A stretch of DNA of 64,000 bases. It comes from Octopus bimaculoides (lineage: Eukaryota). Numbering within the stretch: position 1 is the stretch's first letter; every line of letters starts with the position of its first letter. Shown here piece after piece: positions 1-64,000 of the stretch. The stretch is taken from positions 4,267,682 through 4,331,681 of the forward strand of contig NC_068982.1 in assembly GCF_001194135.2 (NCBI RefSeq), in the 5' to 3' direction. The position numbers were made by a program, and so were the translations under genes. The notes under the pieces were generated by a model that did no database searches, was not told where the DNA came from, and was given only the letters and a program-made list of their open reading frames with translations.

Positions 1-759
1 GAGTCAACTGCAGAAAACAAAGAAAGATTCCAAAATGGTTAAATATTCTTCTCATCAGTGAGACTGTACAAACTTTATTATAGAAGTATAAACTTTTTAG
101 TACACGTTAATAGATATCAATATCTTCCATGAAGAATAATTATTTGGTACATCAAACGGAGATCAAAGAAATGGATGCTTGTTAGTTTTTACAACGCTCT
201 ATTTTTCTTCCAGAAACGGTATCTTTTTCATCGAATATGAGACATTACAGTGCAAATGTCTGTATATATTGGTGAAATAAACTTTGTAATATTTAAAGTT
301 ACTTTTATCTTAATTCATAAATAATTCACATCTAGGTAAAAAAGTAATAAATTAATAGATATTTGAAGAAAGTTATGTTAAAAATAGTTCTTGTGATTAA
401 ATACTTTATGTGACGCATCTAATCGGTTTAAATGTAAATAAAATTTTTATATTGCTTCAAGCAAAAAATGTAGCTATCATTAGCTTTCGCGTTTATAAAG
501 TTTGAAGTTGTCACCTATGTCCTTATTTGGAATTTTTTTGTAATCTTTATTAAATATACTTCGAGTAATGTATGAATACTTGAGGCGAAATAATAATTTC
601 CAATTGAATCTAATGGCAAATTAGTTTAAATCGGTGTCAGCTTTTCCCAGTTTCTGACGATTTGAGTTCTTTTGAATTTTCCTTAATTTCTGATGACTAA
701 TTATTTTTGGTATTTCTTATGACTAATTAGATCTAGTATTGAGTGGAGCATGCGTCCAC

Positions 760-1000
760 ACAAGTTATATATATGTCTGTCGTTTGTCCTCTTCATTTCT
801 GAAAAGTTCTTGTTCAAACAGTTTTGCAGCACTCAGGTTTCTTAGATGCTAATTTTCACGTCTGCTGCTTGTTCTTCGCTTTTTGTCGGAAACATATTGG
901 TTTTCTGCATGCTTTGAATTGCTCTTTGTTATGGTTTCGAACACAGCTACATATTCTTTTGTCGTTGTAGAGTTCTCTATAACAGAACCGATAGGAAACC
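760..1000 (-). pseudogene. Possible decayed DNA-transposase C-terminus (piggyBac-like Cys-rich tail)
   Basis: Minus-strand frame reads KRICSCVRNHNKEQFKACRKPICFRQKA, loosely like the Cys-rich end of piggyBac transposases; no TIR or catalytic motif confirmed. Confidence 0.2.
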
Positions 1001-2084
1001 TGATATTACCCAGATGACACCTTCATTGTCTCAGATCTAAATCTGAGCCAATGTTTCATGACGGTGTTGCTTGTACATATATATAAAAAAAAGTTTGATG
1101 ACTTCAAAGCTGTTGGCTTGAGGTTTCTCAAGGACTGTTAAGTTGATGACATCGTCCTCTCATTTGATTGTGACAACGATGATGATCATTACTTGACGTT
1201 TCTGCTCGTGGAAACGCTCAAGATGTACCTACAGAAAAGTCCATGGTTCGTGCCTGAATAGTAAAACTAAAATAACGACAGTTTGATACATCCATCCAAG
1301 ACGGTGTTTTTGCTTTTAAAATATTCCAAAAGCAACATGGCTAACATGGAACCTGTTTCTGCATTCTTCTCGGAGATGAATTGCATGGAGAATAGACTTC
1401 CGAGACAGAGGAAACGACCTACCTACTTTTGAGGAGTAATCTGAAAAGACTGCCCCTGATAATATTGTGCAAGCACTTTGCTTTTCTGGACGTTGGTTCA
1501 TAGATTAAGGCTCTCATAAACGTCACTGAAATCGTTAACCAGTTATTGCGTCATGGATGAGCGGGCGAAACATTATCACCAGTACACTACAGTTCAGTGA
1601 TTCGGCTGATGTCGATCAGTGCTTTTTTTAATAAAAATTTGAACAAGTAGAAAAGTTCTTCGTCAGAGCGACACCTGATCCGACATGTTGAGTTCTTTGT
1701 TTGTGACAGCACGTGAACATGGCCGCCAGGTGCCAAGAGAAAAATGCTGGAGTACATAACCTCATTTCACTTTCTTTGGGAATTGGAAACTCATCAGAGA
1801 CGGTGCTTTGATGAAACCTCTGTCAAATCTTGCTTTCGTGGAGGATCATTACAAATCAGTCAAGACAGCCAAAGTATTCTAGAACTTTCTCCATTCCGGA
1901 TCACAATTCGGCTTTAAAGGAATTTTTTAGTTCTTAGAACACAAGTTATAAAGGTTTTCGCTGTTCTCTTTTCCTGTAGCTGCCATACACAGAATATTTT
2001 AGAAGCAGAACGCTATTTGGAAAATACGATTCCGGAATGTCAACACTTTGAATTGCGGTTTCGTTACCTCATATCTATTATAGA

Positions 2085-2380
2085 TATCTTTTATCTCTTA
2101 CGTGTTTCAGTCAATAGTCTGCAACCATGCTGGGGCACCCCATTGAAGTATGTTTAGTCGAACGAAGTTACGGGGGTGTAAATAAAGCAACCCTGGTTAT
2201 CAAGCGGTGTTAGGGGGCAAACAGACATAAAAACACATACACACACACATATTCATATACGACAGGCTTCTTTTAGTTTTCGTCTACCAAATCCACTCAC
2301 ATAGCTTTACTCAGCTCGAGGATCATAAAAGACACTTGCCCAAAGTGCCACGCGGTGGATCTGAACCCAGACCCATGCGA
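2085..2380 (-). mobile_element. tRNA-derived SINE family B, decayed and internally deleted
   Basis: Shares blocks (ccatgctggggcacc, ctaccaaatccactcac, cacttgcccaa) with the copies at 13061 and 56735. Confidence 0.8.
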
Positions 2381-2618
2381 TATTAATTGGAAGGGTTAAT
2401 CACTAAAAACGTCAACTACAAACTTCATTGACAAAATGCCACGGAAAGTATTTTCTTGAAGAACGTACGTATTTTGAAATATGAAAACTGAAAGTAGTTC
2501 TTTGAGGATTCTGTGGAGAGAATGAATTCCTTTATACAACGTTGATGTCAGTTTCTTCTAGAAAGACTATAGAGCAGCGGTTTGCCGTCACCCGTCACCG
2601 GCAGTGAAACGGTAAATT

Positions 2619-2832
2619 CTTTTCTACTCTAGGAACAAGGCCTGAAATCCTTGGGGAGGGGGCCAGTCGATTAGATCGACCCCAGCACGCAACTGGTACG
2701 TAATATATCGACCCCGAAAGGATGAAAGACAAAGTCGACCTCGGCAGAATTTAAACTCAGAACTTTGAGAAAGACAAAATACCGCTAAGCATTTCGCCCG
2801 GCGTGCTAACGTTTCTGCCAGCTCGCCGCCTT
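2619..2832 (-). mobile_element. tRNA-derived SINE family A (Meta-domain-like), full length
   Basis: Minus strand has a head ggcggcgagctggcagaaacgttagc, a B-box-like gagtttaaattc and the core ctttcatcctttcggggtcgata; 15-bp TSD gtgaaacggtaaatt at 2604-2618 and 2833-2847. Confidence 0.92.
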
Positions 2833-3080
2833 GTGAAACGGTAAATTGAGCGAGAAACATATAATTTAATAACTGAAATGAGATACTAACCAACTTCTTA
2901 GTGAATTGTTCGATAATCTATCGAGCCGACCAGCTGAGTTCCTTAATACAGACTAGAGCAAATAATTACAATGGAGAAAATGCTGTCTCGAAGTTATATG
3001 TACACACTACAGATTTACAATATATTTTGTAACATAAATATAATGCCAAATATGCTAAACAAAGAAATGTTTAGGTCAAA

Positions 3081-3488
3081 TATAGAAAAATTATTATTTC
3101 TAAATCTCTGAACGAGAAATATACAGTAGCAGTACTCTAGAGTAAAGATATTTGCTAACATAATGTGGCAGTCTTGATTAGGATGAATGTTACTGTTATT
3201 TAGCCCCAGGAAGCATAGTCTCCAGTTGGCTATCGACACACTATCTGCGTCCTTATCTATCCAGACCTTATCGCCATCTCTAGCCGAGCAGTTATTCTGT
3301 ACTGATGAAGGTAAATAATCCAGAAACCATTGGTGTATAGATATTGCTCTGAGCTGAGTGGAGACACTAGACTCCCATGATCGAAAATATAAGTACTCAA
3401 ATAGTGTGTCGATAGCCAGCTGGAGACGATGTTTCCTGGGATAACATTCATCCTAACCAGGACTGCCACATTATATTGGCAAATAATC
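3081..3488 (+). mobile_element. Fold-back copy of the ~340-nt HHR-bearing repeat (retrozyme-like / non-autonomous Penelope-like)
   Basis: Inverted arms 3081-3245 vs 3401-3488; TSD tttaggtcaaa at 3070-3080 and 3489-3499; homologous to 14730-15235 and 49511-49930. Confidence 0.8.
3296..3341 (+). ncRNA. Type I hammerhead ribozyme-like motif (cleavage triplet GUG, probably inactive)
   Basis: TCTGTA CTGATGA AGGTAAATAATCCA GAA ACCATTGGT G TATAGA: 6-bp stem I, core boxes, near-palindromic stem III. Confidence 0.7.
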
Positions 3489-4042
3489 TTTAGGTCAAAC
3501 AAGTTTAGGTAAAAGAGACTGTATATAGAATCAGTATGTAATGTCTAATCGAATGTCTGCTTGAGTGACATTACGTTCAATATGGCTTAAATCTCGAGTC
3601 ATAACTCTTTCAACGAATTTTATATAAATAATAACGGTACGACTAACGATAATTGTGGAAAATACCACTTAGCTTTTAAGTCATTTAGTTCAAGATATTT
3701 AAGATAATTAGACACATCATGAAATATATTTAGGACAAACACGCAAGTTACGAACCAAAAAGAGACAGGTAGAAAGTAAAGACTTAGAATCGCAAGATCA
3801 CAATTTGGAATCCTTTGGAATAATTTTATCTTGTCAATATATATCAATTTTATTGGTTTATACAATTTTTAGTACTTACCATAAATTTGTCATAAGTATT
3901 GTATTTCAAATTAGAGAGTTTCTTTAAGTTACGAGAATCACTGTCGCTGAATACACTTTGATTACCATTGTCATTTACATGTAAATCATTCATTTTCTGA
4001 AACGATTCAAAGCGTTCAACACCTAAATGTGTTTATACATTC

Positions 4043-4245
4043 TTTTCTACACTAGGCACAAGGCCCGAAATTTTTGGGGAGGGGGCCAGTCGATTAGATC
4101 AACCCTAGTAGGCAACTGGTACTTAATTTATCGACTCTGAAAGGATGAAAGGCAAAGTCGACCTCGACAGAATTTGAACTCAGAACATAAAGACAGACAA
4201 AATACCGCTAAGCAAAATTTCGGGCCTTGTACCTAGAGTAGAAAA
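4043..4245 (-). mobile_element. SINE family A, 5'-truncated, with inverted duplication of its tail
   Basis: 4043-4213 matches family A; 4214-4245 is the reverse complement of 4043-4074. Confidence 0.88.
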
Positions 4246-6606
4246 AAAATATCTGTTTCAACACACGATTTTATATCAGGAAATTTGCACAACACATTCA
4301 TAAACGTATATGGTCTTCATTTAGTCAGACTGAATTATGATGATCCAGTTTATTAATTATCAAGAGGCATAAGAAAACAGCTGCAGTAAGAAATATATGT
4401 CAAAAGGATAATTAATGATGAATTTCAGTTCCACCTGATATTAGTAATAAGTAATCTGAGGCTGAAGTAAAGAAACAATCTATGAAATATTTTAGCAATA
4501 TATATCTGCAACGAATATTATATTTAAAGTCATGTAATATAAATTATGTGTTAATGAAATATTAACTACTATGCAGGTAGCGGACACAATATCGAATGCT
4601 AACTGGCGACAACGAATCTACTCTGGCTGTTTCAAGTTTAGTACCATATATAGAAAAGTTGCATAAAACAATGTGAATGTATCTCTCGGGTTAGAAGTAA
4701 CAGAGACACGAGGCTTCACATTTGAGAAAGGGAGCGGTAGACTTCAATTATATGGACCCTAATATTTGACTGTTGGCTCGTTTTTTGTCGATTGCAGAAG
4801 GATGAAAGCAAACCTGACGTTGGAAGGATTTGAACGCAAGCTGGACAAATAGCACAAAGTATTTTGCCCCATACCATAAATATTCCACAAATTCAAATAA
4901 CAACAATGAAGAAGAAGATGATGATCCTTTCTTTGCTGGCAGTAAGGATCCTTGCATACAAAATATGTTATTTCAAAAGAATAAGGCCATCCACAAAGGT
5001 GTGTGAAACCAGACACAGTTTCGTTTAACTGCGAAGCATCCCACATCCTGTGGAGAGTGACTCACCAGCTACTTACAGACTCATATGATTTCTACGAATT
5101 ATTGTATTTCATTTTTGAGTTTGAAATAATAATTCCCATCGTTATTTTAATTAAAATTCTCTTTCTTCTCATTCAGAGCATTTAGTAATTCCGCCAGATT
5201 CTCATTGCTAATTCGCATAATCATAATTTTCAGCTTCTCTGAGGGGAGGTTATTTTCCTGGGAGATTCCCAACTTTTGTGTTTGCCTTTAGCCTGGGTTC
5301 ATTCATATTTTTGTCCCTTCTTTCTCTTATTGATACCGCTGACGTTTTTCTACTTACCGTCTTCATCTCCTCTCCGCATATGATGAGATGGGAATACAGC
5401 TCAGTGTCTCCGGTCGGTCCTCTGCTGGGGAGGAAAACATCCTTGCCGATTTCATTATCCAAACTTGTCGGTACCTAGTGTAAGTAATCCTAAAAAAGAG
5501 GCGATTTCATTTGTCTTTGATCCCGTTCTTCCAATCGTCGGGGGTTGGACCGGTCATGCTCTGAAAACAGCGACAGCAGCCGTCTTTACATCAAAGGCCT
5601 CATAGTATCTCTTCTCTTTAATGCGCTCGTGCGCTTCTTCTAGACAGAAAGTCATCAAATAGACATTTCTTTCCATACGTGTTGCTACTGGACCTCGGCT
5701 CTGTACCACCTCTCTGTTTGGTTCCCACTCCGATACCTCTGCGGCGTACAATTCCAAGGCAGCACTGAGGTCTTCCAGTACCATCAGGATTTTGATATCC
5801 ACAAAAGAAGCCATCACAGCACACGTTGCTGCGAGTTACTCCACAGATACCATCTGCCCTACATATGTCGCAAAGGCGATGACAAACCAAACGCCAATGT
5901 CACTATAAATATCTTTGATCCTGACATTTTAAGATTAATTTTCCTCTGAGCTAATGCACTGGACTGGCTTTGCTTGTCTGTCCTTCTCCTCGGTCTTAAA
6001 TCCACACACACTCTTACATGTGCTTTGTTCTAGTCGAAGGAGTATATCTCCAGTCGCATGCCGGCCAAGTCTTCCTCCAACTCCATATTCGAGTCATGCA
6101 GAAATTCTCCTTCTTATTCGCAACCTATTTTTATGTTAAGAAATAATAGAATTATCGGTTTTCTGGGTTAAAGCTACGTCAGTATGGTAAATGATATCGA
6201 AAGCGTGGCAAAATAAAATAAATGAATAAAATAAAAACAGAAACGACGAACAAAGCACAAGATTAAAGTAAATGCGCTGTGTATGAGAAAGGAAAAGATA
6301 AGACAGTGTCCCAGTCATTTGTCATTCTTCACGTTAGAAGAGAGAAGAGAAAGAACAGATGGAAAGTAAAAACAATGTTGGGTTACAGACTTGAATGACA
6401 GGATGTCGTGCAGCGAGGATTTCGGATTTCGATGAGAGAAGAGTTAGAAATGGTATTTTGGAAATACGAGTGGCCAGCGTGGGAGGACATAGTCAAAGGA
6501 ACTGAAGTATGTTTGAAATATGTTTATTTGATAAGCGTGGTTGGTGGCATGAAACGAAACATGTGTACAGTGTGCTTGTGCATGTGTGAGTGCATGATTA
6601 GAGTGT

Positions 6607-6897
6607 GCGAAGCGGTTTAGTGATTAAGATGTTCGGCTCACGATCGTATGGTTGTGTGTTCGATTCCTAGTATCACGTTGTACCCTTGAGCAAGACACTT
6701 TATTTCACGTTGCTTCATTTTGCTCAGCTGGCAAAAGTGAGTTTTTACCTGATTCATAGTGTCACGCTGAATCTCACCGAGAACCACGTTAAGGGTACTC
6801 ATGTTTGTGGAGTACTCAGCCAGTTGCACGTTAATTTCATGAGCATGTTGATCGAGTCAACTGGAATCCTCGTCTTTGTAACCGACGGGGTGTCGTT
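6607..6897 (+). mobile_element. tRNA-derived SINE family C (CORE/V-like ccttgagcaagacacttt block)
   Basis: A-box-like ggtttagtgattaag, B-box gtgttcgattcc, then ccttgagcaagacactttatttcacgttgc shared with 11679 and 53750. Confidence 0.8.
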
Positions 6898-7033
6898 TTT
6901 TTAATGATTGCAACTAAACCACAGTTCTTTCATTCCCCACAACACCCACCCTGTATACTTTGCTCGCTTCTGCGCCCGCTCCTCTTGCAAAACCTGTCTC
7001 TTTATCTTACACCATCACTAACTTAGATCCACG

Positions 7034-7320
7034 TTGTGAGTGGATTTGGTAGACGGAAACTGTAAGAAGCCCGTTGTGTAGGTATTATATATGTGTGTGT
7101 GTATGTATGTGTGTGCCTTTTTGTCTGAGTTTGTTCCTCACCATCGCTTAATAACCGTTTTTTTTTATTTACGTCCCCGTAACTTAGTGGCTCGGTAAAA
7201 GGCACCGATGAAATAAGTACCATGGTAAAAAAAAAAAAACCGCTTTGGTTGATTCGTTCAACTAAAATCCTTCATCATGGCTGCAATCTAAATAAATGAA
7301 ACACGTAAAAGATAAAAGAT
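7034..7320 (+). mobile_element. SINE family B, 3' part
   Basis: tgtgagtggatttggtagacggaaactg, internal TG repeat, tttacgtccccgtaacttag, and taaaaga tail. Confidence 0.8.
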
Positions 7321-7820
7321 AGGAAAGATGTCATTAAACGAAGAAGATATGAACGCACACGCCTGGACACATAAACGCTACCACACACACTCACGGAGAC
7401 ACGCATGCACACACACACACATCTACATTCCATTGATTGTACAATCTTGTATTGATAGATAAGTCTCGAGCTTGTATTTTCCTTTTATGTGAAATTCAGT
7501 TGAATACAAACCTAATCAGTGATCAGTTGGTGCAGGGTGACTTGTCAATCTCAGATAACAATAGTTGAAAGAAAAACAATGGTTAAGATATATTAATCAT
7601 TTAAAGTTTATCTGTAGTAAATAAATAATCCACAGAATGAAGACTTTGTGACAAAGAAAATATTCATGGAAACAAATAATCTGATGACGTTTATCCTGTA
7701 TAATTCATAGACATGTATCAAAATTTTCCGTTAGTTTAATCTTATATAGAAATATAAAGGATAGCAAACAATGAACATGTAACTCAAAGTTATCAGTCAA
7801 TAGGCGCAGTCGTTGCTACA

Positions 7821-7908
7821 GGCGCAGGCGTGGCTGTGTGGTAAGAAGTTTGCTTCCCGACCACATGGTCGCGGGTTCAGTCTGTCATAGCCTCAGGCCG
7901 ACCAAAGC
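7821..7908 (+). mobile_element. SINE family B head, truncated
   Basis: ggcgcaggcgtggctgtgtggtaagaagtttgcttccc...gggttcagtc, as at 25532. Confidence 0.85.
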
Positions 7909-8689
7909 TAAAACACGTGAACAAAATACTGACTTGTACATGGTCTTTATCGAATTGACCAAGGCCTCTGACACAGTGAATCGTAAGGCGTTCTGGAAAA
8001 TTTTGTTAGAGGTCGATCTTCCTGATAAAATGATAAGGGTAATGGTATCTTTACACGAAAGAATGATGGCAACAATGATATCTAACGGTCAATGTTCAGA
8101 GGCATTTTCTATTTCCACCAGAACTAAACAGGGCTGTGTTTTAGCTCCTGCACTTTTCGCCATACTCTTTTCGATGCTGCTTCAACATACTTTTAAGGAT
8201 TACCACGGTGTAAAACTTCAGTTATGCAACAGAAAAAAGTCAGCTAAACCTAAATGAGCAAAGCCTCACTTCAATGAAAAAAACCCGGAAAGTGATTCTA
8301 TGCGATTTTCTGTTCATGATAATTGCGCTTTGATTTGTCATCCATTTAAAGAAATTCAGGAAACAGGTGACAGGTTTAATACCACAGCTCGTGCATCTGG
8401 GTGAGTAGCAGCATTAAAAAGACTGAAGTTTTATTCCAACCAAAGCACGGGACAAAGCATACTCAGGATATAAATATGATGATTGACAATAAGCCACTCA
8501 AATGGGTTAAGTCACTTAAATATTTTGGAAGTACAGTAACTTTAAGAGTACTTTTGATGAAATCAATTTTAGAAAATCAAAGACTACAAATGCTTTTGGA
8601 AAACTTTCTCATTGTTTTGTGAGATGAACACGTTGTCAGTTTGAAAACTAATATAATTCTACACAAAACTTGTACTTTGAGCACAGTTT

Positions 8690-8693
<4 letters not shown>
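7909..8693 (+). pseudogene. RTE-clade LINE reverse transcriptase fragment
   Basis: REQNTDLYMVFIELTKASDTVNR...TKQGCVLAPALF; later KTEVLFQP...LKYFGS and SLKTNIILHKTCTLSTVLY; frameshifts and stops. Confidence 0.9.
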
Positions 8694-8733
<40 letters not shown>

Positions 8734-8734
8734 T

Positions 8735-8853
8735 AGTCAAAATAAGCAACAAGGATATCCAAATTCAATGCAGTACGATCGTTTCATGCGACTCCATCGC
8801 ATGAAACGATCGTACTGCATTAACTTTGAATATCTTTGTTGCTTATTTTGACT
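8735..8853. repeat. Long inverted repeat (57-bp arms, 5-nt loop)
   Basis: Arms 8735-8791 and 8797-8853 are reverse complements with 4 mismatches; inner ~25 bp are perfect. Confidence 0.95.
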
Positions 8854-9552
8854 TTAATAACCTTATTTTGAAACTGTATGGATAATATCACACTTAATTC
8901 TGGTGCCTAAACTTAAGTACCATATTCACCTTGAATCTAAATCTTTATATATATATATATACGCACACTTACATTAGACAATGGTGTTAACATATTTAAG
9001 AGAGTGAGTATTAGAAAGCTAACTGGAAATACTATGCACTGATGAAAAATAACAGACAGTTTATAGTCACTGATTAATATTAGATTTTACAAATTTGCCT
9101 TTATGACGATGCAACAGATATGATTCCCATCTGCACATTGAGCTCTACGAAAAGCGTTTGGACACCAGAATACAATTAGATAGAATTTAAAATTCCAATT
9201 TATACTTTTTCTCACCTAGTTGATAGGTAAGGTATTGGACAAAAATAATTTGCTTTTCAAATTGTAAAGATTTGCATAGATAATTGCCTGGAAGTAAGCA
9301 TTTGGTTTTGGTAGCTCACTTGGCATAATAAAATGATCTTACTGGCTTCTGGCTTAACAATGTCGTCTCTTTTGCAATTTTGTTAATATATGTATGTACA
9401 CACACACACACGCACGCACACACAGACACAGACACACACAAATTGTATATATACATATATACAATTAGCACACATAAAAATTGTATATATACATACTATG
9501 TCCGAGTAGTTAGTTTTCGTGAAGCTTTAAAGTAACTGTCATCTTTTAAATG

Positions 9553-9555
9553 ACA

Positions 9556-9620
<65 letters not shown>
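9553..9620. repeat. (CA)n microsatellite
   Basis: Direct reading. Confidence 0.98.
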
Positions 9621-9626
<6 letters not shown>

Positions 9627-10514
9627 GCACGCACGCCCCCCCCACTCGCACATACACACCCAAACTTACACGTATCCATTTATACAGACTGTCATTATGT
9701 ATTTTTGTGTACTTGTATGTTAGCAAGTATCTCTATAAGCACGTCTATTATTATATTTTTGTTTCTTCTTTTAAATGCCAAATGCATTAACAGATAATAA
9801 ATTCTTGAATTTTAGAAACATTTCTGAACTGCAGAATTTGCTTACCAAATGTTTCCATGATAATTGCAAAAGAAATAAACAACAAATAGAGAAGATAACA
9901 ATAAAAAAAAGACAATAATAATAAGACCAACACTAGCAGAAGACATTTACGACAATGGCACCACATCTCCATAGTAACGGGAGATAACGACGATGTTAAT
10001 GATGATAATGATGCGTTAGCTGACTGGACAATTGAAAATGAAATATCACTTGAATGGACGGACGCAATGCAGCACTGGCGTCAAATACGCCAAGTGTGTC
10101 TTGGACCTGTTCGGCATTATAAAAACATAATTAAAGAGTGGTGTACTGAATGATAAAAGGACGACATTCTAAATAGACTGGAATTCCGTCAATGCAAGCA
10201 GGACAAAATCTTGGGTAGTTTTTTAAGGGCTGTCAAAGATAAGGGGAAATAATTTCAAGGATTGTCAAAGTGAAGGGGACAAAATTTCAAAGAAGTTTTG
10301 CTTAAAATTGGTTTACATGTCTTGAAGAAAATCTTGTTTGTGATATTAATGAGAACAAGTTTGGCTATGTTTCCACCTTACTGGACATCAACAGCATAGC
10401 ACGTATCATACATACATACATACATACATATGTATGTGTGTGTGTGTGTATGCATGTATTATATATGCACGTATGCAAACACACATATACATATAAGTAT
10501 AAGCGTGTGAGTAT

Positions 10515-10700
10515 ATTTAGGAGATCTGATCAAAAGGTTACGGACTGGTGCCTTGGAAATAAAACCACAAGAGTTATCTACTCGGTATTTAAACTCCTTC
10601 GAAGTAGTCCCCCTTCTGTAGCAACACATTTTATCCAGCCTCGTCTCATTTGATGGAAGCATTCTTGGGACTACAAGCAGCTGCCTCGTCACATTCTCAA
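10515..10700 (-). mobile_element. Mariner-type terminal fragment
   Basis: gatctgatcaaaaggttacggactgg resembles a mariner TIR, followed by ttcgaagtagtcccct typical of mariner 3' ends read in reverse. Confidence 0.45.
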
Positions 10701-11281
10701 ACATATATATATGTACATATATATCCATATATATATATATATATATATATANNNNNNNNNNNNNNNNNNNNNNNNNNNNNNNNNNNNNNNNNNNNNNNNN
10801 NNNNNNNNNNNNNNNNNNNNNNNNNNNNNNNNNNNNNNNNNNNNNNNNNNNNNNNNNNNNNNNNNNNNNNNNNNNNNNNNNNNNNNNNNNNNNNNNNNNN
10901 NNNNNNNNNNNNNNNNNNNNNNNNNNNNNNNNNNNNNNNNNNNNNNNNNNNNNNNNNNNNNNNNNNNNNNNNNNNNNNNNNNNNNNNNNNNNNNNNNNNN
11001 NNNNNNNNNNNNNAATTTATAAAAAATTAAAATTAAATTGAGCTTTATAGATAATAATATATATAAAAATATATAGTTTTAGGGAAAAGAAATTACTTTA
11101 ACCTACATGGATTTACGCAGGATTGCACCTAAATAGACTTACTTCTACACGATCGGAAAGTTGAACTGTTAACTTTTATGCTTCTTTTTTCTTCTCTTTC
11201 TTCATCTCCTTATTCCTTCCTTTAATCCTGTCCTCTATGTCATCATTTCTTTAATCTATACCCTTCTCATTTTCCCTATTT

Positions 11282-11337
11282 GTCTCTGATGACGGAACAT
11301 CCCATACTCTGGGATATCCCAGAAACAGCTGAAAGAC
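11282..11337 (+). ncRNA. Type I HHR-like motif, family 2 (U16.1 mutated to A)
   Basis: GTCT CTGATGA C-long stem II-A GAA ACAGCTGA A AGAC; the sister copy at 50088 has ACAGCTGT. Confidence 0.65.
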
Positions 11338-11413
11338 TGAAAATTGTTCCCAGTAATAATAATGACTTGAGATGTTTGCCTTGCCTTAATGTTTGTTGTC
11401 TACTTTAACAATT

Positions 11414-11620
<207 letters not shown>

Positions 11621-11678
11621 ATGTATATGTACATGTCGGTGTATGTCCGCGTGTGTAGAGACAGGAACAATTATTAAC

Positions 11679-11925
11679 TTGAGCAATACCCTTCATTTCA
11701 CGTTGCTCTAGTTCACTCAGCTGTAGAAATTAGTTGCGACGTCACAGGTGCCAAGCTATATCAGCCTTTGCCTTTCTCTTGGATAACACTGGTGGCGTGG
11801 AGAGGGGAGGCTGGTATGCATGAGCGACTGCTGGTCTTCTACAAACAACCTTATCGGATTTGTGCCTCGGAGGGTAACTTTATAGGTGCTATATCCCATG
11901 GTCAGTCATGACCGAAGGGGGTCTC
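11679..11925 (+). mobile_element. SINE family C-related element, 5'-truncated
   Basis: ttgagcaatacccttcatttcacgttgctctagttcactcagctg matches the family C core; different 3' body. Confidence 0.7.
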
Positions 11926-11927
11926 AG

Positions 11928-11967
<40 letters not shown>

Positions 11968-12125
11968 NNNNNNNNNNNNNNNNNNNNNNNNNNNNNNNNN
12001 NNNNNNNNNNNNNNNNNNNNNNNNNNNNNNNNNNNNNNNNNNNNNNNNNNNNNNNNNNNNNNNNNNNNNNNNNNNNNNNNNNNNNNNNNNNATATATATA
12101 TATATATATATATATATATACTACA

Positions 12126-12258
12126 TATATATATACGACGGGCTTGTTTCGGTTTCCGTCTATGAAATCTATTCACAAGGTTTTGGTCGGCCCGAAGTTG
12201 TCACGTAGAGTCAGACTGAACTCGGAACCAAGTGATCGGGAAGCGAATAGCCACGTGC
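12126..12258 (-). mobile_element. SINE family B fragment
   Basis: acgacgggctt...cacaaggttttggtcggcccga...gactgaactcggaacc. Confidence 0.7.
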
Positions 12259-13060
12259 TTATAAATAACATAAGTGTCACAGGGAACAAGGCAGGTGCAA
12301 CAACATTTCTGTAAAGCTGGAGCGATTGTGCAAATACCTGTTTTTTTTTTTTAACGCACAAACGCTATCTTATTGTTCCAAGTCAAATACGCCTTCCAAG
12401 ACGTTTTCCACCTCAACCGTTGCTTACTCGTTCTTCGTGGTTGATAAAATAAGTACCAGTTATAAATTGCTTTCAGCTCAATTGACTCTACAAAACTGTA
12501 ATGTGTCAGCCAATCCTGTCAAAGCTATGTCGAAGTAGAATCGATATTGGATACATTATTTAACCGTACTTGAGGTACTTTAAGCTCGTTAAAATACGGA
12601 TGAGAAAATATAAATAAAACAAACTTCGCGAAAAATTCAACACAAATCATGAAATAATTAATGATAAATAAAAATCTCTCTTAAACAGCAAAACTCCTCT
12701 CGATATTTTTTTATAGTTTTTATGATATTACTTTTTACATAGCGTTGAATAATTGAGATGTATATATTGAATTGAGAACACTTTATCACGTATATTAAGC
12801 ATATACACTACCGCGACATATCACGCGTGTTTACATCTGCCTTGCACATTTTTAATGCGTGTGGAAGTTACATTCAGCTTTACTAATGTTTAGCATTTGA
12901 AATGAATAATTTTTAGTTTTGTTCAAATAATTTTTACAATTCCGGGCTGGCTACGGAAGCACGAACATGACAATAAAAATATATTTTAATGTATTTTTAT
13001 TGAGCATTTGATCATAGTCTGTTCCGTTCTGAAATAACATGGTGGTTCATTCATATCAGT

Positions 13061-13219
13061 CTTTTCTTTCTATTATCGTTTACTTGTTTCAGTCAAAAGA
13101 CTGTGGCCATGCTGGGGCACCACCTTGAAGAATTTTAGTCGAACGAATTGACCCCAGTATTTCATTTTTTACAAGCCTGGTAAATCGGTGTCTTTTGTCG
13201 AACCGCTAAGTTACAGGGA

Positions 13220-13292
<73 letters not shown>

Positions 13293-13448
13293 GATGAGCT
13301 TCTTTCAGTTTCTACCAAATTCACTCACAAGGCTATGATCATCCCGAAACTATTGTAGAAGACACCCGCCCAAGTTGTCACGAAGTGGGACAGAACCCAG
13401 AACCATGTGGTTGGGAAGCAAACTTCTTACCACATAGTCACGCCTGTG
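13061..13448 (-). mobile_element. SINE family B, near full length, with internal (CA)n
   Basis: Head at 13448 (cacgcctg), tail tttacttgtttcagtc, internal microsatellite 13223-13289. Confidence 0.9.
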
Positions 13449-14690
13449 TCTATTTCATTTCTGTGAAAATTTCTTGAGCGTTTTCAAAATCCATGGATCT
13501 TCACAAACCATACTTATTGTGTATTCACGCTAAATTAACAACAAAATATAGACCAACCGCAGAACATGAAGTAATGTACTTCTTGCAATCAATTTGCTAC
13601 ATGGTCTCAATTTTCGTTTGAAAATAATCCACTTGAAATATACAGCTAATGTGCTTGAGAAAAGTATGCGCATCACCTTGTCTCATTCGCCTATCTCAAT
13701 AAATAAATAATTAAATAAATCAAGTAATGCTTATACCAAAAATTAGTATCCTCTTGTTTCAGATTCTTTTTTGTGTCGTTGTAGAATGTTTCGTTACAGT
13801 TTGATAGGTAGGGGAGGATATTTCTTCAGCGCATGCTCCGCGACCCAATGATCTACTACTGTGTGAGATATTTAGATACGTTAGGAGAAAAAAAAGTATT
13901 AAAAAACATGAAATGTATTTTTCATTAAAATATTGCAAAATATAGCCGTAAACTTGTCAACTAAATTTAATTTAGAGCGACAAGTGACGGAGATTTATAC
14001 CTATTAATTCATTTACAGTAAATATTACCAATAAGAATGAATATATTTATTTCGCGGAAACGTAATAATGATGACTGCAAATCTGAAAGTGAACTAGGTC
14101 TAACGTTAAAAAGTGATAGTACAGCCTAATTGTCAATATTTCGACTGTTATTTAAATTTTAGTTTCTTTCGGGCCGCAGACGAGAATCAAACATCCTTAT
14201 TGTCGGTTGTGAGAAGAGACAAATTTTGGAAGAAACAGTGGTATGTAGTTATTAAAAGCGATATCTATTTTACATTTAAACATCCATATTTTTCAAGGAA
14301 AGTTATTTTAAAAGTTTGACAGAACAGCAATTAAAGCACAGGCAATATCCTTTTTAAATACTTTGACAGTTTCTGAAAAATGTTCAAATCACTTCACTTC
14401 AAATAACTGAAATGGTTGTACAGAAATGAAAGCAGACTCTTTACTTAAGTCAATTATTTTGAATGTCGAAAGATGATTAAAAAGATGTTAGAAAACGGAA
14501 CAGAATAAGAAATAAACAAAATTATCCTCTCAAATACAGTTTATTGAGGAATTATGGTGCTACCTGCAAATGCCGGAAAAAATGTACAGAATAAACTAGA
14601 ATTCACTTCACAGGCTAATGACTCTGCTGACTCGTAACAAAGCACAATTCCTTTCAGTGTTTGCTTCTCAGATAAATGCCGAACAATTAT

Positions 14691-14735
14691 TCTGTGCTGA
14701 TGAAAGGAAATAACCCAGGAATCGCGATACACAGA
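14691..14735 (+). ncRNA. Type I HHR-like motif (A13G core change)
   Basis: TCTGTG CTGATGA AAGGAAATAACCCA GGA ATCGCGAT A CACAGA; perfect 6-bp stem I and palindromic stem III. Confidence 0.75.
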
Positions 14736-15027
14736 TATTGTTTTGTGCTGAGTGGAGATGCTAAATACCCTTGTTCGAAAATATAAGGACATAGATAGTG
14801 TGTCGTATAGCCAGCTAGAAATGATGTTTCCTGGGGTTAAATAACTGTAATATTCGTCCTAATCCAGGACTGCCAAGTTATGTTGGCAAATAAACCTTAC
14901 GCTAGAGTACTGTTACTGAATGTCTCTCGTTGAGAGATTTACAAATAGAAATTTTCTATTTTATTAGATCAGTGACTGTGCGTCACTTTGAAAACTATAT
15001 ATTTCGAAAAAGAATTTTGCAACGCCA

Positions 15028-15072
15028 TCTCTGCTGATGAAGGGAAATAACCCAGAAATCGTGATACACAGA
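15028..15072 (+). ncRNA. Type I HHR-like motif (core intact)
   Basis: TCTCTG CTGATGA AGGGAAATAACCCA GAA ATCGTGAT A CACAGA. Confidence 0.78.
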
Positions 15073-15767
15073 TATTATTTTGTGCCTAGTGGGGATGCTA
15101 AACTTCCTTGCTCGAAAATATAAGGAAACAGATACTGTGTCGTATAGCCAGGTGGAGACGATGTTTCCTGGGGCTAAATAACAGTATCATTCGTCCTAGA
15201 CCAGGACTGCCACGTTATGTTGGCAAATAATCTTTACCCATAATTTTTTTCTTTACTGCAAAAGAATGACATGTACCCCAAGAGGTCAATATATCTCTGA
15301 TATTTTATCGACCAATTTTGAAAATGTAGACCAGCATGGAAGGTAATTTGTAATGATGGATTGGAGGTCTGTCCTGTTAAGTTCCGTTAACAGCTCGGTA
15401 GAAAATTCTTAATGTTATCCAAATGCATTGAATCTCTTCATAGGGAGATACTCATTTCAAAATCATTCGCAGTCGAATTAAAATAGCAAAAAGTTGACGA
15501 ACAAATTGCTGAAATAGATAATTTCATAACCAGCAGATTATTGAAGACTCATTTGAACAAATTTGCATCGATATGGATTCAATACACACAGGCATAGTTT
15601 TTATACGGAACTTAGATGGTTGTTTAGATGTTAAAAAACTATGAAGGACACATGAACATTTGCTCGTGAAAAAGAAAATAAAAGCACGGACGCTTGTGTG
15701 AGTAACTTTGAAATTAATTTCGGATTTCTTGCTTGGAATATTTGGTGTGTAGAAGGAAGCGAGCTGG

Positions 15768-15945
15768 TAGGATAGTTACCGCGCCGGGAAAATTCACGTT
15801 CTGTGCTCAAATGTCACTGGGGCCGACTTTGCTTTTCACCCTTTCCTGATTGATAAAATAAATACTAGTTGAATACTGGAGTCTATGCAATCGACTTACC
15901 TTGTACCCTGAAATTTCTGGCCCTGTGCCGAAATTAGAAGCCAAT
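15768..15945 (+). mobile_element. SINE family A, old diverged copy
   Basis: gcgagctggtaggatagttaccgcgccggg...gactttgcttttcaccctttc...gataaaataaatactag. Confidence 0.75.
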
Positions 15946-15998
15946 ATTTAGTGAGTGGACATTATTATACTCACAAAGATAAAAAATAGTTCTAATAT

Positions 15999-16212
15999 TC
16001 TTTTCTACTCTAGGCACAAGGCCCGAAATTTTGGGGGAGGGGCCAGTCGATTAGATCAACCCTAGTAGGCAACTGGTACTTAATTTATCGACCCCGAAAG
16101 GATGAAAGGCAAAGTCGACCTCAGCGGAATTTAAACTCAGAACGTAAAGATAGACGAAATACAGCTAAGCATTTTGCCCGGCGTGCTAACGACTCTGCCA
16201 GCTCTCCGCCTT
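15999..16212 (-). mobile_element. SINE family A, young full-length copy
   Basis: Close match to 2619-2832; TSD tagttctaatat at 15987-15998 and 16218-16229. Confidence 0.93.
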
Positions 16213-16230
16213 AAAATTAGTTCTAATATG

Positions 16231-16436
16231 GGCCTAAGGTTAGCAGTTTTGAGGGGAAGAGTTAGTTTATTACAGCAGAGTCGATAAAATAAAGTACTTG
16301 ACTGGTGCTTTATTTCATGGATCCTGAAAGGTAAGCTTGACTCAGGCGATATATAAACTTGGAATGTAAGGAACCGGAATAAATGCTGCTAAGCATTTTG
16401 TCCGACACACAACCGATTCTGCCAGTTTGCCGCTTT
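16231..16436 (-). mobile_element. SINE family A-related old copy
   Basis: gctaagcattttgtccgac...gattctgccagtttgccgc head in reverse. Confidence 0.7.
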
Positions 16437-16799
16437 AATTTACAAGCGTAATTATAATAACCCATTATACAAGCAAAAACTGACCATATTCTCACACTGA
16501 CACACAAATCGACTGCATTTCAGGAAACCTATGCCATTCGGAAAATAATGTTAAAAGGAGGTACCTTTAAAAATGCGTCCTTTAAAACGAGTAGGTGTGT
16601 AGGGGACACAATGAGTAATATTTACTGCATTTCTGACCTCGAGAAAAAGATTTTTTTACAAGTGTTTACTATCTTATACAAACTAAATCAGCTAAGCAAA
16701 TGACTTTCACTAAATACGTTAAAAGCACTATAGCATCTGAAGAACACTATTTCAGAAAATTATCTCGGTTTTTTTATTAACATACTAAAGGAAAATTTA

Positions 16800-17112
16800 G
16801 GCGGGGCAAAATGAGTAAAACAAAATAAGGTAAATTTGCCACTTTAATTGTCCTTATCCATTCTTAGACATCAGAAAATTCGGAAATGCAACAAAAATTT
16901 ACAATATCTGAGGCATAGGCATATGAAAGATTATGGAAAAATGGCACATGATAAGGAATTAGCAAAACTCGACTAAATCTAAGACCTCGGCATAAAATAT
17001 TCTTCATAGCTTCTTCATGATTTGCTAGAGTGACTCTCTTCCTGGATATATTTACACAGCATATATTTAGAAAGACGTTGTTGAACTCAGTCATTACTTA
17101 CTTTGCCCCACC
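16800..17112. mobile_element. Putative MITE with ~20-bp TIRs
   Basis: ggcggggcaaaatgagtaa at 16800 vs ttacttactttgccccacc ending 17112; flanks ttta/ttag. Confidence 0.45.
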
Positions 17113-18072
17113 TTAGACATAATTTCTTTGGAAATTGAAAATTATCAAATTAGACGTTAGTATAGGAAAATATTCACTTGGAAGCCAATTGAGAAAAGAA
17201 TTGAGATTGTTAACACCAAAAATTATCCAGATATTTTCTAAGCAGCCTTAATTACAATCGGGTCAAATTTGAAGAAAAATTTCTTGAAAAAAACCCCAAA
17301 AAACAAAACAAAAAACAAAAAAAAACACAAAAAAGAAATAAACAAATAAAAAACAAATAAAAAACAAACAAAAATCCTGTCTGCTATGTTTCAGACTCTC
17401 CCGACTTCAACAGCAACAACCTCAACAGCAACAACAACAACAGCAACATCAACAACAATACTGAACGACTTCTGCTCTCAAAGATGATGGAACTTCAAAG
17501 TGATGGTGCAATACTTGCAATATAATGGTGTGAAACAGGTAAAAAGAAAATAGCAAAAAAATCAGAAATGATTCATTTTGCCACCTACGATAAAAGAAAT
17601 TATTCGTGTTGTATTTGAAATTTATATAACTCAGAAAGAGTAAGTAAACGTTTATTTTTCATCCTTAAAAGCAGACAAATATAATTGAATTCGAAATGCG
17701 TTATAAAATTTTCATCTGTTGTTGGTTTGAAGTTTTATGAAAAAGAGATATATTCTATGATATCCGTTAGCGTAATTTTTGATTTTTATCGGAGAAGAAT
17801 ATCTTTCAGCTGTTTTTGTTTTAATTCAGTTTTCTGTTTTATATTTATATGAACTGGAATCTTTTCTTCAATCAATATCTTTAAATTTAGAAAAAAAAAA
17901 AAAAAAAAAAAAAAAGGGAGAGAGAGAGGCGTCATTTCATTGAAGATGAAATACGGGTATTTTGATCTCAGAAACGTCCAAATATAAAAAAATATTGCCA
18001 AAAAACTTTGGATTTATGTATTTTTAATAACAATTCTTCATTTATTGAATAAAGAAATAAGTACTAAATTAT

Positions 18073-18515
18073 AAGCAAGAAAGCTAGTTCTAAAATCTCT
18101 CTAAGAGATCAACGCAGTAGTTGTACTATCAAGTAATGTTCATAACCACTTCGACATGACTGTTCCGTCGAACGGACTTTACTGCGACTTTTTAACCCCA
18201 AGAGGACATCTCCTCTAGTTGGCTAACAATGCATACCTGCATCCGATATGTTACGAGTAGGGGAACGAACCCCTACCATCTTCTAGCGACGGAACAAGCA
18301 TACCAGCCTGGTTTCGAGCTATTTCTTCCTCTCTTCAGCACTGGACACCACGTTTGCTAGACATAGCAGTAGCTCGCAATGTATATAAATTCAAGTGAAC
18401 ATACAGTCACTGATTTTGCAACAAGCAAAAAAGTTACTTCTAAAATCTTTCTGAGACGTCAACGCAGAAGTTGTACTCGCAACTAATATACGTAGCCACT
18501 TCAACATGGCTGAAT
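18073..18515 (-). mobile_element. Diverged 1.25-mer of the HHR-bearing repeat (period ~350 nt)
   Basis: Direct repeats at 18088 and 18438; minus strand has atcagtgactgtatgttcacttgaa, matching 14968-14992; gacatctcctctagttggctaac matches 49441 onward. Confidence 0.75.
18297..18342 (-). ncRNA. Type I HHR-like motif (core intact, GUA site)
   Basis: AGTG CTGAAGA GAG-loop-CTC GAA ACCAGGCTGGT A TGCT; stem I weak (two G·U pairs). Confidence 0.7.
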
Positions 18516-18706
18516 TGTGCCACATTAATAATGTATAACTACTTTAAAAGTGGCACCGTCGAGTTTACTGTTACAGAAGTCAACCACCTGATTAACACGT
18601 TACAAATACAATCTGAAAATGGAGCAGTAGAACTATGCAAAACATTTCTCAGGTTTTTAATTTTTGATATTGTCTTCGTTATCTACGTTCCAATGATGGA
18701 ACTTTG

Positions 18707-18711
<5 letters not shown>

Positions 18712-18738
<27 letters not shown>

Positions 18739-18840
18739 TGTATGTATGTATGTATGCATGTATGTATGTGTGTGTATGTATGTATGTGTGTATGTATGTG
18801 TGTGTGTGTAAATATATACGTGTATGTATATGTATGTATG
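18712..18840. repeat. (TATG)n microsatellite
   Basis: Direct reading. Confidence 0.96.
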
Positions 18841-18852
18841 TATATATATATA

Positions 18853-20575
18853 CTTTGATAGGTTTCGGCCAGTACTGGCTCAGGCCATGTCTAATTTAAT
18901 AGCACCACCTGGTGAAGTCATTAAATCAGGAATCGGACAACATGGACCACTCGAGGAGAGAGTTATTGTTTATGGCGACATATCCGGGTGTAGGAGGTTT
19001 ATCCGGGATTTTTTGAAGGAATTTGTCCAAAGACTTCTTGAACTTTATGGGGTCTGTTTCTGCTTTAATGTGTTTTGGTGTAATGTTAAAGAGAGCGGGG
19101 CCAACTGAGGTGAAATAATTGTGCCGTATTGTTATATGATGCGAGTATGATTCATGTTGTGGGCGGTTAGCACGGGGTTCAAATCTTGGTTGTATCTTAA
19201 AGGCGATGCCAACATCATTGGGGCAATACTGATGGAATATTTTCCACATCATGCAAATGATGTAACGCTCACGGCAGTGTTGGAGAGAATAAAGCTTGAG
19301 CTTTTCTAGTCGACCCCAATAGTCAAAACCTGTCATGCCATCTATCTTTCTTGTAATTGACCTTTGAAGTGCTTCAGTTTTCATGATACTTTGTTTCGTG
19401 TGGGGAAACCACAGTGGACAATAGTGTTCGAGGTGGGGTCGGGCAAAAGTGGAGAAGTGAAGGATAATGGTGTGGATATCTTTCGACTGGAAAGTTCTGA
19501 GAATCCAGGAGCATATTCTGCGGGCCATGTCAGCTTTGCTGTTTATATGAGCAGCCCAGCTTATGCTGTTGTCCACAATTACTCCCAAGTCTCTGATGTT
19601 GTTGGATGCCATGGGGGTTTCACATGTTGGGGTCTACCTATCAGGAAACACTTGATCCATTGCAGTAACTTTCTAGAGACACCAATGTTGGATAGTTTTT
19701 TGAAGAGGATCTTATGATCCACCCTGTCAAAGCCTTGCTGAAATCAAGGTAGATTACATCACTATTCGAGCCCTCTCCCACAGCTCTCGAAATGTCATCA
19801 AGGTGATGCAGGAGCTGCGTTAGGCAGTTTTTTCCATTACGGAACTCATGTTGGTTGGGGTTCAGCAGTCTGTTGCTTTCAAGAAAGTGTGTTATCCGTG
19901 ATCTCACCACCCTCTCAAATACCTTGAGGATATGAGAGGTGAGCGAGATCGGCTGGTAGTTTCCCTTTTTGAAAATTGGGACAGAAAGTTCTCAGGAATA
20001 TAGCCATTATCCAGTGAGTTCCTTCACAGATTAGCAAGAGGAGATGCAAGTTGGTGTCGACACACCTTCAGGACACAAGCAGGGAACCTATCAGGGCCTA
20101 CTGCTGAATTGTGTTCAATTTGGTTTATTGGCGCTAAGACATCAGGGGCGGCAAGCGTTATGTCCGATATAGTGTGTTGAGGATTAAAATCACTGACAGT
20201 CCAAATCGGCAATATCAGGGTTGCTAAAAACAAAGCAGTACTGTTTCTGCAGTATCTCAGTCATAGCTCTTGCATTATCTTGGAGGATGCCATTTTCATC
20301 AATTAGAGGGCCAACAGTAGGGTGTGTTTTTTCGCAAAAGAGAACACTTTGGGGTTGGTAAGTATCAAATAGGATATTCCGGTTGTGTACTCAGAGAAAA
20401 CCAACCCTGTGAGTATTTAACCCCTAGTCTGGTCCAAAGCACTCACGGGCCTCGATAGACTTCAGCCCCGTCTCTGGTGTATTCTTAGGATATTCTTTAG
20501 TTTGGAAAATTATGTTTCATCTGATGATTTCGGTTTTTTGTAATGGAGTAATGTTCTCATTCTTCTATTAAAAAG
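18853..20575 (-). mobile_element. CR1-group LINE, 5'-truncated, with internal deletion of the RT core
   Basis: KGNYQPISLTSHILKVFERVV...NQHEFRNGKNCLTQLL...DVIYLDFSKA; then NNIRDLGVIVD...RPHLEHYCPLWFP...YWGRLEKLKLYSLQ...LDKFLQKIPDKP (ORF 18926-19612). Confidence 0.9.
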
Positions 20576-20635
20576 ATGAGTAAGAAACAGCTGTAATGAG
20601 CTGACAATTACCGATCGTATGTTATTATTCATTTG

Positions 20636-20675
<40 letters not shown>

Positions 20676-21486
20676 ACATATTTGCTCGTACAAATAATAG
20701 ATATTAATGTTTAGGAAGCGCTGAAATATTCGCTATTATAAGAATTTTGCTTTTGTTTGGAGAAGCAATAAAGTAGCAGACTGTTAATTTTCGTGATGTA
20801 TCATGGTACCTGTCATCTCCAAGAGAAGCATTAAGCTGGTGGAATCGAACTTATCAGATCCATATCATTATCTCCATTCTTCGTTCCGCGATAATACTAT
20901 TTCTCAAAAAAATAGATATTTTTTCAGCAATGAAAGAATTTCATACCTATTTTAACGAATTCCACTGTTTGAAAGAAATGATTAATCAAACCATCAGAGA
21001 GACTTAATCTATGATTTATTATTTCACAATCTCATACCTTATATTTTTGTCAAAGAAGGGTGAATATTGTGATTTCGCGTTTCTTAACAATCGATGTATC
21101 ATTTAGCAAGTGAGTTCTTCCCCTTACTGAAGCCGGAAGTTGAGCTGTACCATTAGTTTTTGAATAAATCCCTCTATACACACCGCTCACCGTGACTTCA
21201 TTCGACAGGAACATTCTATGGCGATAGATATGTACATGAGCGTGAGGTAGATGTGAAATTCGCTTTCCTCTGTTATATTAAGCTTATCTTCAATACGGAA
21301 TCACTCTTGAAAAAGAATTTGTATAGCAATGATGGCCATTAAGCCCAGCGGGTGCATATCAGGACACGATGCAAATACAGAAGATAATTTAATTTTGGCT
21401 ATCGCGTCTCAGTGGATTTCATCTAAAAGATGCACATAGCTAATAAGAATACATCTCCACTCATCCTGCTCCTTTCCTTTTCCACC

Positions 21487-21530
<44 letters not shown>

Positions 21531-22080
21531 AACACACGCACATTCCGCATGTACGACTGTATGTATAAATGCATGTGCGTATGTATATGCCTGTGTGTGC
21601 ATGTGAGTATATATAGGTCTGTCAACACAATCGCATACATATATAATTTCATAGGTAGATGTTACTAGAGGCGATAAGATCATAACCGGAAAATTAAAAT
21701 CGAGATATTTCGAGATATAGCGAAGCGAACAAACTAACGAAGACATACACACACGTTCATATACTTACACCCACGTACAATACGTACACTTGAAGCACGT
21801 GTAAACTGGAAATACGTACAGAAGCAAAACCTGGAAACAAGTGATATGCATTAAAACAGCCTCGCATTGGTTCGTAAACGTGCACACGGACTTATACTGA
21901 GGTACTCGCACACTCACACACATACGAACGCTCACACATACACACACAAAATTATACTTATTTTCTTGATTCTAAGTTTCATGCTAAATTGTACATTCTT
22001 CATGTGGATGCAATTCAAATGAAGGTTTCGCTCAAGAAAAATAGATTCATCCAAGCACATACTCAACTTGTGACTGCATG

Positions 22081-22128
<48 letters not shown>

Positions 22129-22679
22129 GCATTGATATGTATATGCCTTAAATTCTCTCTTCATATTTCGCTCTCTAGCACTGGTATCTTCTTACTGGAG
22201 TATTTCGAAGGATGACTGGTTTCGATTTTGATATATTTAATATATTCACGGAGAGAATTTTCTGTGTAATATCCCTTCGTTAACAAGTTGAGTTTAGAAA
22301 TGAAGAACAAAGTTCATTCTTCAATGGGCACATATCTCTGTAAACAGCAGTTCCTGATCGAAAAACAAAAAATGACGAAAGAATAAACAAGAGAAGTAAA
22401 TAAATGACTGCGTATTTAGTTTACAGCCATTTACGTTTTTATTTCAATATTGTCTGGGACAGATTTGTATTTCATCTTTCCGGGTCGATAAATAAAGGAT
22501 CAGGCTAGTAGTGGGCTTGATTTAATATTTCTATAAAGCATCTTGATATGAAATAGGAAAGCATGCCCAAACACTGTAACAATGAGCGTCTAACCATGAA
22601 AAGTAACAACTGGATAAAGAAATATTTTCCCCAGGCTTTTGTGCGTGCAGTAAATCGATAACTTAGAATATGCTTCTCG

Positions 22680-23620
22680 TACTTGTGCTCTTAACAACAT
22701 TTGGGCCATCCGTACCAGGAATTTTATCGTCAACAGTGATGTAGGTGATCTTTATTTAAAATGATAATATCGATCTAAACAGCTGCTGAATGCTGCATGA
22801 TATTGCGTCGATAACATAGACTAACCACCAAATATAAAAATCGTGCCTTGGAGGATGTCTGCATACGCGAGACCTAAAAAAATACGATATTTGGAAAGGA
22901 GCTTCTTAGAAAGTATCCCCTGACTGATAAACTGGGATATATACTCAGATATGTTGCACAACCTCTATCACAGGTCACCAGAAGAGACGCGCTCCATACG
23001 TACCGGCAAAAGGCATGTCTATATTCCCAGAAAGCTTCAAAGCAAGAACCACAGCGGCAGCCAGAGAAGTCTGTTCTGGACTGACAACTGGGATATCAGC
23101 CCTTACGATGAAGGATATGCTTTTACAATGCAGGAGCTGGAAATAGGATGCACAAAAGGGATAGAGATGCTGATAAACCACCTGGATACAGCAACAGATG
23201 GAGGCCTAATGAAATTAATGCTGAGGATATCATTCACACTATAAGTAGCTTCCTAAAAATGTGCTCACGAAATTATCTCCTTGTGAGACATGATGTGGCT
23301 AGAACATTATCTAATGAAATCTGGAGAAAAGATTATCCTGGGAAGACAAACATAAGGAGTTGCAGTGATGTGAACGGCATAAAAACACATGATTCGGAAC
23401 ACGCTGGTGGGATGCCCACACCGCGCGTGTAGTGAAATGCAAGCACAGCATGCCAGACATAATGATCTGGGACGAGAAAAGTAACCATGCAATTAGAATC
23501 AGTTACCTTGGAGAAAACGACAGAAGTTTAAAGATTATTGAGAAAGAGAATATCTACGCCGGAATAAGTGAACAACACGTTTCTTCCGATTCAGTTAACC
23601 ACTACTCTAATACATACAAT
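22680..23620 (+). pseudogene. R4/Dong-like (RLE-type) non-LTR retrotransposon C-terminal remnant
   Basis: IIHTISSFLKMCSRNYLLVRHDVARTL (decayed CCHC/RHD) and KCKHSMPDIMIWD...KIIEKENIY (PD-x-D restriction-like endonuclease). Confidence 0.75.
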
Positions 23621-24149
23621 ACATAATGCTAATAATAAATCTATAAATGGTCTACATTTTTGATTTTTGATTTTTTTCATAATTCCATGTGATTATAATA
23701 CATAAGTGTCTTGTCTGTTTTGCCTGAGACTAATAACACAGCAAAATTAGTGCTGTCAATTGAGTTAAAATGCTTTAACTCGATTTTATCTTGAAAATAA
23801 AATGTTAGTTATATTTATATTGGCACTAGAGTTCTTTAAAGCGATTTTAAAACCAATTATTCAGATTTTTCGGTCGGTCATAGTCAGTATCATAGATAAC
23901 CTCGAGAAAAATGTTCCTGTCTCTCAATGATTTCGTTGTTTATTTTGTTCTCTCTTTGCCTTGTCGTCTTGCACCAGAAAAGTACAAACGTAGCAGCATC
24001 TTTCCAGTTTAGAACACCTCAACGAACGTGGTGGTGGTGGTGGTGGGGGGGGGGTGAAGTAAAAAACACGCACATAAAGACAGACACAGATGCGCGTGCG
24101 CCCGCACACACACATATATATAAAATAAATAATATATATATGCACACAC

Positions 24150-24192
<43 letters not shown>

Positions 24193-24385
24193 CATATGCA
24201 CATATATACATGCATACATATATGCATGCATACATATATGCATATGTACACACACATTACGATTAGATAAAGATGGATAAAGATATATGTGTATGATTAC
24301 ATATACATACAGTATATGTTATATATGCATGCGATTGTGAGGGTATATATATGAGCGTGCATATATGTATTTAGGTATGTATGCG

Positions 24386-24443
<58 letters not shown>

Positions 24444-24499
24444 TATATAAATAAATAAATACATATATATAATATATATTAGTTAAGCCTATGTCCGGT

Positions 24500-24567
24500 C
24501 TTAGAGTGACCAATGGTTTCGCATCCACAAAGGCCTTAGACCCATGAACGTCTGGTCAAACTCTAAA
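24500..24567 (-). ncRNA. Degenerate type I HHR-like motif with 8-bp stem I
   Basis: TTTAGAGT TTGACCA [long stem II, G..C closing] GAA ACCATTGGT C ACTCTAAG; core has C3U and G8C changes. Confidence 0.55.
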
Positions 24568-24982
24568 GCCGAAGACAATGTAACTCTTCCCCTTTCGGAG
24601 GCAGGAATCCCCTGCAGTCATTTGGTCAGTAAGTCACCAAATAGAAAGGTCAGTGGGGCCCCATTTAAGCGACCCTTCAGAAATTGAACCACCTTATGAT
24701 ACTCCTTGAGATTTCATTGCATGACAATGCTTATTTGCGGCTAAGGTTTTACCTATTATTTCTAGCAATGTAGGTGCTACCTTACACCGTCAGTGACAAT
24801 TAGCGACAACTGAGTTCGTCCTTTTTGGTTTTATATTGTTTAAAGCTGCCGACGTAATCTTTTTCATATATATATATATATATATGAAAAAAGAACTCAC
24901 TATTCGAATGGACCATAAGAACTCACTATTTAAATGGACCATAAACAAAACTTGACTGTAAAAAGGATTTAGATAGTCCTAT

Positions 24983-25042
24983 CAGGTGGTGCTATTAACT
25001 TAGACATGGCCTGGACCAATCTTTGGTCGAAACATATCTAAG
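24983..25042 (+). mobile_element. Isolated 3' tail of the CR1-group LINE
   Basis: caggtggtgctattaacttagacatggcctg matches the reverse complement of 18880-18911. Confidence 0.8.
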
Positions 25043-25531
25043 TTATATATATATTCATATAGTGGCTGTTGACTCGTAGGTGAGGGTGACCATCGCTAGA
25101 AATGATCTTATCCCAGATGTTAAAGGCAATGGAATGTCAACAATACTCGAGCTTAAATCAAATACATTATCCACAACACTGCTGTGCTTCTCACCCAAGT
25201 AGTTCCGAAGCAAGCACGATCTTTAGGAATTCCTTTCTTCTAGAGAAATAGCTAAACAAAGACTTAGCGGGAGGGGGTCTCTCAATACCAGCTGTTGGAT
25301 GGCTGTTGATTCTACTGGGTTCATCCCTCCTTTGACAGGTTTTGTTGTTCATCCGATAGGGTCTCTAACGAAAGCCACCACCCCTACATACCTTGGTAGG
25401 GTTGCTGGTTTAGTAGCCGACAGCCCGAGTGTGCAATGTTCTGTACTGGGTAACATATTAGCAGTAACACTAAGACTTAGCTGATATGCATACAGACACG
25501 CACAACTACTTACATATATATATAATTGGCG

Positions 25532-25775
25532 GGCGCAGGCGTGGCTGTGTGGTAAGAAGTTTGCTTCTTAATCATGTGGTGTTGGGTTCAGTGCTTCTGT
25601 GAGGCATCTTGGGCAAGAGTTTTCTACTATAGTGGCAGTTCGACGTACATAAGAAGCCCATTATAAATAGATAGATGTATCTTTATGTTTCTGTTTGGTC
25701 GACTGAACCCTTCAAAGTCGTGCCCCAGCATGGCCGCAATGCCGTGGATTAAACAAAAGTTAAAAGAGATAAAAA
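25532..25775 (+). mobile_element. SINE family B, internally deleted
   Basis: Head ggcgcaggcgtggctgtgtggtaagaag and 3' ccagcatggccgca...aaaagagataaaa. Confidence 0.85.
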
Positions 25776-27050
25776 AATACATAATGCGTTTGTGTTTGTG
25801 TGTGAAAGGCCGAGAGAGAAAGAAAGAAAGAATAAGGAAAGAAAACGAGTGACGTTCACTCACGCATCGATGTACATACATGTCTGTGTGTGTGTACAGG
25901 TGAGTGTATTAGTGTGTGTGTGTATATGGGTGCGTGTGTATATGTGTGTGTGTGTATGGATGTGTCTGTGCGTGCGGGCATTCGGTAAGTACACTTTATT
26001 GATTAAAACGTAATAAGGTCTTAGATGATCAGCCTGCAAGTTTTCAGCAATATGGCGGATGTGCAGAACACAGCAAGCAGTTTTCTAAATCTTTATATTT
26101 TTGCATTTTATTTTATTTTATTTCATTTTATTTTATTTCAGTTTTAAGTTCAGAGGTCAGAAAAATTTTAACTCATTTTTATGATACTTCGGAGAAACAG
26201 TTCTTGGCCATATATAAAGCACGTCTTAATTCACAGAGAGAGAGTTAATTAGAGTTCGTTTGACAGCCGTTAGAAATAGTTAATACATCAACGCAGCATG
26301 ATTCCCAGGGTAATTACTATATCTCAGCACAGTTGAATTTTTAAAAACAAGCGTAGGAAGCGGCGGGGGTGGGCTGGGGGCGGTGCTATTGGGTATATCT
26401 CATAAATAATGCAGCGTAGGACTGTGAAATTACATTTTCAGATGTGCCCTTATGGAAGCCGTGGTATATATTGATCTCCGGGATTCTCAAGTGTAAATAA
26501 ATCACCCGAAACGATGTGAAAGTGCATATATNNNNNNNNNNNNNNNNNNNNNNNNNNNNNNNNNNNNNNNNNNNNNNNNNNNNNNNNNNNNNNNNNNNNN
26601 NNNNNNNNNNNNNNNNNNNAGAGAGAGAGAGAGAGAGAGAGAGGAAGGTGATTACATGTTTAAAACTGGATATATACTATATACGTGTATATATGCGTAT
26701 TCCTTCACTGATACCAGTCACTGGGCTGTGCATACCCCCCCACCCCACCCCACTGTGTATGTTTGTATCTGTATACACGTGGTACTTGTACATCCCTATA
26801 TTCATGAATGTACCTGTGTTTCTATACGTATGTATACACGTTAAGAAAGATCAAGAAGAGGTGAAGTCGTGCGAGGAGAAGACAGTCACCGTCTGTATGT
26901 ATATATGCATACATATGTATGTACTGTGTGCTTTTGTACACTCGTGGGTATTTGTGTGTGTACGTGTGAGTTGAGACGTGTAGCAAATAAGTTAAAACCC
27001 TGTCAAAGCTGACTCGGTCATAGCTGCTGCTGCTGAGTTCAATCAATGTA

Positions 27051-28328
27051 TCAGGCTGAGTAAGAAGTAAGCAGCGTTTTGAATCATGCAATTCATCACA
27101 ATACATATTAACAATTTTATTCCTCAAAATAAGCACCATTACAATCAACAAGTTTTTGCCAACGAGTTACAAGTTTGTTTAATTCCAGTAACATAAAAAT
27201 CTGGAGTTCCGGAGCTGATGGACTCTTTGAATGCACTTTCAGCATCGGTTTGATTTTTGAACTCTTTCTCTCGCAGGAAACCATCAAGGTGCTTGAAAAA
27301 GTGGTAGCCGATAGGAGAAAGGTCTGGGGAATATGCTGAGTGGGGAAGAACTTCGTAGCCAAGTTCCCTCAACTTCTGGAGCATCATTAGTGAAACGTGT
27401 GTTCGAGCATTGTCATGAAGAATGATTGACTCTTTTCTGTTGTCGTGTCTGGGACAGAAAAGTAGCATTTTTTCGTTCATTTTGGCAATTTCATGGAAAT
27501 ATGCTTCTGCAGTAATGGCTTTTCCGGATTTTAAGAAGTTATAGTGGATGAGTCCAGCAGTACACCACAAAACAGTCACGATAACCTTCTTTTTGAAGAG
27601 CTCGGGTTTAGGGAAGGTTTTCGGTGCTTCATTTTGGTTCTACCACTGCGTAGAACGTTTTTTATTATTGTACAAAATTCACTTTTCATCGCAAGTTACA
27701 ATACAGTCGAGAAATGAATCGGTCTAGTTACGGAGAAGATGCGAAGAGCAAATTTCATATCCGCGAATTTTCTGATTTTCATTCAAATCGTATGCTATCT
27801 ATTTGTCGAGCTGTTTTGATTTTCCGATCGCATGTAAATAGTTGTAGGCAGTTTTCTGACTAACTTGAAATTTTTTTTGCCAGTTCTCGATTGGTTATAC
27901 GTGGATCTTTCTCAATGACGGTCTTTAATTGAGCATCATCGATGACAGATGAGCGTCCACTTCACTTACGATCTTCAAGGCTCAGGTCTCCACTGCGAAG
28001 TTGTTTAAACCATTTTCGAGCTGACCACTCACTGGTCATTTCCTCACCAAACGTTTCGGTGATATCACAAGCAGTTTCAGCTGCTTTACGTCCTTTTTTG
28101 AAGATGAATAGTAAAATTGCTCGAATATTGCGCTTTGACCGTTCCAATTTTGATGATTGTAACAACGGTGAAAAAAACATCAATGTTAATTTATTGAAGC
28201 ATTTGGGCAAGTCTTTGTTTTGTATTATCAAACAATTGCCAAAAAATGTTTAAAAATTCAAAACTCTGCAAAAATCAGGTACAATTTCCTCATGGTTCAA
28301 AACGTTGCCCACTTTTTAGTGAGCCTGA
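27051..28328 (-). mobile_element. Full-length decayed mariner (D,D34D) transposon
   Basis: ~40-bp TIRs with TA on both sides; HTH region IRAILLFIFKKGRKAAET, HDNARTH, HSAYSPDLSP, WQKLVDCNGAYFEE; 1278 bp; frameshifts. Confidence 0.93.
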
Positions 28329-28539
28329 TATATACCAAAGTATTGGATCTCGTTATATTATGGTAAACGTTCTCGATATGGGTGTCCCAATTTGGCCTCA
28401 GTATAATTAATGAAACCCGTAAATGAATAAATTAAAATTATGTATGTACATGTGTAACTGGGGATTCTAGTTTTCTGCTATCATACCGTTAACCTTCACT
28501 ACCACAAATATAATTAATAAATAAGGATAAACATGAAAT

Positions 28540-28542
<3 letters not shown>

Positions 28543-28589
<47 letters not shown>
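28543..28589. repeat. (AG)n microsatellite
   Basis: Direct reading. Confidence 0.97.
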
Positions 28590-28593
<4 letters not shown>

Positions 28594-28684
28594 GTCAGTT
28601 GTTAGAAAGAAAAGTCGACGAATAACAGGATAACAGGGAAGAGATGCGACTGAGTTAATAAATTCTACCATATATACGTATGCC

Positions 28685-28727
<43 letters not shown>

Positions 28728-29229
28728 AAGCGGCTAACATATACAATGAGCGAACCTACTTAGAATATCAACAAGATCATAATCACTTCCTCTGAGGCGA
28801 AACTTAATGACACTGGATTTAATTAATTTTTCAGATAATTGGATTTAAGCTGCTCTTCCATATAGTTTCAGTTCGTCTTCGTCCATTTAATTATTATCGT
28901 TGAAAGCTTAACGTAGTTAACTGATTTATATACACGCCTGATTTTTCTGCTCATCTATGCACTTACGATTCTGTACATAAAATATAATCGATATGAACAC
29001 TTGATAAAATTAAACATATGAGAAATCCAGGATACAACCACAAGAAGCTAACTAATGAAGTATATTTCAAAATACTTGATACAGTACGAGGATTCACTAT
29101 GAAAATGAAAAGCTACAATTGTGATGTCGTTATTGTATACTATACAAAATTTGAATACATTTGATATAGAAGGTACTAAAGATTAAGTGTACAATAATTG
29201 TACCATACAATGCACATTCTGTTATTAAC

Positions 29230-30300
29230 TGCTCCACTAGCCGTAACCTAGTAATACACAACGTGAGAAGACTTCCGAAGAACCGATGAAAACAGTAGAC
29301 AAGACAAGGAAAATGAACCCATCAACGGGAATATTGATAATATTAAACCAGCTGACAAGACAGGAATAGTTAATAACAGACGGAATTCGGACACTAATAC
29401 CAACACAACACAAACTGCAGTGGGTGATGGTAATAAACTAAGGGGAAGCAGAGACATGTAGCAGGAACTATAACACAATAAATAATAGGGACAGTGAACT
29501 AGGTCTCTGTAAATGTTCTAGGGATAAAGTATGCCCCTTAAACTCTAGCTGTTTGACGAAGAACCTAGTATATAGATGCAAAATCACTTCCGAAGGAAGG
29601 ACGTACTTCTATATAGCGGCCAGTTCGCTAAATTTCAGAAAAAGACTTGCTAATCATTTAAATTCATTTAGAGATAGAAGTAAGATGATCAACACGAACC
29701 TAGGCAAAGTAATCTGGTCCCTTAAAAATAGGAACCATAGCTATATCACAGAGTGGGAGGTGATTAGTACAGCTAAACCGTATCGTGCGGGAGAAAATAG
29801 ATATGAGCTTTGTATAGAAGGAATATAGCAAATCTTCACATCAAGACACAAATTACTTAATAGTAGACTGAAACAGGCTTTAAGATGCTTGCATAAACAT
29901 ACCAAAATATTTCAGAAATTTAACGAACGTTCTAGACAACTCAATATCCCACCCACAGATGGATGGGATAAGAAGGAAAGAAGCCCATATCCCAAAACTT
30001 CACAAATACATGGCTTTGTCATAACTAACCTAGTATATATTCAGTCTGTTTTCTACTACCCAGCAGAAATAATATAGTACGAAAATATATGAATAACTAA
30101 AAACATTACAAGTTCTGCCCAGCTACTACAATACACAATGAAGCCTGCCAAAACAGTAACATTAAGCTCGACCTAATTAGATAGAATCCTGACTTCGGCC
30201 AGCAACTGGTGTGAAACCAAGGTCAACCACACAAGTTTACAATTTCACATTCAAAACAACCTCCCATCACTTCTCTCTGAACCTTAACTAACAAACAACT
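29230..30300 (+). mobile_element. Penelope-like element 3' remnant (GIY-YIG endonuclease)
   Basis: CKCSRDKVCPLNSSCLTKNLVYRC...FYIAASSLNFRKRLANHLNSF...NLGKVIWSLK...WEVISTAKPY...ELCIE, then LLNSRL; element boundaries approximate. Confidence 0.8.
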
Positions 30301-30521
30301 AATTGTTTTCAGTTCGCTTCGAGACTAGCTGGTGGACAAACCCTGAATGAAACTGTACAGAAAATTATGCCCGGTTCCATGTGCAACTACCCATACTATA
30401 TGCAGTGGAAACACGTGTAGGTCGTAATAACCATAAAATATGCTTTGTGAAATTGTAAAATAAAAGGTAATAAATTTTGAGGATGAAGAAGTCTCCATAT
30501 TCTATATCGCTATAATTATTG

Positions 30522-30555
<34 letters not shown>

Positions 30556-30561
<6 letters not shown>

Positions 30562-30760
30562 GAAATTTATAGAAAAACAAAAGACGAAGACAGATGTATA
30601 AACAACAAGCAGGTGTATTAGTTTGAGGCACAGGGAAGTGAGAAAGTCTTTTACATTTCAAGGCTCCGCTCTTCAACAGAAAGGAATAAGAGAAAATAAG
30701 CAGAGAGAGAATAAAAAGCCTGTGGATTTAGCGATCAAGTATGGCGACTGGTTGGGGGAA
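30556..30760 (-). mobile_element. Short repeat carrying a decayed HHR-like motif (CUGUUGA variant, 30648-30683)
   Basis: Minus strand CTTT CTGTTGA AGAGCGGAGCCTT GAA ATGT A AAAG; 3' part matches 50155-50232 on plus. Confidence 0.55.
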
Positions 30761-33240
30761 AAAGTTTGACAAGAGAAGTAGAAAGAAGGGGAGATAATAA
30801 AGTATTGGGGATCCCAAAATGAAGGTGCGCGAGCGTCTGTGTATGTGAGAATGTGTAGTGACTTTGACGTGTGGATGTGTGCGTGTGTAAGTGTGTGCCT
30901 GTGTATATATATGTATGTGTGTATGTAATACGGTTAGTAGCAGGTATTTTGATGGTATATCTGTGTAACCGAGGGACCCGCAGATTAATCTTCATGTATT
31001 AAGAGAGGTGAATTAGTAATTTAATACAACACTAAAATTAAAATGCATTCAGTTAGTTTGATCATCATGTAAATTCCAACTTCACAGCTTTCGATTTTGA
31101 TTTTCATCATTCTGGAGCACATAAAACAGATACCATTATTACAAAATTAATTGATATAAGCTCATTATATCGATAAAGTGGATTGCATTTCTAGTTAGAT
31201 GTCATTTAACTACGCACAACAAAAGGGAAACTGAATGTAGCGCGCTGTCTTTGTTTTCTGTAGCAACATAAGAATATGGTAGATCATTACTTGCAAAGTA
31301 ATTAAATATTCTTTTTTTTTATCGATGTTTTAAAGATGTACAAAATTTCAATCGGAGAAAGAATGGGATATTTTTTAAAATCTAATACAGTATTTAGGAA
31401 TTAATTCTTTATCGCTAGTAATTAAACAGTTTTTTTCTCTTACGAGCGAGATTACTATAAGTTGCTTCTGCAAAGCAACTTATAGTATAAATCAACGTTT
31501 TAAATTAACGTAACAGTGAATTCTGTTTATATTAAATTTAATTATTTTACGACGCGTTGTGTGAGCGTCAGTAATTTTATATCAAGATTAAAGAATCGAG
31601 GCCCAATTTTAGACTTTTAGTTTCCCTTTTTGTTTATTTTCCATTCCTAAATCTATTTCAAACCAATTCTAGATTACGCTGTTTCTTTAAAATAGGTTAC
31701 TGTCATCATTATCTGTATTCAAATTTCGATTTGTTGCGTATTTGCTTTCATACCAAGATATATTTATATTCACTTTTCTTTGTTGTTTCCACCTTTTATC
31801 TTCATAAAAATTGTCATCTGATATCGTTTTGTTTTTAGCTTTCTCTTTTTAGTGGATAAAACATTACATTTTCCTTCTTTCTATTTAAATTTGTGTTCAT
31901 ATCTATCCAATTCTTATAAATATATATTTCCAGTCAATCTTAAAACATTCACCAAAATATACGAAGAAAGACTGTTTCTTGCTAAGGATTCAACCAACTA
32001 AAGAACTATTTATAATACAAACGCATCGATATGTTTTAAATGCATTAGAATATTACTAAAAAAAATCATCCATGCATCTAAAGAGTTCGTCTACATAGAA
32101 TTCTGAAAAGATTAAAAATCTATAGAGCAACTTCAAACACTGATATTTTATTAAAACTGGAATGAAGAAAAATTACTTTTAATGAAATCTGGATTTCAAT
32201 AACTACTTTACCAAATCTGGCAGTAGTTATTATTTTGGCTTTTCCAAACTTTGTTCGATTATATTCTTACATTTTCCATATAAGCAAAATTGATTGCAAA
32301 AACTTTGTTAGAACGATTGAGTGTTATGAATATTTTCAACAGACTTGTAACACATTTTTATATATTACAAAAACAGAGACTGAAGAGATAAAATCTTTCC
32401 GTATTTCATGAAGAGAAGAATTATGTCTGCTAATTCTCTAGAAAACTTTTCTGAAGCATTTTAGATTAAATAATCAGGTTATACCATTAAATTAAACCGA
32501 TTCTAATTAATTGCTGCAGAAACTAACAAATCATCCGAACGACAAAAGGTTGAAAATGATATATCGTTATATGTTTTATTTCCCGAGAGAAAATTATTTA
32601 AAAGCAATAATGGTGTTGAAATTGTTGTTTTTAGAACAGGGTTCCAAGCGATAATTTTATAATTCATCGTTTCGGGTGGCTTATGTGTGAATATATTTTA
32701 AATGTCGATATATCCTCAATTAATACTATACAAAGTAAATAAGAAGAAAATATCAAATAATTATAGTCATATAAATTATAGACGGAACAATATTGTAATG
32801 ATCAACATAAGTTTTTCAACAAACTTATGAATCTCATGAAAAGAATTCGGTGTCAACATTAATGTTAATACTTAACCATCTCTAAATATATCGTCGAAAG
32901 ACAAATTACTGCAATATTCTTCCAGATATAACATCTCTGATGGGTGTAATGTGTTTAAAAACGCGCGCGCGCGCGCGTGTGTGTGTGTAGACATCCGTGG
33001 GAGATGAAAAATAATCACAGTAGTGGCTTGTAAGAACGCCAAATGCATATGAATGACGTGTACTCGCAGCCAGACACATGCCTAAACGAGATTTGTCACC
33101 TCCAATGCATAGAAAACAGTGAATAAAATATTTTGTATTATCAGAAGCCACCTAGCCGAATAAAAACCCTATATACGCAATAGAAGAAGTATTAGTTTTA
33201 AATAATCATCTCTGTATCATACTACGTGGTTGAAAGTTAA

Positions 33241-33278
33241 ATTACTGATGAGGCTCAAGTTGGCCGAAATGCATTTGG
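33241..33278 (+). ncRNA. Minimal type I HHR-like motif
   Basis: CTGATGA GGCT CAAGTT GGCC GAA ATGCAT T TGG; canonical G-C closing pair, palindromic stem III, weak stem I. Confidence 0.6.
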
Positions 33279-33574
33279 CGTCCTCGATAGCTGCTTCTTG
33301 CACGAATTTTGTTTCCGACTTATGTATATTGTATTTCTAAACACATCACATCTATGAGAGATGATATCACCTCTATTATGGATGTAGTCAAATATCTGGT
33401 CAACAAAATATGCAAGTAATTGTTTAAATTCTAACAAGTATATCCTATCTAACGGAAAACTTATCGGAAAGTGACGTTTGTTTTGTAATGAATTTAGTGC
33501 GCTTTTCTTCCACTAAGGAATATATGTGTGTATACATTCATATATACGTACACTCATATCTATATCTACCTATC

Positions 33575-33585
33575 TGTCTGTCTGT

Positions 33586-33665
<80 letters not shown>

Positions 33666-33682
33666 CGATCTATCTATCTATC
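33575..33682. repeat. (ATCT)n microsatellite
   Basis: Direct reading. Confidence 0.96.
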
Positions 33683-33698
33683 TTTGTATATGCACATA

Positions 33699-33922
33699 CA
33701 AGGGGTGCTAAAAGGTTCCTGGCTTTAGGCAAAAAAAAAGGAAGAAATACATGAGGATCAGTTAATCATGATTTTATTCAACATATCCCCCTCTCAGATT
33801 CACACACTTATTGTAGCGGTCTTTCAGATTTTCTAAGCCCCGTAAAAGAAATCGGAAGGTTGGTCTTGCAATCAGGCCTTTCACGACGCCCTTCAAGCTA
33901 GGAACTTTTCAGCGCCCCCTCG
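33699..33922. mobile_element. Mariner-derived MITE
   Basis: TIR caaggggtgctaaaaggttcctggctt vs aagctaggaacttttcagcgccccctcg; TA flanks. Confidence 0.82.
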
Positions 33923-33926
33923 TATA

Positions 33927-33962
<36 letters not shown>

Positions 33963-33988
33963 TGTATGTATGTATGTATGTATGTATG

Positions 33989-34024
<36 letters not shown>

Positions 34025-34337
34025 NNNNNNNNNNNNNNNNNNNNNNNNNNNNNNNNNNNNNNNNNNNNNNNNNNNNNNNNNNNNNNNNNNNNNNNNNNNN
34101 NNNNNNNNNNNNNNNNNNNNNNNNNNNNNNNNNNNNNNNNNNNNNNNNNNNNNNNNNNNNNNNNNCCAAGATTAGAAAAGAATATATATTGCGTGTATAT
34201 ATATATTTAAAATTGAATAAAACCAAGCAGTGATGAATACACATGTACTTGTACACGAACAAAGTCGATGGTAATGATGATAATAATATAACGTAATATA
34301 AATTAAAGATTTTGGTGCATGACTTGTGTATATGTAT

Positions 34338-34387
<50 letters not shown>

Positions 34388-35004
34388 GTATGAGAAAAAG
34401 TATCAAAGGTCAATATAATCGATTAAAGCCGCTAAAGATATTGCTCTAGCTTGGCCGCCACGAAATGACTGAATCTAGCAAAAGAAGATTATGAAGGGCC
34501 ATGGAAAGTTGAACATATACAGGATAGAAACAATTTATGAAATAGGCAAAAGTTCATTGATTTGGAAGAAGTAGTGAATGGATTCATGAAATCGCAGAAC
34601 TTAATCGGTATTTATTTTTTGTCGATGCAGGATGTCTGTGGTAATAAAAGTCAGCTTTGGCAGCATTTGGACTCTGAATCTAAGGAATATAAGAAGACGC
34701 ACGCAAATCCGTCACGATATATTGTCCGATGCTTTAGTGAGTCTGTTACACTTACCACCTTATTAATAATCCATTCGGGATGGATTTAAATTTTCCTATA
34801 TCGGCAAAAATCTGCAGATCTGTAGAGACTTTTTTAAAAAGAAATTTATGACGTTCATATCTTTTTCGAAAACATTATGGACATCGAAAGTGACAAACAG
34901 TTTTCTATAAAATGCTCTTTCTGTAACGGTCCTTCCAATTGCTAAATGAATGCAAAAAACTCTTTCGTTTTAATAATAAATTACACTGGCCAACAACTAT
35001 TTTT

Positions 35005-35238
35005 GTTATTTCTTTATTGCCCACAAGGGGCTAAACATAGAGAGGACAAACAAGGACAGACACAGTGCTTAAGTCGATTACATCGACCTCAGAGCGTAAC
35101 TGGTACTTAATTTATCGACCCCGAAATAATAAAAGGCAAAGTCGACCTCAGCGGATTTTGAACTCAGAACGTAACGGCAGACGAAATACTGCTAAGCATT
35201 TCGCCCGGCGTGCTAACGATTCTGCCAGCTCACCGCCT
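35005..35238 (-). mobile_element. SINE family A variant (same head, different tail) nested in the Chapaev left end
   Basis: Head and core match family A; tail ttgcccacaaggggctaaacatag differs. Confidence 0.88.
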
Positions 35239-36052
35239 TTAAATGGGCAACAACTTTTTTTCTGCTGACCTAAGTTTGAGACCTGTTTTAGAGTAATTTG
35301 AGGTCACTGAGTTTTAAAATGGCAATAGTCTTTTTTTCTGTTACGTCTATTCTTTTTTCTATGGGCTGGTCCATATTGTCCCCACCCGTAGCTCCATGTT
35401 TGAAATGTTTGAATTCCCTTTACACTTTTTGTTATATATGTCGGTGTTTTACAGCACCAAGTAAAAGGATGAATGTTAATGACATTTTGAAAAGATCCTA
35501 CTGGGCTTATTTATAAATTAAAGCTGGTGATCAAGATAAATCATGGGCCCGCACAATGTATGTAAACCCTATGTCGAGAATCTATGCCAATAGACAAAGG
35601 GCACAAGGAAACAACTAACATTTGACATTCCTATGATATGGTGGGAGCCAAAGAACCATGTAAACGATTGCTACTCTTGTCTCACAATGACTTCTGGTTA
35701 TAGAAAATAAGTTACCTTAATCTGGATTCAGCAATTTATCCAGTCCTTCACTCCGATGGAATACCAGAATCCGTTTTCAAGGACCTACCTTCACTGCAGG
35801 ATGAACGTGATGATATATGTAAACCATGAACATGACAGTGATATAGACTTTGTAGAAACATCAACCAAAGAACGTGAAAACTTCAACCAGGCGGAACTTG
35901 ATGGTTTAGTCTGAGACCTAGGTCTGCTAAGAGAGTTATCAGAACTGTTAGCTTCTAGGCTTAAAGAGGAGAATTCGTTGCAGAAAGAAACAAACATGAC
36001 TTTTTATCAGAAAAAGGAAAAAGATCTCTTGGCATTCTTTACAACTGGAAAA

Positions 36053-36845
36053 GATTTTGTTAACTGTTGTGAAGTAGCGGGACAGTTAAACGTGATGGAT
36101 GTTGAACAGTATGATTTTGTTAACTGTTGTGAAGTAGCGGGACTGTTAAACGTGATGGATGTTGAACAGTATGATTTTGTTAACTGTTGTGACGTAGCGG
36201 GACTGTTAAACGTGATGGATGCNNNNNNNNNNNNNNNNNNNNNNNNNNNNNNNNNNNNNNNNNNNNNNNNNNNNNNNNNNNNNNNNNNNNNNNNNNNNNN
36301 NNNNNNNNNNNNNNNNNNNNNNNNNNNNNNNNNNNNNNNNNNNNNNNNNNNNNNNNNNNNNNNNNNNNNNNNNNNNNNNNNNNNNNNNNNNNNNNNNNNN
36401 NNNNNNNNNNNNNNNNNNNNNNNNNNNNNNNNNNNNNNNNNNNNNNNNNNNNNNNNNNNNNNNNNNNNNNNNNNNNNNNNNNNNNNNNNNNNNNNNNNNN
36501 NNNNNNNNNNNNNNNNNNNNNNNNNNNNNNNNNNNNNNNNNNNNNNNNNNNNNNNNNNNNNNNNNNNNNNNNNNNNNNNNNNNNNNNNNNNNNNNNNNNN
36601 NNNNNNNNNNNNNNNNNNNNNNNNNNNNNNNNNNNNNNNNNNNNNNNNNNNNNNNNNNNCAGTATGATTTTGTTAACTGTTGTGAAGTAGCGGGACTGTT
36701 AAACGTGATGGATGTTGAGCAGTATGATTTTGTTAACTGTTGTGACGTAGCGGGACTGTTAAACGTGATGGATGTTGAACAGTATGATTTTGTTAACTGT
36801 TGTGACGTAGCGGGACTGTTAAACGTGATGGATGCTGAACAGTAT
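36053..36845 (+). repeat. 60-bp in-frame tandem minisatellite inside the transposase remnant
   Basis: Units start at 36053, 36113, 36173, (gap), 36666, 36726, 36786; each encodes DFVNCC(E/D)VAGLLNVMD(V/A)EQY. Confidence 0.95.
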
Positions 36846-38504
36846 GATCCTAGTGAATGGAGACTCTTTATAGAGAGTTCAAAGAAGAGTCTAAAATGTG
36901 CATTACCCTATAATGGAAACTTGCTCGGTGCGCTTCTTATTGGTCACTCTGTGCACTTAAAAGAGAATTATGTTTACACAAAAGTTGTATTAGATTTACT
37001 TAAGTATGATGAACAAAAATTGGTCATATGTGTGGATCTAAAAATGGTCAAGCTTTTACATGGCCAACACGAAGTGTATACAAAATATCCGTGTTTCCTG
37101 TGTTTATGGGATAGCCAAGCAAGAGACAAACATTGGGAAAAGAAACTCTGGCCAGTTAGGAAAAGTTTGACTGTTGGAAAGAAGAACATCATACACCAAA
37201 CACTTATTGAGCGGGAGAAAATTATCTTTCCATCCCTTCATATTAAACTAAGACTAATGAAATAATTTGTCAAAGCTCTTAATGTGGAGAGTAACTGTTT
37301 CAAATTCATATGTACATTTCCTGGCCTAAGTTATGATAAAATAACCATTGGTGTTTTTCATGGGCCACAAATCAGAAAGTTAACGAAATGCCAGAGTTTC
37401 TCGAGCTTGATGGCTGACATAGAAAAAAGAACATAGAATTCATTTGTGACTGTTGTGAAGGGACTTTTGGGAGAGTGAAAAGGCTGCAAACTACAAGGAT
37501 TTGGTGGAGACATTACTTGATAGTTTTCATCTTTTAGGTTGCAACATGAGCATAAAGTTTCGTTTTCTCAATAGCCATCTCGATGAATTTCCTGCTAATC
37601 TCAGAGACGTGAGTGATGAGCATGGTGATCGTTTTCATCAAACGATCAAGATTATAGAGGAGAGACATCAAGGCCAGTGGAACACACACATGACGGCAGA
37701 CGACTGCTGGAGAATTCAAAGAGCCTATGCAGACATGAAATACTCCACATGCTTTCGAAAGCGGAAATTTGTTCCATGAATATGAAGGTATATTTATGAT
37801 GGTTTGTGCTTTATCTATCATATTAGAAAATTAACAGAATGTTAAAGGTGATGCTATCTTACATTTCATATTCTATTGACATTTATATTCTATTGACATT
37901 TATACAGTACATCATAAAATAGGGGTATGCTATAGAATGAAAACCTGAGGTGTTAAGAAAAAAATGGATGCCATATTTGAAATCAGCATCTCAAATTTAA
38001 CTAAAAGCAAAAAGTGTCGACCAGTGGGTTTAGTTAAAAGTAAATCTGAAGAAAAATTCCATTACCTTATCAATAAATGTATCGTTAGTTTAAATTTACT
38101 GCAAGCTTTTCTTCGTTTCCGGACAGGATGTAAAACATTCTAGATTCAAGAATATATACCAAATTTTCTTGGAATATCTTAAGAAAGTAATATGCTGAAA
38201 AATCTTCTAGAATCTTTATTCAGAGACTAACCAGGAATGGTCTTCTTCATATCCGTAATATCTTCAATATGCATCTCCCATTCCAACTGCTTCACCTGAA
38301 AGTAAAAATAAAATGAATTAAGAATTGAAAATTTGATTGTTATGTATGTTTTCCTAAATAATTCTTCGGACTGGACATCAACTGGTTTACGGTTCCTTGC
38401 TTACAATGATCACATCTCCGCACTGTATGATCCATTGAAAATTATTATTCCTAAGAACCTGTAACATTCCACAGCGGATATCGGAGAAATAACGAGGTAA
38501 GTAG

Positions 38505-39200
38505 CATTTTTCTTTGAGTATCAGTTTTGTTTTTGCTTGTATTAACTAGCTTGATATGCTTATGATTCCGTTTACAGCTGATAAAAGTTCACTTTGTGTA
38601 CCATTATCAGGCAATCACGTCCTTTTCTTGTGCTGTTCTATCATGAAGTTTTGGGATCACAATCTCAACAGCCCCTTCATTGATGTTCATATGTTCTGGG
38701 TTTTATATTGAGACAATATTTGTTGTGGGTTTCTCGTACTCATCCTGCCCTCTCACCTCATTCTCGAGTTTTCTTTAGAATGACTCTGGATATCCTTCTT
38801 GGAAAGGAGTTGCTTTGATATTTATGGATTGTTCCCTCATGTCTCTGTAGATTTCTGATTGGTTTCCATTGAATTTCTTCTTAATCATTTTACTTTTAGC
38901 AGCTCTCTTCAGATATCAGAGTTTTCACTGACTTTAATATCTTTAATATCTCCAAACATTTAAAAGAAAAATTTTTTTCACTCTTTGTTGGTGGAGACTA
39001 TATTGGTCTGTTCGTATGTGATAAGCTACACGATATGACTGAAAGTTTTCCGAAGTGTTTCGGACTTAGAGGTTTCCGTAGTTTTTCAAACTGACAGTTT
39101 CCCGTATATTGGAGATCCGTTTCCCCATTTTCAGCTATGGCACATTTTATTGTCTCGCCTTTCTTCCATCTGTATCACCAAAGTGTTCTTCAGTTATTGA
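38505..39200 (-). pseudogene. R4/Dong-like RT N-terminal remnant
   Basis: KFNGNQSEIYRDMREQSINIKATP...AVEIVIPKLHDRTAQEKDVIA...QAKTKLILKEK, resembling the pre-RT region of RLE elements. Confidence 0.55.
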
Positions 39201-39419
39201 TAGGGCATATAAACTAGCGCTAATTTGCAAAAATAAGGAGTGAAGGCTCTACATTGTAAATATATCTCCTTCGCTTCCGTTAAACGTTGTTAGAGTCAGT
39301 ACACTTGCATTTTTATTTACTCTTGTCAAACGCTGTCTTTTATGAAGGAGTTATTTTTAAAAGTGGAATAGTCTTCTCTCGAAAAATTCCATTGAAAATA
39401 TCCTTGGAATGTTTAAACA

Positions 39420-40178
39420 CTTCGTTCTGTCAATGAATGGAATATTTTCACATTTTTACTGTTGTTGCTAAATTCACTCACAGCATGTTGGCACTCAGCT
39501 GGAGTATGGGCCAACATAGAGCGGTAAGCTTGGTTGCCAGGCAGCCTAGGAGTAGCAGAGATCATTGTTGAGACTATGAAGCTGTGACCAGCAGGAAGGG
39601 GGCATAGCAAGCATTCTGACTGCGTCTGCACGCCGGGATTGCCCACCACATCTTTGAACAAGGTCTTAGGTTCAATTCAGATGGTTATGTGAAGATGCTG
39701 GAGACTGTGGCCAATCCCTGGCTGAAGAGGATTGTTGCGAGAAGGCTATTTATGTGACAGTAGAATTCGGCCCTTTGCCATACCTCCAGAAATGATAAGT
39801 GGTGGTCGGAGAATTTCTACGACTTTACCAGCTCCAATTTCTGGCTCCTAATTCCCCGATTGCAATCCCATAAACTACCATGTGTGGGGCACGGTTAAAA
39901 AAGATATCAACAGCTGTTCCTGAAATACCAATGCCGATATGATGGTCAGCATCAAGCAGGTGTTCGGAGAATGTCTTGGGGAGGAACGCATGCGCTTGGC
40001 TCCGGAGCCATCTTGAGGCCGTGGCGGAAGTTGAGGGTGGCTACTTTGAGGAAACTGTTATCTCCCGACCATAGTCCAGTTGGCATATTTTGATTTGTAA
40101 AATACCTTTATGTTTAGATGGGATATCGTGTTTTCGTTTCCTTTTATGCAAACTGTCAAATTTACCGTGAGCACCCTG
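39420..40178 (+). mobile_element. maT (DD37D)-like Tc1/mariner, deleted derivative
   Basis: PHIFEQGLRFNSDGYVKMLETV...WLPNSPD...EGGYFE; right TIR ends gagcaccctg then TA. Confidence 0.75.
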
Positions 40179-41475
40179 TACATTATCGTAGTAACTGCTA
40201 TTGTAAGTCACATGATCACATTCCTATCTCGATGGAATGGAGTTCTAAAATCTACAATAATTGAACCCAGAACGCAAGATATGGCCAAAAATGTAATGAA
40301 GCAAATTTTTCCCATTGATTTAAAGATAACGAATGCCGCGTGCTTTTATACATAAAATTAAATTTACAGAAGAAAATAATAACACGTATTTTGATGGAAA
40401 AATCCATGTAAAAGACTTTCACACAAAACGTAACACATGATGTTGGAAAGGCTTCCTATTAAAACAATAATATAACAAAATATTTTCGAAAAAAGTTTAA
40501 ACCGAACCGTGAAGATTAAGAAATAATGCTACGAGGATAATGTATTTAATGACCAAAAGAAAAGAAAATGTTATCGATCTGAAGTCGTGACGCAGTAAAA
40601 ATCTCTTTAAAATACATTTTTTTGTTGTAATAAGCAAGAAATTAACACTAAAACACAATACCAACTTGAATTAACCCTATAATGCCCAAAAGGATCAATA
40701 TGCAAGGAAACATATATTGGATATTTTCAGCTTATTAAAGAGGAAGGAATATGATTTATCTAATACATAAAATATTCTTAAATATATGGTTTCGCGTGTT
40801 TCACTCCTTTCACAGCGTATATGTTCGATCATCGCCTTAAGGTTTTGCCGATCATATCAATGCCAATGCTTAATTCAGCCTGACACGTATTTTATCGATT
40901 TGTATCATTAAATTACGAAACATAAAGGAACATAACGCGAATAACAAAAGCATACAAATATTACACACACATAAATATATATATATGAGATCTCTTCAAC
41001 GATGGAACTGACAACTACTTTCATCTAATTATATTTCTTAATTTTTCGACGATGGGGTTGGTAACTATTAATATCCTTTATTAAGGATATTCCTTAATTC
41101 TTTCCCTCTGAAGACGGTAACTTTGATATATAGGGAAGTCTTTGCTCAGTGGCCTATGCACAATATGCACAATTATTCTAAAAACAATTGCATCATTTCT
41201 TAATCCTTTATTACTCTAATAACTCTGCAATTTTGTTTGAATTATAAATTACATGCTCTAAAGTGATACGACATATTTTGCTTGTTTATTCTTTCATTCT
41301 AATATATATATATATTTGCACGTTCAATGATGAACAACTTATAGCCAATCATTACTAGGACACTACAACACCACTTTTGCTTTAGTTGAAATTCAAGGCG
41401 GAGATTTAGTGGTAAACCAACTCGAACATTCATCGTACATGTCTATTACATTATGTCTATAGACGGAATTTAAAT

Positions 41476-41478
<3 letters not shown>

Positions 41479-41552
<74 letters not shown>
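41479..41552. repeat. (CA)n microsatellite
   Basis: Direct reading. Confidence 0.97.
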
Positions 41553-41557
<5 letters not shown>

Positions 41558-42555
41558 TATATATGCATATATATGTATATATGTATATATGTATATGTAT
41601 ATATATATGTAGCAGACATTATTGTATGGATATAAAAAGGCGGGAAGGACAGTCCTATGAAGTTAAATATTTTCAATGTATTTTATGCCTCACAAGAAAT
41701 GCAAGCACTCACACACAGATGTGTACATGAACGCACAGAAGCACTGACGCACACTCAAGGAGATAGTTGCTTTGATTTCCTGGAACTCTCTTCAGTTCCA
41801 GACCAAAATAGAGCAAATGCTTGGTGTCAGTTTGGATCAGTTCCAAATGAGAAAATGTGATAATCTGAAGAAGCAAGATATTCTCTACAATCGATATACA
41901 ATTGAAGAAACGGCAGTTCTTTTCCCTGCAGAATAAAGTACAGTTGTGTGCACTTGTATAGGCATCATCAGCACAGCATTTGTCTCCATTAGCTCCGGCA
42001 GACGGGATCCTTAAAGACAGCAATGGCCGATGGAATTTGCATAAACGAAACGACAATGCGCTAAGAGGACCAACTCGAAGTCAGCAGTGACAAGTTTTAA
42101 AGAGATAGAGATGCATTAGATGGCATGCAAGGTTTCATATATATATATATATATATATATANNNNNNNNNNNNNNNNNNNNNNNNNNNNNNNNNNNNNNN
42201 ATATATATAGTGGATTTAAGCGATGATGTAATCTACGAATGCATCCATAAAATGCTACCGAAACAGCTGTAGAAAATTTTAGATCCCCCATCTGTGTTCT
42301 TTTGTACTTACGTCACTCCTGAGTCGAATCTACGGTTTATTTAAGATTTGGTACATGCAGTTCAGTACCAACAAACGACAGCTTACTGTTGCTTTATCTG
42401 TGAACCCAAAGTAATGATATCTAGCCGGTCTTGGCATCTTAGGCATTGGTGTGCCTAAATTCTAATGAATCTTGTAACTAATGTATATACATGTATGTGC
42501 GTGTGCGTGTGTATGCGCGCATGTGTGCATGTGCATGTGTGTGTGTATGTGTGTA

Positions 42556-42607
<52 letters not shown>

Positions 42608-42934
42608 TGTGCTTGTATGTGTGTTTATGTAATTATGAACGTATGTGCATGGCTGTGTGTGTGATAAAACATATAATTTAATAGTGAAGATAATGTATTT
42701 TATTAAGATAAAATTCTAACAATGGTGAAACGTGCGTAGGGAAAACATGAAAATAAATTAACTAAATGTGTTTATCGTATTTCCTCCTATTTTCGCTCTG
42801 AATATCATAAACAGTAATACTACTAAGTAAAGCAGGAACCAGACCGGTTTACTGAAACTAGACTGGACAATTATCCTCTATGTACAGCTCTAAATTCACT
42901 AGTATCAGTCGTACTTAAACTTACACACAAGAAC

Positions 42935-42980
<46 letters not shown>

Positions 42981-43055
42981 GTGGGTGTGTGTATATATAT
43001 GTTTGTATGTGTGTGTATGTATAATTATATACATAATTACACACATACATATATT

Positions 43056-43101
<46 letters not shown>

Positions 43102-43113
43102 NNNNNNNNNNTT

Positions 43114-43161
<48 letters not shown>

Positions 43162-44451
43162 CATATATGTGTGTCAGTGTCAGTGTGTAAGTGTGTGTGT
43201 GTAAATGTGCGTATGAGATGTCAATAATTGACCATCTCCTGACAGATATCCTAATTGCTCGCATGCAATAACATTGTTCAAAGGTAAACAATCCTTAGAT
43301 CTCCGCAAGCTTTCAATTTTATCGCGTTCTTGTAATAAGTGGAATGTGTTGGAAGCAGTAAGAATTATTAGTTGGTTAAATCTGATCTGATATGTTGATT
43401 TTCAAATGTGAAAAAGCAAAAAAAAAAAAAAAAATCCCATCCAAAACAAAGTACAAAAAAAAGAAAAAAAAATTCCCCAAAATTAAAAGAAAGAAGGAAA
43501 TATTTGTCAGGAACTAAATGACTAGAAATAAAAAAAGACCCCTTTTGGTTTTTTGTTTTATTAGTGGTTTACTTGCTGCAAAACATTCTTTTTGCATAAT
43601 TGATGAAATTAAGCGCAATATATTGCTTGTACTAATTTTATTACTGTAAACCCGCGAAAAGTAAATTCTACACGGAAAATTTGAACTTGGACATAAAAAG
43701 ATATAATTGGAGACTGCAAAGCATTTGATCTCGTAACGTACCATTATTAACAGCGATCTTTCCTTTATATATGGAAAATGTTCATAACAAACGAATATAT
43801 TTTTTTAATGTTGAGGATTCAAATGAACTTTTCATAATATCAAGATTTTGTATGTCAATTTAAAGGGTCATTATTTCAAGAAAATATGCATTTAATAATA
43901 AGTGTTTGTAGTTTTTTAAACTGGGTATTAAAAGAAGTGTTGATATCGTTAATTTCTCGAAGTATACAAAGGAATAAAGAGAAGGAAAATCAAAGTAGAT
44001 GTAGTTCATTGATTCTACAAGTAACATAAAATGCCTTCAAATATACGCATAGAAGAAAGCAATCAAGTGCACCAATTCATTGCACCGAGAAGAAAGCGAG
44101 AAAATTTAAAAATTGCAGATCTAAGGAGTGTTAACGTTTGAACAACATTATTGCTTGCAAGTTATTAGGATATCTGACAGTGGTCGCACCATTATATATA
44201 TATANNNNNNNNNNNNNNNNNNNNNNNNNNNNNNNNNNNNNNNNNNNNNNNNNNNNNNNNNNNNNNNNNNNNNNNNNNNNNNNNNNNNNNNNNNNNNNNN
44301 NNNNNNNNNNNNNNNNNNNNNNNNNNNNNNNNNNNNNNNNNNNNNNNNNNNNNNNNNNAAAAAAGAAGTAAGTGGAAATTTTACCGGTGAGTGTGTTAAA
44401 TTGTAAGGCACTAAAAGCGAATGACTCTCCCTAGACACAACAGAATATATA

Positions 44452-46158
44452 TCAATGTCACTACCTCCCTGCTCGCAGACCTGGGAATTCTTCTATTCTG
44501 CTGCCAGTTGTCGTAGACGTTGGTCAGCATGTGCTCGAACAAGTCTGGCATACTTTTGTAAAACTCATAGGGTAGACCATCAAGACCCGGCGACTTCTCA
44601 CCGGGGCACTCGGATAGCGCCTCGATCTCCTCTGCAGCTGTAATCGGCCCCTTACAGTACTCAGCTTCTCGTGCCGAGAGATGCGGGTCACCAGCCAGAA
44701 AGTCCTGTAAGGCCTCACCATGGTCTAGCGTCCCTCTCCTCCCGAACAACTCGGCGATGTGATTGGAAAGTGCATCACACATCTCATCCTGTCCTTTGAC
44801 CAAACGTCCATTTTCATCAACCAAAAGACCTGATTATGGCATCGTTGCCACACTGGGTCTCTACCATACTGGCCCACCCGGCAACATTAATTCCCTCGCA
44901 GCCCAATGCACGTACTGTAGCCCGAACCCTGCATCCCTCATGTTTGGCTTAGAGGTGACGGTCCAAGGCCGTTTTCGCTGCCAGAATTTGGGATGCAGAG
45001 CCCAATCTCACCGCCTCTTCTAAAGCCTTAAGTAGGTTCCCTTCTATCCTAGCCTTATCTAAACTTAGCTGACGGCTAAATCTGACAGACTCAAAATGTA
45101 TACCGGTTGATGCCCTTTTTACTAACTCCTTAATCCGGTTGCGGTATGCCTCACATGCCAAAATAGACTTGTTCAGTTTCCAGTAGCCGGATCCCTGTCT
45201 ATGGGCACTATCTATGTTCATCCTACACTTAACCATGTTATGGTCAGTGTAGGCGACTTGAACTAAATGTGGACAGCTAAAGCTAGATTTATCTCTAATC
45301 CTTATAACTAGCCTGTCTAAATAAGACTTGAGCTTCTCGTCGCCATTCATCCAGGTCCACATTGGGACGCTCGGGTTTTCAAGTCTGTAACGATCTGCCA
45401 GCTGAAAACGCTTAAGCAGATCGATGAGGCGTGAGTTAACACTCCTACCAGTCGAGCCACAGCTATCCAGGCGTGCATCCAGGATAGTATTGTAGTCTTC
45501 TAACACAACTAATGTCTTGGACGTCACGAGAAAGTTCTCTAGGCACCGATAGAAATCAGTTTGCTGCCTTCTTGCACAAGATGCATAAAAACCGATCAAC
45601 CTGAAGGCCTTACTGCTGTATGTCACGTCGAGATAAATTAGTAAGAAACACACGAAAAAAAAGACGTAGGTTTCCCTACACAGTTCCAAATTTTTTCTTT
45701 TGTAAGCAATATAAGTTCAAATCCCACCCCTGTCAGGGGGAGGGGCGCAGCTCAACGAAGCCAAAAACAACTGAAAAACAGTTTTTTTCCCCAAAAGAAA
45801 AAAGTATAGGCTTCCTTTTTTTTCTCAGTTCAAAAATTAATTCCTCGCAAGAGGAACAACAGCTCAAATCCCACCACTATTTGGGGGCGGGGCGCAGCTC
45901 AACAATGCCTACAAAGGCCAAATAATAACAACGTGTACTTCGTTAAAAATCCAGCGAATAAATAAATGCCAAAAGGCCACAGAAATTTTTCTATTCCCGG
46001 TATACCGGGAAATAATATACAGTTCAACAACACCTGCAAACAGACAGCAGTTCAACAATAAAAGTTTTTCACAATAATTCACAACAAATAACAAAATTTC
46101 AACAGAAAAGCAATAACTTACAGCGCACAGAAAAAAACACGAACGACGTCGTTAAACC
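44452..46158 (-). mobile_element. Tx1/L1-group LINE: 5' UTR fused to APE endonuclease and RT N-terminus
   Basis: FRLIGFYAS...LEDYNTILD...WTW...SYLDR...TDHNMV...GSGYWKLN; then GPITAAE...KSPGLDGLPYEFY; UTR 45627-46158 partly shared with 62141-62440. Confidence 0.88.
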
Positions 46159-46196
46159 GGAAGCAAGTTTCTTATCACACAGCCACTCCTGCGCAC
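46159..46196 (-). mobile_element. SINE family B head fragment
   Basis: gcgcaggagtggctgtgtgataagaaacttgcttcc on the minus strand. Confidence 0.7.
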
Positions 46197-46893
46197 TGCA
46201 TCGCAGCACAATTTGTTTGGTAAAACAAATATTCTGCTTAACAATCTTGTGTGATTACACACATCTACCTATGTACATGTATATATATATATATATATNN
46301 NNNNNNNNNNNNNNNNNNNNNNNNNNNNNNNNNNNNNNNNNNNNNNNNNNNNNNNNNNNNNNNNNNNNNNNNNNNNNNNNNNNNNNNNNNNNNNNNNNNN
46401 NNNNNNNNNNNNNNNNNNNNNNNNNNNNNNNNNNNNNNNNNNNNNNNNNNNNNNNNNNNNNNNNNNNNNNNNNNNNNNNNNNNNNNNNNNNNNNNNNNNN
46501 NNNNNNNNNNNNNNNNNNNNNNNNNNNNNNNNNNNNNNNNNNNNNNNNNNNNNNNNNNNNNNNNNNNNNNNNNNNNNNNNNNNNNNNNNNNNNNNNNNNN
46601 NNNNNNNNNNNNNNNNNNNNATATATATATATATATACATATATGGTTAATGTTTACAAGTACACCGAAAAAATCGACCTTTTTTTTTTGAAATTTTTTC
46701 AGCGGAATCCTATGTTTTCGATGACAGAGATTCTGTATATGCCAAAAACTATGTTTTCAAAATTTTCAATTCCCCCTCCCCACCCCAAATTTTAAAACTT
46801 CAACTCACAATGCACACATAATAAATATATATATATGCATATATACACACACACATACATGTAGACATTTATACATATAAAGGAATATATATA

Positions 46894-48134
46894 CAGGACA
46901 CATTTTTGGGTCATTGCTTCATTTTTTGCTAATTTTGCATAATCTCTGCATAATGGCAGATCCTAAGCTTAATCAAGAAAGGAAGAGCCATGCTGTTATT
47001 GTGGCTATAAAGGCTGAGCATAGCGATTTAGTAACATCTCGATTTTTTGAAGTTGCCAGATCTTTTGTCTACAAAGTTTGTAAAGAACTAGAGACTGAAG
47101 ATGGGAACGTATCACCAGTATCAAAGCACAAAAAGCAAGCATTCTACACGTTGTAAAATCATCAGAACACCTGAATTTATCCAGTAAGTTCAACAGACCG
47201 TTGATTACAATCTCAAAAAGTCCATAAGGTCAATTGAAAAAGATCTACATGTATAAGAAGGAACAGTCGGAAATGTCCACGAAGACATCAGATATAAGTC
47301 TCATATGATGAGGAAAGGTCAATTTGTGAAAAAAAAAAAAGCACAAGAAAATCACCACATGAGATCTAAAAGGCTCTTAAACAAACTGAAGAATCCAGCA
47401 GAAAATTTGATTTGGTTTCACTCAAACGACAAAAACTTCGACCAAAATCAAAAAGTTAACAGAAGAAATGACAAATGATTATGTGCAGGCCCTTTTGAAG
47501 TTCCAAGTGTTATGCATTCAAAATTTCCTGCGACTGTCATTGTTTTAGGATTTGTCAGCAATGAAGGACATGTGATGCCTCCTTACTTCTTTCTACAAGA
47601 CCTTAGAGTTAACTCTACCGCCTACATAGAAGCCCCGGAAATAATTGTTAAGCCCTGGATAGACACAGTGTATGCAATGAAAGACCATATGTATTTCAGT
47701 AAGACTCTGCACTATCACACATGGCTCAAGTATCACAGGAATGAATGGCTGAAAATTTTAATGATCACATAACCCCTAACATCTAGCCTCCTAATTCCCC
47801 AGATCTCAATCCGTTGGACTATTATATGCGGCGCGTTGTTGAGTGAGAGGTCAATGAATATGCCTATAACATCAAAGATTCTTTGAAAGCTGCCATAGTC
47901 AGAGTAATGTCCAAAATGAACCAGGACAACTGGATTTGAGCATGTAAATGATTTAGATCTCATATGGAAGCAGTTGTTGAAGCTGAAGGTGACTTTATTG
48001 AATAACATTATAGAAACGAAGGTTTATTTTTATCCTCGTAGCATTTTTTGATAAATAAAGTTATTATCTGTTATTATATATCTGTTTTTTTCCTTATAAA
48101 CATAACTCGGTCCTCAAATATCTTACGCAACCTG
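46894..48134 (+). mobile_element. maT (DD37D)-like Tc1/mariner transposon, near full length, decayed
   Basis: MADPKLNQERKSHAVIVAIKA; HSKFPATVIVLGFVSNEGHVMPP; PNSPDLNPLDY; EAEGDFIE; TA-CAGG and CCTG-TA ends. Confidence 0.85.
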
Positions 48135-48379
48135 TATATACAGAGGTAGATAAATGTAATCACACATGATTATTAAGCAGAGTACTTGTTTTACCAAACA
48201 AATTTTGCTTTCGTGAAATTTAAATGCTAGTCTGAGACTGGAGCATTTCAAATCAGGAGAAGCAGCATAAATTACTTGAGAATAACTATTAGCACATAAA
48301 GAATTCGGAAGAAAAAATTAACAGAGATATGTTCCCTGTAAAAAAAAGTATCGCTCAAGAAGATTCAGAGAGAGAAGGT

Positions 48380-48380
<1 letters not shown>

Positions 48381-48472
<92 letters not shown>
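48381..48472. repeat. (AG)n microsatellite
   Basis: Direct reading. Confidence 0.98.
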
Positions 48473-48475
<3 letters not shown>

Positions 48476-48792
48476 ATAACATTAAATAAATGATAACGGG
48501 AATAGCATAACATTTTTATTGCATAGCGTAACAGTGAAATACCAGCGATTAAAACTACTCAGCAACTTACTAATATAACGAATAAAATGAATAGAAATGA
48601 ATAGAGGCAGGAAACAGCGACCGAATCCAATCAATTAAATCGCAACAAACAAGGAAAATATATAATTACACCCGCTGTCTTTGTTAAAAGAAAATTTATA
48701 CAATGTAAAACATGTTCACTGGGAATTACACACTCGCGCATGCACACTCTCATTTATATATATTAATCTCTGTCCATTTCTCTGTCTCTGTC

Positions 48793-48859
<67 letters not shown>

Positions 48860-49367
48860 NNNNNNNNNNNNNNNNNNNNNNNNNNNNNNNNNNNNNNNNN
48901 NNNNNNNNNNNNNNNNNNNNNNNNNNNNNNNNNNNNNNNNNNNNNNNNNNNNNNNNNNNNNNNNNNNNNNNNNNNNNNNNNNNNNNNNNNNNNNNNNNNN
49001 NNNNNNNNNNNNNNNNNNNNNNNNNNNNNNNNNNNNNNNNNNNNNNNNNNNNNNNNNNNNNNNNNNNNNNNNNNNNNNNNNNNNNNNNNNNNNNNNNNNN
49101 NNNNNNNNNNNNNNNNNNNNNNNNNNNNNNNNNNNNNNNNNNNNNNNNNNNNNNNNNNNNNNNNNNNNNNNNNNNNNNNNNNNNNNNNNNNNNNNNNNNN
49201 NNNNNNNNNNNNNNNNNNNNNNNNNNNNNNNNNNNNNNNNNNNNNNNNNNNNNNNNNNNNNNNNNNNNNNNNNNNNNNNNNNNNNNNNNNNNNNNNNNNN
49301 NNNNNNNNNNNNNNNNNNNNNNNNNNNNNNNNNNNNNNNNNNNNTATATATATATATATATATATAT

Positions 49368-49930
49368 CGTAATATATATTTGCCAACTAAATGTGGCGGT
49401 CTCATAGAGGACGATGTTACTGTTGTTTTTAGCCCCTGGAAGACATCTCCTCCAGCTGTCTAACGACACGCTGTCTAACGACACGCTGTCTGTGTCCGAT
49501 TAGTATTTGGGACCACCACATTTAGTTGGCAAATATATTTTACGATTCCGTAATGTTACTGTTTACCTCTCGCTCAGAGATTTAATATAGCTTATTTCTC
49601 CTTTTTCGAGATCAGCGACAATTTGTCGCTGGAAAAAGCATATAATATCTTGCGAATCGAATGAGTTTTCATCACACACTGAAGACGGGTAACTAACCAG
49701 AAACTCGGGTTTGTGTTTATCACGTAAGGGTAGAAATGAGAGCGATGACCTCCTCCTCGCAAATACTAATCGGACATAGATAGTGTGTCGTTAGCCAGCT
49801 GGGAGATGTCTTCCTGGGGCTAAAAATGACAGTAACATCGTCTTCTATGGGACTGCCACATTTACTTGGCAAACATATTTTACGATTCCATACTGTTACT
49901 ATTTATCTCTCGCTCAGATTTAATATAGCT
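49368..49930 (+). mobile_element. HHR-bearing repeat: inverted 5' arm plus permuted 1.25-mer (period 340 nt)
   Basis: 49511-49592 repeats at 49851-49930; 49368-49508 is the reverse complement of ~49762-49883; flanked by (TA)n. Confidence 0.85.
49674..49716 (+). ncRNA. Type I HHR-like motif (core intact, GUU site)
   Basis: ACACA CTGAAGA CGGGTAACTAACCA GAA ACTCGGGT T TGTGT. Confidence 0.78.
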
Positions 49931-49955
49931 ATATAAATAACTATATATATATAGC

Positions 49956-50027
<72 letters not shown>

Positions 50028-50087
50028 TATAAAAATTAAAAGATAAAGAGAGCAATGGTAAGGTTGGAAAGGTATTTTATGGATAGA

Positions 50088-50136
50088 GTCTTACAGCTGT
50101 TTCTGGGAAGATCCAGTATTTCCCTTCATCGGAGAC
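50088..50136 (-). ncRNA. Type I HHR-like motif, family 2 (U4C change)
   Basis: GTCT CCGATGA A GGGAA-loop-TTCCC A GAA ACAGCTGT A AGAC. Confidence 0.7.
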
Positions 50137-50225
50137 AGAAAAATACCCTCCTCAACGTTAAACTAATACATCTGTTTGTTGTTTACACACCCGTCTTCGT
50201 CTTTTGTTTTTGTTTTTGTAAATTC

Positions 50226-50260
<35 letters not shown>

Positions 50261-51172
50261 NNNNNNNNNNNNNNNNNNNNNNNNNNNNNNNNNNNNNNNN
50301 NNNNNNNNNNNNNNNNNNNNNNNNNNNNNNNNNNNNNNNNNNNNNNNNNNNNNNNNNNNNNNNNNNNNNNNNNNNNNNNNNNNNNNNNNNNNNNNNNNNN
50401 NNNNNNNNNNNNNNNNNNNNNNNNNNNNNNNNNNNNNNNNNNNNNNNNNNNNNNNNNNNNNNNNNNNNNNNNNNNNNNNNNNNNNNNNNNNNNNNNNNNN
50501 NNNNNNNNNNNNNNNNNNNNNNNNNNNNNNNNNNNNNNNNNNNNNNNNNNNNNNNNNNNNNNNNNNNNNNNNNNNNNNNNNNNNNNNNNNNNNNNNNNNN
50601 NNNNNNNNNNNNNNNNNNNNNNNNNNNNNNNNNNNNNNNNNNNNNNNNNNNNNNNNNNNNNNNNNNNNNNNNNNNNNNNNNNNNNNNNNNNNNNNNNNNN
50701 NNNNNNNNNNNNNNNNNNNNNNNNNNNNNNNNNNNNNNNNNNNNNNNNNNNNNNNNNNNNNNNNNNNNNNNNNNNNNNNNNNNNNNNNNNNNNNNNNNNN
50801 NNNNNNNNNNNNNNNNNNNNNNNNNNNNNNNNNNNNNNNNNNNNNNNNNNNNNNNNNNNNNNNNNNNNNNNNNNNNNNNNNNNNNNNNNNNNNNNNNNNN
50901 NNNNNNNNNNNNNNNNNNNNNNNNNNNNNNNNNNNNNNNNNNNNNNNNNNNNNNNNNNNNNNNNNNNNNNNNNNNNNNNNNNNNNNNNNNNNNNNNNNNN
51001 NNNNNNNNNNNNNNNNNNNNNNNNNNNNNNNNNNNNNNNNNNNNNNNNNNNNNNNNNNNNNNNNNNNNNNNNNNNNNNNNNNNNNNNNNNNNNNNNNNNN
51101 NNNNNNNNNNNNNNNNNNNNNNNNNNNNNNNNNNNNNNNNNNNNNNNNNNNNNNNNNNNNNNNNNNNNNNNN

Positions 51173-52100
51173 CATGACCGAGCATGTCTTACGTTTTACT
51201 CATTTTACAAATTAATTTTCCCCATTGAAATTAACTAAAATATAATTAAATCCGTTCCAGCCCCTCAAAACCACCCCAAAATAATTTTTATGGGTTTTAA
51301 AACAGAAAAGGTATAGTTACAAGTAAAATGACGATTATAAAACAAGAGAATGCATAAGAAATATGTAAACTGGTTTTATAAACTGAATTATTTTAAACAC
51401 GGGACGATTTGTGCGCGAGGAATACGATAGAGCGGGGAGGAGGTGGATTACAGTTTGGAAGGAGATTCTCCTTTCATTAAGACTTCAGGAAGAACAATTT
51501 CTGGCGTTTTCTCTCTCACGTCTCTTAATTTAAGCTTTTTGGATACACTTTCTTCACTTTTCACACTTACAGGTCGTTTCATTAGAAACATACCAAGAGA
51601 AATCTGCTTTTTCCTGCCTTTCAAAATGATACGAAAATGCGCCAGACCAGAGCCATTAAATAAAACAGCTGCACGAGCTGTAGCTATTTTTTCAGGGTAA
51701 TAGTTTTTTATGAATTCAGAAACATACTGTCACTTCGCCAACACTACCTTTATGTCACTCGTAGAGATAGCATTCTCCGGAACACTGTCTTCCCCAGGGG
51801 AATCAATCTCTTCCACCGCAGTACTGTCTTTTATGCTAACCTTCTTAGGACCCATGGCTAACACATCTGATTATCATAGAATAACAGCAAAAAATGCACA
51901 AAACCACTGAGGAAAACACAACAGGGATGCTAATAGAACGAGATAAACACGTGAATTTAGCGAGGGGAGACTGCGCTTTTGGGGGGAGCGTGTGAGAGCT
52001 CAGCTCCGACTAGCGGTCGCTTGTATGAAACTCACTCGTACTGCGGATTTCCTCTTGTAATTCAAGACAGAATTTTGCACGTATGAATTTATGCAAATAT
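51173..52100 (-). mobile_element. Tigger/pogo-type non-autonomous deletion derivative
   Basis: MGPKKVSIKDS joined to the C-terminal AHFRIILKGRKKQISLGMFL...GESPSKL; terminal block tttcccattgaaatt...tccgttccagcccc. Confidence 0.75.
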
Positions 52101-52983
52101 ACGTATGTGTTAGTTCTTGATAATAAAATACTGCCACTTAATTTAAATGTGGTATGCCATAACTCGAATACATATTGACTTTTGCTATAGGCATGACGAA
52201 TCCTACAACAATGCAGAGCCGGGGAAAACTCGTATAATTCCATAATAATTCCATAATAAGTACTGATAACAACGTCTCTTAATAAATTTCGCCATACCCC
52301 AATACGTACTCAAAAATAAATAAACTATTCTAATATAAATATATGAAAATATAGATGTACAGAATGTTCATATCGAAAGCTGGTATAATCAACATAATAA
52401 TAGGTAAGGATGAAAAGAGATGCCGACAGATAAATTATCCAAACTTTAGGCCATTCACACATGCACGAGGAAAATATACTAGCTAAGTAGTACTGTATAT
52501 ATGTATATNNNNNNNNNNNNNNNNNNNNNNNNNNNNNNNNNNNNNNNNNNNNNNNNNNNNNNNNNNNNNNNNNNNNNNNNNNNNNNNNNNNNNNNNNNNN
52601 NNNNNNNNNNNNNNNNNNNNNNNNNNNNNNNNNNNNNNNNNNNNNNNNNNNNNNNNNNNNNNNNNNNNNNNNNNNNNNNNNNNNNNNNNNNNNNNNNNNN
52701 NNNNNNNNNNNNNNNNNNNNNNNNNNNNNNNNNNNNNNNNNNNNNNNNNNNNNNNNNNNNNNNNNNNNNNNNNNNNNNNNNNNNNNNNNNNNNNNNNNNN
52801 NNNNNNNNNNNNGTGTACATAAAGCGTAATATCTATATATGATATAAAACAAAAAGAACAAAATATGCTGCACATGACCAAAGTATACGTCTCTTCATTC
52901 GACTTTGCCGGAAAAACTTCCAATAAAAAGAAAATTAATGGAGCAATAGCAAAAATAATATTAAGACTTCTTGCAGTAAAAGC

Positions 52984-52984
<1 letters not shown>

Positions 52985-53063
<79 letters not shown>
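52985..53063. repeat. (AAT)n microsatellite
   Basis: Direct reading. Confidence 0.98.
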
Positions 53064-53066
<3 letters not shown>

Positions 53067-53520
53067 TAAAATTATAAAAAGACTATGGAATGATAATAGA
53101 TATCCTGGAGTCGATATTGGAAACAGATATACTCACCATAATAAGACCCTGGGTAAGAATATAATAACATAAGCCTATAAATCCTCGGAATCCGTAGAAT
53201 TCGCACAAATGGAATTAAAGAAAAAGCAGGTATCAATATAAAGAACGTGTGCCGTCAATACATTTGCAGTGGTAGCCATAAAACATGTCTGTGTGGTATT
53301 GAAATAGAGAGCAACGGATCTAAATTACATAGACAAGAAATCTGCTAAAAATACAGTTATTACGACAGAATATGCCCGATTTACTAGACGTGAAGGTGGT
53401 AGGAGACTATTGAGACACAGAGAATAATATCAGAAGTGCAGTTAGTAATGTTGCAGCATACATTTGCTATTCAGAGGAAGGTTTGCTACGTATCCTTGTT
53501 GGTTATGATCTGAAAATGAT
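53064..53520 (+). pseudogene. Decayed R4/Dong-like RT C-terminal fragment adjoining (AAT)n
   Basis: YPGVDI..., AVNTFAVVAIK, RREGGRRL approximate the YKYLGI, INTWAV and RKEGGRGL motifs. Confidence 0.5.
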
Positions 53521-53749
53521 AGGAAATCGATTATATCCACAGCAAACAAAATTCTCAAGGGAAATTCGGTGGAACTTCAGGCTGTTAGAATCTAAACCCG
53601 AAGCAGCAGCAGCAGCAAAAATGGACATCCTGATGAAGATCCTTAGTGGACAACCGTAAAAAAAGTACGTTTACATGGCTAATATTCCTGCGATATGACT
53701 TAGATAATTCATATCACGTGATCGACAAGACTATCGGATGTTGTTATAC

Positions 53750-53960
53750 ATCACTGGTCACGATGCGCTTTTCATCGTTTTAGCTTTCGAATGATACCAT
53801 CACACTGATCGGAAGGCTAGTTCAGTGTAGGGTGACCTATTAACAGCTGAGTGGACTGGATCAACGTGAAATGAAGTGTTTTGTTCAAGAACACGACGCC
53901 TCGCTCGTTCCGGGATCGAACCCCCGATCTAGTAACACCCTATCCAGTAGGCTACGCGCC
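53750..53960 (-). mobile_element. SINE family C
   Basis: Minus strand gggttcgatcccggaacga...gtgttcttgaacaaaacacttcatttcacgttgatccagtccactcagctg. Confidence 0.75.
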
Positions 53961-54421
53961 TTTACAGATACTTCCTATAGAAATACAAAATATACCTCTG
54001 TCCGGATGCGCACACCCAGCTTGAATGGACAAAAGATACAAAATATTTTCACGATACAACAACAGACCCTCACCGTTAAATGTATTAAAATCATCGCCAG
54101 TTTCCCTCAGTAAGCTCCATATGAACAACAGCAAGAATTACTTGGGAAGACAACAACGTTCCAAAGTTGCTCTACAAATCAAATTTTAACTCCAGGAATA
54201 AAATACTTCTCCCATCGCCTCAAGAAAAGAAAACTCTATCGTGCTGTATGGACCATCGTGTACTTTAGATGAATAACGAAATGAAGACATTATTGAACGT
54301 TCAGACCATCAGGTGACATTATAAAAATCTAGCATCATTTTCCATAACAAAAATGACATAGCTAAAGCAAATGGTTATAAAGTTGTGGAGAAGTGAGCTG
54401 AGAGACAAAGAAATATGGAGA

Positions 54422-54478
<57 letters not shown>

Positions 54479-54497
54479 AATAATAATAATAATAATG

Positions 54498-54555
<58 letters not shown>
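54422..54555. repeat. Compound (GAT)n-(AAT)n microsatellite
   Basis: Direct reading. Confidence 0.98.
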
Positions 54556-54556
<1 letters not shown>

Positions 54557-54599
54557 TCTTGCTATTATAGGCATAAGACCTGAATTTTGAGGGAAAGCA

Positions 54600-55034
54600 T
54601 TTATTTTACCGACCTCCAAATGCAAAAGAATAGGAAACCAGACATAGTGTTAATTGAAAAAGAAAGCAAACGATGCTGGATCATAGATATAGCATGCCCT
54701 GCTGACAACAAGGTATGCGATGAGGAAGAAAGAAAAGTCAATAGATATGACAGGTTAGCTTGGGAGGTTAAGCAGTTGTGGTCGGGGAAAAAGGTAGCGG
54801 TAGTACCAATAATTGTCGGAGCCCTGGGAAGAATGAGTAAAAATCTTGAGAAAGACATGGAACAGATAAGGTCTGCAATAAAGGTGGAGCACTTACAGAA
54901 AACAGCACTGCCTGGAACCGCTCGAATACTCCGGATGGTGCTCGAAAAATAAGGGGTGTTACCTTAGTTTAATGGTAGTGAGCAACTGACACCGTAGTAC
55001 ATCTCCAGCGTTAGAAGCTGTGCAAAGACAATAA

Positions 55035-55035
<1 letters not shown>
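54600..55035 (+). mobile_element. 5'-truncated R4/Dong-like element 3' end (RLE domain, 3' UTR, (TAA)n tail)
   Basis: RKPDIVLIEKESKRCWIIDIACPAD...KVNRYDRLAWEVKQLW...VVPIIVGALG...LQKTALPGTARILRMVLE*, open to the stop at 54952. Confidence 0.9.
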
Positions 55036-55068
<33 letters not shown>

Positions 55069-55096
55069 GTAATAGCACGTGATAAAAGTAAGACTA

Positions 55097-55172
<76 letters not shown>

Positions 55173-55180
55173 TTTTGTAA
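55036..55180. repeat. (AAT)n microsatellites
   Basis: Direct reading; two tracts. Confidence 0.95.
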
Positions 55181-55339
55181 AACCTTTTGAAACCCTGAAA
55201 ACCGGTAAAGCTACACAAATCAATGAAAGCGTATGCTATCTCGTATAAAATACAAGATTCCTTGAGAGAAAAAAAAAAGAGAAACAGAAATGGCCACGCA
55301 TACAATAAATGAACCTTCACGACACAATGAAAATATAGC

Positions 55340-55390
<51 letters not shown>

Positions 55391-56734
55391 GGAAATAAGA
55401 TTTGTACCCAAGGAATACCCAGCCATAACAAAAATATGCTCTTGACACCAAAGGCTTCAAATTATTGTACTTGATTGTAATTGATTATCATTTCATCTTC
55501 CGGAGAAGAAAGAAAATCATTGAAGCTCAACGCGAAAATAAAAGACGTACCTCGAGGGAAAGATTTACAGAAGTTAAAAACAACAGATAATTGAAAAGAA
55601 AACGTATGCTAAAGAATGCTAAAGAAAGAGAAAACCTCTTTTATTCACATTCAATCTTCTGCAAAAGTTAGTAATGAAAAGAGCGGTGAGCTAACATAAA
55701 AGCCTGCAATAGTTCAAAGTCTCTAGATTTCGAGTAAATACGAAAAGGTTCGAAATTAATTGCACATGATCAAAGTCTAGTCATAAGATAAGTACGGAAA
55801 TACAATAATAATACAAGAGACTAGCAGAAACAAGAGATAGTGCAAACCATATAAAGACGCTTAACCACAGTCTTTCTGACCGACAAGGGAGGTAATTTTA
55901 TTTGTTATTGTTTAGATATTTTCACATCAAATCTAAGTATAAAGTGAGAGCTATCTGTCAAAAATGCCAAGGAAATTAAAGCGAACCGTCTAGAAACTAG
56001 AAAGACAAAAAAAAAAAAAAATGACTAGAAAGAAAGCAAAATTAACTGAGTTATCTCGTTCCCTTTGAACCAAAACATCGTTGCAAATAGATTTGAAAAT
56101 ATACAAGAGAACCGCAATACGATGAAAAGTCAGATGTCGTCATTGTAGAGATGATGAAAACGAAAGGAACCGAAAATATAAAATACCATACGCGACCTGA
56201 AAAGCACAGGAACATATTCTATGCAATGCATTTTCAGAATAGTAACACAATTCACACAATACTTAATCTACGCCAGTTCAACAGAGTGAAAATACAACAA
56301 TAAGAGCAACAAAAGAATTCCACAAATATGGTGTCTTATGCAACACAAAATGACAGTGGTGAACGTGCTGGGCACGAAACCCTTTCACTAGTGACTTATC
56401 GATTCTCCTACTATGACTTAGTATAACGAAACATAGAACTACGGGTACATATTGCTTACCCATTATTTAAACAATAATTTACTGCTCAAATCTAAAACTG
56501 AAATATTCCTCTTTGCAAAAATAGTTGCAAATGTTACATAACGCTTCCTAACATTCTTTTGTTTTATTGTTTATTCTTAATTAGATATGGCGGCTCAAAT
56601 AAGACCTGAACAAATTGTAACATTGAAAATATCTAGGATAAAGAATTGTCACGTGATAAAACAGTTGAGAAAAATTTAAGGATTATGGTGAAAGCAAAGA
56701 GTGGCCATTTTGAATTAAAATTAGACGTAAAATA

Positions 56735-57161
56735 TTTTTACTCTTTTTACTCTTTTACTTGTTTCAGTCATTTGACTGTGGCCATGCTGGAGCACCGCCT
56801 TTAGTCGAGCAAATCGACCCCAGAACTTATTCCTTGTAAGCCTAGTACTTATTCAATCGGTCTCTCTTGCCGAACCGCTAAGTAACGGGGACGTAAACAC
56901 ACCACCATTAGTTGTCATGTGATGTTGGGGTAACAAACAGACGCCCTCACCCCACACATATATATATATCTATATCTATATATATATATATATATACAAC
57001 AGGCTTCTTTCAGTTTCTGTCTACCAAATCCACTCACAAGGCTTTGGTCGGCCCGAGGCTATAACAGAAGACAATTTGCCCAAGGTGCCACGCAGTGGGA
57101 CTGAACTCGGAACCATGTGGTTCTTAAGAAAGCTACTTAACACACACCCACTCCTACGCCT
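56735..57161 (-). mobile_element. SINE family B, full length
   Basis: Head, ccttgggcaa block, internal (TA)n, Meta-like block and (gtaaaaga)n tail are all present. Confidence 0.92.
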
Positions 57162-57753
57162 ATTGTCAATAAATTCAACAAACAACCTGTAAACGTTTAT
57201 TAATCACAACCTAAAACCTTTTATTTTATGATAAAATGCATAATAAGTAACTACATATATGATACATCCGGTAGTTTTTATTTGCAATTTCATTCTTTGT
57301 AAAAACTAAAGATTATTATGTCATTAATCAAATTTTAAAATCTCGAGTTATGTCGTTGTTGAAGAGTTCAGAAAGAGGACGAAATAGTACTATCCACGGC
57401 TACCAGAGATTTTAAGGACTTTAGCGCATGAAAACATAAAATAATTATATGGAAATATATGTATAGCCTCTTCACTCTTTGATAATGATTTTATGTAAGA
57501 AAATTAAACTTAGAAGTGATTCTCTCCCCTTAAATAGCAATCTTCAGCGTTTCCAGCACTTGTATTTTGTCATTCTCGTCCGTCGTTTATGCCTACCAAA
57601 CAACCGGTACAAATATATGGTGTGCAACGCTAAGTATAACCAAACTTCTGGTAGGCTGTGTTTGACGCTCGATTTCGCAATCGTTTTCTTGTTAAAGTAC
57701 GAGTTCATCCCTGACTAATGATCAACGGTATTCTAGTTATGAACATCTGGTCT

Positions 57754-57802
<49 letters not shown>

Positions 57803-57951
57803 CACACACGCACGTACACATGTATATACGTATGTATATATGTATGTATGTATGTATGCATGCATGTATGTATGTATGTAACTATGTAGATTTTTATGCA
57901 TGTATGACATTGTTCAGTATATAAAAAAATAGCCTCATTTTTGATATTTTC

Positions 57952-58000
<49 letters not shown>

Positions 58001-58619
58001 ATTTATCATAACTATGATAATACTTTTATCATAACTTTTAATTATTTTGATAAAACTAAATGAGTATTGTATGTAGCACGGAATTTTGTCAGTGAACAGA
58101 TCACGGTCCCAAAGCGACGAAAATATTTTGACAAATTAAATTTAAATGTTGAAGTGAATCTAAGGATTTTTGTGTGTTTTTGAAATGGTTTATAAACATC
58201 TTCCATGTTGCAACTGTTTTTGTTTCGGCATACGATCTCTGATCAGGTCACTTGCTATGCAAGTACATCTCCGTAGTATTTTACTAATGCTCTTGAGAAA
58301 GTTATGAGCTTCACTGAATTTCGTTTCACAACCACGTTAATCAGAATCCCACTTCCAACATAAAAAAAAAGTAAGGTAGAGTTGAATTCCATTCATCCTA
58401 GACACTCGCGTGAATATAATTGGTTAAGAGGACAGTAAAATTGTTTTGTTATGTTGTTTTGAAAGGTTACAAGTCTCGAGCGATGAAACCTTAGGAGAAT
58501 TGTTTATTAAGATTAATGAAATCTAAAGAAAACGAATTTAAAGTAAAAATGAAATTGAAGTATTCATAACATATCTCAACTTGGGGACAGCGGAATGCAC
58601 GACTAAACAATAATATGAC

Positions 58620-60430
<1,811 letters not shown>

Positions 60431-61204
60431 GTGTGTGAGTGTGTCAGCCTCTGTGCACGTACCATTGTTTTCATAATCCTTTCCCCGTCCTTCTGCATGG
60501 ATTGGACAACTGGAACACCTTGTGGCTCTGAATTATCCGTTGCAGAACATCGGGCGAATCACTTGCCTCTCAGTTTCTTTCCGTGCTATGCAAACCTACC
60601 GCCTGGTTTCTCTTCTAGCAACTTGATACTCTTTGTTCCTCTCCCCTTTCTTCTAATCTTTCCAGGCTTTTTTTTTTTAGCTTTTACATTCCTATCTCTG
60701 GTAATATTCCATTGATATGTTACCATTCATCTGGATGGAATTTTGCTACGACCGCCGATCTGGCTTCTAACTTTCAACAAGATGTCTCCCAGTACTTTAT
60801 ATTATAGGTCTTTATTGCCTTCATCTTCTAAAATCGCTCGGAATCTCTGCTTAGAAGAAAGATGCTTTGGTTTCCATATTTTTATAATATGAATACTTTT
60901 TTTTTACTGTTTAGCTTTTATTCTGAAGGCACAAACCACTAGTCCATCTTATTTGGTGCATTCTTCATCAAGGAAAAACATAATATTCCCAACCATCTTT
61001 CGGATCTTTCTGATTTGGCGGGCGCCACTTGTTTTCTTAACGAAACACTTTCAAACTTGGGACACTGGTAGAATGTGTCATATAAAACATCTTTTACTCT
61101 TAGTTTTATTGAGAAAATTTTATCTTTTTAAAGTTATTTCGTGCTAAAATTGTCGTATTTCGGTAATTTCAACCAATCACTGACGTCTATTGAGGTGAAA
61201 ACAA

Positions 61205-62460
61205 TTACTGCTGTGAATTGTCAACAAAACGTTGTGCGGTGTAATGGGATCTTGTCACTATACTTCTCACACGTGTCTTCCATACTGTTTCTTTCAGTGT
61301 GGCTACTACGCAGAAAAAGGAAGCATTCCTTTCCCTGTTGAGGGAAAGGGGCGGCACAATCTTGATAATAGACTCAGTTGATAGCTGTACTCTTCCCATC
61401 GTTGACAACGGTTGCTCGACAAAAGCTATCAGGCCCTATAAATCCGGACATTTCACGAAGGCGTGCAAGACAGTTTCTCTGTCCCGCCCGCATCTTGAGC
61501 ATGTCGGCGAGACGGCACTTCCGTGCCTCGACAAGCCAGGGATTTTTTTTTTGGTGGGGGAAGAGCGTGTTACTTGTAGGATATTAATTGTATCTTCTCT
61601 GTTAAACAACCTGGGCGGCCATCACCCACGCGGCATCAACCTCCGGCGGTACCTCTGTTACCCTGACACGAGACATGTGTCGCCCCATATACGTTGGTAG
61701 AAGTACCACTTCTTTTGTCTTCAACGGGCTCGCGGGCAAAGTGCTCGTGGGCCACCTCTGTTGTTCTGAATCTGGCTTCTGTTGTGCCAAATTTCCTTCC
61801 TCTTGTTACATAGCTAATATGGGTGCCAGACATTTTTCAATTTTATTCTGTTCCATATGTTTCATTTTTCTTTCTTCTGGGAAGAACGTTTTGAATAGAA
61901 TTGTCTTTCTTATCTCTTCTGTTGTGTTGGTGGGAGGTGATATTTTTTACTTCACCCTCCTCCTCTGTCATTCTTTGAAACATTTCTTGGAGTTCCCCCA
62001 ATGGGATCTCCAGACTTTCCATTTGTACGGCGGCGACTGCCGCAAAGCCTTTGTTGACTTGCTTTGGAGGCGGGTTAGTCTCCAAAGCCTCACACTCTTC
62101 GAGAGAGCATTTTTCTCTTATCATCTCCACCGACATTTCGGTCGAGATAAATTAGCAGAAAACATACGAACAAAAAAAAAAAAACAAACAAAAAAAAAAA
62201 ACACAGTTCCAAGATATTTTTTGGGGGCAATCAATAAGTTCAAATCCTATCCCTGTCAGCTCAATGAAGCCCAAAACGGCTGAAAAAAACAGTTCTTTTT
62301 TTCCAAAGGAAAAATTATAGGAATCCGTTCCTTTTTTTTGTTCTGTTCAAAAAATTACTTCCTCTCAAGAGAAACAACAGTTCAAACCCCTCCCTCGTCA
62401 GCAGGCGGAGGGGCGAGGCTCAAATAAAGAGACTAAAATGTCTGAATACAGTTTTTCTTT
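61205..62460 (-). mobile_element. Tx1/L1-group LINE: 5' UTR, ORF1 part, and ORF2 C-terminal CCHC
   Basis: ATG at 62136 (MSVEMIREK...), LKTKEVVLLPTYMGR, then CSRCGRDRETVLHAFVKCPD; EN and RT absent. Confidence 0.8.
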
Positions 62461-62940
62461 NNNNNNNNNNNNNNNNNNNNNNNNNNNNNNNNNNNNNNNN
62501 NNNNNNNNNNNNNNNNNNNNNNNNNNNNNNNNNNNNNNNNNNNNNNNNNNNNNNNNNNNNNNNNNNNNNNNNNNNNNNNNNNNNNNNNNNNNNNNNNNNN
62601 NNNNNNNNNNNNNNNNNNNNNNNNNNNNNNNNNNNNNNNNNNNNNNNNNNNNNNNNNNNNNNNNNNNNNNNNNNNNNNNNNNNNNNNNNNNNNNNNNNNN
62701 NNNNNNNNNNNNNNNNNNNNNNNNNNNNNNNNNNNNNNNNNNNNNNNNNNNNNNNNNNNNNNNNNNNNNNNNNNNNNNNNNNNNNNNNNNNNNNNNNNNN
62801 NNNNNNNNNNNNNNNNNNNNNNNNNNNNNNNNNNNNNNNNNNNNNNNNNNNNNNNNNNNNNNNNNNNNNNNNNNNNNNNNNNNNNNNNNNNNNNNNNNNN
62901 NNNNNNNNNNNNNNNNNNNNNNNNNNNNNNNNNNNNNNNN

Positions 62941-62975
<35 letters not shown>

Positions 62976-63129
62976 GAATAGAAAGGATGAATTAAATAAA
63001 ATGAAAGATGAAATGAAGCCGGTCGGCCCCACATCCGAGCGACTTCACTGAACCTGTTAATAAAACGTTATTTATTTATTTATTTATCTTTTTTAACACC
63101 TAGTTTATGACACAATTATTAGCGACAGC

Positions 63130-63592
63130 TTGGCAGTAGCTATCTCCAGAAACCGGACCTCCACTTTTCCAAATGTTCTACCTCTGGCGAGGCAGGTAAT
63201 TCCCTGCAAGATTGGTCCCTAAGTGCTTTTTCTATTTGAGCCGTTGACATGATCTCAATCTTCCTGGCTGCCACCGAGTACGTTCTGTAAATTATTGTCT
63301 TCTCCCTTTTTTCTTTTAAAACTTCTTTGGGGTGGAGGCAACACCTTCACTTCGTTCCCCTCCCTTTCAATCATTCCCTTGAACTTGCCCACATCCTCCA
63401 GCCTCACGTCTTCGCTTCTTTCTTTCGTCACCTCCGCATAATTCTTCGTCTCTGTTGCTTCATCAATCTTCTTCAAACACTCCACCATTTCTTCCTCAGA
63501 CGATACAAAGTCTAAAGAAGAACAATTCAAGCCTTCACAATTCCTCACCCGACGCCCCTCCATTAAACAAGAGGGAAAACATCGCACCGCCA
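63130..63592 (-). pseudogene. Diverged Tx1-type ORF1 fragment
   Basis: EGNEVK...DNNLQNVL and ITCLARGRTFGKVEVRF align with EEGEVK...DNSIQNVL and ISYVTRGRKFGTTEARF of the 61.6-62.1 kb copy. Confidence 0.65.
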
Positions 63593-64000
63593 NNNNNNNN
63601 NNAAATATATATATATATTAATATATAATATATATTATATATATTATATAATTATTATATATAATATATATTATATACATTATATATTATACATATATTA
63701 TATATATATACACACACACACACGCACTCACACACACACATACACATTTCATATCTTAACGATACTATATTCTAAGTACATTAAATCTTGGGTATTTTAA
63801 CACCTGCTGTTTGTGAATAATCCATCCATCCATCCATCCATCCATCCATCCATCCATCCATCTATATATATATGTATATGCATGTATATGTATGTATATA
63901 TATGTGTGTATATATATATATATATTTGTTTATGTATATATACGTATATATATGTATATAAATATATATATATATATATACCTATATATATATATATATA

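What the first reader, a model, noticed from the sequence alone, without database searches (positions are those of the whole stretch)
14691..15238. Tandem dimer of a 337-nt non-coding unit bracketed by two hammerhead ribozymes: candidate cephalopod retrozyme / circRNA precursor
Seen: two diverged head-to-tail units, each preceded by a type I HHR motif (14691-14735, 15028-15072). Predicted cleavage after 14729 and 15066 would release a 337-nt monomer; no ORF is present. Established: metazoan non-LTR retrozymes are tandem small HHR-bearing repeats processed to circular RNAs, and Penelope-like elements carry minimal type I HHRs with palindromic stem III that act as dimers. Inference: this is such an element, mobilised in trans. 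I know of no description in octopus but have not searched. The first HHR has A13G, so this locus may be a dead copy.
Basis: partly seen in the sequence, partly recalled or inferred. Interest (0 to 1): 0.9.

Follow-up and report, generated by a model that had tools for sequence, protein, structure and literature searches.

The report
Decayed hammerhead-ribozyme retroelement copy in octopus
This is an old, broken 1.6-unit copy of a short (about 340-base) non-coding jumping element that carries a self-cutting hammerhead RNA motif, a kind already known in many animals and seen here in an octopus-like genome.

Summary
Window 14691-14900 and 15028-15237 are direct repeats (87% identical, 337 nt apart), and each starts with a type I hammerhead (HHR) motif. 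The predicted cleavage sites are 14729|14730 and 15066|15067. The array is 1.62 units, not a full dimer.

It belongs to a dispersed family. Three more loci in the window (B about 3081-3488, C about 49365-49925, D 18073-18515 minus strand) carry homologous units of 337-350 nt with an HHR. Across the five HHRs the three helices covary: 8 of 13 pairs change on both sides, 84.6% of cells are paired, and 0 of 500 shuffles reach that.

Loci B and C have a head-to-head inverted 5'-truncated copy next to a direct copy. B is flanked by an 11-bp target duplication and C by (TA)n. This is the insertion signature of Penelope-like elements.

The best reading is a fossil non-autonomous HHR retroelement (a non-LTR retrozyme, or Penelope-dependent element).

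Both HHRs at this locus are damaged. Copies A, B and C have A.A or C.A where canonical HHRs have the G10.1-C11.1 pair. Rfam finds no hammerhead above threshold.

Cleavage, circular RNA and the mobilising element could not be tested. I rate it a new member of a known kind, of modest interest.

The parts
14678..14690 (+). 5' strand of the distal part of helix I of HHR A1 (GCCGAACAAUUAU). This is the leftmost sequence of the insertion that has clear family homology (shared with locus B at 3282-3295).
   Evidence: Local alignment of A against B. The MFE fold pairs GAACAAU with AUUGUUU at 14737-14743, across an internal loop.
14691..14735 (+). HHR A1 (type I). Helix I UCUGUG/CACAGA is intact and helix III is the perfect palindrome AUCGCGAU. 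The core is damaged (A13G) and stem II is weakened (G-to-A). Predicted cleavage is after 14729.
   Evidence: Sequence; alignment and pair counts; family covariance model 57.6 bits; no Rfam hit.
14730..15066 (+). The 337-nt monomer between the two predicted cleavage sites. It is non-coding, 36% G+C, and has several conserved hairpins (for example CAGUGAC..GUCACU at 14972-14989 and CUCUC..GAGAG at 14925-14937).
   Evidence: Circular MFE -82.2 kcal/mol against -64.1 +/- 4.8 for shuffles, z = -3.8. The consensus fold of monomers A, C and D has 64 pairs, 19 of them with compensatory changes. ORFs are at most 40 aa.
14691..15027 (+). Repeat unit 1 (complete, 337 nt).
15028..15237 (+). Repeat unit 2 (partial, 210 nt). 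It ends at ...TTGGCAAATAATCTTTA, the same 3' end as the direct copy at locus B.
   Evidence: K2P distance between the two arms is 0.148.
15028..15072 (+). HHR A2. The core CUGAUGA...GAAA...UA is intact. Helix I has a C.C mismatch, there is no distal helix I, and the helix III palindrome is spoiled (UCGUGA). Predicted cleavage is after 15066.
   Evidence: 60.2 bits. The MFE fold of 15005-15085 does not form the HHR. The upstream block CGCCATCTCTG matches B 3271-3282, which suggests a 19-nt deletion, although MAFFT prefers a substitution-rich alignment.
3081..3256 (-). Locus B, an inverted 5'-truncated family copy (unit positions about 93-295). Its 3' end faces outward and abuts the left target duplication.
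   Evidence: BLAST 82% over 181 nt; sequence.
3257..3488 (+). Locus B, the direct family copy with an HHR at 3296-3341. Helix I UCUGUA/UAUAGA is compensated relative to A. Position 17 is G, so this HHR is probably inactive. The copy is flanked by the 11-bp direct repeat TTTAGGTCAAA at 3070-3080 and 3489-3499.
   Evidence: 56.7 bits.
49365..49477 (-). Locus C, an inverted 5'-truncated copy next to the left (TA)n.
49508..49925 (+). Locus C, a direct copy of about 1.25 units (period 340) with an HHR at 49673-49717. The core is intact (CUGAAGA, GAAA, UU|), helix I ACACA/UGUGU is fully compensated, and helix III CUCGGG is self-complementary. The copy ends in (TA)n.
   Evidence: passes the strict descriptor; 50.1 bits.
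18073..18515 (-). Locus D, a more distant family member of about 1.25 units (period 350) with a near-canonical type I HHR at 18295-18344. It has a G10.1-C11.1 pair, helix III ACCAGGCUGGU, and UA| at the cleavage site.
   Evidence: 42.7 bits. It gives the only Rfam Hammerhead_1 signal, which is sub-threshold (12.9 bits, E = 1.7).

Best explanation
Window 14678-15237 (+ strand) is a fossil insertion, 1.6 units long, of a short (about 340-356 nt) non-coding retroelement that carries one type I hammerhead ribozyme per unit. It is a cephalopod member of the metazoan non-LTR retrozymes, which are now argued to be non-autonomous derivatives of Penelope-like elements (PLEs).

How an intact source copy would work:
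1. A transcript spanning two or more units folds an HHR in each unit. Helix III is a short palindrome (AUCGCGAU), so two HHRs in one RNA can pair into an 8-bp shared helix III.
2. Each HHR cuts after position 17 (GAUA|CACAGA). [quoted passage not shown]
3. A host RtcB-type ligase closes this RNA into a circle.
4. A PLE reverse transcriptase/GIY-YIG endonuclease nicks AT-rich or (TA)n DNA on both strands and primes internally on the circular or oligomeric RNA.
5. This produces copies longer than one unit, and head-to-head inverted copies, flanked by a target duplication.

Shown here: the motif and its covariation, the dispersed family, the 337-350-nt periodicity at three independent loci, the insertion architecture, the lack of coding capacity, and a structured monomer.

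Inferred from the literature and not tested here: cleavage, ligation, circular RNA, and PLE dependence.

At this particular locus both ribozymes carry disabling changes, so it should not self-process. The two arms differ by K2P 0.148. If they were identical at insertion, the copy is roughly 20 million years old on the octopus repeat calibration in PMC13282606.
For: - Repeat geometry and motif positions.
- Family copies inside the window: B, C and D. A family-specific 3-block pattern hits 4 times against 0 in shuffles. A second pattern hits 5 times against 0.
- HHR fold over five copies: 84.6% of cells paired against 71.3% in shuffles (0 of 500 reach it) and 20-50% when partners are slid. Eight of 13 pairs change on both sides. 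All six helix I pairs covary. Pair 15.2-16.2 switches between U-A and C-G.
- Helix III is palindromic or self-complementary in all six motifs.
- Distal helix I with an internal loop is predicted for A1, B and D, with a compensatory change between A and B.
- Strict descriptor: 2 hits (C and D) against 0.085 expected.
- A covariance model built from the five motifs finds them plus a sixth at 50089-50135.
- PLE-style architecture. B is TSD(11 bp) | inverted truncated copy | direct copy | TSD. C is (TA)n | inverted | direct 1.25 units | (TA)n. This matches PMC8557442 (Fig. 2 legend and text) and the both-strand cleavage and extension with internal initiation reported in PMC11167929.
- Monomers are stably folded, z = -3.8, -2.4 and -2.5, with 19 compensated pairs in the consensus fold.
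- Size, G+C and lack of ORFs match the description of non-LTR retrozymes in PMC7229834.
- PLEs are abundant in octopus genomes (PMC13282606, PMC8967140).
Against: - Rfam finds no hammerhead at gathering score anywhere in the window. It finds none at E<=10 for A or C. Only D gives 12.9 bits against a 34-bit threshold.
- Copies A1, A2 and B have A.A, and C has C.A, where canonical HHRs, including PLE min-HHRs (PMC4209133), keep G10.1-C11.1. Activity of this variant is unknown.
- Three of the five family HHRs (A1, A2, B) are defective.
- Arrays are short (at most 1.6 units). Only locus A holds two HHRs, whereas described retrozymes range from dimers to long multimers.
- No target duplication was found at locus A.
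- No PLE ORF is in the window, and no octopus PLE sequence was available for comparison.
- Only 6-7 partial copies from one 64-kb window were analysed. No further copy was found in 20.5 kb of Octopus sinensis DNA or in metagenome or viral contig scans.
- There is no RNA evidence at all.
Confidence: 0.78

Rival explanations
1. The repeats are terminal pieces (pseudo-LTR, pLTR) of an autonomous Penelope-like element. On this view they are 5'-truncated or internally deleted PLE copies, not a separate short non-autonomous family.
For: PLE HHRs lie in pLTRs and PLE insertions are partial tandems with inverted truncated copies (PMC4209133, PMC8557442). The same architecture is seen at B and C. Xenopus retrozymes are homologous to PLE pLTRs (bioRxiv 10.64898/2026.07.22.740005), so the two categories blur.
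Against: Three independent loci (A, C, D) repeat with periods of 337, 340 and 350 nt and have no ORF between repeats. This means the repeating unit itself is only about 340 nt. No RT or GIY-YIG remnant adjoins any copy. The RT remnant near D is a LINE-type RVT_1 fragment 400 nt away.
Confidence: 0.12
2. It is an ordinary SINE or dispersed repeat in which a hammerhead-like string is fortuitous or long non-functional. The 1.6-unit structure would come from DNA-level duplication or LINE-mediated template switching.
For: There is no Rfam hit. Positions 10.1/11.1 are non-canonical. Most copies are defective. A-box and B-box-like strings (GCTGAGTGG, GTTCGAA) follow the cleavage site. Locus D lies just 3' of a LINE RT remnant on the same strand. 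Octopus genomes hold hundreds of unclassified SINE families (PMC13282606).
Against: Compensatory changes in all three helices across subfamilies, while core nucleotides stay fixed, are not expected for a chance string. Helix III is palindromic in all six motifs. ARAGORN finds no tRNA-like head. Each unit has several T4 runs that would stop Pol III. No poly(A) or common LINE-like 3' tail is present. The inverted twin copies with outward 3' ends plus a target duplication fit PLE integration.
Confidence: 0.08
3. It is a local tandem duplication (replication slippage or unequal crossing-over) of unique sequence, with no mobile element involved.
For: Only 1.6 units are present and no target duplication was found at this locus.
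Against: Homologous units occur at three other places in the window, on both strands, with different flanks.
Confidence: 0.02

Closest known systems
Metazoan non-LTR retrozymes (Cervera & de la Pena 2020, PMC7229834), for example Mytilus about 350 nt, axolotl 331/353 nt, Acropora 220-240 nt
   Same: Non-coding, AT-rich head-to-tail units of about 340 nt, each with one type I HHR. Helix III is a short palindrome suited to dimeric cleavage. The monomer is strongly self-paired. They coexist with PLEs in the genome.
   Different: Here the arrays are only 1.25-1.6 units. Positions 10.1/11.1 are A.A or C.A in the A, B and C copies. The copies seen are decayed. Expression as circular RNA was not examined.
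Penelope-like elements and their minimal HHRs in pLTRs (Cervera & de la Pena 2014, PMC4209133; Craig et al. 2021, PMC8557442; Frangieh et al. 2024, PMC11167929)
   Same: Type I HHR with a palindromic helix III. Partial tandems. An inverted 5'-truncated copy beside a direct copy. (TA)n or AT-rich targets. Discrete internal 3' junctions.
   Different: There is no RT/GIY-YIG ORF. The whole unit is about 340 nt. Helix I is 6 bp plus an internal loop plus a distal stem, and helix II is short, which is the 'canonical' metazoan layout. Min-HHRs instead have a long helix II and a short helix I. The G10.1-C11.1 pair that min-HHRs keep is missing in A, B and C.
Newt/salamander satellite 2 and Schistosoma Sm-alpha HHR repeats (reviewed in PMC6155905)
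   Same: Repeats of about 330 nt with a type I HHR that acts best as a dimer. Loop 2 is A-rich (AAAUAA here; the Rfam Hammerhead_1 consensus has CAAAUA).
   Different: Those are long satellite-like arrays or Pol III SINE-like units with proven cleavage. Here the copies are dispersed, short and untested, and Pol III transcription is unlikely because of the T4 runs.
Plant LTR retrozymes (PMC4918200)
   Same: Non-autonomous, HHR-bounded, with a circular RNA intermediate proposed.
   Different: Plant elements have type III HHRs inside real LTRs, PBS and PPT, 4-bp target duplications, G+C above 55%, and are mobilised by Gypsy elements. None of this applies here.

Membership tests
Hammerhead ribozyme, type I | Conserved core C3-U-G-A-N-G-A9 ... 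G12-A-A14 ... A15.1/U16.1-H17 in the right order around three helices, with helix I open | tested here: met
   Read directly and aligned. The core is complete in A2, C and D. A1 has GGAA (A13G), B has G at position 17, and the sixth motif (50089-50135) has CCGAUGA.
Hammerhead ribozyme, type I | Helices I, II and III supported by compensatory change | tested here: met
   8 of 13 pairs change on both sides, 84.6% of cells are paired (0 of 500 shuffles reach it; slid controls give 20-50%), and helix I covaries at 6 of 6 pairs. Only five sequences were available.
Hammerhead ribozyme, type I | G10.1-C11.1 base pair closing helix II next to the core | tested here: not met
   pair 14-29: G-C only in D. 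It is A.A in A1, A2 and B, and C.A in C. The locus under review therefore departs from the canonical core periphery.
Hammerhead ribozyme, type I | Score at or above the Rfam gathering threshold (RF00163, 34 bits) | tested here: not met
   No hit at gathering. No hammerhead hit at E<=10 for A or C. D scores 12.9 bits, E = 1.7.
Hammerhead ribozyme, type I | Site-specific self-cleavage in Mg2+ | not testable with these tools
   This needs in vitro transcription of monomeric and dimeric constructs.
Metazoan non-LTR retrozyme | Head-to-tail repeats of about 150-450 bp, two or more units, each with a type I HHR | tested here: inconclusive
   Periods are 337, 340 and 350 nt at loci A, C and D. Arrays are only 1.25-1.6 units, and only locus A contains two HHRs.
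Metazoan non-LTR retrozyme | Non-coding and low G+C (below 45-50%) | tested here: met
   G+C is 0.36-0.43. ORFs are at most 40 aa inside the element. A translated-unit search of 5.8 billion proteins found nothing.
Metazoan non-LTR retrozyme | Monomer RNA highly self-paired | tested here: met
   Circular MFE z-scores are -3.8, -2.4 and -2.5, with about 62% of bases paired. The consensus fold has 19 compensated pairs. The antisense strand also folds well (z -1.7 to -3.2), so this is supportive only.
Metazoan non-LTR retrozyme | Accumulates as unit-length linear and circular RNA joined at the HHR site | not testable with these tools
Penelope-like element (autonomous) | Single ORF with a telomerase-like RT and a GIY-YIG endonuclease | tested here: not met
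   There is no such ORF in or beside any copy. Pfam scans of window ORFs found only LINE RVT_1 fragments and a mariner transposase remnant.
PLE-dependent non-autonomous element | PLE insertion signature: partial tandem, adjacent inverted 5'-truncated copy, AT-rich or microsatellite target, target duplication | tested here: met
   Locus B has an 11-bp TTTAGGTCAAA duplication around an inverted plus direct pair. Locus C has (TA)n on both sides of an inverted plus 1.25-unit direct pair. Locus A itself has a partial tandem only, with no inverted copy and no target duplication.
PLE-dependent non-autonomous element | Sequence homology of the unit to the pLTR of a resident autonomous PLE | not testable with these tools
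   No octopus PLE sequence or repeat library was reachable. The only octopus DNA fetched (L001, 20.5 kb) has no family copy.
tRNA-derived SINE | tRNA-like Pol III head and a LINE-type or poly(A) tail | tested here: not met
   ARAGORN finds nothing in the window. The unit has several T4 runs and no poly(A). The A-box and B-box resemblance is partial only (alignment).

The most novel reading that the evidence does not exclude
The family is a live or recently live octopus retrozyme whose HHR works with a non-canonical A.A (or C.A) in place of G10.1-C11.1. It would yield abundant circular RNAs of about 340-356 nt. Its insertions (twin inverted copies with outward 3' ends, an 11-bp target duplication, (TA)n targets, and two discrete 3' junction sites) would give the first direct structural evidence that retrozyme circles are integrated by the both-strand, internally initiating mechanism of Penelope-like elements.
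Probability: 0.25. Interest if true: 0.55.

Novelty: new member of a known kind. Interest (0 to 1): 0.35.

Why it matters
HHR-bearing short tandem retroelements are known from cnidarians to amphibians, including a mussel. I found no description of them in cephalopods in the searchable literature, although PLEs are a major octopus repeat class.

If the family is expressed, it would add a class of abundant ribozyme-made circular RNAs to octopus transcriptomes, where transposon activity is already debated. It would also provide a natural HHR variant at position 10.1/11.1 to test.

The insertion architecture seen at loci B and C bears on the open question of which machinery mobilises animal retrozymes.

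The locus under review is itself an inert fossil.

Tried and rejected
1. Rfam at gathering and at E<=10 found no hammerhead at A or C, and only a sub-threshold hit at D.
2. Tandem Repeats Finder missed the 337-nt repeat because there are fewer than two copies.
4. I tried to fish for more family copies through spurious ORFs. A 531-aa concatenate of stop-free frames from A-D, searched against 5.8 billion proteins, gave no hit.
5. I tried to fetch octopus DNA through TE proteins:
   - The exact ORF 18926-19612 is not on record.
   - The LINE RT fragment found Octopus sinensis LOC115227543. Its 20.5-kb locus L001 has no family copy.
   - A 1288-aa concatenate of window TE fragments returned only non-octopus LINEs.
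6. Two HHR-independent family patterns were scanned in JGI metagenome contigs, and one in IMG/VR. The results were 0 hits, 3 chance hits and 0 hits.
7. Extension of the array upstream of 14678 or downstream of 15238 is not significant against shuffles.
8. No target duplication of 7 bp or more was found at locus A.
9. The tRNA-SINE idea was rejected because ARAGORN found nothing.
10. A GIY-YIG-like look of ORF 29442-29825 was not confirmed by Pfam.
11. The interpretation that A2 carries a 19-nt deletion rests on a 10/12 match to B. MAFFT prefers a different alignment, so I keep it as an inference.
Full report
**1. What is at the coordinates**

Reading 14400-15600 and aligning the two halves confirms a direct repeat. 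It runs 14691-14900 against 15028-15237, is 210 nt long and 87% identical, and has a spacing of 337 nt (BLAST). Unit 2 ends at 15237, so the array is 1.62 units rather than a full dimer.

Neither the 130 nt upstream of 14690 nor the 140 nt downstream of 15238 aligns to the unit better than shuffled sequence does. Tandem Repeats Finder does not report the repeat because it has fewer than two copies.

Each unit starts with a hammerhead-like motif at the stated positions:
- A1, 14691-14735: UCUGUG-CUGAUGA-AAGG/AAAUAA/CCCA-GGAA-UCGCGA-UA|CACAGA.
- A2, 15028-15072: UCUCUG-CUGAUGA-AGGG/AAAUAA/CCCA-GAAA-UCGUGA-UA|CACAGA.

ORFs inside the element are at most 40 aa.

**2. Is it a hammerhead, or chance?**

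Rfam does not help. There is no hit at gathering score in the whole window. There is no hammerhead hit at E<=10 in 1.2-kb or 71-nt slices around the motifs.

The evidence comes from relatives inside the window. BLAST of the unit and a window self-comparison find three more loci:
- Locus B: 3081-3256 on the minus strand and 3257-3488 on the plus strand.
- Locus C: 49365-49477 on the minus strand and 49508-49925 on the plus strand, with a period of 340.
- Locus D: a more distant relative at 18073-18515 on the minus strand, with a period of 350.

A strict HHR descriptor of my own was run over both strands. It requires CUGANGA, a stem II, GAAA, U-H, and at least 4 bp of helix I. It returns exactly two hits, the motifs of C and D, against 0.085 expected per shuffled window.

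I aligned the five motifs and counted pairs for the HHR fold:
- 84.6% of cells are paired, against 71.3% in shuffles (0 of 500 reach it) and 20-50% when partners are slid.
- 8 of 13 pairs change on both sides.
- All six helix I pairs covary: UCUGUG/CACAGA in A, UCUGUA/UAUAGA in B, ACACA/UGUGU in C.
- Pair 15.2-16.2 switches between U-A and C-G, while the core letters stay fixed.

Helix III is palindromic or self-complementary in every copy: AUCGCGAU, ACUCGGGU, ACCAGGCUGGU, ACCAUUGGU, and ACAGCUGU in a sixth motif. This is the hallmark of type I HHRs that act as dimers (PMC4209133, PMC6155905).

In A1, B and D, helix I continues beyond an internal loop into a distal stem. In A this is GAACAAU/AUUGUUU and in B it is GAGCAGU/AUUGCUC, with a compensated change. 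The layout is therefore that of 'canonical' metazoan type I HHRs rather than the minimal Penelope variant.

I conclude that the motif is a real hammerhead-family fold that was under selection while these subfamilies diverged.

**3. What departs from a canonical HHR**

In D the pair next to the core is G10.1-C11.1. In A1, A2 and B it is A.A, and in C it is C.A (pair 14-29). PMC4209133 lists the conserved G10.1-C11.1 pair among the features of PLE HHRs, so this is a true departure. Its effect on activity is unknown.

At the locus under review both motifs are further damaged:
- A1 has A13G and a G-to-A change in stem II.
- A2 has a C.C mismatch in helix I and a C-to-U change in the helix III palindrome. 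It also has no distal helix I, and its MFE fold does not form the HHR.

A2's upstream block CGCCATCTCTG matches B 3271-3282. In B that block is followed by 19 more nucleotides (GCCGAGCAGTTATTCTGTA) before CUGAUGA. I read this as a 19-nt deletion in A2, but MAFFT offers a substitution-rich alternative.

B has G at position 17. So of five family HHRs, only C (the non-canonical 10.1/11.1 type) and D (canonical) look intact.

**4. What kind of element**

The unit is non-coding and 36-43% G+C. It folds as a circle well below shuffled controls, with z = -3.8, -2.4 and -2.5 for monomers A, C and D and about 62% of bases paired. A consensus fold of the three monomers keeps 64 pairs, 19 of them with compensatory changes. 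Examples are CAGUGAC/GUCACU in A against CAGCGAC/GUCGCUG in C.

Three independent loci repeat with periods of 337-350 nt and have nothing between the repeats. The repeating unit is therefore the element itself, not the end of a long coding element.

The insertion architecture is informative:
- B consists of an inverted 5'-truncated copy and a direct copy, head to head, with both 3' ends facing outward. It is bracketed by a perfect 11-bp direct repeat, TTTAGGTCAAA, at 3070-3080 and 3489-3499.
- C has the same inverted-plus-direct layout between two (TA)n tracts.
- The 3' junctions fall into two clusters. One is at unit position about 210-222 (A2, B direct, C inverted). The other is at about 285-300 (B inverted, C direct, D).

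Partial tandems, an adjacent inverted 5'-truncated copy and microsatellite targets are the described signature of Penelope-like elements (PMC8557442). A purified PLE protein cleaves and extends both DNA strands and initiates reverse transcription internally on the RNA (PMC11167929).

No RT/GIY-YIG ORF is in the window. Pfam finds only LINE RVT_1 fragments and a mariner transposase remnant. This is as expected for a non-autonomous element.

All of this matches the definition and the proposed life cycle of metazoan non-LTR retrozymes (PMC7229834). It also matches the recent argument that those are non-autonomous derivatives of PLE pLTRs (bioRxiv 10.64898/2026.07.22.740005).

**5. Mechanism: shown and inferred**

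Shown:
- the motif;
- covariation;
- the family;
- the periodicity;
- the architecture;
- the lack of coding capacity;
- the structured monomer.

Inferred from the cited work:
- An oligomeric transcript is cut after position 17 by HHRs acting as a dimer through the palindromic helix III.
- The unit-length RNA is circularised by an RtcB-type ligase.
- A PLE RT/EN copies the circle or oligomer into AT-rich target sites.

For this locus, the accumulated damage predicts no self-processing. The arms differ by 28 of 210 positions (17 transitions, 11 transversions, K2P 0.148). If they were identical at insertion, that is about 0.07 per arm. On the calibration used for O. vulgaris repeats (JC 0.09 at about 25 My; PMC13282606), this gives roughly 20 million years. 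The estimate fails if the template was already heterogeneous.

**6. Rivals**

- A pLTR fragment of an autonomous PLE is hard to separate conceptually. The about 340-nt periodicity at three loci argues against it.
- A chance motif in an ordinary SINE is contradicted by the covariation, the palindromic helix III, the absence of a tRNA-like head, the T4 runs in the unit, and the insertion architecture.
- A purely local duplication is excluded by the dispersed copies.

**7. Source organism and the limits of this analysis**

The best named relative of a LINE RT remnant in the window is an Octopus sinensis protein. A 20.5-kb O. sinensis contig shares an 83%-identical repeat with the window but has no copy of this family.

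All attempts to obtain more copies failed. The family picture therefore rests on six or seven partial copies from one window.

**8. Novelty**

The held literature describes abundant PLEs in octopus (PMC13282606, PMC8967140), and Naiad-type PLE remnants without HHRs in cephalopods (PMC8557442). I found no paper describing HHRs or retrozymes in cephalopods.

This is a new member of a known kind. The locus itself is a dead copy, and the family deserves a genome-wide and RNA-level look.

Noticed in passing
window 50089-50135 (-), element about 50031-50229: A sixth HHR-like motif: CCGAUGA (U4-to-C), stem II GGGAA/UUCCC, GAAA, perfectly palindromic helix III CAGCUG, and UA|. It lies in a roughly 200-bp element flanked by (TA)n on both sides. 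The family covariance model scores it 23 bits, E about 7e-4. The 5' part of that element recurs at 30560-30624 (+), next to another (TA)n.
   Followed up: partly
window 18073-18515 (-) and 18929-19991 (-): Locus D carries the near-canonical HHR. It lies about 400 nt downstream, on the same strand, of a LINE reverse-transcriptase remnant (RVT_1, E = 8e-7; best named relative an Octopus sinensis protein). D also has an extra duplication of about 35 nt at its 5' edge (18520-18575), reminiscent of the PLE 'tail'.
   Followed up: partly
window 14737-14790 and homologous positions in B: Just 3' of the cleavage site there are strings that resemble Pol III A and B boxes (GCTGAGTGG and GTTCGAA). ARAGORN finds no tRNA, and the unit contains several T4 runs, so this is probably not meaningful.
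   Followed up: partly
window 2616-2832, 4039-4214, 15997-16212, 35072-35239; inverted pair 15793-15896 / 16045-16148: An unrelated repeat of about 215 bp is present in at least five copies (85-93% identical). One pair forms an inverted repeat less than 1 kb downstream of the finding. It is likely one of the abundant octopus SINE-like families.
   Followed up: no
window 36053-36848: A tandem array with a 60-bp period (95-99% identical copies), interrupted by a 437-N assembly gap. It produces the longest 'ORF' in the window, which has no Pfam match.
   Followed up: no
window 27148-27639 (-): A mariner-type transposase remnant (Pfam Transposase_1, E = 2e-15).
   Followed up: no
window 29442-29825 (+): A 128-aa stop-free frame whose cysteine pattern and 'LVY...YIAAS' strings reminded me of GIY-YIG nucleases of Naiad-type PLEs. 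Pfam gives no supporting hit, so the resemblance is unverified.
   Followed up: partly
window 56748-57163 and L001 15515-15913: A 418-bp repeat is shared at 83% identity with an Octopus sinensis contig (VCDQ01000580.1). More diverged copies lie at 13076-13454 and 7034-7329 in the window.
   Followed up: no
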